A stretch of 63,867 nt of DNA. Origin: Gracilinanus agilis (Eukaryota). Under the pieces are notes generated by a model. That model saw nothing but the letters and a program-made list of their open reading frames with translations. It did no database searches and was not told the DNA's origin. The stretch covers positions 285,300,911-285,364,777 of the forward strand of contig NC_058135.1 of the NCBI RefSeq assembly GCF_016433145.1. Direction: 5' to 3'. This document shows, piece after piece, positions 1-63,867 of the stretch (position 1 is its first letter; each line of letters begins with the position of its first letter). The position numbers were made by a program, and so were the translations under genes.

Positions 1-481
1 CAGTTAGTATTCAATAGGAAGTTGATCATCTCTGAATCTAACCAAATTGCTAAGGACAGCTATTCTCTCTTGATCCAAGAGTCGAGCCTCTTGGAATCCA
101 TTTATAGGGTTGAGGCAGAATCTAAGCAAGCAGGCAAGTGATGGACAGAGTCCTGGATCCAGGCCTGAATCGCACCCTGCTCTCTTCCTGGCTTCGCCTC
201 CTCAGGCATCATTTCATGGCTCTCCTGGAAAACGAAAGGGCTGGCCTAGAGAGCCTCTGAAAGCTCTTCCAGCTCTGGCCGGCCGCCCGGGATGGCCTCT
301 GGTGGCCTCTAGAATCTTCGGCCCCAGGACCTCCTCTGGCCTTACCCGGAACAGCCCAGCGTGTAGGGTGGAGAAGGGGCAGGCCTGTCCGCTCCTGCTG
401 GACTAGAGCTGGGAGATGCCCAGGAGGAAAAAGCTACCCTGAGGACCGGCTTTCTTCCAGGGGAGTGAATGCGAAGCTCTG

Positions 482-495
482 CTGCCCCCTGGTGG
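482..495 (-). promoter_or_regulatory. CTCF motif (CCACCAGGGGGCAG on - strand)
   Basis: Essentially perfect CTCF core consensus within a CpG-rich patch. Confidence 0.7.
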
Positions 496-870
496 ACAGC
501 CTGGAGGCGGCCAGCGAGCTTGGAATGGGAGGCGCCATGAGGGCGGGGGGCCAGGAAGCCTGGCTCGAGAAATAGCGTCCTGCTCATTATTTCCAAGGAG
601 AATCTCCATCGTCCTTTGAGGCTCCGCTCGAGCATCGCCCCTGCCGTTGTTTAGCTGACTGACAGAATGTGCGCTTCTTACCTTCCATCTTGGAGTCCAC
701 ACTGTACATTGTTTGCGAGGGCTAGGCAATGGGGTTGGTTAGGTGACTTGCCCAGGGTCACACAGCTGGCAGTATATGAGGTCATATTTGAACCCAGGAC
801 CTTCCATTTCTAGGCCTGGTTCTCCATCCACTGAGCCACCCAGCTGCCCTCCAAATGGATGCTTCTTCTT

Positions 871-1069
871 TTTTTTAAGCCCTTAACTTCCATCTTGGAG
901 TCAATACTGTGTATTGGCTCCAAAGCAGAAGAGCAGTAAGGGTGGGCCATGGGGGTCAAGTGACTTGCCCAGGGTCACACAGCTGGGAGGCGTCTGAGGC
1001 TGGATTTGAACCCAGGACCTCCCGTCTCTAGGCCTGGCTCTCCATCCACTGAGCCACCCAGCTGCCCTC
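871..1069 (-). mobile_element. Young opossum-type tRNA-derived SINE (SINE1_Mdo-like) with TSD CCAAATGGATGCTTC
   Basis: Family consensus GGGGCAGCTGGGTAGCTCAGTGG...TAAGGGTT(A)n. Further copies at about 1557+, 2095-, 2680-, 6171+, 6750+, 9585+, 13420+, 26790-, 31655+, 41560+, 45920-, 47460-, 47880-, 50612-, 54110-, 54325-, 59818-, 60588-. Confidence 0.92.
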
Positions 1070-3828
1070 CAAATGGATGCTTCCTGAAGGAAGGGATGAT
1101 TTCCTAGCTGTGCTCAGAGCCGAGCACAACCCCGACTTAGGGCCAGCGATGGGTTCCAGACTTGTCTTTTCACTGGGATACAGAACTACCAAGTGAGGAA
1201 ACTTCTTTGTCTGGTGGGGGTCACAACCTTCCCTGCAACCCAGTGCCTTAGTGAGCTACCAGAGAACAGAGAGGTTGAATGATTTACCTGGGGTCACACA
1301 GCCCGAGGCAGGAAGACCCAGGGCTTTCTTTCTTCCTGGCCAGCTCTCTCTCCACTAAGTCAAACTGCCCTTGCAATGGCCCTGGAATCAGTGCTTAATT
1401 GACTGATATTCCCCATCTAATGAGCCCTTCCTGGCTGCATTTCCCATTTTAAGGAAATTGAACTCCATTCCACAAATGTGTATGAAGCTCCTACTACAAA
1501 TCAGGGCCCTGGAAGAGCTACATCTAATGCCACATGCAGAAATACATGTGATCGGAGCAGCTGGGTAGCTCAGTGGATGGAGAGCCAGGCCTAGAGATGG
1601 GAGGTCCTGGGTTCAAATCCGGCCTCAGACACTTCCTAGCTGGGTGACCCTGGGCAAGTCACTTGACCCCCATGGCCCACCCTTACCAATCTTCCACCTA
1701 TGAGACAATACACCGAAGTACAAGGGTTAAAAAAAAAAAGAAATACATGTGATCCAAGGCAGAATGTGATAAGGGCCAAGGAGAAAATTGGCGTGGTCCA
1801 TCCACCTCCAGTGGAGGGATTCAAGACCTTCCCTTCCAGGAGGTGACATCTGACAGGGCCCTGAATGATATCGATCTTCAAAAATAGGAGGGGAGGGGGT
1901 TGACTCTAGGCCTCATGGGGGTTGACCGGCTCTCTGTGTACCACAATAAAGAATGACCAGCTGGGAGACAGGGGGCTCATCCCTGCAGAGCTTAAGCTCC
2001 TTGATAATAATTTGTTGTTGTTGTTTACTCCATTCAGTTGTTTTCAACTCTCCATGACTCTATTTGGAATTTTCTTTTCTTTTTTCTTTTTTAATTTTTT
2101 TTAAACCCTTGTACTTCGGTGTATTGTCTCATAGGTGGAAGAGTGGTAAGGGTGGGCAATGGGGATCAAGTGACTTGCCCAGGGTCACACAGCTGGGAAG
2201 TGTCTGAGGCCGGATTTGAACCTAGGACCTTCCTTCTCTAGGCCTGACTCTCAATCCACTGAGCTACCCAGCTGCCCCTATTTGGGATTTTCTTGCCAAA
2301 GACACGGAATCAACCTGAATTGTTGATTCCTGGCGGCCACACTTTAAATATGTACCTATAAATACCTAAATTTTCCCTCTTACACCACTTCCTTACCTAC
2401 CTCGTTTTATAGATGAGGAAACTGAGGCAGACAGCAGTGAAGGGCCCAGAGTCATATATTTAACAGGTATTCAAGGCTGGATTTGAATTTCTAACTCCTG
2501 GCTTGGAGCTTTATGCCCTGGGCCACCTAGCTGCCTCCAGGAAAGGCTTGGAAAGTTGAATATGGGATTATTTTTATTGCACTTATCATATATTTAATTT
2601 CTTTTTCTATTTCATTTTTAATTTATGATTTCCATTCTACTTAAGCAATGCTAAACACCTTAAGCATGAATTAATGGTCTTTTTTTTTTTTTTTAACGCT
2701 TGTACTTCGGTGTATTGTCTCCAAGGCAGAAGAGTGGTAAGGGTGGGCCATGGGGGTCAAGTGACTTGCCCAGGGTCACACAGCTGGGAAGTGTCTGAGG
2801 CCGGGTTTGAACCCAGGACCTCCCATCTCTAGGCCTGACTCTCCATCCACTGAGCTACCCAGCTGCCCCCAAGCATGAATTAAGATAGGATTTGGAATCA
2901 GATCTGGGTCCCCATAAGCAACATTTACTAGTTGTTAGAGCCTAGAATTTCACGCACAAGCTTTAGTTTCCTCATCTGTGTAATAAGGAGGAAGTGTATG
3001 TTTATGTTGTGTTATGTATATCCACATGAGTGTGTCTAGACGCGGCTCCCAGGGAGGCAAGAAGAGACATTTCTAGACTTTTCTCCCCCAACTCTGCTCC
3101 AAGGGAGACTTTCATTCCTGCCAGGAGGGAAGCAGGAATTAGGGCCAGAGGCCCAGCCATAAAGGGACCTGGGTCAGAATCGCATCTGGCTACTCCTTTA
3201 AGTAGTGTTCATGTAGGGAATCTCCTGATTTCTATTTTTTAGTGGGAAAGGAGGGTCCACAGGGCTCAATTTCCAAGGCTTGGCTGCCTTCGCTGCAAGT
3301 ACCATTTCCATGATAAACACTCAGAGCAAATAGCAAGAAACCCATTTATCCAAGGGGATAGCAAGGCAGAAAGCAGATCAAGTCTACGTAGGGTAGCAGA
3401 GGCCAGACACTCCATTTTGAGGGGTCTCTCCCATCGGGAAAAAGATATTTCAACTCAACCAGGCAGGAGGAAGGGAGGGGGGAAGAGAGACAGAGTCGGA
3501 GAGCTCCAGATCTCACCCAAAGGAGAAATTCCCGGGAGTTTCTTGGAGAGGGAGCTGTGGGTAGAAATATGATGAAAATTTCCAGGTCCTTCCATGCCAG
3601 CCTCTTCCCCAGTCTTTCTCTCCTTTCCTTAACCTGAAGAGAGGTTGAAATCACTATTTTCTTTCTCCAAGCTGGAGGCTAAAAAGAAAGCCAGGATCTC
3701 TCCCTTCTTCCTCTCTTACCAACTCTACCCAGTCCCTGACACAGACATGAAGAGAATCCCATGCAAACTGGCCCTTGGAGCCAAGATGGCACCTGTAAAA
3801 TGGGGATATTATAATCTTTAAGGGGCAG

Positions 3829-4050
3829 CTAGGTGGCATAGTGGATAGAGTGGCAGGCACAGAGACAAGAAGACCTGAGTTCCAATCCAGCCTCAGATTC
3901 TTCCTAGCTAGGTGACCCTGAGCAAGTCTGCCTGTTTCATCTGTAAAATGAGCTGGAGAAGGAAACGAGAAGCCACTCCAATGTCTTTGCCAAGAAAACC
4001 CCAAATGGGGTCTCGGAAGAGTTGAACGCAACTGAAACAACTGCACGACA
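3829..4050 (+). mobile_element. MIR/Ther/MAR1-type CORE-SINE (other copies at about 13850, 15900, 29005, 54800, 60975)
   Basis: CORE sequence CCTCAGTTTCCTCATCTGTAAAATGAG and MAR1-type tail GGAAATGGCAAACCAC-like. Confidence 0.75.
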
Positions 4051-4713
4051 ACATCATCTTTGTGGAGTTATAATAGTAAGAATAGTTAACATTCTTCTAG
4101 GACTTCCAAGGTTTGCCAAGCATTTTACCAATATCTCATTCTATCCATATAACCACCTTGTGAGGTCGATGCTATTATTATCCCTATTTTACAGATGAAG
4201 AAATTGAGGAAGACAGAGGTTAAGGGACTTGCCCAGGATCACACAACTACTAGGTGGTCCAGTTTTCTCTCATCTCCAAGGCCCAGCACTCTCTTTCCTA
4301 TTATGTATCTTCTCTCTTCAGTTGTAAGCAGCAGAATCAGGACCCAAGTTCCAGATGTAACTCCCAGAGCACTTGGAGTGGTTATTCTGACTCCAAATAG
4401 ACCATTTAGTTTAGTGGAAATAATGGAGTCAGGGAGGACTTGGTAGGATGCTGGATCTTTGCTCCAACAACTACTAATTGACTTTGGGCAAGTCACCTCT
4501 GAGCCACAGTTTCTTCATTTGTAGAATGGGTATCACAATCGTTACAGCTACCTCCCTACAGAATTATAAAGAAAAAAAACTCGGAAGACCTTCAATGACC
4601 AATTCTGGTCCATTAAGTACCTCTGCCATTATTGTTAGTGGCTTCCTTTTTCCTCTGTTATAAAATGAGGGGGTTGGATAAAAATGCCTCTAAAGTCCCT
4701 TTTGGTTCAAAAT

Positions 4714-4924
4714 CAGGGGTTCTTAACTAATGTTGTGTCATAAACATCTTTGACAGTCTGGGGAGACCTTTGGCCCCTTCCTCAAAATAATTCCTTTAAA
4801 ATTCATAATTATAAGAAATGCTACATTTCAGTCAGAGGTCAGTGAAAATAATGATGTCATTTTCTTCCTCTCCAAGTCCAAGATCTCCCGAGACCTATCC
4901 ACAGGTTCCCTGTTAAGGACTCTG
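4714..4924. mobile_element. MER5-like hAT-Charlie MITE
   Basis: CAGGGGTTCTTAAC ... GTTAAGGACTCTG terminal inverted repeats, about 210 bp. Confidence 0.7.
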
Positions 4925-5806
4925 GGTGTAGATCAATGGTCCTCTGAACCAGAGTGATGAAGGGATTTGGCAGAGGTTGGCTCACACAGGGAACAAGGGG
5001 CAGAGTCAAGATTCAAATCCAGAGCCCTTTCGCTTGTATCAGGCTTGTCCTTTAAGGCACTGGCAGCAGCCCAACATTCCAGTCCCTTCTGGAACACCAG
5101 TACCAGCTGGCATTCCCGCAGTTCTCAAAGGTTTGCCAGGCACTCTACAAGTATCTCATTGAATCCCACCAGGGCCCTCGGAGAGAGGTCTATTATGATC
5201 TCCATTTTATACCTGAGGGTGAATACCTCCATGTCCAACTTTTTATCCTGTATAAAATGGGGGAAATTCCAACAGCACCAAATAGATGGAAAGCATTTTC
5301 TCCCCAAATCTAAAGCTCTACATAAACATCAGCTGCCAGTTATTCAAAGCCGTTGTCCAGAAATAGGCCTGAAAAGGGGTGGCTGGGTTGGTCAGTGAGA
5401 TCCTAGCGATGACATGGGGTTAACAACAGGAGATTCGAATTGGGATTCCTCGCTTCGGTGGCTTCCCACCTAATAGTCTGGGCTGCTTAGGTGGTAAAGA
5501 AGATAGAGCCCTGGACTTGGAATCATCTTCCTGAATTCAAATCTGGCCTGGGACAGATTCTATACCCCAGAGATGGGGGAAAGGACCCCTAAGTCCAATA
5601 TTTAGGGCAGATCTTTTTTTGGTGGCAAAGATTTGGAAGCTGAGGAAGGGCTGCCCATGGATTGGAGAATGGTGGTGGCACAGAATGGTCATGGAATACT
5701 CTTGTGCTGTAAGGAACAATGGACAGGGTTGAAGTGAACAGAACGACACATACACTTAGAGCAATATTATTGTAGATAATCCACTTTGAACTGTTGAGGG
5801 TGTCTA

Positions 5807-6514
5807 CATGGAGTCTAGAAGCCCCCAAACTTGTAGCCTAGATTTAATGAACCCCAGTTTACTCAGCTTAAAGGTGAAAGCCCCAGGTTTGACATTGTCA
5901 CAGAAGAGTTCCTCCCTGAGGGAAAGTCCAACTTCACTTGTCTCAGGCTAATAGTAGACCTTATTTTGAGCTTGAGTGGGGACGACCATTCCCATCAGGG
6001 CCAAGCCCAAGCTGAGTGACTATAGCGCAGTAGGCAGCATGCCAATATGGTAAGGGAGGTCAATCCTCGGAAGGAGAGGCTTCTGGAGTCCAGGAAGAGT
6101 CACTGGGCTTGGGCTTGGCCCTGATGGGAATGGGCATCCCCACTCAAGCTCAAATAAAATCTATTGTCGGAGGGGCAGCTGGGTAGCTCAGTGGAGTGAG
6201 AGTCAGGCCTAGAGACAGGAGGTCCTAGGTTCAAACCCGGCCTCAGCCACTTCCCAGCTGTGTGACCCTGGGCAAGTCACTTGACCCCCATTGCCCACCC
6301 TTACCAATCTTCTGCCTTGGAGCCAATACACCGAAGTACAAGGGTTAAAAAAAAAAAAATCTATTGTCGGTCTGAGACTAGTGAGGTTAGCCTCTCCCTC
6401 CGGGAGGAACTCTCGTGGGACAAGGTCAAACCTGGGGCTTTCCCCTTTAAGCTGAGTAAACTGGGCTTCATTAAATCTTTCTAGGCTACAAGTCTGGGGG
6501 CTTCTTGATCCATG
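5807..6514. repeat. Long imperfect palindrome (about 215-bp arms, 76-bp spacer), right arm interrupted by a SINE
   Basis: 5807-6021 is the reverse complement of 6098-6514 once SINE 6171-6355 (TSD AAAATCTATTGTCGG) is removed; roughly 85% identical by eye. Confidence 0.85.
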
Positions 6515-7279
6515 CAATGCCCCACCCTCTCCCCAAAGAGCTCCAGATTCTCTATGGAAACCCCCAGCCCCCACTGAGGGCCAACCCAAAGGATTTTTAT
6601 TCAAGCAGTCCAGGCTGGAATTGGATTTGTTGGAACAAACATGTTTTTAACTAATGGGGGTTTGGGTTTTCTTTCTTTGTCAGTACAAGGTGGGAGGAAG
6701 ACATAAATCTGGGCCAAAATAACATTTCAGATTAAAACCAAACCACTGGGGTAGCTGGGTAGCTCAGTGGAGTGAGAGTCAGGCCTAGAGACGGGAGGTC
6801 CCGGGTTCAAATATGGCCTCAGCCACTTCCCAGCTGTGTGACCCTGGGCAAGTCACTTGACCCCCATTGCCTACCCTTACCTCTCTTCCACCTATAAGTC
6901 AATACACAGAAGTTAAGGGTTTAAAATAAAAAAAAAGAAAAAAGAAAAAAAACCAAACCACTACCGCCTGGGTGATCTTTGGTTGCCTCCGAGCCTCGGT
7001 TTCCCAATCTGTAAAAGGAGGCTCTACATCTGGGAGGCTGTAGCTCTCTCTTCCTACCCATTAGCATTCCCCTTCCTGCCCAGCATTGGAGGAAGAGTCT
7101 GTTTCTGCCTTGGCCTTCTGTTTTCCTATCTGTAAAATGGGGGAGGTGGGGGGCGGCCGAAATGGGCGCAATGGGGTCTAAGGAATCCCCCGATCCCCCA
7201 TGAACCTCTCCAGGGGCTCTAGCGATCCCGAGGCAGGGAGCTGGAAGGTCACTGGGAAATTGAAGCCAGGCTAAGTCAT

Positions 7280-7760
7280 ACAGCAGGTAACGTCCCTGGC
7301 GGGACTCGAGAGCCCGGGCTCCGCCTCCGAAAGTAGGAGGGTTCCGTCCAGGACCTGCGCCGCACAGCCCGGACTTGGGCATGGGGGTTGGGCCAGCGGA
7401 CTAGTCCGTACCAAGATGGCGCCTGGGTCTGGCTGCGCCTGCGTAGCGAGCGCTGTCCAAGAATCCCCACACTGCGCATGCGCCTCCGCCTAGCCCAGCC
7501 CGCCCCCACGAGCCATGCCCCCTCCTAGCCTAGGATGTTTATAGTTGGTGCGAGCGGAAGCCTGGTGTGGAAAAGAGATGGCGATGGCCTTAGCGGAAGT
7601 TGTGTGTCTAGAGGGGCCCGTCCGGGTTGTGATGGGGCCCTTCTGCTCCTTCCGCTCGACTTCTCGGAGGACCCACGGCTTTTATGTAGGAGCTCTTAGA
7701 GTACTTGCTATCTGCAGTGCGCTGCCGGGCTTCTGGGAACGCAAGTCTGAAACGGAGAAA
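7280..7760. promoter_or_regulatory. Orphan CpG-island promoter (NRF1, YY1 x2, ETS/GABP x2, GC boxes)
   Basis: CAAGATGGCG 7412-7421, TGCGCATGCGC 7473-7483, GCGGAAG 7554-7560, AGATGGCG 7576-7583, GCGGAAGT 7593-7600; CpG dense. Confidence 0.75.
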
Positions 7761-10058
7761 AAGGCCTGAATATGGAAGCTGAGGCTCTGGGTGTGAATTT
7801 TGACCCTATTGCTGTGTGACCTTTGGCAGGTTGCTCACCCTCTCTGGCCTTGGCTGTGGATGACCCCTCCCAAATCCCCTTCCCGCCCCTGGCCTTTGAA
7901 CCAGCCCTTCTGTGAACCATGGAGGGGCAATATGCATTTATTGGGTGCCAGCTGTATGCAGGGCCCATAGCTGAGAACTGTGGATAAAGAGACAGCCCCT
8001 GCCCTCAAGGAGCTTCCAGTCTAATGGGGAGACAACAGGCAAACCCAAACAAATCAAACTCTCCGCCAGATAACTAGGAAATCATTAGAAGAGGCAAAGC
8101 ACTGGAACTAACTCTGGTTGAATCTCTTCCTGCATAAATAAGTCAGCCTCTCCACCCTTCAGTTTCCCCATCTGTAATGTGGGGTTGTGCATCCTCATAT
8201 TTCCTGCCTCTTGGGAGGAAAGAACTTGGCTACCCCTAAAGAGTCCTTGGACAGTGGGAGCCAGTGTCCAGGCAGGAGCTTCAGCCATTCAGAGTGAGAA
8301 TTAGAGGGAGCTGACCCGGCCAGAGCTCTGGTGATTTCATCTCTTTGTAGGCCTCCTGGGTTCTCACACACTTTTGGCCTGTGGATCCCATTTATACGCT
8401 TGAAATTCACCGAGGACCCCAAAGAGCTTTTGTTTGTTAGAAAATCAATTTATTATATATTATTTCTTAGAAATCAAAGCAGCATAGCTTTATTGTGAAA
8501 ATAGTTCTGACCTTGTGGACCCCCTAAAACGGTCTTAGGGACCCTCAAGGGTCTCCCACTAGAGAACTTTCCAGAGGAACTGGAGACGAGAAGGAAACCC
8601 ACCTCCCATTCTGGATGCAGCCTTTTCTACAACACACCCCAATATTGTCTGGAGGCAGCCTTGAGAGCTCAGAGGTTAAGAGGTGCCCAGGGGGATGACC
8701 GGGTTGCACTGGTGCTTTAGGAAGGCCTACTGGTGGGAGCCCAAGTGCTGGGAAGTGACCTGACTCCACAGTCAATGTGAACCACCTCAAGCAACTGGAA
8801 AGAACAAAAGAAGCTCCAACTATCCCCTAGGAAAATGTGCCCTTGTCCTGGGACCATCCCTGGCACCATGCCTTCTTAGTTAGGTTTCTGTAGGATACCA
8901 GATCCCGCCTGAGGGCAGCTGTGGGGAGGACCGGACTGGCTTTGTTTGTAAACTCTCTCCTAACTCTCACTTCTCTAGAGAGAGCCCTTCTTGGGAATTG
9001 TCTTAGATCAGGGTTGGGGAAGACCTTGGCTCTCCAGGAGTTGCTAACTCTCTTCCCAACACCTGAGGACATTTTTTTGCAAGTTGCACCCTCTTTCCAG
9101 CTGCCCAAAGCAAGCACTTTCTTCCTCAGCTGCCTTTGGTAATCTGGGGGTTTACAGACAGCATTCATTTGCCTCTGGGAACTCAATTTAGAATTTTACC
9201 TCCTAAGGTAGATCATTGCATTGCTGAGAATACATCACAGCTGAGTATCATACCGTATGGCTGTTATCTTGTACAATGTTCTTCTGGTTCTTCTCTCTTC
9301 ATTTTGCATCATCAGTCCCTGTTAACACCTTCCAAGTTTTTCTGAACTCATTCTCATCATCATTTCTTAAAGCACAAGACTATTCTATAGCAATCACATA
9401 CCATAATTTGTTCAGCCGTTCCCCAGTGGATGAACATCCCTGCAATTTCCAATTCTTTGTCACCACAAAAAGAGCTGCTATTGGTATTTTTGTACATATA
9501 GATCCTTTTACTTCAAGAAAAAAAATCTCTTTGGGAAACAGACCTACTAGTGGTATTGCTGGTTCAAAAGGGATAGAATTTTGGGGCAGCTGGGTAGCTG
9601 AGTGGTTTGAGAGGCAGCCCTAGAGACAGGTGGTCCTAGGTTCAAATCTGGCAGCTGGGTGACCCTGGGCAAGTCACTTGACCCCCATTGCCTAGCCCTT
9701 ACCACTCTTCTGTCTTGGAACCAATACACAGTATTGACTCCAAGACAGAAGGTAAGGGTTTAAAAAAAGGGGGGGGGGAGATAAAGTTTTATAGCCATTT
9801 GAATCATAGTTCCAGAATGGTTGGATCAGATCACAACTACACTAAAGAGTTCATTGATGTCTCAGTTTTCCCACATCCCAATTTTTCATTTTCTTTCCTG
9901 TCATATTCACAGATGTGAGGGATACCCCCAGAGTTGTTTTAATTTGCATTTTTCTGGTCATTAGTGATTTAGAACATTTTTATAGGACTGATTTCTTCAT
10001 CTGAAAGCTGCCTGTTTATGTCTTTTAACCATTTATCAACTGGGGAATGACTTAAACT

Positions 10059-10527
10059 TGTCAACTGTGTTTTTGGAAACCCCAGGTTTGCCCCTTCCTG
10101 CCAAGGGAACTTGCCTTAAGGGAAGTCTCAGACTGACCTTGTTTTAGACTGAAGAATGGACCACCGAACATCCATTAAGTATCCTGAACAGGAGTGACAG
10201 AAATACCCCAAACCTCAATCACCCTTTTTGTCTTAGAAGTTTCCCCCATTGTATCAGAGATCCTTTCCCAGGTGGACCAGTACCTGGCTATAATCATCTT
10301 TTTGTATCCATTGTAAAGCATTAGTCTCTCCCTGATGATCTAGCCCTGGACTCCACATTTCCTCATGTCCATTGTAAATTGAATAAATCAAAACCTCCTG
10401 TTCTTTATTCCCCCAAAAGGCATATAAGACCCCCAGGTTCTATTGCTCTTTGGAAAATCATCTTTGGTGGTATGTTTCCCAGAGACACTGTTCCCAGAGT
10501 CCCAGAGCTTTGGTTCTGTATGGCTGC
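10059..10527. mobile_element. Older LTR-like fragment inserted in L1, cut by the younger ERV
   Basis: Starts with TGT, interrupts L1 3' sequence, contains AATAAA and TATAA motifs. Confidence 0.55.
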
Positions 10528-12220
10528 TGTAAGAGGGAAATTTTAGGTTTTTATAGATATATATTTAAAGTGTGGCCACCAGGAATCAACAATTCAGATT
10601 GATTCCATAATTAAATTAGACCCAAGTCAGGACTGGGTTTAAGGTAGTTTATTTACAGTTAGGAGGGAAAAAGGTAGGGAAATAGAGTGAGGGAGAGTGC
10701 AGGCCTGGACGGAGAGAGAAGGTTAGAAGGCTAAATAAATGAGGCTACAAGCCACAAGGCCCAGCAACCAGATAGGCTAATGCCTACTTAAGGCAGAATT
10801 TGGAAGAGGCCTAGGTAGGCCAAGGAAGTCAGCCTAACTTACCCACGTGACAATACAGAGTAGAAGCTGCCTGAGGTCTCCTCCGAGATCCCTCAGCACC
10901 AAGTTCAAATCGGGAACTCCCTCAACAGGAAGTTACCAACATACTTAAAGAGAGATAGTGTCTCTCATCACTCCCTGGGGGTCCACCTCTAATTCAAGTG
11001 GACAAATGGCAGCCTCTATACTGATTTGGACTGCCCAAAGGGCCGTCCCTTGTTCTTGATTTGTTACTTAATGTCATGTGTGGGTAACTCATCTCCCTCC
11101 CCACTAAGGGAGGTGGGAATGACATCATCTTGAGTAGGTAGAGTTTTGGCTATGAATGGACTAGAGCTAATTCTATTTACACAATCCCCCCTGACGATCA
11201 TTGGGTGCCTAGTCACCCCACGTGATCATTTTGCATTATCACCTTATACTCTCACAAAGGTCTTCTAACTACAATAGTTAGAGGTAGGAGGGAAATGGAA
11301 AAGAGAGAAAGCAAAACCAATGTTTTGCTAAGCACATCGACAAGAAACCAATTGGCATAACATGTACAATTAAAGTAGCTGTTCAAAACCTATCAGTCCA
11401 TTCATTTATACCCAAAGTTCATTCTGGATCGCTCGATGCAACAAACTCCATCAGTTCAATCAATTGTAACCCAAAGTTCATTCTGGATCTCTTGACTAAA
11501 TGTAGGTTCTTCAGGCATCTCTCTGCAAACAGTTCATTCTCTGGATTAAGGAATCAGCAAGTTTCTTTCCCTGAGAATTTTTCTCAAACAAAATCAAAAA
11601 ATTTAATCTTGGATATAATAAAAATATAATTAAATCTTGGATTTTATAAAAATACAATCCCCCCTGACGTGGGTATTTAGAAATACCCAGATCAGCTCAA
11701 GATATATAATTGAGTCATGGGGTTGTATGAGTAAATTCAAAAGAAACAACAAAAGTATATAAAAAATCAAATAGAAGAAAATTAAAACTTTGGAAAAAGA
11801 AAACATTAAAATCAAAATCAAAATGTCAAAAGCTACGTAGATAAAACTTTTGAATAAACAAAAATAAATTTATAACAGGCCCTTGTATTAGGGTCCAATT
11901 TATATAATTCCCATCCTACTAGTCTGTAGGACACAATGCAGTAATACTGCACTTACCCATTTGCAGCTAAGACTACAGGAAGTTGCCATTCTATAAGAGA
12001 GAAAAAAGGACCAGATTATATGCAAGGGAAGTGCCTGTCATTCCCTTCATTCTCAGGAATATATGGGTGAGCCAGATGAGAGCCAACCTGCGCTACCTGA
12101 CTGGCAGTGTAGTTCGAAGAGTCCTATGTCTTAACATATGTCAAGCGTCGCAACTTCGATTCTTACACTGAGTTCAAGTCCTTGGTGTTGGCGTGGGAGT
12201 ACCTCAATCCCACCTGGAGG
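10528..12220 (-). mobile_element. Truncated ERV: 3' LTR (10528-11183) plus PPT and internal fragment
   Basis: TG...CA termini. On the - strand the PPT AGGGGGGAT abuts TGT. Related to the solo LTR at 63073-63713. Confidence 0.8.
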
Positions 12221-12746
12221 AGGAGGAAGGAAGGGAAGCAGGAAGTCAGGCCAAAGGGATTTCCTCCTTCCACTCAAGGTTTCCCACTACTCCATCACTT
12301 CTCCTCTCCTCCAAGTGTCTTCTGCAACAAACTCTGCCAAAGGGCACGTACCCCATATGAGTTGAGCCTCTCACACCCAAAACAAAGTCATCTAACTAGA
12401 TTGAAAGAATTGAGGACAATGAGGGTTACAACCCTCATTGGCAGGGTTAAGCAAAGGAGAGGGAAGAAGTGGACTTCAAAGAAACCCTTAACAAGAAACT
12501 TTTGAGGTGTGGCTCAGAGGAAAAGTCCCTGGATCTGGAATCAAGGGTCTGGGTTCAAATTCCAGCCCCAACACATGCTGTATAAACCTGTATCAATCAC
12601 TGAAACTGAGATTAGATGAGACCTCTAAGGTCCAGGGAACACAAAATAACTTTGGAGAGTGTCTTGTGTTCCCACCCTGACATGGCACAGTGGAGAGGAG
12701 GGAGGGCACTGGACCTGGGGTCAGAAAGCCCTGGATTCAAATCTCA
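12221..12746 (-). repeat. Inverted duplicate of INCENP intron 1 segment 15981-16496
   Basis: Reverse-complement match over about 520 bp, roughly 95% by eye, with one insertion of about 13 nt. Confidence 0.92.
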
Positions 12747-14104
12747 AATATCATGGCATCCCCTGCTCTATAAACTACCATGACTCCCTATTACCTTCTA
12801 TTGTCTTTTGTGTAAATAGAATTAGCTCTAGCCCATTCATAGTCACCTCCTTTTTTAGTTCTATAAAATAATTTTTGGGTCATTTGATTGATATGGCACT
12901 AAATTAATAAATTAATTTTGGGAGAATTACCATTTTTGGATGTATTATCTCAGCCTACTCATAAGCAATTAATATTTTTCCAGGTGTTTAGTTCTGACTG
13001 TACTTATTATTTATGTGAAAAGTGTTTTCTTATTATGTTCATGTAGTTCCTGAGTTTGCCCAAGTATTTTATATTGTCTGCAGTTCTTTTAAATGGTATT
13101 TCTCTTCCTATCTCTTGTTCCTGAACTTTATTTTTAATATATGAATTGCTGATGATTTATGCACTTCAGTATATAAATGAGTTCAATGGACAACCACTTA
13201 AAATTCTCTCACCACCCCCATTCACCTGGTGGTCTAATAATATTAGAATGTCCCCAGCCCTTCTACAGGGACATAGCTTCTATGTTGTAACAATCACCTG
13301 CTTGTTGTTCAGTTGTGTCTGTGACTCCATGAACCATAGCACACGGGGCCCTTCTGTCCTCCACAATCTCTCCAAGTCTGTCCAGGCTCATGTTCCTCGT
13401 TTACTGTCTAAAAGGACTGCTTCCCCAGCTGTGTGACCCTGGGCAAGTCACTTGACCCCCACTGCCTCGCCCTGACCACTCTTCTGCCTTGGATCGAATA
13501 CACAGTATTGACTCTAAGATGGAAGGTGAGGGGTTAAAAAATAAATAAATAAAAGGACTGCTTCTCCTCTTGTAAAAGTCTCAGGCCTCTTCCCCTCTTC
13601 TCGTGGCCTTGATCAGGGAATGTTTTCTTATTCTGGTCTTCATTTTGCCTGTTGCATCCCCCTCTTTCTCCATCCCTCCCTCGGCTCCTCGGAAATGCTT
13701 TACTTATGTATCCTAAGTGGGCTCCATACTCTCAGGGGCCTGAAAAGTTCTGTTCAGGAAGCTGAATTTCCTGTTAGCCACAGAAGATTTCTACAGGGCA
13801 GCCGGGGAGTGGCTGCAGGGGACAGAAGGTTGGACTGGGAGTCATGAAGGCGATTCCTGAGTTCAGATCTGACCTGAGATGCTTCCTAGCTGTGTGACCT
13901 TGGACACATGACTCGATCCTGTTGGCCTCAGTTTCCTCATCTGTTAAATGAGCTGGAGAAGGAAATGGCAAAGCTCTGCAGTATCTCTGCCAAGAAAACC
14001 ACGAATGGGATCACAAAGAGTAGGACATGCTGAAAAAAACCGACAGAACAATAACAAAAGAGCAGATTCCCTCACTGGCTGGTTCATACCTTTCCCTTCT
14101 GTCT

Positions 14105-14197
14105 GAATCAGACAGACAGACAGAGACATGGAGAGGGGGAGGGGAGAGGGAGAGAGACAGAGACAGACAGACAGACAGAGACAGAGACAGACAGACA
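14105..14197. repeat. Compound (AGAC)n/(AG)n microsatellite upstream of the INCENP promoter
   Basis: Visible tandem repeats. Confidence 0.9.
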
Positions 14198-14429
14198 CTT
14201 AGTAAGCCTTTTCTGCTCATGGCCCCCGGTATTTATTTCTCTGCGCAGCTGTTTCGATCTTTTCCAGTAGAATGAACGGTCAGACGCGCAGTGAGGACTT
14301 AATCAAAGCTATCCGGGGGACTGAAATACGCGCTAATTTCTCCGGGGAAGCCCTAGAGATGAGGAGGCGGAGGGGAAGAGGGAGGGCACAGCCGCAGGTA
14401 TTAGTGTGGAAGGGAGAGGAGGCGCTGGG

Positions 14430-14900
14430 TGTACCTATCACGTGGGCAGCCTCTTTACAATTGCACCAGCACCCAAGACTGGGTCATCCGCAGATACAAA
14501 GAGAAAAACAAAACGGGGCCTGCCCGCCGGAAGGGGCATCGAGGGGAAGGCTTCAGACCACCTGGACTCGGGGAAGTGAATAAAAACCTAACGGTCCAAG
14601 TCAAAGAGTGGGGGGCGTGACTCGTAGCCGACACGCAGGGACTCGTAGTCTTTCTCCTACCCCTCCGAGCATTTGGACGCTCCCACACACACACCTCCCC
14701 CCACCTCCAGAAGCGCCTCTCGGACCAAAAGCGGAAGCAAGAGGTCTTTACGTTGACCGTGCCTCCGATGCTCATTGACTGACAACCATCTTGGCCAATA
14801 GGCGCTCGACTTGCCTCTAGACGCACGGCAATTGGCTAACCTCCAGGCGACGGCCCGCCTCCCCTCTCCTACGATTGGCCACGTCTTCGGTTTTGAAAAT
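14430..14900 (+). promoter_or_regulatory. INCENP promoter, G2/M cell-cycle type (3 CCAAT boxes + CHR)
   Basis: CCAAT 14795-14799, ATTGG 14831-14835 and 14874-14878, CHR TTTGAA 14892-14897, ETS-like GCGGAAG near 14730, CACGTG 14439-14444, all within a CpG island. Confidence 0.8.
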
Positions 14901-15072
14901 CGTAGCTTTCCCCCGCGCTTCATCCTCCGGGCCCGCAGCAGTAGAGAAGGTTTGGGCATCTGTGTCTGCACCGGCGGCGCCGGGGATCGCAGAGTCCGGA
15001 CCGGCCGCGCCTTCGAGCTGCAGCTGGGGGCCGCGGGACTCGAAACCGAGCGGGCCGGGCGGAACGAGCCAG
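14900..15072 (+). other. INCENP: INCENP exon 1 (non-coding 5'UTR; TSS approximate)
   Basis: CpG-rich, ATG-free segment just after the CCAAT/CHR motifs, ending at a strong donor CCAG|GTAAGG (GT at 15073-15074). Human INCENP also has a non-coding first exon. Confidence 0.8.
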
Positions 15073-18000
15073 GTAAGGAGGAAGCTGCGCCGCTCCCTCC
15101 TCCCCATCCCCCACCCCTTTCCTCGAGCGCATCCGCCAGGCGCGACTATCCTGGGGAGGCCTCCGGCCCCCCAAACCCCTCCCCGGGATGACAGTCGGAG
15201 GCCTGCAGTCTGCCCCGCCTCCTTTGTGCGCCCTCTATGTCCCCAGCTGTAAAAAGAGGGGGAGGGGGAACGAGGACTGCGCCTATTGCACGGGTGGGGA
15301 AGCTGAGGGTGGAGCTGGGGAGGGGTGGTCGAGGGTCCGTGACTTTCGCCTCTGAGGGCTCTGGAGCTTTTAAAAAGGCTGCTTGCGTCCTGCGGGTCGG
15401 GCATTTCCTTTGTGGTCCCGGGTGCTCAGCCCGATACCTGTTAAAGCACCTAGTAGGTGCTTTAACGCAGACTTGTTGACTGCCTGCTTGCCCGCTCCCC
15501 GCCAGGGCCTCTCCTCTCCTATTGGCTGCTCATTCCTGCCTCAGCCACCTGTTAGGATGATGGGAAGTCAATGATGCCAGGTGGGCTTGACCCTGAGGTG
15601 GGGGCGGCTTTCTCTACCCTAATTGTCTCCTCTTGGGGTGGATCTGGTGAAGCCTGTGGAGATGAAATCCATTCATTGAAATATACTGGATTCTCTGGAG
15701 ATACTGATCCAGGTTTAAAAAAAAACAACAAAACACAAAGTGCACAGACCTCGAGATTTAGTCAGAGACCCCCCAATCTCTTTTCTGCTTAAATTGTGAG
15801 GTGGTGTTATGAGCACTGCTGTTATGGAACTTACTGAAAACTGTTTCAGAATCCCGGGTTCATGGATTTAGGCCTGGAAGGGGCCTTAGTGATCAAGATC
15901 AGATCCCTTATTTGTAAATGAGAAAACTGAGGCACAGAGAAATTAGTGACTGGCCTCAGTCACACAGCTAGTAAACATTGTGAGATTTGAATCCAGGGCT
16001 TTCTGACCCCAGGTCCAGTGCCCTCCCTCCTCTCCACTGTGCCATGCCAAGACACTCTCCAAAGTTATTTTGTGTTCCCTGGACCTTAGAGGTCTCATCT
16101 AATCTCAGTTTCAGTGATTGATACAGGTTTATACAGCATGTTTGGGGCTGGAATTTGAACCCAGACCCTTGATTCCAGATCCAGGGACTTTTCCTCTGGG
16201 CCACACCTCAAAAGTTTCTTATTAAGGGTTTCTTTGAAGTCTACTTCTTCCCTCTCCTTTGCTTAACCCTGCCAGCAAGCCTTGGTTGTAACCCTCATTG
16301 TCCTCAATTCTTTCAATCTAGTTAGATGGCTTTTTTTTGGGTGTGAGAGGCTCAACTCATTTGGGGTATGTGCCTTTTGGCATAGTTTGTTGCAGAAGAC
16401 ACTTGGAGGAGAGGAGAAGTGATGGAGTAGTGGGAAACCTTGAGTGGAAGGAGGAAATCCCTTTGGCCTGACTTCCTGCTTCCCTTCCTTCCTCCTGGTC
16501 CAGTAGTTGGTACTCTATATGCAGAAGGTACCAAAAACCTGTCTGCAAGTTTAGGATCAGAAGGAAGAGTTCAAATATTTGCAAGCTGCCATTCTGTATG
16601 GATGGAATATTCAAAACCCATCCATCATCATCCTTGCTTTTGTTGAATGCCTACTATGGACCCTGTACTGGGAGGAAGATAAAGGCATAATAATAAAGAT
16701 AAGGCATCGCCCTGGTTACTCCAGGACTTAAGGTAACCAAGAACACAGACTTCTTTATAATGGTTCAGAAGCAAGATTAGTTTATCAATTAGTTTAGGAT
16801 CTTTTAGGACGATGTTTTGCCTATCATCAGGCTGATTGGATTTGGGGGAGGGGAGGGTAGAGGGAGCAAAGCCTTTCAATGTGGATGAACTTGTTAATTA
16901 AAGCCAAGTGAAAGACTTTGGAGAAGGAGGATCTTGCTCCAATGACTCATTTTTTCCCAACCATTATTTTTTACAAAAATCTTTGTTTTATTCACTTTTT
17001 TTTGCACGATGTTAATTTCTTAGTACTGTTCACACTTCCTCCTCCAAAGCTTCAACTCTGAAATCTGATATGTTAAGGGAAAAAGTTAAACAAACCAGAC
17101 TGACATCAAGTGGAACTACAGCAATGCAACAGCCCACACTTAGAAACCAATGCCTCTTCCTATGAGAAAGACACTGTCATATCTTTGTTGTAGCCCAGAT
17201 TGGGCATGGCATGTAACTGGAATTGTGAAGTCTTTTAAGTATTGTAGTGGCCCACGGCACTGGGCTCACTCAATGAATATGTCTACTTCTCTCCCTCTCC
17301 TCCCCCCTGGGCTTTGGGTCCCCTTTTTCCTTTCCCCCACCTAGAGGTTGGTTGTATCTTTCTCTTAATACCATGAAATCAAACCTCCATGCCAGTATTT
17401 CCTCCCACTGTTAACATCTCTGGGACATTGATTGCATGGTTGTCTGTAGGGATAGGGATTAGACCTTTGAGTTCCTTAATTGGTATGGGAAACTTCTGGA
17501 TGAGGCCCCTCCCTTTTGCTATAATCATCTCTGAGTTCTGAGAGAGTTACCCAGAGCAATGAATAGTGACTAGCCCAGAGTTACACAGCCAGAATGTGTG
17601 AGAGTTTAGACTCTACCTGGTCATCTGTCCAGATTCTGAGATCAACCCTTCCCCACCAGGACACATTGCCTGTTCTCTAGAGCTGCTGATTTTAAGGAAT
17701 TTAATAAGAAATTTCCCAGACATTTTTTTCTACTTCAAAGATCTCCTGACCAACTTTCTCAAAGGCACCATTACTTTTACCTTGCCTAGTCTTAGAATGT
17801 ACATTTCATTTCAATCCATTTGGGAACTGAAGGAAAAACATTTGGGCTTGTGGGGCAGTATTCAGAATAGAGGGCTTTGAAGAAAAAGAAATGAGGATCT
17901 GAGCTTTAAGACAGGAAAGGATGATTAGAAGGGATCTATTCCCCCCCTATTTTACATTAGAGGAAATTTTGAAGCCCAGGGATAGGGAAATGACTTGCCT

Positions 18001-19679
18001 GAGGTCTCATAGGCAGTAAGTAGCAGAACAAGCCATATTCAATGCCTCTGTCCTCCAAGTCCTGGGCCAGCACTTTTGTCACTTGCAGTCCATTCATGGT
18101 GCACCCAACATGTTCAATTGAGCACATCTTTCTCTCCCTAGTCTCTAATAATCTTTCTCTAACCAACTACCATGGAATTCTGGAACCCTAACAGTCTACT
18201 TGACTCCTAAAGGGACAGTTGGCTTTGAAAGTTCCTTGTTTTGGCTTAAGTGGCCACGAAATGGCCAAAAAATGGGGCCTGGGAGTCAGAGGTATAATGA
18301 GGTATCCCTCATGTGGCCGAAGACCCATTGGTATGCATGAGTGGGACAGGGACATTCTTGGGTCTGGGGTGAGTGGGAGCATCTGTTGTCATGATTGTAT
18401 GGGATCCTTGGGGGATGCCAAGTCCAAATCAACTTGGACAGCCTACTTATCTTAGGGGCCAGAAGAGGAGCAGTTTGAGAGGAGATTCCAAAGACTGAAA
18501 GGAATCTCTGCTTCCCTAAATCTCCCTCAAGGGCTTGGCCTGGTTCCTTACACTCTTGTTTGAATCACAATGACTTGTGCATACTTGTGCCAGAACTCCC
18601 CAGTTAGACCATGAACTCTGGGAAGGCCATGATTTTGCAATTTTGTTTCTTTTTACTTCTAGACCTCGTACATAGTAGGTCCTTGGTTATTTAATACTGG
18701 CACTGTGTCAGCTTTGCTGGGGCATCTGATACTGAACTGGCCCCACTTGGTGGCACTCAGTTGGGGAGACTTTGGGTTCCATGTTGGTGCTATCTCCCCT
18801 TAGGGGACCCAGTGCTGTATTTCCTTAGTTGATGGCACAGTAGATAGAGCTTTGGGCCTAGAGTCAGGAAAACGTGAGTTCAAATCTGGTCTTAAGACAC
18901 TTACTAACTGTGTCACCCTACACCAGTCACTGAACCTCTGTCTGCCTCAGTTTCCTTAGTTATAAAATGGGGATAATAATAGTACACCTCCCTCCCAGAA
19001 TTCTGAGAATCAAATGAGAGAATATACATAAAGCATCCNNNNNNNNNNNNNNNNNNNNNNNNNNNNNNNNNNNNNNNNNNNNNNNNNNNNNNNNNNNNNN
19101 NNNNNNNNNNNNNNNNNNNNNNNNNNNNNNNNNNNNNNNNNNNNNNNNNNNNNNNNNNNNNNNNNNNNNNNNNNNNNTGAGATTTCAAATACCCTTTCCA
19201 GCCAAGGGTTTTGTTCTCTGTTGGCCATGGGTTGGGTTTGTGGGGCTAGTAGCTGGCTGTTAGCAGCTCTACACTCCCCAGTTTATGCCTGGTTGCCCTG
19301 TTACCTTTTGGAATTAAGGGCTCTTTACTGCTGAGACCTGATGACCTCAAGTCAGGGCCTGTATTGGCATGAGTCATCAGACAGGAATCTTTGCTGCTTT
19401 TTCTGCCTTTGCCCTAGATCCTCCCATTGAGTTGCTACATGTTAGCTGCCCTATCCCTCTCTGGACCTCAGTTTCTTTCTGTGGGGTACAGGCTGGACAA
19501 TGGCCTACCTCCTTTCTAGCTCTAAATCTTGAGGGTTGAATTGAATAGAATTAATTTCCAAGAGAGGCAGTTGATTAGAATATTGGGGGCAAGTCACTTA
19601 ATTCCCATTTCCTAGCTCTTACTGCTCTTCTGCCTTAGAATGGAAGGTAAAAGTTTAACAAAAAAAACCAAAACTGGAT

Positions 19680-20550
19680 AAACTTACAAAAAATAAACAA
19701 GAAAAAAGTAAAGGAAGTAAGTAAAATTTTAGAAAAGTTAGATTTAATGGCTCTCTGGAGAAAATTGAATGGGGATAAAAAGGAATATACCTTTTCTGCA
19801 GTACATGGCACATACACAAAAATTGACCATGTACTAAGGCATAAAAACTTTATAACCAAATGCAGAAAAGCAGAAATAATTCATCCTTTTCAGATCATAG
19901 TGCAATAAAAAGTATAACCAGTTAAGGGGCTTGTGAAAAGACTAATTAAAATTTAATTGGAAATTAAATAATCTAATTATTCAAAAGAGGTGGGGTCAAA
20001 GAACAAAATATAGAAATCATTGAATGACAATGAGGAGACAACATATCAAAATTTATGGGATATAGCAAAAGTAGTACTTAAGGGAAAATGTATATCTCTG
20101 AATGCTTATATCAATAAAATAGAGAAAAAGCAGATCAATGAATTGGGCTTGCAACTAAAAAAACTAGAAAAAGAACAAATTAAAAATCCTTAATAACTAA
20201 ATTGGGAAAGCCTAAAAATCAAAGGTGAAATTAGTAAAATTGAAAGTAAAATTGAAAGTAAGAGAACTCTTGAACTAATAATAAGACTAGGAATTGGTCT
20301 TAAGAAAAACAAACTAGAGCATTGGTTAATTTGATTTTAAAAAAGAAAGAAAATCAAATTACCAGTATCAAAAATGAAGAAGGGTGAATTCACCTCCAGT
20401 GAAGAGGAAATTAAAGCAATCATTGGGAGCTGTTTTGCTCATTAAATGATAATAAATCTATCTAGGTGAAATGGATGAATATTTACAAAAATCTAAATTG
20501 TCCAGATTAATGAAAGAGGAAATAGAATGCTTAGATAATTCCATCTCAGA
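19680..20550 (+). mobile_element. L1 fragment (ORF2 endonuclease region, degraded)
   Basis: A-rich L1 ORF2-like sequence (e.g. HGTYTKIDHVL-like codons). Confidence 0.85.
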
Positions 20551-20926
20551 AATATTCAGCCTTTCTGAGATCTCTGGTCTGTGGAAGACCATGTGGCCTG
20601 GGCCAAGGAGCAGACCCGGGTCTCTAAATGGAAAAAGAAATTCACTGATGGGTTGAGCCTTGACATCAGCATGCACACAGAGCAGGATATCATAATTGCT
20701 GCTGAGGTGAATGCCAGGAATTCTTAGCATCCCAATATGCTGCCAATGGGTAGTGGGTCCAGGGTGGAAGTCTAGGTGTGGCCTTTGAGACTGGGCCTGG
20801 GTCCCCTTCCCCTCTGCAACCAGCCTAGATTGTTTTCCTCTGCAGGTGACCTGGGTCTAAGATTCTGAACATTCTAATTGTGTTTCTTCTTGCCTCCCTT
20901 TCTCCTCTGCTCTTACAGGTGGAACC

Positions 20927-21063
20927 ATGGTGACCATGACAGGGTCTGCCAACATCTTGGAGGTATGCAGCAACAAACTGAGGGAGTTTATGTGCAATGT
21001 GGACAACAAGGACATGGTGTGGCTGCAGGAGATCAAGGAGGAGGCCATAAAGATGTTCTCTAG
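20927..21063 (+). CDS. INCENP: INCENP coding exon 2 (exon starts 20919): MVTMTGSANILEVCSNKLREFMCNVDNKDMVWLQEIKEEAIKMFS, CEN-box
   Basis: Acceptor ttacag, Kozak ACCATGG, donor AG|GTAAAT. Matches the human N-terminus (LCNMDNKDLVWLEEIQEEA). Confidence 0.98.
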
Positions 21064-23795
21064 GTAAATTTGGGGATGAGGGGAGCCCACATGTGATCAG
21101 CAGCAAAAGTGGGGGACACTGGGCTCTTCTTTGCTAGCCTTGGCATTCAGAAACTTAAATCCAACCATGAAATGAATGAGCAACAGTAAAAACTAACATT
21201 TAAATAGGGGGAAACAGAGAAAACCTTGTTCCTCAGCAAGGTGGAACCAAGAAATAGCAAACAAACAAAGAAAAGCTTGTTTGTCTGGTTCCTTGCCCTG
21301 CTTACCCGAAGTGCTGCCAACTTGGAGAGGGGGGCACAGTTCTACTTCCCCTTCTCTTTCCTATCTTCCTTCTTTCCTTCCCTCCTTCCCCCTGGAATCT
21401 GGGAGCCGTGAGTTCAGGTTATGCTTCTTACATTCCCTGACTGAGTGTCCCTGAATTAAGTCATTTAACTTCTCATTAGGCCCAGGTATCTATCACTCCT
21501 GAGCCTGGAGCTACTAAGTTGAAGAAGAATTTCTTCACTTGGTGGTGGGTCCACCTGCAGATGACTGGTTCTGCCACGGTCACTCAACTATCACCCTAAA
21601 TCCATTTCTCCCTGTTTCCTCCAGATCTGCCATCCTTGGCCTTCACTGTGCTAGTGTACCATAAGGGAGTCTATCCTCCAGGCTGAAAATTCCTGGGCTG
21701 TTTCCATATTCTCAGGCATAGCTTTGTAAGCACCTGGGCCTTTCCCAGTCATACCACAGGAGCCTCAGGTCTGCAAGTGCCCCTTGAACTCAATATAGTT
21801 CAGGGGGCCAGTGGCCAGGTTGGTGGCAATGAACTAGCCCATAACTGGTTAGGACCAGTTCCTGTTCAGGCCACCAGTTAGTCAGTGGGCACAGGCCACA
21901 TAGTACCCACAGAGCACGGTCTGGGCCTAATGGGGTGACTATAGGGCAGTGGCAGGACTCTTGAGATTTGAGGACCTTTGTGTAAATCTTGACTGACCAA
22001 CTGTGAGACCTTGGGCAGCAGCAGTATAAAGTGAGGGGGTCCCTAAAGTTACTATCATCTCTAAAGCCCTTGATCCTAATTTAAGTGTAAGACATGCTCT
22101 TTACCCTCAAGGAGCTTCTAGTTTAATGGACAATATAACACCCAGAAAAAAGAAACTGTAAAGCCCTTCCTTCCTTCCCTCCCCCTTCTGCTAGGAATGA
22201 CCTTTCTCTTTTTCTCTTCCTTCTCCTGGCTCAGAACCCTACCAACTAAGCTTGCCCCTTTTCATTCTGACCCAGGGACCCCTCTGAACAAAACCTGATG
22301 ATGGGGGAGGGTGGAGGAGGAGATCGGTTCTGACTCTCTACTGCTCATTAGCAGCACTGAGAAGGAAGGCGGGGGGAGGGAAAATCAGGGCATTTCCTGG
22401 TCATACAGACCCTTTGGAGGCCAACCAAGAATCCTTCCTATGGATTTTGGATTTGGAAACCTCCAAAGGAACCAGGAGCTTCTGGAAGCCAAGCTAGAGG
22501 GTCCCTCGCTCTCCTTTTGCTTTCGAACATTTTGGTCAAGAAATCTTCCTTATACTGAGATGCCTTCTGGAAGCTTCTGTCTCTTGGCATTGTTCTGTGG
22601 TCTGGGCCCTTGGAAGGCTCCACTGTTTATGGGTCATGGCTCTGGACCTTTTGTCTCCTTGGTCTTTTCCCAGCTGTGCCTGGAATTGAATAATCTTCCA
22701 AGTCATAATTCAACTAGGATGTATTTGTAAAATTTGAACTCTGTGCCAGGCATTGTACAATGTACAGAGAAGGAGACGCTCTTCTCTGTGGGGATGTTCT
22801 TGTGTTTTGAAGGCTAAGGACTTCCCTGGTTCTGGACACTGCCTTCATAGAACCCATTAGCTTCAGAAACTGGCTTCCCTGGAGCACATTGGATTCACTG
22901 AATTTGCAGGCCACTCGGTCCCCCAGGGTTCTTCCCTAGGCCCTTCAGCCTCAGCCTTCCTTGTCCTTAGGTTACTTCTTGTCCCTCAGAATACTGGGTG
23001 AGGCTCATGGGATTCATAGCTCTGGGGCTGCAAGGGATGTCTAAGGCCCTCTAGGCTGATCCCCTCATTCTGCAGATGAGGGCACTCCAGTTGTCAGCAT
23101 CCAAGGTGGAATTTGAACCTAGGGCCTCTGCCTTCCTTGAATCCTAATGCTGCTGCCAGGACCCCTCAGATCCCTGCTCTCTCTAGAGAGGTGATTATTC
23201 TATTAGGTTTTGTTATCTTGGTACCTAATACAGTTCAAATGGCACAGACCTCTCTGGTCCGGCTTAGGCACAGTCCCCAGCCAGCTGTGCTCGAGCTGGA
23301 TTATCCAGAGGGGTAAAGTATTTAAGAGCTTTCTGACTCCTGTGCCAACATCCAAGGCCACTTGGCTGCCCTATGTGTGACTGCATCTGTGGAAGAATGT
23401 GCCCTGAGAACCAAAAAACAGATTTTGAGACTCCAGACTATTGGCGGCTTGGGCTGGAGATGGGAGAGCTTGGGCAGATCAGGCAACCTTTGGGCCTCAG
23501 AAGATGTTGGATTTGACCATAGAAGGATCTTCAAGATCGGGTCCAGGCCAGCATTCTCTGGATGCTGTAAAGCTAAAGAGTTGGGCCAGGCAGAACACCT
23601 GATAAGTCTGAGCCTAAGAGAGGGAGAGGGGAAGGAGGAGACCCAGCAACCCATTTGGTCCCATTTCTTCTGAGCAGGGAAGCCCAAGGTGGATCTTCCA
23701 GGCTGCACAGGTTATTGTTGGATTGGTGACTAGCCTACCTCCTTGGTGCTCGACAGAGCAATCTCAACTCTTTCTTTCTCTGCTTTGCCCCTCAG

Positions 23796-23909
23796 TGATT
23801 TCAGTGTGGAACCTGAGCTGATGCCCAAAACTCCATCTCAGAGGAACCGCCAGAAGAAGAAACGGTTTTCCTCCATTCAGGATGAGAATAGGCCTCCAAC
23901 CAGGAAAAG
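23796..23909 (+). CDS. INCENP: INCENP exon 3: [37 protein letters not shown]
   Basis: AG/GT flanks, phase 2-2. Contains [10 protein letters not shown], the CDK1 site equivalent to human T59. Confidence 0.98.
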
Positions 23910-24527
23910 GTAAATGGATGGCAGACCAGAGCCAGGGCCAGGTGGGCCAGGTAGAGATAGAGGTCTCTGGTCCAGCAGAGAGGTCTGGGTTTGGGGTTGG
24001 AGATTCCCAGCCATGACCCCTGGGCAAGTAGTGTAGCAATCCAGGCCTCTGGGTTCCTCATCTGTAAAAAGACAAGGAGAGCTTGAAGGCCTCTCAGGGC
24101 ATCCCTCCATTAAGACAACTGCCCTGGGGCTCAAGAATGTTTCCCCTGTGCTTGGTACCTTGGGAAATGAGGAGGAAACCTGAACAAGAAAAAAGTGGAG
24201 GGCTGGCAGGATGGGTGTAGACCCCAAGAACCCAGGAGGGCCTAGGGCCATACGTTTGGAGCTCATCAAGTCCAAGCCTCACCTTTTTATATATGAGGAA
24301 ACTGAGGCAAACAGGTGCAGTGACTTGCCCAAGGTCATCTAACTAGTAAGCCTTCCTGAGTCCAGGCCTGGTGCTGTTTCTTCTGTGAATTCCTAGAGGG
24401 CAGGGAACAGATTTTTGCCCTAGCCTGCATAGGGTTTAGCACAGTGCCTGGCACATAGCCAGGGCTTAAAAATACTTATAGTCCCACAAGACAGCCCCTA
24501 CCTGAGGCTGTGGCCTGTCTCTCGTAG

Positions 24528-25297
24528 GTTGTCCCGACGGGCGAGTCGAAGGAACAGTCGATACAACTCGCGGCTACTCCGGAGTAAAGACAAGTTGGAG
24601 AAGCTGGTCCTGGTGGTGGCCGAGAATGGCTCCATCCCGCCCCGTGGGATCCGGACCCCAGCAGCAGCTGCCACCTCACTTCCTGAGTCCCCCACTATGC
24701 TCACCAAAAAGCCCCCTAGCCTGCCACCAGTGGCTGGGCGCATGCCCTTCGTGGAGATCAGCGTCAGCGAACAGCAGAGTGCCGAGAAGTGTCTGCGGGT
24801 CAGCAAGACCAGGATGGCCGACCAGAAGCCCTCCTTTGTGATCAACCTTGACTCTGAGGATGAGGGGACACCAGAGAAGCTTGCCAAGAACTTGCCTGAG
24901 CCAGTGTCGAACAAGGTTCCCCAGGCCAAGGCAGAGGGGCCCACTCGCTCTGTGGCCAAACTCCGCATTGCCCGTCCAGCATCTCTTGAGGACGTGTCCC
25001 CCATGAAGACTGAGACCACAGAACTAGATGGAGCGCCCTCTTCTCCAGGAACACAGCCCGAGCCAGGGGGCAATCTGCTCTCAGGCTTGCCAGAGAGCCC
25101 TCGGACCCCAACAGGCTCCCGCTGTGACCGACGCTCCGTGCGAAGGAGCCTTGTGCGCAAATCCTCCAAGGCCCACAGGGTCTCCTTACTCCATAAGTAC
25201 TCCATGGTTCCTAAGAGGATTAGCTCTTCTCGAAGGTCCTCCAGGAAAGTGGCTCAGGAAGTGGCTCAGGAGCCAGCAGCCACTGGCCGCATCATCT
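24528..25297 (+). CDS. INCENP: INCENP exon 4 (770 nt; disordered region, HP1-binding PFVEI motif, ends GRIIC)
   Basis: Open frame between cgtag and T|GTAAGT. Motifs LSRR, ENGS, ESPTMLTKKP, TPTGSR and GRIIC match human. Confidence 0.97.
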
Positions 25298-26189
25298 GTA
25301 AGTTGTTGGGCATTCCCTGCACCCACACTTGGTCTCTGCTCTCTTCAGTCCCCAGGCTTAGATGGAGGCGATCCTGTGGGGGGGTGTTGTACTGGAAGGG
25401 AATTCTAGGATTGAGGAAGGGTTCCTGGAAGGGGGAAGAGAAGGAGCGAGGCCCCTTGCCATTCCTTATTCTTGGGGGGTTGTCTGAGCTGGCCCCTTGA
25501 TGTGACAGATAATGAAAGTTTCTGGGAAGAAAGGTGAATGGCCTTCAGGAGTGTCCAAGAAGGGACCAGAGCTGGGTCTGTGACCTCTGGCTCCTGGTCT
25601 CTGCCCTAGTCCATGTTGCCTTTTATAGGCTGGGCCAACAGAGAATGTGCCCCCATCCCCCCACCCCCAAAGAGTCTCCAAACTGCAAAGTTTTTGTGCT
25701 GGGCCTGGCAGCCCATCTTTCTTGGGATCCAAGGAGCCTGATTCAGACCTGAGGAGCTTGTCATTAGCTTGGTAGGGTGGTGGATGGAGCCTTGACCGGG
25801 AAGGAAGTCAGCTCAGAGTTTGAGTCCTGACTTGAATACTCATCAGCTGGGTGACCTTTCTTGGCTTTGGTTTCCCCATCTGTGAAATGAGAATAATATA
25901 GTACTGTCCTTCCCCACCCCCCAGCCAGGGTCATGAGAATCCAGAGAGAATCCTGGATGGAAGAGCTCTTCATAAGCCTTAGAAAAGCTACAGAAATGCT
26001 GGGTATTTTTAGGGGCCAGGCTGGGACCTGTGATGTCCCTGGCCTGGAGAACTACAAGGCAAGGAAAGGCTTCTCTAGTGCCGGTCAGGTCGGTGCCTCT
26101 TGGGTGGTGTCTGGTCTTCAGGAGTTGCCTGAGGTCATGGATGTGCCCTTTGGGAGGCTGAGGAAAAATCCTTGCTCCTAACTATTTGT

Positions 26190-28640
26190 ATCATTCTCAT
26201 TCTCATCATGGAATATCAAAGAGAGAGAGAGAGAGATAAGGGATGAATTGTGAAAACTCTTCCTTGCAGGCCTCTTTAATGTGAGAAAATTTCCCTCTTC
26301 TCCCAATGGATCCCTCTTTCTCACCTCTTCATTTTTTTTGGAGATCATTCTAGTATGATCAACTCATAACCATGTCCATCTCTGTCTGTGTAAACTCCTT
26401 TTAAATGTCCTAAAAATGATGACATTTTTTAGGAATTACCTGTATCTTCCCATATAAGAATAGGAATAGTTTAATTTTATTGAATCCCTTAGGATTACTC
26501 TTGAGTCTTGTGTTTCATGTCAGTTTTCTATTCAGCTCCTGTCTTTTCATCAGTAATGCTTGAAAGGCCTCTTTTTTGTGAAATATCCATCATCCTTCCC
26601 TCCTACTCCACCTCTGCCAAGGATACCTAGTTTTTTCTAGATAGGTTATTTTTGGTTGTAATTCTATCTCCTTTGTCTTCTAGAGTATCATATCCCAAGT
26701 CTTTTGCTTCTTTAATCTTGGGTGATCCTGATATTGGCGTTACAATATTTGAATTGTTTCTTTTCTTTTTTCTTTTTTCTTTTTTAAAAATTTTTAAACC
26801 CTTACCTTACATCAGGGGTCGGCAACCTTTTTGGCCGTGAGAGCCATAAACGCCATATTTTTTAAAATGTAATTTCCTGAGAGCCGTACAGTGCTCACAG
26901 TGCCGCTCCTGTAACGGCACCTGAAAAAAGTCGACTTTATGGCTCCTGCAGGAAGAGTCGGATATAGAGAGCCATATAAGATATAAGACCTCTGCCTTAT
27001 ATCTTAGAATCAATATTGTGTATTGGTTCCAAGACAGAAGAATGATAAGAGCTAGGCAGTGGGAGTTAAGTGACTTGCCCAGGGTCACCCAGGCAGGAAG
27101 TGTCTGAGGCCAGATTTGAACCCAGGATGTCCCATCTCTGGGCCTGGCCCTCCATCCACTGTGCCCCGCAGCTGCCCCCTGAATTGTTTCTTTCTGGCTA
27201 CTTGAAATATTTTCTCTTTGATGTGGGACCTCTGGAATTTGACTATAATATTAGTGGGAGTTTTCATTTTGAGATCTCTTTCAGGAGGTGAGCAGTGGAT
27301 TCTTTCAATTTCTATTTTGCCTTTTGGTTCAAGGATATCAAGGGAGTTTTCCTCCATGATTTATTGAAATACCTAGGCTATTTTTTAAAAAAATTTTTTT
27401 TGGATCATGGCTTTCAGGTAGTCCAGTAATTCCAAAATTATCTCTTCAGTCTCTTTTCCACATCAGTTGTTTTTCCAATGAGATATTTCCATTTCTTCTG
27501 TTTTTTTTTATTCTTTTGATTTTATTTCATTGTTTCTTGATGTCTCATGGAATCATTAACATCTGCTTTCTCAATTCTAATTTTTAAGAAATGACTTTCT
27601 TTGATGAGATTTTACGTATCTTTTTCCACTTGGCCAATTCTGTTTTTTTTTTTGTTGTTGTTGTTTTCTTCAGTATTTTTTTGGCACCTCTTTTACCATG
27701 CTGTTAATTCTCTTTTCATAATTTTCTTGCCTCACTTTCATTTCATTTCCCAATTTTCCACAACTTCTCTTTTTTAATCTCAGGCATTTTCTTGGGGTTT
27801 AGATCCAATTAGCATTTTTCTTTGAGCTTTTTTTCATAGCTGTTTTCACATTGTTGTCTTCTTTTGCATTTATATTTTGGTCTTCCCTACCACTGTTGTA
27901 GCTTTTTATGGTCAAGGTTTTTTGTCATCGTTGTTGGGTGCTCATTTTCCCAGTCTGTTTCTTCACTGAATATTATGTTAAAGTTGGGCCTGCTCCCTTT
28001 GGGGCAGGAAGGCACTGTGCCAGGCTTCAGATTTTTTTTTTTTTTTTGTGCAGCTGTTTTCAGAGCTAGTTCCGGGGGTCAGTCTGCAAGTTTTTGGTGC
28101 TTCCAAGGTAGTTATGATCCTGGGAGAGGCATGGTCAGTGCTCTCCTGGGCTGAACTCTGGTCTTTACCTGGTCTTATCCTTGTAGCTGCAAGTACCCAT
28201 GTTCTCTTTCCTTTGGAGCTATGACCAGAGCCCCTGCTCCCTTGTGATCAACTCCCAACACTCCTCTCCACCCTGGAACTGCGGCCTACAACTGCAATGG
28301 GCAATAAAGTAGCCATGGGGAGTTAGTGCCAGCTGTACCCAAGGCCAGCAAGGGGTCCCCTGTAATCTCTTTTTCTCACCATTTGTCTGAACCCCTTACC
28401 TTCTCTGGACTGAGAGCTTCTGAAGCTGCTGTTGCTGCTTTGGTGTATGTGGGCTTTGGACAGACCTCTACTCTGGTGTCACAGATTGCTTCTGCCAACT
28501 TCTTATTTTCTTAGGCCAGAAAGATGTCCTTCTGACCTTTCGTTGGCTCTGCTGCTCCAAAATTTGATTTAGATGTTGTTTTAAAGTTGTCAGAGGGGAA
28601 TGTTAGGAAATTTCAGCTGTATGACTGCCCCATATCTGCT
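26190..28640 (-). mobile_element. L1 5' portion (5'UTR/ORF1, degraded) interrupted by SINE + hAT
   Basis: Translates to ORF1p-like IERIHCSPPERDLKMKTP..IIVKFQ..KEKIFQVARKKQF. Confidence 0.85.
26813..26994. mobile_element. hAT/Charlie-type MITE (182 bp) inserted into a SINE
   Basis: Left TIR CAGGGGTCGGCAAC, degraded right TIR ...GACCTCTG, 8-bp TSD CCTTACAT / CCTTATAT. Confidence 0.85.
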
Positions 28641-30039
28641 GTCTTAGTTCCTAGCCCACTCATTTTACAGAGGAAGAAACTGAGACCTAGAGAGGGGAAG
28701 GGTCTAGTTGTCCTAGGAGATGTACGAAGCAGGATTGAAGGCCATCCTTCCCTGGCTTTCCAGCCTTTTACCTCCTTACCTTCATCCTGAAGATGTGGGA
28801 TAGACTTGTGAAAGGATCCCTTGGTGCCATGATTGTGAAAATGGAGGTTAGCATCAAGGATCATAGACTCAGAACAGGAAATAGACCCTAGAGCCCCTCC
28901 AGGCCATCCCTTTACTCAACAAATGGGGGCTTAAGTGATGCCCAAGTCATATGGGGAGTGAATGACAGAGCCAGGGTTTGAACCTGAGTTTCAGCTCCAT
29001 GAACACTAGGTGGTACAGTGGATAGAGCACCTGGCCTGAGTCAGGAAAATTCATCTTTGTGAGTTTAAATCTGGCCTCAGACACTAACTAACTGTGTGGC
29101 CCTGGGCAAGTTACTTCACCCAGTTTGCCTCAGTTTCCTCATCTGTCAAATGAGCTGGAGAAGGAAATGGCAGTCTAGTCCAATATCTGCCAAGAAAACC
29201 CCAGATGGGGTCATGTATAGTCAGACATGACAATAATAATGACCAGTTCTGTGCCCAGCACTCTTATGTCTTTCAAGGAAGACTATTAACCACTTAGTTA
29301 CCACTAAAGTGATGGCACAGCTTGGGTAAGCTCACAACTGGGCTCTGAAGAAGAGAGAAATGTGGAGAAGGGATTGTGAGCAGTCCCATTGTAGGGCTGC
29401 TGGCCCCTTCCAGGACTCTTGACAAAATCTCAGGGTCTCCCTGGGGTATTCCATATGCTGGCCTGCCTGACCTGGCAACCAACCAGCCAGTCCATCAGCC
29501 AACATTTCTGAAGCTCTTTCTGTGGGCAGACACTGCTGAGCACTGAGTATCACCTAGAGACCAGCGAGCCCAAATCTTGCAAGTAGCCCCTGCCCTTGAG
29601 AAACTTCCACTGGTGGGTGATACAGTACCTAGATTAATAGATATCAATATATACAGCTGCAAAGTAGGCTTCAGGATGAAGGCTTGCCACTGGAGTGGGA
29701 GCTGAGAAGGAAGAGAGAGTGTCCCAGGCCTTGGGGACAGGTGGCAGCAGGACTGGGGTTTTTCTTGTGTGAGGCCTAAAGATAGACACTTGTGACCAGC
29801 CTGGGGAGTGTGGCTTGGATGGCAGCTATCTTAGAACAGAGGAGTCAGACTAGCCATGTGAGCCACCCACATTTAGCCCCAAATAGATTCAAATGCATTT
29901 AGGAAATATGCAACAAGATAAATAAAGTACACCAACATCGATAATGTTCATGCATGGTTTTCCAAGTCTGTATGTGGCCTGCAGGGATCCGTTTCCTTTC
30001 TCTTTTATTTATTTATTTATTTGTTGGTTAGATTGTGAG

Positions 30040-30670
30040 TTCTGAGTTGTCTTCCTCCATCCCTCCCAGCCCTGCACCAGACAGGGTCAACACGTGAGAT
30101 CGACATATATGTGGGACCATACAATACAATTTCCTTCTATCAGCTCTTTCTCTGGGGGTGTGGAAGGTATCTTCCCTCATAAGTCCTTCAGAGTTGAGTT
30201 GAATGTTGGTGTAACTCAGCATAGCTTAGTCATTGCTCACAGTTACTCTTCAAACAATATTGTCTTTACCATTGATGATGTTCTCTTGGTTCTGCTCGTT
30301 TCACTTTTCATTATTTCATGTAAGTCTTCCCAAAACAACCTGCTCCACATTTCTTATGTCATAGTAGTATTCCACCACAATCATGTTGCACAACTTATTC
30401 AGCCATTCCCCAACAGATGGGCACTCTTTGCCACCACAAAGAGCTGTTATTCATATTTTAGAACAAAGGTTCTTTTCCTTTTTCCTTGATCACCTTGGGA
30501 AATAGACTGAATATTGGTCAGAGGGTATATGGAGTTTGATGACTCTTTGGTTGGATCAGTTCACAATTCCACCAACAATGTATCAGTATCCCAATTTTTC
30601 CAGATTCCCTCCAACATTTATCCTTTTTCTCTTCTATCATTTTAGCCAGTCTAACAGGTGTGAGATGGTA
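30040..30670 (-). mobile_element. Marsupial L1 3'UTR fragment
   Basis: Similar to the L1 3' fragments at 9.2-10.0 kb and 55.8-56.6 kb. Confidence 0.7.
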
Positions 30671-30757
30671 CCTTGGTCAGGGATCTGTTTCTATTTGAGT
30701 TTGTCAGATGTCTTTGAAGACTGGGGAGTAGGAAGGAGCTAGGCTGGGACAAGCTTT

Positions 30758-32482
30758 TTATCTTTTCCTTTTTTTTTTCCAGTTGAAGAAATTTGTTTAC
30801 TTTTTTTCTATCAACAGAAATGACAATTATAGACAAGTTTTGATATACAGGAAAACCTTTTTGCCCACTTTTTTTTTTTTTGCTAAATAAAACAGCACAA
30901 TAACTTTTTACACTTTTTTTTTAAACAATCCACTGCTTTCTTGGGCTGAAGCAAATTGTAAGAACGTATTGGTACTAGTATCTTACTTATATTGTTTAAG
31001 AACAGCAATGGAGAAAAATAAGTTATTTAAATATTGATTTCATATACAGAAAGTGCAACATTGTTAGTTGTTATGTCTTGCTTGACAGTTTTTGTTTCCC
31101 CTAAATATGACAAATGAGAATCAAGATAACTTGGACCCAGAGTACAATCTTTTTTCCCTTGCTGAGACAGAATGGTGCGCCACCAGCACTGGTGAATTGA
31201 CCTCTCCAGCTGTGGTCAGGGAAAGGAACTATTTTCCAATAAAGGAATCTCCCGATTTCACCCAAACTTAGATTTGAGAAGGAGAACAGGGCATTTATGA
31301 AAGGTTATGTGTTAGCTAAATCATCTGGGAGCGTAAACAGTGTTTAGGGTTGGCTCCTGCCAGACAACTTTTGAAGTTAAAATTATACACAGTGGACACG
31401 TAACAAGTATCTGCCAGTCAGAACTTGCTTAGTAGGTTTCTTTTGTGCTTTCCAACAGTCAACAAACTTATTAACTTTTGCTCAGAATTGCACCCAACAG
31501 AGAAATTAATTAAAAATTTGATATGACTGAAGCCTCCCTTCTGTCAGATGAACTCTATCGGTTGACTGTTCAAACCTCGATTGACAACCACACACAGAAA
31601 CTTAAGGCTTTACTAGGATCAAATTAAAAGTTTAAAGCAAAAAGAGCTCAAACAGGGGCAGCTGGGTAGCTCAGTGGATTGAGAGCCAGGCTTAGAGACG
31701 GGAGGTCCTAGGTTCAAATCTGGCCTCAGACACTTCCCAGCTGTGTGACCTTGGGCAAGTCACTTGACCCCCATTGCCTACCCTTACCACTCTTCTACCA
31801 AGAAACTAATACACAGAAGTTAAGGGTTTAAAAAAAAAAAAAAAAAAAAAAAAGAGCTCAAACATAGAACAAATTATAAAACCACCTAAAAGCCATTTCT
31901 GAAAACACACACTTCCCAGACTATTTCCATTGGAAACCACCCTCTCCCTCAACTTCTTGAGATATTATAGATGATTCCCAGATTTGGCTCAAACTTTTCC
32001 TACCTTACCAAAGGATCATTTCAGTCTGAGTCTCTGAAATACTTAAAAGTTTCTATTTTTCCTGCTTCTAGTAAATAAAATATCTTGTTGTGGCTTGGGG
32101 TGGGTGGAATTCAGTAATTCAGATAAAATGTTCTTCCCTGGGGTTTGTCAAATATAACTTATCATCATTGTCCAAGATCTCATAGTGGTACTTTTTCATG
32201 CTGTGATACTCTTGGTACTTTACATGCCTTCTATCTTACTCCTCCATTTGCTAAGGGAGGAAGGAAAGTCCATTTCCTACGTCACATCTCATGATGTCAC
32301 TCAGAAATATTTTCAGATAATTTGGTCGCATCAGCAGCTTCCAACCTCTGGGCATCCTAAATAAGCCATGGTTCCATAAACATGAAAGGAGACACATGAA
32401 TGCAGACACTTAATTGGGATAAAACAGCATGCTTAGTAAGGTTAAATATAAAGTCGACACCAATAACTGTTCCTGGGGTGTG
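30758..32482 (-). pseudogene. 5'-truncated processed retrocopy of an unidentified mRNA 3'UTR, antisense in INCENP intron 4
   Basis: 13-bp TSD TGGGACAAGCTTT (30745-30757 and 32483-32495), poly-T at the left end, AGTAAA poly(A) signal variant on - strand, TT/AAAG L1 endonuclease site, UTR-like composition. Confidence 0.8.
31655..31848 (+). mobile_element. Young SINE nested in the retrocopy, TSD AAAAAGAGCTCAAACA
   Basis: Full-length copy with poly(A) tail and 16-bp TSD. Confidence 0.92.
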
Positions 32483-35400
32483 TGGGACAAGCTTTAATGG
32501 CCAAACAGAAGAGTTTATTTTTGTTCCTAAAGCAGGACTTCTTCATCTGGTGCCCATGAAGTTTGTAAAAAATATATTTTGTCTTAAGTATATTTCAACA
32601 TAATTAGTTTCTTTTGTAATTTTATGTATTTTGTTCTTTTAAAAACATTCTGAGAAGAAGTCCATAGGCTTCACCAGGAGATTGCCTGAGGGGTCTAGAA
32701 CAAAAGAAGGTTTTTCTGGAGGTCCACTGGAGCTTATTAAGTACAGTGGGATGATGTAGTCAGACCTGTGGCTTTAGGAAAATGGTCTGTGTGGAGGCTG
32801 ATTTGGAGAAGGGCAGAAAGACCAGTGCACCAGGCCAGCTCATCACCAGGTGGTGACCTAAGGAGATGTTGTAGACATAGAAAGGGAGCATTGCCCATGA
32901 GCTTGGTGCCATCTGCTTGGTGACTAGAATGGGTTTACCGAGGAAAGTCCTCAGATCCCTCAGCTCCTCCCCAAATGAGGCACTGCATTCTCATGAGCTT
33001 GGCTTTCCCTTGGTTGACTCCTTTTGTTGGTCCTGGGCTTGGCCTCCTTCATCAGCCGAAGTAAGGTGGTTGGCCAAAACTAGGCCTGAGGAGGCCTTGG
33101 AACCAGGGCCCCAGGGCCCCAGGACCCCAGCTGAGAGTTTTTGGAGAAGAGGATCTGATTCCTGGGTTTAGGCTTGTGAAGGGAGCTGTCCAGTAGTGGT
33201 ACAGACAGATGGGCTTCCTGGGAAGTAGGGGCTCTACCCTCCCCTGGTTAGGTTTGGAGAATAATCTGAATGAGAGCCACTACTCTTTACAGAACCCTTT
33301 GTTTGCTGGGCCCATGACTCAGATTATGTCCTTTGATCCTCACAATAACCCTGGCAGGTAGGGGCTCTTATTATGCCCATTTTACAGATGAGGAACCTGA
33401 GACTTAAAAGACTCTACATCCAGCCTTAGATATTTCCTAGCTCTGTGACCCTGGGCAAGTCACTTCACTCTTTTTGCCTCAGTCCCAGCAAATACCAGAT
33501 TTTAGATTCAAGGACTTCCTGGCGACCATTTAATGATACTTTTTGTTGAATTTTTTTCTTGTTTTTACATTTCTTAAACCTCCCTGTGTCCCTTGCCCTG
33601 TCCCTGAAAACCATCTATAATTCTAAAGGATTCTTTTAAAGGAAAAAAAAAAGAACAGTAAAATCCCACCCCTGTGCCTTAAAGAGAACCCAGGCCACAA
33701 GCACTCTCACTCATTGTTGCCTGTGGCAGAAACTGGAAGGTGAGTAGAGTTAAGGCATCAAAGAATGAAGGGAGAGATGGGGCAGAGCAGGTAGCCCCTG
33801 CCCTCAGGCCCTCCCTTTGGCACAGACAGGAGGGCATTCAGGAGAGATTTGGGTTGATGTCTGGGCCTTAGTCCTCTCATCTGACATAGCTCATAGGATG
33901 TTGGGGGAGAGCACTTTGCTCTTAGTTAGGAGCTGCAGAAATGTGAATTATGGGCTGTAGCAAAGCAGGTTAGGCTGGCTTTGGAGTTGGAAGGGCCCGT
34001 GTTCAGATTCTGCCTGTGACACACAGATGTGGGACCTGGGCATGGGCCAAGTGTTTTTTCCCCTTGGCACCTTAGAGGCTTCTCCAAGAGAGCATCAGAG
34101 AAAAGGGTGCTGTGGTCTGCTTGGTTGGGGTTGGGGCCAGGCAGCTCTTCAGCCCATACTGGTTTCCCACACTGCCCCTGGCACCTTCATAGGTCCAGAT
34201 AAGGAAGCCTTCAGTGATGCTCAGCTGTGATTCAGTCGAAGCCAACAGACATTTATTAAACACCTGCTGTGAGCTGTGCCAGGTGCTGAGGATAGAGATA
34301 CAACATGAAACCATCCCTGTCCTCAAGGAGCTTACCTCTAGGGGTTAGGGAAACCTTCCTGCAGGTATAATAAGAAATAAAGAAGGCCACAGCAATCCTG
34401 TCAGAGTGTTGTAAGGGTCCTCCAGAGCATGCCATTATTAGGCCCATTCTACTGCTGAAGAAGCTGAGTCTCAGACAAGTCACACCGCTTAGACACATGA
34501 GAGCCAGGATTTGAACCCCACTCTCTTCGCCTCCAGTTTTGAGGCCATTCCACTGCCCATGTTGGCCTCTCTGAGTACCTAGTGGAGATAAAAGGAGCCT
34601 TTGTAGGTGATGTCTGTTCAGTGTCTTGTGCTGGGTATAACCAGCTGGCTGTCCCTCCTCCTTTCTGGGGTGGTCTCGGGGAAGCAGCCCTGTTAGAGCT
34701 GGGAGAGCAGGACCCCTACTGCGATCCCCATAGCCATGGTCAGGGTGAAGCCCCAGAGGGGAGAGCACGAGAGCTAGTCGTGGTCTCACATTTTACTTCA
34801 TTCCCAGATTTGGCTCCCCGGAGAAGGAGCTGTTTGTCCTGATGGATTTTCTCTGAGTGAGTGCAAGCCTGGCTGTTAGAAATCAGAATGAAAGGCAGGG
34901 TTTTTGGGCCAGGCCCCCGTGCTTACCCCTTCCTCCTTCTTGGTCACTCAGCTCTGGTACCCCTGGCTGGCTTGGTAGGTTCACTTGGAGCGAGTGGGAG
35001 TCTCGTGGTTTTTGACTTAAAGAGCCAGAAGGTACTTTTAAAGCAGGTGTCAGAGGACTTGTGCCTGTTTCCCCTTGTGGGCCCTCCCTAGAGTGCCCTC
35101 CTCACCTTCCTTCAGCTCTGAACAGCGTTCTATGGGGGTCCACTGTGCTCAGGCTGCAGAGATGGCACCTCTCATTCTTGACTTCAAAGGGACCAAATCG
35201 ATCACTGTAGCATGTTTCAGGAGCATCGTGAGATGGCTTAGAAGGAGCCTTGGTAGAACCAGAAGGGCCCTTGGAGATTCTCGGGGCTAACATCACTCCC
35301 TCTCAGTGGAGAGCTTGCAGCCATGGCCCAAAAGAAAGGGCCCAAGGTCAGAAAGCTGGCAGCGGTGTGCCACCACGCCCATTGTTAGAAATTAGATGCT

Positions 35401-37372
35401 GATGGCCTGACTGAGATGGGCAGGTCCTCCTTGCGATAAAGTGATTTTTAGGAGCAAATGTTAAGAACCAGGTTGGATTTAAAAGGCCTACAGAGAAGGA
35501 AACTCGACATTGTTCTGAGACCTAGTGTGTGGAGGGTTAGTCCTGGGTCCATTTGACTCTTCCCTAAGTGCTTCTTTGCCCAGAACATAGTGGAGGAAGC
35601 CATGAGGCCCATGTTTCGAGGCCCTTGGAAATCTCCTGGGGATTAGGGTTGGGCCTCTGCTGTGTAAGTAGAAACTCACTATTTGAGCAGTCGTGGCATT
35701 GGAGAGAGCAGGAGAAGGAGGTAGGGGGAGTGTATCAGACTGGGGACACCCAGAACCCTGGTGTTGTGTGGCTTTGGCCCAATGTAGTGGAGAAGATGCA
35801 GCCCCAAAAGCTCCCTGGAGTGAGAAATTCAGTGAAAGCAAAGCCCAAGCTACTCCTTTGCACGTTCAGTTTTCTGAAGGGTTGGCAGATGCTCAGACCC
35901 AGGGAGCATCCTCTATTGACAAGGAGGCTTTTCTGCAGCGCTCAGGACTGGCCCTGTTAGACTGTGGAGGTTGGTTTTGAGGTGAGAGGCATCAAGTTGA
36001 TTCCCTCCAGTTTCTGGATTTCTAGAGCTGAACAGGTAAGTCAGTGATCTGGGAGAAATAGCAAAAGAAAATAGAGAGAGGCCTGGGCTGTGTCCTTTTT
36101 CCAATGCAGACCTTAGTTTTCCCATCTCTAAAATGGGAAGGCTAGACTAGATGGATTTTAAGGCCCCAGCTATGTCTAGGCCCTTAAGGGAGGCAGGGGG
36201 AATAGTCTAGGGCAGACAGTGTCTGAGGGTCCTTCCAGCTTGAAATCTGGGGTCCTAGCTGGGGTTCTTGCCTTGCCTTTCCATGTTTCTTCCTTCTCAT
36301 TGCCTTGTCCTGGGGGAGCTTGGTCAGATACTATGAACTTTCAGAATATGACAAGAAGAACTGCATCTTCTTCTGTGGATCTTCCTTCCCCTAAGTTGGC
36401 AGGGGGCTCCGGTCCTGGCTGTAGCTCCCTGTGGCCTTTGACTCTTGTAATCTGATGTTAGAAGAGCCAGAGACCCAAGAAGGACCTTTAGCATTGTCTC
36501 AGGCTATTTTCCTCCCTTTTTTGGCCCAGAGAGCCAGGAATTCACAGCTCAATGACTGGTTAAGGTGGCAAAAGTGGGCCCCGTCCTGGAGCAGCTAGGT
36601 GGCACAGTGGATAGGTATCAGGCTTGGAGTCGAGAGGACTTGAGTTCAAATCTGGTTTTAGATACTTCTTAGCTGTGTCTCCCCGGACTTAACCTCAGTT
36701 ACCTAGTCCTTACTGCTCTTGTGCCTTAGAATCCATACTTGGTGTTGGTTCTAAGGTAGAAGGTGAGGATTAAAAAAAAAGAGAGTAGCCCCATGTGGTT
36801 TGTGACCCGCCTAACAAGGATGCCATCTTCCTCTGTTTGAGAGCCAGGATTTAGGCAGTTCTGCCTCTTGGAGATGGGAACCGAGGCCTGTTGTTAGGAG
36901 AGGCCTTGCTCAAGCAAGCTTCCCCAGCCAGGTCAGGTGGACCTGGAGTTTTCACCCGGTTCCTTTGCCTCCCAAAGCAGAGCTCTCTCCACAAGAGCTC
37001 ACAGTCTCATGAGCTTCAAGAGGTTAGCATGGAGAATGGAACGTGACCCTGGGGGGAGCGGCTCTCCGGATCCCTGCTGTCCAAGGCTGTAGAGGCTGCT
37101 GGACTTGATGGAGTGAGAATTGGGGTTATGACTAATAGACTCTATCAACCTTTAGGGTGCTTTACATACAAATCTCATTTGACCCTCCCAGTACCACCTC
37201 CCCATTATCTCCACTTTACAGATGGGGAAACTGAAGTTCAGAGGGGGTGGGGTAACTTGGTCATGGCCAAACAACTGTCGTCAAGTAGGATTGAACCCAA
37301 GTCTTTCAGGTCCCTCGAGGGACCCTCTGCTGTTCTCTGACTTTTGGCTTTGTTGTTGGTTCTTCCTTTCAG

Positions 37373-37421
37373 GCCACAGCTACCTGGAGAGGCTTATGAA
37401 GGAGGTGCCTGGGAAAGCCAG
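37373..37421 (+). CDS. INCENP: INCENP exon 5: (C)HSYLERLMKEVPGKA
   Basis: tttcag acceptor, AG|GTGAGA donor, phase 1-2. Matches human HSYLERLL. Confidence 0.96.
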
Positions 37422-39075
37422 GTGAGAGAGACACGGACGCCTTTGTCCACACACCGTGCTCTGGGGACTTGGGGATCGGTCCGGATGGGGTCCCTCCTCC
37501 TCCTGACGTCCCCTAGGGTTGGGGGCAGAAAGGTGTCGTCACCAGCAGTTCCGGGCCCTTGAAGGAGAAGCCCGAGCTCGCTGGGCCCGGGTGCAGCTGC
37601 TGGGGGCCCATTTTCCTCTCGGTGTGCCCCCCACAGACTGCATCCGAGCCGAGAGCATGTACTTGTGGCCACGGCTCACTCCCTAGCACGACCCTTTCCC
37701 ATGCTTCTGACCATTCTATGAATGGTTAATTGTCATCCATCCTGACATTCCTTGTTGAGGAGAGGCGAGCAAGGCGCTGTGGGAAATGGGAGGCCTCTAA
37801 GATCCCATCCTCTGGAACCAAGGGGAGGAGGGAGGCGGCTTTTCTACAAGGGTCTGGTGCTCCTGAGCCCTTCGTCTTGGCCACCTCCTCCGGCACTGAA
37901 ACGCACCCCTGTCCCCCCTACAGTGGGTAGAACGAATATTGCCGGGAGCTTGGCTTCTGGGAGGAAGGCCCGACCCCGTGTGTGGGGTTATACTTCCAGA
38001 GTAGACGTGGCTGCCCAGAGGTACTCGGGTAGTGCCCGCCCCCCTGAGCCTGACCAAAGAAAGGCTTCCCCAAGTCCTGACGTGTTCATTTGGAGGAGGT
38101 TAGAGGCAGCCTGGCCCAGCAGGCAGGGCCCAAGTCAGCAGGCAGCGTCGGCCCTGGGGCTCGTGTCATGGCTCTGTTTCTGGATGCCTGTGGGACCTCC
38201 AGAGAGTCTTGTAGTGTATCTGGGCCTCCATTTCCTCATCTTTACAAGGAGAGGCCGGGACTCAATGGCCTCCAAGGTCCCTGTCAGCACCAAGGCCTTG
38301 ATCGTCCTATGAACTCCCTCCCTTTACAAGAAGGAGACCAAGGCTTAAGGGGAGTAGAGGGTGAGTAGCCCAGAGGCAGCACATCTCAGACTTGAACTCG
38401 GGTCCTTTGATTCCAGGACCCAGACCTTTCCTGCTCCCCCACAGTTTCTGGGAGTGTCTGGCAATACAGGACAAGAGCCTGTCCCTTGGGGCTTTCTTGC
38501 TTGTTCAGCCATGGATGGCGGCTGTCAAAAAGCCCGCCTGGCTGTCCCAGACAGGCACAGTCCCTCTGCTTGGTGGCAGGCAGAGCCAGCCTTCCAGGGA
38601 GCTGCCGGCTCTCCCTGTCTAGCCTCAGACATTGCTCCTCTGACGTGGCCACCATGACAGCAGCCTCCTCCTTGGTCTCTGGGCCCTTCTTATAGCCAGG
38701 CTGCTCTCTGCTCCAGAGGTCCCTTAGTGCCTCCAGGCTAAAACCCAAACTCTGGATGCTCCTTTTAGGCGGATCGGCCCCATCTGGCTCAGGGCCCCCA
38801 GCAGGTTTTCTGCGCATTCCTCCCTGGTCCAGCCCAGCGGCCCACGACACTGCCCGCTCCGGACACAGTTCTGTCGCCCATCCCCGTGCCTCAGCTTAGG
38901 GGTCCTCCCCTGCCTCTTACCCCTTGCCTGGCCCTGGCCATGGGGAATGAGCTCTGCCTGGATAGAGACAATGGGGCTTCCTGGTGATGGGAAGATGCGA
39001 CCTTCCTAGAGCCCCCTCCTGGTGGCTGGGGGCCAGACTGACTATCTTTCTCAAGCTTTTTCTGCTTCCTTTCAG

Positions 39076-39118
39076 CTCTGAAGAGGACACAGAGCATGTG
39101 AAGGAAGCTGAGCAGGAG
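39076..39118 (+). CDS. INCENP: INCENP exon 6: SEEDTEHVKEAEQE
   Basis: Canonical splice sites, phase 2-0 keeps the frame. Position corresponds to human SEQKEPPEEAEP. Confidence 0.88.
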
Positions 39119-39307
39119 GTAGGCAGACTCTGGGGGTGTGGGGGAGGGCAGCAAAAGGGTGCCTGGCCATATACGCTCTTGGATTTACCCCCAGAGGTCA
39201 TTCCCTCACCCTGTGCCTCAGTCCTGGTGCTGCTGCCTCATGGGGGAGGTGGGAGAGGCTTGGGGCCTGGGCCAGAACAAATCTGACCCTTCTGCCCTCT
39301 CCCGCAG

Positions 39308-39416
39308 ACGTCAGAGGGCACCAGGAGAACGCTGCGCCCTCGGAATGCTAACAAGATTGCCATCAGCACTCCAAAGGCCCAGCCAGAGCCTGGAAGCCAA
39401 GGAAATGGTGACAGCG
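39308..39416 (+). CDS. INCENP: INCENP exon 7: TSEGTRRTLRPRNANKIAISTPKAQPEPGSQGNGDS
   Basis: Canonical sites, phase 0-1. Contains the STP motif corresponding to the PLK1-docking site. Confidence 0.9.
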
Positions 39417-39638
39417 GTAAGGCCTTCCCTGGGGCGACGGAGTGTAAAAAGCCAGAACTCTGGTCCAGAGACTCTTGGGAGGCAATTGCACTAGGCCACC
39501 TTTGGTTCCCAAGCTTTGGCCCCTCGGCCTCTCTGAAAAATGGGCCCGGGGATCCCCATCCTGGGGCCTCTCAGGGTGGTGGGGATGTGATGAGGGAACC
39601 GTCCCACCCGCAGACTCACTCAGTTATTTCTCCCCCAG

Positions 39639-39690
39639 AGACCAAAACGGAGCAAGCGGAAGAGCCCAGGGAGCCGCCGCAGAGCGTCAG
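39639..39690 (+). CDS. INCENP: INCENP exon 8: ETKTEQAEEPREPPQSVR
   Basis: Phase 1-2. Matches human EAKTDQADGPREPPQSAR. Confidence 0.95.
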
Positions 39691-40259
39691 GTAGGACCTC
39701 CAGGGGCCAGGCCGAGCTGGGGGCAGGGAAGCACACGGCGGGGAGATGACTTGTAGGATTCTGGGGCAGGAGCTGGTGAGATGCCGGCCACCTGGGCGAC
39801 CCACGAAGGATGGTGGTCAGGGGCCCAGAGAGCACGACGCAGGCAGGGCTTCATATTCCGTCGAACCCCAAACTACCGTGTTCCGTGGCGTGGGCTGCCC
39901 TTGGGGAGCTCAGACAGGCCCCCAGAGATGAGGCCTTCCTGCATCGAAGGACCCGCTGGGCCTCCAGGAAAGGGGGGACCTTTGAGGCGAGCGAGGGGGA
40001 CACAAAGGATTCGGATCTCTCAGCACACTTGGGCTTCTCCTGGCCTGCCGTTCCCTTTCCCCCAGGAGGGCAGGCAGAGACTGTTTCATCGGTTCTCCCC
40101 CCGGCCTGGGTGAGCGGAGCCTGGAGAGTGTCCCCAGCCCAGGACGCAGTGTGAGGGGAGGCCGTGGATGCCCCCGTTGGGGCCACTCTGAGCCGGGGCA
40201 GGGGCGGTCATCATTCCTGCACAGCCCCGCATGGGCATTGTTTCTTCCGTCCGTCGCAG

Positions 40260-40380
40260 GCGTAAGAGGAGCTATAAGCAGGCCGTGAGTGAGCTCGATG
40301 AGAATGGGGATCACCTGGAAGACGAGGCGCTCACTCCTCCCAAAAACAAGACTTCGTCCCCCGTCTGCCCGCCCAGCAAG
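40260..40380 (+). CDS. INCENP: INCENP exon 9: [14 protein letters not shown]...CPPSK
   Basis: Near-identical to human [14 protein letters not shown]. Canonical splice sites. Confidence 0.98.
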
Positions 40381-40468
40381 GTAAGGGGCTTGGCGCGCTC
40401 TCCCCAGGGTGCGGGGGCTGTGCCGTCCCGGTGCCCGGGCCTCCATCCTCCTCTCCCTGCCCTGGCAG

Positions 40469-40603
40469 GTGGTGAGGCCCCTGCGGACCTTCCTGCACAC
40501 CGTCCAGAAGAACCAGATGCTCATGACTCCGACCTCCGCCGGCCGCACCAGCGTCATGAAGTCGTTCATTAAACGCAACACTCCAATGCACATGGATGCC
40601 AAG
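40469..40603 (+). CDS. INCENP: INCENP exon 10: [45 protein letters not shown]
   Basis: Highly conserved phospho-regulatory segment, phase 0-0. Confidence 0.98.
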
Positions 40604-40985
40604 GTTAGCGGCCGGGCCGAGGGGGCCGGGAGGGACACGCCCGGGAAGGACGAGGCCTCTGGCAGCCCCCCCGGAGCGGCGGTGAGCCAGAGTGTGGGGC
40701 CTCCACTTGGGCGCCCTCAGCCACGTTTCCCGTTCCCTCTTGGCCGCCTGCAGGACGCTCCTAGCAACCAAGGGAGCCTGGCCTGGGGGGGTGAGGGCGA
40801 GAGAAAGACCCTCAGTGTCAGGGCTGCAGGCCTTTGGGTGGGCTTTATGTGCACACATGTACATGCGTGTGTACACACATGGATGTGTACGTGCACATGT
40901 GGGAGCCTGCTGGGGGTCTGTGGAGGCTTCTCTGCTGGCGGCCGAAGGTGTTAATGTGAGGCTTCCCCCTTTCTCCTCCCCACAG

Positions 40986-40997
40986 GGCAGTTTTGTC
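40986..40997 (+). CDS. INCENP: INCENP exon 11, 12-nt microexon GSFV (probably alternatively spliced)
   Basis: Polypyrimidine tract cttccccctttctcctccccacag, then GGC AGT TTT GTC, then GTAAGT. Corresponds to the human optional CSFV insert. Confidence 0.9.
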
Positions 40998-43900
40998 GTA
41001 AGTAATCCATTCCCCGTCCTAGTGCCGTAGCCCCCGTCACCCTCCCTACTGAACCACCGCCTCCCCCGGCAGCCAGGATCCCTTGTTGAAACACTAACCC
41101 TGAGTGTGCCCCGCCCAAGGGCCTCCTGGAAGGTCCAGCCTCTGCTTCGGGGTCACACGGCGAGCCTTCACAGGACTTGACCTTCCACAGAGGCGAGATG
41201 CCCAGGACGCCCTCGCACTGTCGGTGACCACAGCCCGTAGCCTCCCCCCACTCGATCTCGAGGCCCGCCATCCTGAGAAAGACACACACACTGGCCCTGG
41301 GACGCCCCCACCTTCCTTCTGGACCTCAGCCTGGCCGTTGGCCGACAGTGCTTCCCTCTAGATCTTAGTCTGACTTTGTCGTCTAGTGTTAGTAGAAGAA
41401 GCTGTGTGACGTTCCTAATTCCCAGAGTCTCTGAGCTCCTCCTTAGTCAGGGAGACAACTTTTAAATTGATCTTCTTTATTGCAATGAAATTGGGGTGGA
41501 GCCCATGAGACCAACCTGGGTTGATGAAGGCAAAGGGACTCTGGTATTAGAATTCAATTGGGCAACTCAGTGCCTCAGTGAATTGAGAGCCTGGCCTCGA
41601 ATTGGGAGGTCCTGGGTTCCAATCTGGCCTCAGATACTTCCTAGCTGTGTGACCCTGGGCAAGTCACTGAACCCCCATTGCTTAGCCCTACCACTCTTCT
41701 GCTTTGGAACCAATAGCTAGTATCAATTCTTAAACAGAAGGCGAGGGGTTTTTTGTTCTGTTTTCTAAAAAAAGGAAATTCAATTGGAATTGACGTCTTG
41801 GGCCTAGAATGGCATAATGAATGTCAGCAGCCTCTGGGAATCAGGAAAGTTTGACTAGCCTCTTTGTAGTCATAACTGGGGAGAGAGCCCAGGGGAGGTG
41901 AGGGCGGGCGGCCCGGCTGTCTCCATCACTTCGTGTTTGGGTCTTTGCATTCCCCCCATTGCCCTGTGCTCTTCTCACTCACTGGCTACTGGACCCAGCA
42001 AGCACCCCCAGGGAAGCGGATCCCTGTAGCCTGAGGCTGGAAGTTTGCTATCTGGGGCCTGGCATGAACAGCTTTCCCCTGGGCACTTGGGTGAGCCTCC
42101 TACTGGCCTTGTTGGCCAATTCCCTAATACCCAGAGTAGAGAGCCGATTCTACCTTGGACTATTCCTCCAGGGGGACACCCTTTTCTCTTCCTAAAGGAG
42201 TCCAAAGAAGCTGGCTTTTCGTCCTCCTGGGAACTGGGGATTCTCTGGCTTGGGAAGAGCAGACCGGTAGTCATGGCTAGGGGGTGACCTGAGTCTGCTC
42301 CAGGAAAGCCTCGTGCCTATCACAACCCACTGAACTTTACACTTGGACATCGGAGCTGACATAAGAGCATCCTCCAGTGTCTGAAGGCCTCAGCTTTCTA
42401 GAGAAGGCCATTTGCCCCATGCCGTCTCCTATGGGATGGGAGTGGGTCAGAGGAGTTTTCTAGATGTTGTTGAATTGCATGGAGCTGGTCCTTCAGGGGT
42501 CCTCCCCCTCTTCTATTTTCCAGGGCACCCAGAATGGGCAGTAGAGGAAGCCCTGAGCTCAAGCCTCATCTGATAGGACCATGCTTATTGCGTGACTTGG
42601 GCAGATCATGGGAACCCCAGTGCCCTGGGAAGCTTTCTGAGACTCTCAGAGAAATGTCCTTGATACATACTGGTGAAGGGAGATTCCACACTGGGAACTC
42701 TCAGAGGGCCTGATGACCCCCTCCTTCCTGCCCTTGTAGAAAGCAAATCCTTTCCCCCCATTTTTGTTTTCTAAATTTGAAGGTTTTTTAGAATAGATTT
42801 TGTGAAAATTGAGCAAACGAGAATTTTTTTAAAAAGAAAAGAACAGCCTTGCCAGTGCCCCATCCAAAGCTGTTCTCCCACTTGTCAGACTTCTTTAAAC
42901 CATTGAGCCCCTCCTGCTTTTCTCCACTCCATCTTGCTGATGCCAGCAGGATCAAGGCAAGCCAGCTTTTCCCCAGCAGGCCAGGCAGGGCCGGTCCCCC
43001 AGCTTGGTGGAAGCAAATCAAGTTCCCAGGGCCACAGCCCTTCCCAGAGGAGGTTTTTTACCAGAGAAATGGGGAAGATCCACCTGGGGAGGGAATTACC
43101 CCTTGGGAGCAGCAGCCCACTTGGAGGCTTGCTTTTTGCCCCACTGGAAGCCCTGGGGACTTTAGGAAGTTGGTGGCTTTGTGGAAAGCCTCACCTTCCT
43201 CTGTGCCATTGTGAAGGTAGCAATCCCTTGGCTGATGTCTGTGCCAACCAGAGGGGCCCAGCTCCTGCAGAATGCAGGGCAATCCCCAGAGCCAGAGGTT
43301 CTCTGGCCCCGTGCCCTGTCAGAGGCAGGAATTGCCTCTGCAGCTTCTTGACATGTGGCATCTGTCTAGCCTTTACTTGAATTCCTTAGAACAGCAGGGA
43401 GTTCACTACTTCACAAGATGGCTCATTTCACTTCTGAACAGCTTGTTTATAAAAGGAGGGCTAGCTCTCATTGTCAGCATGATGCTTACACACAGTGGAG
43501 CCCAAGTAAATGTGTATCACAGAGAAATTTAGAAAGTTCCGTTTGGTGTTCCTAACTTTGACCCATCCTGGTCATGCCCTCTGAGACCAAGTAGAGAGCG
43601 ACCACCATCCCAGGACTGAAACCTCTGCTCTTCTCTCTTCTCCTGGGGTTCCTTACGCCAGCTTTCCTAGGGCAGATTTTCAGGTCCAGCCTGTCTGCAG
43701 GCCTTCCTAGCACTGCCCTGGCCAGGACCACAGCCACCTTTCTGGACAGTCCCAGGGGTGTGAGAGCTTCTGGGTTCCAGCTGCCTCCTGGCCCTTCTCT
43801 CCTTGCCCAGCACTGGGGCTGCTTCACTCTTGGGCCGGCAAGCTGCATCATTCACTGGCATGGACCGTTTGGCTACAGCCTACGTGGGGCTGCCCTCAAC

Positions 43901-44225
43901 TCCTGGGCCTTCTGCATCAGGCATGTGTGGCCTTGGTCCAGCCTCATCCCATCTGGGCCTCACCTCAGAGATGGAGGGGGTTCTCTTCCCCACTTGGAAC
44001 TGGGCCCACTAAGCCCCTGGAGAGAAGCTGAGGGGGTGAGAGCAGCCCCAAGCCTGGAGTGCTGCCCAGAGATGGTGCAAGGACTGTGCAGACAAGGAAT
44101 CTGGGGTCTCAGGGTGGGATAATTCGGGGCAGAGGCAGCCCTGGGAGCCCACACTGGCCAGCCACACCTCTGGGAGCTGGCCTGCCTGGGCCCCCACCCA
44201 TGGCCTGGCCCTTCGTGCCCCACAG

Positions 44226-44335
44226 GAGAAGGAGCGGCAGCGACTGGAAAACCTGAAGAAGAAGGAGGAGGCTGAGCTGCTGAGGAAGCAGAAGGTGGAG
44301 GAGGACAAGCGCAGGCGCCTGGAGGAGGTGAAATT
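44226..44335 (+). CDS. INCENP: INCENP exon 12 (start of SAH domain): [17 protein letters not shown]...LEEVK
   Basis: Matches human; phase 0-2. Confidence 0.98.
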
Positions 44336-44381
44336 GTGAGTTTCCACCTGGCCCCGCCCCCTTCTAAATAGTCAAAGTGGG

Positions 44382-44790
44382 CCTCTGGAGGTGTGTCTGC
44401 CCCCGCCTCCTGGCCTGGCCTCACCCCCTATGATATATTGTCAATGTCCTCTCTGGAGGTGTATCTTCTGGCTCCACCCCCTGGCCTGGCCCCGCCTCCC
44501 TGCAATATATTGTCAATGTCCCTCTCTGGAGGTGTGTCTACCTGGCCTGGCCCCCCCTCCCTGCAGTATAGTGTCAGTGTAGTCCTCTGAAGGTGTGTTC
44601 CCTGGGCCATCCCCAGCCTTGCCCCATCCTGCCCCTTCCTCATTAGTCAGCCAGTCCCTCTGGAGTGGAGGAGGAGATGGGAGTGTCTGCCTGCCCGCTG
44701 GCTGGTCTGGCCCTGCCTCCTTGTACTATATTGTCAGTGTCCCCCTCTCTGGAGATCTGGGCCCGCCTGTAGTAGTCAGTGTGCACCTCC
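44382..44790. repeat. Degenerate minisatellite (about 65-75 bp unit, about 6 copies) in intron 12
   Basis: Recurring TATATTGTCA(A/G)TGTCCCTCTCTGGAGGTGT..CTGGCCTGGCCCC units. Confidence 0.75.
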
Positions 44791-44848
44791 GGAGGAGGCG
44801 AGGGGGCTCCCTGCCTGGTGACCCGCCCTTTGGTCCCTGTGGCCCCAG

Positions 44849-44966
44849 GAAGCGGGAAGAGCGCCTTCGGAAGGTTCTGCAGGCCCGGGAGCGGGCGGAA
44901 CAGCTGGAAGTAGAGAAGAAGAAGCGCATTGAGCAGAAGCTGGCCCAGCTAGAGAAGAACGAGAAG
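44849..44966 (+). CDS. INCENP: INCENP exon 13: [15 protein letters not shown]...EKNEK
   Basis: Matches human; phase 2-0. Confidence 0.98.
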
Positions 44967-45100
44967 GTCAGCAGTGGCAGGGCCCCTAGGGAGCCACCAG
45001 AGGGGATGGACACGGGTGTCTCCTCCCCACCAGGGTAGGTGGGGGGGTTCCCTTTCTGAGTCCTGGCTCAACCTGACTGGGAGTTTGGCCGGGGTCCCAG

Positions 45101-45223
45101 GCAAAGGAAGAGCGACTGGCGGAGGAGAAGGCCAGGAAGAAGGCAGCAGCCAAAAAGCTGGAGGAGGCAGAGACAAGGCGAAAGCAGGAGGAAGAAGTCA
45201 GAAGGCAGAAGAAGCTCCAGCAG
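45101..45223 (+). CDS. INCENP: INCENP exon 14: [19 protein letters not shown]...KKLQQ
   Basis: Matches human; phase 0-0. Confidence 0.97.
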
Positions 45224-46207
45224 GTAAGAGGAGGAAGGATAGATGGATGGACTGATGGACGGAAGGCTAGAAGCACTAGGCACCAAGGACTATGTCAGCC
45301 CCTTCCTCATGGGGCAGCAGGAGCACTGCTGGGCCTCGAGTTCAGATCTAGCCTCAACATTCAGTTGGGCAAGTCGCTTAACTACTGTCTGCCTCAGTTT
45401 TCTCTTCCGTAAAATTCCATGTGCTTCCAGAATTGTTATAAAAGAGCAGGTGAGATAACCTGGTTAAGAGCCATAGAAATGCTCTTACCAACATCGTCTT
45501 CCTTGGCATCAGCCCCCACCCTGCAAAGCGGGGAGGGATTAAGAAAGACTCTTGGCTGGACGTGATCATCCCAGTTCTTCACCCTTCACACCTTCTCTCT
45601 GGGATGGGAATTCTTCCTCACTGGCCTGTGCCTTTCCGGACATCTAAGCCCAATCTTTCCTTAGTCCAAAAAATTCAATAGCTAAACCTGTGGACAGTTT
45701 GCCTTGTCCCTTGTTGGAATTCATGTGGGTAGCCTGTTGTTCATCTCCAGAATACAATGGAATCATTGATTTAGAACTAGAAGGGGCCTTCAAGGCCACT
45801 GAGAACAACTCCCTCATTTTACAGAGGGAATTTAGCCCAGTAAATGCTTGCTAAGGGTAGATTTAGACCCAGTCCATCCCTCTGCCTGATTAGTGTTTTG
45901 TCTGTTTCTTCCTTTTTTATTATTATTTTTTAAACCCTTATCTTCCCTTTTAGAATCAATCCTAGGCAAAAGAGTGGTGAAGGCTAGGCAGTGGGGAGTT
46001 AAGTGACTTGCCCAGGGTCACCCAGCTAGGAAGTGACTGAGATCCTCCTACCTCTAGGCCTGGCTCTCTTTCCACTGAGCCACTTGGCTGCTCCCAAGTT
46101 GCCTGTCTTTTCCGAGAACATTGCTCTGCCCATTTCACTCGAAGCCTAACCTGCCCTCCCTGACTGGCTGAAGGCCCCCTGAGCTCTTTCTCTTTCCTGT
46201 TCTCCAG

Positions 46208-46389
46208 GAGGAGGAAGAGCGGAGATACCAGGAGCAGCTACAGAGAAAGAAGGAGGAAGAACAGGAGAGGCTACGGAAATTGGCCGAGGCCAGGAGGATC
46301 ATGGAACAGCAGAAGCAGCGTGAGCAACAGCTGGCCCTTGAGAGAGAGCTGGAGAGAAAGAGGGAGCAAGAGAGGCTGCAGGCTGACAG
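46208..46389 (+). CDS. INCENP: INCENP exon 15: EEEERRYQEQLQRKKEEEQERLRK...RLQAD
   Basis: E/R/K-rich SAH segment, canonical sites, phase 0-2. Confidence 0.97.
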
Positions 46390-48814
46390 GTGAGGGCAGG
46401 CCACAAAGGTCCCCCCAGAGCAGAAGGAGGGATAGACAGATGGACAGATGACTCCTGGTGCTTGCCTCCAGCAGGCTGATTGGTGCCCATTTGTGTGTGT
46501 GTAAGAGTCCATGCAAATGAGTGAGACAGTTCTGAGAGGCAGGCATTTGTAGGTGTTATCCCCATCTTCAGATTAGGAAACTGAGGCTCACACAAGTTCC
46601 TTGGGAGCAGGATTCAAACTCAAGCAAGTCTTTATTGTCATTTTATATTTTCTAAAAGTAGGTTTTAAGACGTGTTCCCCTCCCTTGTCCCATTGAATTC
46701 TTTGTGTAAAGGAAAGGTAGGCCAAACTGACCCCATGGGGTGGGGGCCACGGACCACCTTCCTGGCCCTCCATCTCGACAGTGAAAAGGGAAGTGGGTGA
46801 GTGACGACGAGTGCATTGTCCATTCTCCTGGACTTCCTTCACTCTGTGCCACATTCCATTAGAAGTCTTTCCACGTTTCTTCAAATATTTCATTTGTTGT
46901 TTCCCTTTTTTGTCCCTTTTTTCTAATTACACGTAGAAACGTTCTCTAAGAATGGTTACTTTTGCAGCCCACATTTTCTCCCCTCCCCAGATGGTAACCA
47001 GGGTGAACGGGTTTTTACAGTGTGGTAGCAGCACCCATTTCCATATTTCTCTTTCATTTGCTGTTTCTTGCCGTATACAAAGAATCCCTCACCCCCGGCG
47101 CTCACAGCTGGTTAGCCGTTCCCCAGGCGGTCTTTCCTCTTTGTTTCCAGTTTTTTGCTTTGGCCATTTGGGCAGAGGCAGTATGTGGTTCCAGGTCTTC
47201 CCTCGGCATCTTTGCCTCCGTGTGGCTCAGGACCATTTCTGCTTCCTCGGGTAGCGCAGTGGGGTCCGGAGCTCACTGGAGAAGCGGCCGGACCTTTTCT
47301 GGTTCTTATTCCGTTTGGTGCGCTTACTTCAGCCTCAGGTGCTCTCGGGATGCTCCGGCTCCCCCCGGGTTTCTGTGAGCTCCTGGGCCCCCTCGCATGG
47401 TCTTCCCTGAGATTTTACAGATCACTTTCTGTTTTTATTTTTATTTTCATTCATTTATTTTTTTTTTAGGCCCTCACCTTCCATCTTGGAGTCAATACTG
47501 TGTATTGGCTCCAAGGCAGAAGAGTGGGAAGGGTAGGCAATGAGGGTCAAGTGACTTGCCCAGGGTCACCCAGCTGGGAAGTGTCTGAGGCCAGATTTGA
47601 ACCCAGGACCTCCTGTCTCTAGGCCTGGCTCTCAATCCACTGACCCACCCAGCTGCCCCCCCCACTTTCTGTTTTTAACTGGCATCCGGCCACTTGGTGA
47701 GAAGCCGGCCAGCCCCAACTGACCCAAAAAGGGGCTTCTTGGCTTCCTTTTCCAGAGACACTTGGGCTGGCAATGTTAGCCTGTGCAGGCTCTGAGCCCA
47801 TTTTTGCCGCCTTTGCTCTACTGGCTTAATGAAGTGCTTTCGGTGGGTGGCCTCCAGGGGTGCCCCATCGTCTGCCCTTTTTTTTTTTTTTTTTTTTTAA
47901 CCCTTAACTTCTGTGTATTGGCTCCTAGGTGGAAGAGTGGTAAGGGGGGGGGCATGGGGGTCAAGTGACTTGCCCAGGGTCACACGGCTGGGAAGTGTCT
48001 GAGGCCAGATTTGAACCCAGGACTTCCTGTCTCTAGGCCCGACTCTCCATCCACTGAGCTACCCAGCTGCCCCCCGTCGTCTGCTTTTGATTCTTCCGGC
48101 TGGCCGTTGGTCTCAGTCTTTGAGTGTGACCGTACACGGGCAAGAGAGGCTGTAACGGCTCGTTTCCGGCCTGTTTCTCTCAGCTCTCCTTCGCTGGCAC
48201 TCAGACTTTCCGCTCAGCTCTGAGCTTTTTTGATCATTAAAAGCCCATTTTTCCCCCCTGCAGGACTATCATTCTTGGTTTTTAGGCCGGTCTCCAGACT
48301 GACCCTGTAACGTGTGGGGAGGGACGGCTCTGAACAGGGGCTGACACAAAGCCTGTGAACATTTTGATGGTGGAGGGGACGGAGGAGGGACGTGGCGCTG
48401 AGAGGGGGCAGCTTCCCCCAGATCCTCTCGGTCACCTGCAGGCCTGGGAGTGCATTTGGGCGTCTCACGTAGCGCCTGCGCACGGTCCCACAGTGGGGTG
48501 ACTGCCGGCCCCCCTCTGTCGCCACGTGCCCCAGCTGGGGGAGTCCGCGGGGCCTCGGACTTGGCGGAAGAGTGTGGAGAAAGTCTTGGGGGAAGATAGA
48601 ACAGAAAACGTGGTTCAGGCCGTCGTCCTGCGTGCACCGTGCTGGCACGAGGACAAAACCGGGCCGGGCCCTGCCCCCGGCTCTGGGAGCCCCGGTCCTT
48701 GGCCTGCCTTCCTGACCTGCCAGCAGGTAGAGAGCGGCCCGTCAGGCACGGGAGCCGAGGGAGGGGGACTCGGGCCCCTGCCTGCCGGCGACAGCTCGGG
48801 CTCTTGACTTCCAG

Positions 48815-48893
48815 AGAGCGGCTGGAGAAGGAGCGAGCCTTGAGGCTGCAGAAGGAGCGGCTGCAGCGGGAGCTGGAGGAGAAGAGGAAGAAG
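48815..48893 (+). CDS. INCENP: INCENP exon 16: ERLEKERALRLQKERLQRELEEKRKK
   Basis: Matches human; phase 2-0. Confidence 0.96.
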
Positions 48894-49027
48894 GTGAGGC
48901 TCCGCGCCAGCACGGCCTGGGCCCCCCCCAGCCTCAGAGCCCGCCCGTCCCAAGGGGGCCGTCCCCGGGGGGCCCTCGGGTGGGGGTGTCCCGCCTCCCC
49001 GGTTCACACGTCCCGTGTCGGCCCCAG

Positions 49028-49144
49028 GAGGAGCATCAGCGCCAGGAGCTGGCGCGCAGGAAGCTGCAGGAGGAGCAGGAGAGGAAGGCCAGGGAGGCCG
49101 CCGCCGCCGCCAACAAGTTCCTGAACGTGACGGTGGACGTGCAG
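49028..49144 (+). CDS. INCENP: INCENP exon 17: EEHQRQE...NKFLNVTVDVQ
   Basis: Ends LNVTVDVQ as in human; phase 0-0. Confidence 0.97.
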
Positions 49145-49369
49145 GTGAGACTGTCCCGGAGGCCGCAGAGCCCCGAGCCGGGCCTCGCTTCCCTCGGCGC
49201 AGGCCCAGGGTTTGGCTCCCGGCGTGGGAGGCCCTCGGCAGCCTCACGCCAGACACGAGGCTGGCTCGTGGCCTCTCCGCACCTCGGGGCGGGGGGGGGT
49301 CGAGCCGGATCCGGGGGGCTTCCCTGTGGCGCCGGGGTGACGGGGTGACGGCGTCTGTTTCCTCTTAAG

Positions 49370-49520
49370 TCTCCAGTTTGCAACTCATACGAAATGACCC
49401 CGCAGGGCCCCCGGGGGGGCCCCAAGATCAATCCGGACAACTACGGGATGGACCTGAACAGCGACGACTCCACGGACGACGAGACGCAGCCCCGGAAGCC
49501 CATTCCCGCCTGGGCCAATG
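49370..49520 (+). CDS. INCENP: INCENP exon 18 (IN-box N-terminal part): [11 protein letters not shown]...[15 protein letters not shown]...PIPAWAN
   Basis: IN-box motifs conserved. The in-frame acceptor is AAG (49367-49369); donor G|GTGAGG. Confidence 0.96.
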
Positions 49521-49611
49521 GTGAGGGCCGGCCTGGATGGGGGGGGCGGCGGAGAGGGGGCGGCGGGGTTCCGGGGGGGGACACACGCGTGACCCCACTC
49601 TCCCGCCCCAG

Positions 49612-49826
49612 GGAGCCAGCTGAGCCAGGCCGTCATCCGCCAGTACTACAACCCCCCCGACATCGACCAGCTCTTCGGCACCATCCTCAGCCCGCGGCTC
49701 GAGGACATCTTCAACAAGAGCAAACCGCGCTACCACAAGCGCACCAGCTCGGCCGTCTGGCACTCGCCGCCCCTCCCCGGATCGCGGCCCTTCACGGGCG
49801 CCTCCTACGGCCTGAAGAAGCCCTGA
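49612..49826 (+). CDS. INCENP: INCENP exon 19, last coding exon (IN-box, KRTSSAVW Aurora B-activating TSS motif), stop TGA
   Basis: [21 protein letters not shown] matches human. Total CDS of 2637 nt is divisible by 3. Confidence 0.98.
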
Positions 49827-50094
49827 GCCTCCCCTGGACCGGCTGCGGCTCTCCGGACTGGACGGTGTGTTTTCTCTAAGAAATGGGGGGTTTTTAGCCA
49901 AGGGGAGCCGGAGGCCTCTCGAGCCGGGGCTGCCTGGCCGCAGCGGGCGCCGGGCCTGGGGTCAGCAGAGACTGAAACCCCGAGATGCCGTGGGGGGGCG
50001 ACGGTCACGGCCCCCCGGAGAGCCGGCGGCCCCCGGCTTGTACATAGGCAGCTAGTTTGAGAGGACGTCGAGCCCCGCATTTTAAGGGCAGATC

Positions 50095-50100
50095 AATAAA
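50095..50100 (+). terminator. Likely INCENP polyadenylation signal AATAAA
   Basis: First canonical AATAAA after the stop codon, followed by GU-rich sequence. Confidence 0.7.
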
Positions 50101-50854
50101 ATGTATTCCCTGTGGCGTGCCGTGCATTCTTACTGGCGGGGCACCGCCACGAGCCTGGCCTGCCCCCTCAGCAGTGCCCAGGGAGAGGCCAGTGGCCACT
50201 GAGGGCAACGGGGGGCCAAGGGGAGACCCCCTGCCCTGGGAACAGCCGGGTCACAGCAGACGGGTCTCAGGCATCTTTGTCTGAGGACTCATCTGGCTCT
50301 GCTTTTCCACGTCCCCCAGCTCTGGCATTCCCCGTCTTGGGGTCCCCAATCCCCCCGGCTCTGACACTTCATATCCTGGGGCCCCTGATCTCCCCTCCCC
50401 CATTCCCCATCCTAGGCTCCCCAATCTCCTCTCCCTCATTCCCCATCCTGGGGCCCCCTACCATCCATGCTCTGCATTCTCAGGCTCCTCCCTGTTTGGG
50501 CCTTCTGGGAGCCCTCATGGCCCGGGGGGTGGGGTGGTCCACGCGGCTTCTCAGTCCTCATTCCAGGTGACCATTGTTCATGGTTCCTCGGCTTGGACAT
50601 GTGCACACTGTTTGTTTTAAAACCCTTACCTTGGCTCCAAGGAGCTCTTAAGGCTTAAGATCCTTACCAGGCTCTTGGAGCCATGGCTCCAAGGCAGAAG
50701 AGTGGTAAGGTCTAGGCAATGGGGGTCAAGTGACTTGCCCAGGGTCACACAGCTGGGAAGTGCCTGAGGCTAGATTTGAACCTAGAACCTCCCATCTCTA
50801 GGTCTGGTTCTCAATCCACTGAGCTACCCAGCTGTCCCCTGTGCTATGCCTTGA

Positions 50855-51130
50855 GGGTAGAAAGACAATAGAAGGTAATAGGGAGTCATGGTAGTTTATT
50901 GAGCAGGGGATGCCATGATAAAATTTACACTTTAGGAAGATCATTTGACAGCTTAGTAGAGGATAGACTGGAAAGGGGAGTGAATTGAGGCAGGGAGACC
51001 AAAGATCATGTACCAGGTGGTCGCCGTGTAGGTAGAAAGATGCTATGAGAGATGTGAAGGTAGAATTAGCAAGATTTGGCAACAGATTGGCCATATGGGA
51101 TGAGGGGAAATAAAGAGCTGAGACTAGAAC
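50855..51130. mobile_element. Ancient LINE (L2-like) fragment; donor of the 60-bp copy at 12749-12808
   Basis: L2-like degenerate sequence continuing beyond 50920. Confidence 0.55.
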
Positions 51131-53151
51131 TGAGTCTGGATTGCCATGACCACCGCCTCCGACTACCGTAAGCCCCAGATCATGGGCTTCTCTGAAGTGA
51201 GGAAGATGGATGTGAGCCTCAGAGACCATCTGCGGAAACGGGAGCCTTCCCAGATAAATGGAAGGACCAAAGCTTTACCTTCACACTCTCGTCAGCCTGA
51301 AGGACCCACGTCCTAGTGATCTGGTATCAATAGTTGGGGATCACTGGTGAGAAAATCGAGGGACTTCATTGTGGACAGTTAGTGGCGCACACCGACTCCT
51401 CTTGTGACTCAGTTCTGGAGCTGCCTCTCAGTCCCTCTCTTCCAACTTCCCACTTGAGAGAAAATGTATTCAGTCACGAGAATTGGGAGAAACCCTTATT
51501 ACTTTGTTTGAGCCCAGCTCTTCCTGGCGGGGAGACGGGGCCCCCTGTGGCTGTGGTCCAGTGACTTCACCAGGGACCCAGCCAGAGCCTGAGACTGATG
51601 CAAGGAGTTTTCTCATAATTGTACACCTGATGCAACCCATTTGTCCTCTATGAAAACTGGCCCCGGGTTGATCAATCGGTTATTGCTTCCATGTTCTTTG
51701 ATGGTTTACAGATCCTTGGGGAGGAGTTTCTGACTTCAGGGAATTACACCTGTTCATTCTCTCCCTCCCAACTTGGAAAGTTCATCTTTCCTCCAATTAG
51801 AATTCAGATGACCTAATGTATCGTTTCCTTTTAATTAATTGGTCTTATCAGATTGTTTTTCATGTACAAAGTCTGCCTCTTCCTGTATCCGGGGTCCAGC
51901 TCCAAGTTGAGGAAGGCAGTCGGTCCCGATTTGTTGGGCAATTGCCATGCACAGCTTGGCAAATACTATGTTCAGAAGACCGTACTTCTGTTTCCTCAGT
52001 CGTTTCATCTTTTGCTCCGTATAGAGTGAACCCAGATCCAAAGAGACCAAGAGAAATGAGTCCATAAATGGAAATCTTTTGGATCCCATTTTAGCATATA
52101 GATTTTCCCTTGATCCAAATTCTATGACAAGATAGGCTAAGAGAGAAAGAATGATGATGCTCCATTGTGCTGCCAAAGCCTGTACAGGTGAACCAAAATC
52201 TCTTTCTCCTTTAACTCCCCAAACTGTCCTTCCTTAAGCTACTTCATACAGTTCATACAGCATCACTGTTTAACAAGGGGGGGGGGGGAAACCATAATAA
52301 AAAAGTTTTGTTTAATGTGACAGAATAGCTTATCTTGTTTCCTCCCACATGGAGTAAAGAAGGGGCTCTCCTCCCTTCAATGAATATCTAAATTCTCTCA
52401 CTGGAGAAGGATAGGTCATATGCCAGGAATGTGCTGGAGCTAGCTCAATCAGTTCAGGAGAATTGACTATATAGAATAATATATATTACATTATTATACA
52501 TGTAATATATTATCACATAATATATAATAATTACATATGGAAATTATAAAATATCAATGTGAATATTTGCTCCTCTAAATTGTCAGATGATTAAAATCCG
52601 GGAATAATTTTTTGTTTTGTTGATTTCTAGATTTAATAAATTGAGAAAAAGCTAACAGAGATTAAATTAAAAAATGTATCACAGAAAATTTTTCAGAGGG
52701 TCAGTTATTAGAACATTTGTCAGGCCCCTACAAGTGCTATCACCAATCTCTTCAAGGGGATGACAAAAGAGAAAACTGCCCTTCATCGAGTCAGTTACCT
52801 CAATTGACCAGTCCTGGCCATTCTCTTAGAATTGATTTAAAAAAAAAAAAAAAAGCATCATCTTCAAGACATTTTCCTAAGAAAAACCTTTTTGGACTCC
52901 ATCATTCACTTTCCTACAGGATTTTTTTTTTCTGTCTTTAAATTTTTTGCGATTGTTCAATCGTTTTGGTCCTGTCTGTAATTCTGTTAGATGGATTTGG
53001 AACTGGCCAATTGATTGCCAACATTAGCCACTGAGGATTCAGGCTAAATTTGGAAGGGCATCTCCAGTGGGGCACCCTTTAACTCTGCCCTTGGCTGTGT
53101 TACATCTTTATCAGGTACCGGGATGAAGGCAAAGATGGTTTTCTCATCAGA

Positions 53152-53270
53152 TCAGCAGATGGCGCCCTAGCAGGGATGGGTGGTAACATGCTTGACCTAA
53201 CTGGTCCTCCTGCTCTGAGCTCCAGCTTTCCAAAAGGCTTCAGTATCACAAATGTCCGCCAGAGGGAGCG
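53152..53270 (+). promoter_or_regulatory. Two tandem CTCF motifs (TCAGCAGATGGCGCC 53152-53166; CCGCCAGAGGGAGCG 53256-53270)
   Basis: Close matches to the CTCF consensus, in the same orientation, about 100 bp apart. Confidence 0.6.
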
Positions 53271-55789
53271 TTTGAGCACTTTGAGACTACTGCCTCCCTG
53301 CCAGCTCCTGGCACCTGGTGCAGCTGTTAGGTTCAATCTATATCTAAGAATACGCTGTTCATGAGCCCCCATCCCAAAACTTCCGCCCTCTTGGCCCAGC
53401 CTTCTTCATAAAGCTCAGATGGTTGGCTTAAATTTTAGAGGCTGTAGGACTTGGGAAAATGAAGTTAATAAACGGCAAACTCCCAAAACAGCAAAATAGA
53501 AATCGTAGAGAAGTTCTGAATATCAAAACTCTAAAGAAGGTGCTTTGTCCAATCTATTGCCTTTTTTTCTTTTTATTTGTGTCCTCAGCATTTAACCTAG
53601 TGCCTGGCACATAGTAGGTGCCTAATAAATGGTTATTGAGGGAGCCATTACTCTCTTCCCCCACCCTTTCACACATCTCTTAGCCAATAGATTGGGACAG
53701 GAAACGAAGAAATAAAGGAAGGGATTACAGATTTGTACATCATTGAGATTGGTTCAGTAAGCAATCTGAGGAAAGGGGAAAGCCCAGGTTTAGGACTACA
53801 GCCCACTTATTCTCATTGTATTTGGGTAGTGTGCAATTTTGCAGGAACTACTGGATTAGTATATTCTTGCTGAGGTCCAAATTCCACTGCCCAGTCCAGT
53901 CCCACTGGTTCCAAGGTGCTCCAGGTTCCTGCCTTCAGATCCCTGTTCTGAACATTCTAGCTCCCCAAGATCAGAACCACAACTTCCCCCTACCCCTACC
54001 TCCCTCAGGTCCCATTGAAGCCATTGGGCAGGAACCCCCTCTCCAGCAGTATTTTCAAGTCTCAGAAGCTTCTGACTTCCAAGTATGCCATAAAATGGCA
54101 GATAGAATTCTTTTTTTTTTTTTTTTAACCCTTATCTTCTGTCTTGGAGTCAATACTGTGTATTGGCTCACAGGTGGAAGAGTGGTAAGGGTGGGCAATG
54201 GGGGTCAAGTGACTTGCCCAGGGTCACACAGCTGGGAAGTGTCTGAGGCCAGATTTGAACCCAGGACCTCTCGTCTAAGCCTGGCTCTCAGTCCACTGAG
54301 CTACCCAGCTGCCCCCTAGAATTCTTTTTTTTTTTTAATTTTTTTTTAGATTTTTTTTTTTATTTTAAACCTTTTAACTTCTGTGTATTGACTTATAGGT
54401 GGAAGAGTGGTAAGGGTAGGCAATGGGGGCCAAGTGACTTGCCCAGGGTCACACAGCTGGGAAGTGTCTGAGGCCGGATTTGAACCTAGGACCTCCTGTC
54501 TCTAGGCCTGGCTCTCAATCCACTGAGCTACCCAGCTGCCCCTAGAATTCTTTTTTAAGAAAAATGAACCACGGATGTCTTCATGGTCTATATTGCTTAC
54601 ATATAGCTTCTCTGTATTTCCCCAAGTTTTTGCCAAACTCCTTCTTTGTTAACATTTCTGGGAAAGAAAGGCACCATCAGGAATGCCTTAATATGTTTGT
54701 AAACCACTTAAGTGACCGTCCCGGATTTACTCTTTTCCCAAGCTTTGGACCTTCTATTTTCTGTGCTCCAGGTTTTTCATGTGTTCTGTAATGTTTTACT
54801 GCCCTTTTATTACTGTTATTATTCAGTCATTTTCAACTCTATATGACCCCATTGGGGGTTTTCTTGGCAAAGTTACTGAAGTGATTTGCCATTTCCTCCT
54901 CCAGCTCATTTTACATGAGGAAACTAAGGCAAATGCAGCAAAGTGACTTGCCTAGGAAGTGTCTGAAGCTAAATTTGAACTCATGAATATGAGTCTTCCT
55001 GATTCCAAGCCTGGTACTCTATCCATTGTGCCACCAAGCTGCCTGTCTGCCTTTAATGTTCTGTCAAGGCTGATATCTCTTATTGGCCCATTTACTGTTC
55101 TTCAAACATGGAAGTTTATCTTCCACTTCTCTGTTTTCACCCAGTGTTCTTGCAATGTTCCCCCTCTTGGTTTCTGCCTCTTAGGACTCCTGGCTTCCTC
55201 AGTTTAAGCATCACCACCTACAGGAAGCCTTTCCCAGTCTCTCCAGCTGCCTCTTCCTCTATGGCTTCCTTTCTTCTCTTCCCTCTGTTTTTTTGCTTAA
55301 AATAATTTTATTTATATATTGGCTCCCCCATTTAAATGAAAGCTCCTTGAGGACAAGAACAAGAGGCTATGTGTATCTATTTTTCTTTGTATCCACAGTG
55401 TTTAACACAGTCTCTGGCACACAGTAAGAGCATAATAAATGCTTACCGATTGGTATATTGAACCCAGTGGTGACTCAGATATTCCCCTGATCCCCTGGAG
55501 AATGCAGAAAACCTCTTCAAACAGGTTCTTTCCAATGGAGAGAGCAAGTGCTCTGGATAAACCCTGTACCCGAGGTTTCCCCTCTTGTCCCTTAACCATG
55601 GACCAAATTATGTTGTCATAAATCTGAGTGATAGGAGTTACTTTAGTATTAAGAACACAGAACATAAAATTTGATGGTTAAAAAGGGCCTTAGAACATAG
55701 GATATTAGACCTGGAAAGGGGCTTAGGAGACCCAATATAGAATACCAGAGCAGTTAAGGGTCATGGGAAATAGAATTTTAAATTTATTT

Positions 55790-58110
55790 TTTATTTTATT
55801 TTTTAGAAAAAATTTCCATGGTTACATGATTCATGTTCTTTCTCTCTCCTCTAAACCACTCCCTCCCTGTAGTCAATGTGCCTTTCCACTGGGTTTTACA
55901 TGTGTCATAGATCAAGACCTATTTCCATATTATTGATAGTTGCACTGGGGTGGTCATTAAGAATCTACGTCCCCAATCATATTGCCATCAACCCATGTGT
56001 TCAAGCAGTTGTTTTTCTTCTGTGTTTCTGCTCCCACAGTTCTTCCTCTGAATGTGAATAGCGTTCTTTCTCAGAAGTCCCTCATAGTTGTCCTGGACCA
56101 TTGCATTGTTGCTGATAGAGAAGTCCATTACATTCGATTTTACCACAGTGTATCCATCTCTGTGTATAATGTTCACCTGTTCTGCTCCTTTCACTCTGCA
56201 TCAATTCCTGGAGGTCTTTTCAGTTCACATGGAATTCCTCCAGTTTATTATTCCTTTGAGCACAATAGTATTCCATCACCAGCATATACCACAATTTGTT
56301 CAGTCATCCTCCAATTGAAGGGCATCCTCTCGTTTTCCAGTTTTTTTGCCACCACAAAGAGCATGCCTATAAATATTTTTATACATATCTTTTTCCCCAT
56401 GATCTCTTTGGGGTACAATCCAGCAGTGGTATGGCTGGATCAAAGGGCAGATAGTTTTTTAAAGTCCTTTGGGCATAGTTCTAAATTGCCATCCAGAATG
56501 GTTGGACCAATTCACAACTCCACCAGCAATGCATGAATGTCCCAATTTTGCCACATCTCCAACATTTATTGCTTTCCTTTGCTGTCATGTTAGCTAATCT
56601 TCAAGGTATGAGTGTTATATTCATATCCTGAGAAATGTTGGATGTCACCTTGATTAACAAGGGAGGCAGTTGGAGAGACTGGAATGTTCCTAGATGCTGT
56701 GAGCCAGGGGGCAAAAGTCGGTTGGCCTGGGTGTATAAATAAAAGTCAGTTGACCTGGAGGGGTCTTTTTGGTCTTTTGGATTTTGGTCCCTTAGATCTT
56801 TAGGTCTCTGAATTTTCCTAGCTCTTTAGGTCTCTGGGTCCCTGGGTGGTTAAGGGAGGCTGGGAGCTCTATGAAGAAGAGGGTTGGTGAGATTTGAATA
56901 TTTCCTGAATGCTGTGAGAGCTAATACATCACCAAACACTGATAGTGAGAAAGCTGAGAGAATAAAATCACCAATACAGCTGTATCAAGAGCAGCCAATA
57001 TTTCTCTGGCTTGGCAGTGGCCAGGCTAGGCCAGAGGGGTTGTGAAGAACAAAGCTCCAGCTTCTACTAAATCAATAGCCTCCAGTCTTAAGTGTTAATC
57101 AATTATAGATATCAGATTGACAGGGTCTCCAATCCCTAATCCTTATCCTTATTATCCTTTCCCTAATTATAGATCATAGATAAAGAGTGTTTAATAAGTA
57201 CCTTCCTGATTAGTCTTTATATCAGGACCCTTGGGGAGGGAGCTAACACAGTCAGATAACAAACATGATCCAAGGCTAATCAGAGCCCTGTGTTAATAAT
57301 TTATCCAACCCCAGGTTGGACCTGAAAGGGTTACCTATCCACTTAACCTTTCAGGGTCCTTCCCTGGGCAACTGTTATTGAAAGGTGAAATTATAACAAC
57401 TAGAAAGGGTGATTGGGTTGGTGTTCCCCCATCATCTGCACCTAGGGAGAATAGAGATAAATCCACCTCACTAGATATTTATATCTCCCTAGGACCCCCT
57501 CTTTCTTTATAACATGAGGTGGTACCTCTGAGTTGTTTTGATTTGCATTTCTGTAATAATAAGAGATTTAGAACACTTTTTCATGTGCTTATTGAGTTTT
57601 TATTTCTTTGTCTGAAAATTGCCTATTCATGTCCCTTGTCCATTTATTAACTGAGGAATGGCTTGATTTTTTTTGTACAATTGATTTAGCTCCGTATATA
57701 TTTGAGTAATTAGACCTTTGTCATAGTTTTTTGTTATAAAGATTTTTTTTTCCAATTTGTTGATTCCCTTCTAATTTTGGTTGCATTGATATTGTTTGTA
57801 CAAAACCCTTTTAATTTAATGTAATCAAAATGACTTATTTTACATTTTGTAATTTTCTCTAACTCTTGCTTGGTTTTAAAATCTTTCCTTTCCCAGAGAT
57901 CTGACAAGTATACTATTCCATGCTCACCAAATTTGCTTATAGTTTCCTTCTTTATATTCAAGTCATTCACCCATTCTGAATTTATCTTGGTGTAGGGTGT
58001 GAGATGTTGATCTAAACCTAATCTCTCCTATATTGTTTTCCAATTTTCCCAGCAGTTTTTGTCAAATAGTGGATTTTTGTCCCACAAGCTGGGCTCTTTG
58101 GGTTTTTCAT
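55790..58110 (-). mobile_element. L1 3' portion (ORF2 C-terminus + 3'UTR), interrupted by LTR
   Basis: ORF 57734-57970 is L1 ORF2 C-terminal-like (DYIKLKGFCTN); marsupial L1 3'UTR follows. Confidence 0.9.
56613..57514. mobile_element. Solo LTR (ERV1-like) inside L1
   Basis: TGTTATA...TATAACA termini; 4-bp TSD TGAG (56609-56612 and 57515-57518); L1 continues on both sides. Confidence 0.85.
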
Positions 58111-58649
58111 AGACCATGGGGAATAGAATTTTAGAAACAGAAGGAACCTTAGAATAGAATTAATAATTAGTCCCAGTATGACCTTGTCTCTCCACTCTCC
58201 ACCTGGGCTGTGTCCAGAGCAGTGACCATAATGCTCAGCTATGCATCTCCTTTCCCAGTCTCAGAGTTCTCACCCTACACTGGATGGTCGTCAGGGCTGG
58301 CAGTTATTACTTGTCGTCCATGCCCGGTCTAGTCTGATCTTCCCAGGCAAGGAAACTACATTGGAATTTGTCATTTGGGGGTGGGGCAAGCCCTGAACAG
58401 ACTCACAGAACATCTGGCTTTGGTTTTGCCTGTTTTATGCTCAATAACCAAGAATGGAACATGGTTCAGCCATAAACAAACACATCAGTGGATTTGGGCT
58501 CCATTTTCCCACTGTAGTGAGTGCTACTCCTTCTTCTGACTCCTTCACCCTCTTTGACCCTGACTTTCTAAATTCTATGATCTTCTAAGGTCTCTCCAGC
58601 CCTAGCACTGGGTTCTATGTTCTAAGGAACTTCTGCCATATTTTGTTTT

Positions 58650-59290
58650 AACCTCATGTCCAGCTCTGACATATCGACTGATTGAGACGAGAAGATATCT
58701 GAAGGTTCTAGTGGGCTCGATCTCAGTCCAAAAGATGACGTGGCGGTCCCAAAAGAGAATATCCTATAGATGGCACTCTGAGAAAAGTCATCGCAACCAA
58801 TGGAAGGAAGTAGTTCTACCACACTCTGCCATGGTCAAGCCGCAGCTAGAGTACCATGGTCAGTTCCAGGTTCTGAAGAGGATACACTAGGTAGAACCAC
58901 AAGAGGGCCACCAGGGGAGTGAGAGAATTGGAGAACATGCCATACAAGGATAAGCTGAAGGAAGTGGGAGCCTGCTTACCCTGGACGAGAAAAGAACTGA
59001 GGAATATGACAGATGCCTTCAACTACTGAAAGAACAGAAACATGGAAGGAGTCAGTTGTTCAATGTATGGGAGATGTAGAAAGACAGATTTTGGTTTGAC
59101 AAGAGGAACAGCTTCCTAACCATGATGAATTCTAGAATTCCAGAAAATGCAATGGGCTGCTTTAAGAATGAATGGGTTCCCACTCACTAGAGAGCTTTGG
59201 GAGAACGCCCGATGGCTACTCATTGAGTATGGAGGAAAGTCTTGTTCAGCTAATCATTAGATTCGATTACCACTAAGGCTCCTTCTGATT
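58650..59290 (+). mobile_element. L3/CR1 LINE fragment
   Basis: Degenerate CR1 RT C-terminal sequence (CTCTGCC.TGGTCA..CC.CA.CT.GAGTAC). Confidence 0.7.
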
Positions 59291-61640
59291 CTGATATTCT
59301 GTGGTTCTTGACTTCAGGTATTAGTAGAACTTGGACAGAGGGAAGAAGCAGGAAGGAGTAACATGACAGAAACACTGAGCTATGGTAGTATGAATCATAT
59401 TTGAGGGTCCTGAGGCAAGAAGTCCTGGGTTCAAAACAGAGATCTGCTACTTGCTAACTGTATTATATTAAGCAGCTCATTTTCTCTCTCTTGACATCAG
59501 TTCCCCATCTTTAAAATCAAGGTGTTAAGAGATGATGTCTCAGATCTGACCTCAGACTTTTCCTAGCTATATGACCTGGACGAGTCATTTAACCCCATTT
59601 GCCTAGCCCTTGCTCTTCTGTCTTAGGGTTATTAGGACAGAAAGAAGCCAGTAGGTGGGCCTAACAACCAAAGAATAGGATGCAGAATTCCAAAAACTGA
59701 AAGACATTGTCTAACCTAGAACACAGAATGTCCTAGAGGAAAAGGGCCTTAAAACATAGATGGTCAGAGATGAGAATATCTAGTCGAACTCTCCTATTTT
59801 AGCATTTGTTTTCTCTTTTTTTTTAAACCCTTAACTTCTGTGTATTGGCTCCTAGGTGGAAGAGTGGTCAGGGCTGGGCAATGGGGGTCAAGTGACTTGC
59901 CCAGGGTCACCCAGCTGGGAAGTGTCTGAGGCTGGCTTTGAACCCAGGACCTCCAGTCTCTAGACCTGACTCTCAGTCCACTGAGCTACCCAGCTGCCCC
60001 TTAGCATTTGTTTAGAAGATCTCTTTCTCCACTTTGCCAAGGGCTCTGGCCCCCGTGTACCAATCTGATGAAGGAGAGCTAGTTCCCAATTGATTGGAGA
60101 CATTAGAAAAGAGAGGATGGGCTCCCCCAGAAGAGCCCTGCAGAGCGGGGAGCTTTCTGGGGGCCCCTCCCTGTGCAGAAGGACAGCTTGAGCCAGAGAG
60201 GAGTTAGGCTGTTTGTAAGGAAATGCCCCCCATTCCCCTGGGGAAAGAAGAAGGGAGTCAGCTTGTTTGTCTTGGAGTCTTGTAAATCTTCAGTAAATGG
60301 ATTAAATCCTTCGTAATTAGGACACTCCTGGATTATGGGGAAGCCTTTGTACACAAAGAGGTTTCTATAAGTACTTAACATTTCAACTGTTGACTCTCTC
60401 TGTGTGCTCAGTGAAGCCTGATTGCCTAGAGAGAACAGCCATAAACTTGACCTCGGCTAGTCTGGGCCGTTTCCAAGTGCGTGGAGGGAAACGACAAGAA
60501 ATAGCCCTCTTTAGCTCCTGGGGCTCCCCACTCTGATGCATCAAAGTCAGTCACATCTCTTGCGATATAATAATAATCTTTTTTTTTTTTTTAATTTTTT
60601 AAACCCTTAACTTCTGTGTATTGACTTATAGGTGGAAGATTGGTAAGGGTAGGCAATGGGGGTCAAGTGACTTGCCCAGGGTCACACAGCTGGGAAGTGT
60701 CTGAGGCTGGATTTGAACCCAGGACCTCCCGTCTCTAGGCCTGGCTCTCAATCCACTGAGCTACCCAGCTGCCCTCTATAATAATAATCTTGAGAGATTA
60801 TTCCCCCCCCTCCCCCCCAGGATCTCTTCTGCTTCAGTGGGAGGCGCCCAAACCTGAGCCAATGACTCCGAGTTGAAACTCTGTGCCATGGACGATTTCA
60901 CCTCACAGAGATCTAGAGAATCTCTTATACTTTTAAGGCTCGATTTAGAAAAAGAGGATCTTCCAAAGGCATATTGTTATTCAGTCGTGTCCAGCTCTTT
61001 ATGACCCCATTCGGGGTTTTCTTGGCAGCGATACTGGCGCGGTTTGCCATTTCCTTCTCCAGCTCATTTTAAAGATGAAGAAACTGAGGCAAACCAAGTT
61101 AAGGGACTTGCTCAGGGTCACACAGCTAGCAAATGCCTCAGACCAGATTTGAACTCAGGTCTTCCTGACTCCAGGCTTGACCCTCTATCTGCAGCACCTG
61201 GCTACCCTTTACAGTGAATAGACCTGAATTCAAATCTTTGCCCCACTGCGTGTGTCCTGGTTTTGGACAGGTAACATACATTTTCTAGGTCTTGTTTCCT
61301 CATCTATAAAATGAGTGATGGATGGGGATGGTACAAGATGGTCTCTAAAGTCTCTTCCAATGATTCTCTGACTCCAAGAATTGTCAGAGATCCCCTTCAA
61401 GCTTAAGACTTGTGGTCTCAGCAGTGAGGAGTGATTGGAAGGGGTAGGAAAGGGTGATGAAACTTGACTTGAGGAGGAAACTTTTCTTCCTTGAGTTTGC
61501 AAAGAGAAAAGACAGGCTAGTGAAGAACCTCCTCTCAACCCTCTGGAGGGCAGAGCCATTCATCTTCTCATATTCCAGTGCCATTTTAGGGTTTACAAAG
61601 GACAAGTAGAACAAGGTCTCTAGCTCACTCTCAGAAACAA

Positions 61641-61720
61641 ATGCCTCAACCCCTCAGGCCCGACTCTAGAACTCTGGGGGCGACAAAGGTTCTAGAGTCC
61701 TGCCTGAGGACTTAGGGCAT
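61641..61720 (-). ncRNA. Candidate pri-miRNA hairpin (unverified)
   Basis: About 32-bp stem with few mismatches, 13-16 nt loop, UGU in the loop on the - strand. Confidence 0.4.
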
Positions 61721-62084
61721 CTTTCTCAAAAGCTGTTGGGTCGAACCTCCATCCCCATGTGTTCTCCCCATTGTTGGTCACCAAAGATTGCTGCCCCCAT
61801 TCACTCTAACCACCTACCATTGATTAGTTTTGGCGGAGGACTATTTATTTGGAAGGTATGGTAAGAATAAAGGTACTTATTTCCTACCAACAGCTTAGAG
61901 ACACACTCTTGGTCTGTAGGAGTGTGAGATTGCTCGGAATACAGTTTAGATATAGCTTTGGTCCCACCAAGTTCACGTTCAAATGTGTTCCTGCCACACG
62001 AATCCTTGTCCAGCTGCTTCTGGTCCTCAGTCTTCAGAACACTGAAGCTGGACGTGACTCCTTCAAGACTACTTCCAAGAATCT

Positions 62085-63867
62085 TCAAGGGATAGGAATA
62101 GGCAGTTTTAAGATGAAGAAACCAAAACTAATAGTAATCACATAAAAAAATGTTCTAAATCCCTCCTGATTAGACAAATGCAAATCAAAACAACTCTGAT
62201 ATACCACCTCACCCCTAGCAGAGGGGCCAATATGACAGTAAAGGAAAATAACAGATGTTGGAAGGGATGTGGCAAAATTGGGACACTAATGCATTGCTAG
62301 TAGAATTGTGAATTGATCCAACCATTCTGGAAGGCATTTTGCAATTATGCCCAAAGGGCTTTAAAAGAATACATGTTATTTGATCCAGAAATATCACTAC
62401 TGGGTCTGNNNNNNNNNNNNNNNNNNNNNNNNNNNNNNNNNNNNNNNNNNNNNNNNNNNNNNNNNNNNNNNNNNNNNNNNNNNNNNNNNNNNNNNNNNNN
62501 NNNNNNNNNNNNNNNNNNNNNNNNNNNNNNNNNNNNNNNNNNNNNNNNNNNNNNNNNNNNNNNNNNNNNNNNNNNNNNNNNNNNNNNNNNNNNNNNNNNN
62601 NNNNNNNNNNNNNNNNNNNNNNNNNNNNNNNNNNNNNNNNNNNNNNNNNNNNNNNNNNNNNNNNNNNNNNNNNNNNNNNNNNNNNNNNNNNNNNNNNNNN
62701 NNNNNNNNNNNNNNNNNNNNNNNNNNNNNNNNNNNNNNNNNNNNNNNNNNNNNNNNNNNNNNNNNNNNNNNNNNNNNNNNNNNNNNNNNNNNNNNNNNNN
62801 NNNNNNNNNNNNNNNNNNNNNNNNNNNNNNNNNNNNNNNNNNNNNNNNNNNNNNNNNNNNNNNNNNNNNNNNNNNNNNNNNNNNNNNNNNNNNNNNNNNN
62901 NNNNNNNNNNNNNNNNNNNNNNNNNNNNNNNNNNNNNNNNNNNNNNNNNNNNNNNNNNNNNNNNNNNNNATATTTATAGCTGTGCTCTTTGTGGTGGCAA
63001 AAAATTGGAAAATGAGGGGATATCCCTTGATTGGGGAATGGTTGAACAATTTGTGGCATATGACGGTGATGGTGTGTGAATAGAATCAGCTCACCCTCAT
63101 TCACTTGTTTAGATTCTCGACACCAGAAAAAATGTCACTCCACCCAACTTAGAATTAAGTGGGGAGGGGGAGGTCTGTTACCCACACATGATAGTAACAA
63201 ATAAAAAACAAACAGTGTCAAGGTTGTCATTTGTCCACTTGAAATTGGAGATGGACGCAGGAAGTGACGAAAGCTGCCCTTTTAAATATGATGGTAACTT
63301 CCTGTGGAAAGCTGTTGGCGCTTTGAACTCAGTGTAGAAGAATCTCTGGTGAGACCTCAGACTGCTTCCCTTTGAATTGTCACGTGGGTACTTTAGGCTG
63401 ACTCTCTTTCCTTTTTCCTTTGGCATTTCTGGAGGCTCCAGCCTCAGGGAGGCCTCTCTTCTTAGAGGAGGCCTTGTGGCTAGAAGCCTGGTTTAATTCA
63501 CTCTGTGCCCCTCTGCTGGGGCCTCTAAATTCCTACCTGCTTCAGGCCTCTGGTCTGGGCCAGAGTTTCTCTCTCTTAATTTTCCTACTGTCAACCTTCC
63601 TAATTGTAAATAAACCACCATAAAAGTCATCCTGACTTGGGTCTATTTTATTTTGAAGTCGAGTTAATCGATTTCTTTGGCCATACCTTAAATATCTAGT
63701 CTCCCCTCTTACAATGGAATACTATTGTACTATAAGGAATGAACTGCTTGATTTCTATAAGAAATGGAAAGACTTCCATGAACTGATGCAGAGTGAAATA
63801 AGTAGAACCAGAAGAACATTTTACAAAGAAACTGAAACACTGTGGGATGATCAAATGTAATTGACTT
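62085..63867 (+). mobile_element. L1 3' portion with assembly gap and LTR insertion
   Basis: Typical L1 ORF2 end (MQIKTTL.YHLTP; IQPFWK; LFVVAKNW). Confidence 0.85.
63073..63713 (+). mobile_element. Solo LTR (ERV1-like) inside L1 3' end
   Basis: TG...CA termini, 4-bp TSD ATGG, both ends similar to the LTR at 10528-11183. Confidence 0.85.

Follow-up and report, generated by a model that had tools for sequence, protein, structure and literature searches.

A truncated provirus beside INCENP in Gracilinanus agilis ends in templated insertions that may have copied the junction of a vanished viral integration

Results

A truncated provirus and a chain of inverted copies beside INCENP

The window analysed here is the whole stretch of 63,867 nucleotides from Gracilinanus agilis (assembly GCF_016433145.1, contig NC_058135.1, positions 285,300,911 to 285,364,777 of the forward strand). 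Its gene was identified as INCENP by an IN-box (PF03941) together with an exon near 20927, which we take, by its motif, to be the N-terminal coding exon. Based on this identity and the position of the first coding exon, the sequence referred to as donor A was placed in intron 1. The INCENP promoter (14795-14897) holds three CCAAT boxes and a TTTGAA element, an arrangement that presumably resembles that of cell-cycle promoters. Close to the other end, an AATAAA motif is found at about 50096, and donor B lies about 0.75 kb beyond it. CpG-rich blocks are located near both ends of the gene. A CpG-island-like block (GC about 0.6-0.7) covers the last INCENP exons at 48001-50000, less than 1 kb from donor B.

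The truncated provirus, here termed P1, landed in an older LTR that itself sits inside an L1 element. The features of the locus are as follows.

10059..10527, plus strand: target LTR of P1, older and unrelated, lacking its last ~80 bp
10528..11183, minus strand: 3' LTR of P1, gammaretrovirus-like, with an intact U5 end (10528), a purine tract next to 11184 and a U3 haplotype of the minority type
11184..12216, minus strand: internal part of P1 that is left, located 3' of pol, with the break at 12216
12214..12746, minus strand: A', copied in inverted orientation from INCENP intron 1 (15981-16503) and sharing a 3-bp microhomology with the ERV end
12417..12440, unstranded: fold-back 1, perfect 11-bp inverted repeat with a 2-nt loop, where the donor forms a stem of just 4 bp (10 nt replaced by 6)
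12664..12680, unstranded: fold-back 2, in which 12664-12673 is the reverse complement of 12635-12644; net insert of 12-13 nt absent from the donor
12747..12748, unstranded: filler of 2 nt at the A'/B' junction
12749..12808, minus strand: B', inverted copy of 50861-50920 (59/60)
12809..12845, plus strand: C', first 37 bp of a U3 end, beginning exactly at the terminal TG; majority family haplotype
12844..12850, plus strand: candidate micro-piece of 7 bp, also present 32 nt further along the LTR (11115-11109)
12851..13161, unstranded: old L1 resuming after ~0.65 kb missing
15981..16503, plus strand: donor A, native INCENP intron 1
50858..50920, plus strand: donor B; no viral DNA there now

P1 belongs to a gammaretrovirus-like family in which truncation is common

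The gammaretrovirus-like nature of the family is reflected in natural open reading frames of the relative L077, which encode Gag p30 (PF02093) and the MLV-type integrase C-terminal domain MLVIN_C (PF18697). The family elements end in TG...CA and are flanked by 4-bp target duplications, which are exact in 29 of 35 LTR copies and carry one mismatch in four, the other two copies being 3' LTRs (L005, which has no full LTR, was left out of this count). P1 itself breaks about 0.5 kb beyond the last pol reading frame of a relative and, in the window, keeps only non-coding 3' sequence; its U5 end is the one intact viral terminus at a host junction (10528). An older relative (72-83%) of the P1 LTR is present at 63073-63700.

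Of 20 copies selected by 3' internal sequence, 2 keep both full LTRs within about 15 kb; both LTRs were also found in 2/20 copies selected by 5' sequence, eight of the latter 20 having assembly gaps. Since truncation frequently affects either side, it is in itself hardly informative, and part of the truncated copies may be assembly breaks. Truncation specific to the U3 side was discarded as a family trait, since the copies selected by 5' sequence are frequently truncated at their 3' side as well. At 17 junctions of other truncated copies, searched over about 10 kb to the left and 15 kb to the right, no templated chains were found except for the LTR stubs of L060 and L071 (see below) and a piece of inverted LTR at L070. 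In L070, a microhomology of about 6 bp joins the truncated provirus to 400 bp of its own LTR, copied in inverted orientation (2.4% non-CpG divergence). A 65-bp match in L058 was rejected as a templated chain, as it sits in another multi-copy element.

The insert is a single-copy chain of three inverted pieces

A sequence-only reading of this DNA had described three inverted pieces in a row beside the truncated provirus, and comparison of the window with itself recovered all of these matches. A' (12214-12746) aligned with 16503-15981 at 93.9% over 537 columns (E 0.0; exact from 12221/16496), and B' (12749-12808) matched 50920-50861 at 59 of 60 positions. For the third piece, the proposed match of 12809-12842 to 11183-11150 (33/34) was confirmed, and the similarity to the LTR extends further, to 12845 (35/37). 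The internal ERV sequence is indeed broken off, with the end at 12216 instead of the proposed 12220: 17 of 19 other ERV copies align up to 12216 and the remaining two to 12214-12215, and all of them run on into other sequence. Both donors are native loci, as had been proposed, with MIR-like matches spanning 15981 and a repeat match spanning 50920.

The flanking L1 resumes with about 0.65 kb gone when compared to L1 copies spanning this region. The total host loss amounts to about 0.7 kb, composed of about 80 bp of the older LTR and 618-666 bp of L1, the latter range being derived from seven of nine spanning L1 copies (outliers, 258 and 884). The junction homologies are 3 bp between ERV and A', 0-1 bp with two filler bases between A' and B', and 1 bp between B' and C'. 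The filler may reflect slipped synthesis at a short direct repeat immediately before it. Next to C', 12846-12850 does not fit 14 L1 copies, and a post hoc and weak match tentatively marks 12844-12850 as a further micro-piece. A normal concerted provirus has the same 4 bp on both flanks; here, the left flank and the flank on the B side differ at 4/4 bases, and a target-site duplication is thus absent.

With the 40 best candidates scored per search, the composite was found once in the genome and not at many loci, and A' and B' had one near-identical partner each. This bears on a possibility raised in the sequence-only reading, by which read-through RNA of INCENP was captured by reverse transcriptase; the resulting recombinant element would then have inserted at this locus. 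A' and B' are both INCENP-sense on the ERV strand, as such a capture would have it; however, the insert is a single copy that, in a genome of 3.7 Gb, lies only 3 kb away from its donor, where a product made in a virion would not be expected to land. Moreover, C' on that strand is opposite in sense to ERV RNA and hence wrongly oriented for an RNA template, and there is no target duplication. We therefore find this origin hardly credible. Retroviral transduction would place the host piece inside two LTRs and spread it elsewhere, whereas the insert is present once and lacks a 5' LTR.

An assembly artefact was considered using the contigs of run X1 (contigs only, perhaps from the source sample), compared over 12150-12880. 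The assembly is fragmented, with gaps in many ERV copies, and none of the eight listed contig pieces (of 928) in run X1 bridges a junction, stretches without contig cover being uninformative. However, the copies differ from their donors by about 2% plus the fold-back indels, and for 12304-12418 run X1 contains the sequence of the donor as well as that of the copy, in separate contigs, which makes an artefact very improbable. Contig depth over 12304-12418 was 20.5 for the copy and 35.1 for the donor, a difference that could hint at a heterozygous insert, although contig depth is uninformative on zygosity. The A'/A pair, proposed to be able to invert the promoter and exon 1, has not done so here: the MIR is continuous over 15981, and exon 1 stands in gene sense.

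Fold-backs within A' point to serial template switching

Within A', two fold-backs interrupt the alignment to the donor. By simulation, the chance that random inserts form such structures is 1.2e-4 and 3e-5 per site, respectively. As the fold-backs are in the copy, A' is the derived sequence. Both newly made stretches are found on the right-hand side of the sequence they copy. This arrangement suggests that synthesis started from the viral end and ran from left to right, although switching between strands could produce it too. Serial template switching, as proposed from the sequence alone, is therefore supported and was even understated in view of the two fold-backs and the slipped junction, whereas the derivation of C' from 11150-11183 is probably wrong (see below). 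The insert combines local templates, fold-back and slipped synthesis, and microhomology, as templated insertions do. With aberrant one-ended integrations it shares an intact viral terminus at one host junction and another viral end that is truncated and extended on nearby host or viral templates by short homology.

With respect to its age, the three pieces together show a non-CpG divergence of 11/571 (1.9%; CI 1.0-3.4) compared to 72/2440 (3.0%) in four LTR pairs (P=0.20); for raw divergence, the same comparison gave P=0.03-0.08. Six of the nine A'/A substitutions cluster in 54 bp (12334-12388; P=0.003), and five are placed at donor A, the substitutions being unpolarised. Should the clustered substitutions date from the copying itself, the LTR pairs may be older than the event. 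Dating by private substitutions was abandoned, as it failed to track LTR-pair age. Altogether, the divergence is compatible with a repair at the time of P1 integration.

C' probably stems from another viral DNA and is joined to B' at a putative integration site

C' starts exactly at the U3 terminal TG, and its polarity is that of a U3 end joined by integrase to the top strand at 50861. By our estimate, the chance that a random switch hits the exact LTR terminus is of the order of 1e-3. C' carries the majority alleles C24/T35, and over 36 bp it has exact matches at 190 genomic sites. The P1 LTR instead carries T24/C35, a combination shared by 4 of the 70 other LTRs. When 71 LTRs were placed in a tree without their terminal 45 nt, the P1 LTR grouped with three T24 copies, one of which also has C35 (support 76). 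As the haplotype of C' does not match the P1 LTR, and P1 shares its alleles with its closest relatives, these sequences argue that C' probably came from another viral DNA and not from the local LTR at 11150-11183. A single viral DNA with identical LTRs was demoted on the same grounds.

The integration sites of the family provide a second line of evidence. From 27 family insertion sites (L107 and L113 were excluded from the matrix), a target preference of T(-3), not-T(0), not-A(+3) and A(+6) was derived. The native position 50861 (50858-50867) fits 4/4 informative positions, as do 3.5% of the window positions, and its target score lies at the 96th percentile. The corresponding likelihood ratio is estimated at about 4-12, which is modest support. 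Together, the exact LTR terminus and the target fit at 50861 suggest that the B'/C' joint is an integration junction, which the sequence-only reading had missed. That reading assumed a deletion in an already integrated provirus, followed by MMBIR or Pol-theta repair in which C' arose by a chance switch to the local LTR and donor B was reached via a promoter-terminator loop. Template switching is clear, truncated copies are common, and CpG-rich blocks do lie near both gene ends; the exact terminus, the target fit and the haplotype mismatch are nevertheless left unexplained, and we consider this course of events improbable. A promoter-terminator gene loop is not needed to account for the use of donor B, and a single case cannot show one, as 38 kb is already within ordinary contact range.

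B' and C' may also have been joined separately, if the end under repair, after copying donor B, picked up an unintegrated cDNA terminus of another family member. Breaks are known to capture retroelement cDNA, and such an event would fit the haplotype mismatch, the exact terminus and the 1-bp match at the joint without integrase acting at 50861. On the other hand, the 4/4 target fit would then be due to chance, and we regard such a capture as unlikely.

A further possibility is the split integration of one viral DNA, with its U3 end joined by integrase at 50861 and its U5 end joined at 10527, about 39 kb apart, either by integrase or by 2-3 bp of microhomology. Direct resolution of such an intermediate would delete about 39 kb including INCENP, and template switching would have rescued the gene. 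Each of the two LTR termini is exact, their proviral orientation agrees, and a second insertion becomes unnecessary. In addition, a half-site comparison indicated a possible 2-3 bp microhomology between the U5 end and the lost target sequence: two of the four closest relatives of the target LTR continue with the same TG as the U5 end, which is true for 0/54 true half-sites. A split integration would, however, need a provirus with two different LTRs, such as intermolecular plus-strand transfer or a subsequent conversion could generate. A single provirus may indeed carry discordant LTRs, given that the LTRs are mosaic, with other T24/C35 copies sitting elsewhere in the tree, and that the two LTR ends of L159 differ at a family-variable site. 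Yet C' and the P1 LTR differ at two sites at which P1 shares the alleles of its relatives, and in the other proviruses checked both ends agree at sites 24 and 35, although only L077 carries a minority allele there. We therefore rate a split integration as rather unlikely.

Terminal LTR stubs recur in the family

Short LTR-end pieces were also observed elsewhere in the family. In two of the 20 proviruses selected by 3' internal sequence, the 5' LTR has shrunk to a U3 stub, of 35 bp (L071) and 82 bp (L060), within normal 4-bp duplications. U3 ends were further sampled by the exact 36-bp pattern, taking the first 30 of the 190 sites. Three of these 30 were free U3-terminal stubs with exact terminus and no other LTR part nearby (L185, 61 bp; L182, 72 bp; L201, around 1501, 157 bp), a number with P of about 0.007 if breaks are uniform; a 174-bp stub of the same kind is present in L005. 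The other sampled ends comprised 21 LTRs with matching flanks, five longer elements or elements without duplication, and one gapped case. L195 and L210 were excluded from the stub counts because of gaps, and L097 was left unused. At the U5 side, an 80-bp stub with exact terminus occurs within the window at 2305-2384, where it replaces about 12 bp of an older SINE without target duplication, and none of 11 other sampled U5 ends (one gapped) was a stub. The stub at 2305-2384 is the third LTR-end junction of P1's LTR family within 50 kb.

Discussion

The insert beside INCENP is likely the scar of a single error-prone repair synthesis that extended the broken end of P1 over nearby templates. The P1 end at 12216 would have primed on intron 1 through the 3-bp microhomology, and the polymerase would have disengaged and folded back twice while copying donor A. 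It would then have jumped to 50920, read 60 nt of host sequence and continued straight into the 37 nt of a U3 end joined at 50861. After the L1 had been rejoined at 12851, synthesis may have gone on along the intact strand, and INCENP, an essential gene, would have been kept. The repair probably took place at or soon after P1 integration.

With the case for and against it roughly balanced, our preferred reading of the distal part is that B' and C' are copied in one run from an integrase-made junction of a second viral DNA at 50861, which is now absent there. The second viral DNA would have been either an integration by one end that aborted in the same germ cell, or a provirus carried by another haplotype and later lost. 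The native 50861 has no insertion trace, no other contig carries one, and the junction reading draws on one locus. In a wider and more tentative version, which we think is doubtful, the family often integrates by one end in the germ line and leaves integrase-joined LTR stubs; two viral ends would have struck both ends of INCENP in one cell, and the gene-saving repair would have copied the distal junction as the only record of an erased insertion.

Several known systems share parts of this picture. In aberrant HIV-1 and ASLV integration (PMC5041404), free viral 3' ends prime on nearby host or viral templates, with several pieces in series. Those one-ended events, like the one described here, have one normal-looking viral end, while the other is truncated and joined by short homology to host or viral pieces in either orientation, with a host deletion and no short duplication. 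In contrast to the insert at INCENP, which is endogenous and in the germ line, they were induced by drugs or mutants in cell culture; moreover, the viral end appended here apparently belonged to another viral DNA that had a host flank of its own. SD-MMEJ by polymerase theta and MMBIR/FoSTeS (PMC5728401) likewise involve snap-back and loop-out synthesis, microhomologies of 1-3 bp and serial templates. The 520-bp tract and the 38-kb jump exceed the near-break inserts of that study, and MMBIR fits better.

The non-classical PtERV insertions of the chimpanzee, in the portion of PMC4079660 at hand, also occurred in the germ line without target duplication and with target deletion and 2-3 bp of microhomology; they appear there without a chain of templated host pieces or a captured integration junction of the kind proposed for P1. 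HTLV-1 proviruses without 5' LTR lost this LTR before integration (PMC6950816). Like P1, they kept the 3' LTR and lost the 5' part, in P1 probably at or soon after integration, and they resemble L060 and L071. These HTLV-1 cases keep the short repeat, whereas the INCENP locus has none and carries inserts. A literature search, mostly of open papers and in which LTR stubs were not a target, revealed no germ-line example of this kind. Two aspects seem to be new, the proposed capture of a junction whose insertion has vanished and the recurrence of terminal stubs.

So far, aberrant integration has been documented for drug-stressed or mutant HIV and ASLV in culture. If our reading is true, an inherited natural case with recurring stubs would suggest that failed integrations shape germ-line genomes, and some truncated ERVs would have been born truncated. 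A templated insert with a host-LTR junction that is absent from the native site would then constitute a searchable signature for lost or aborted insertions.
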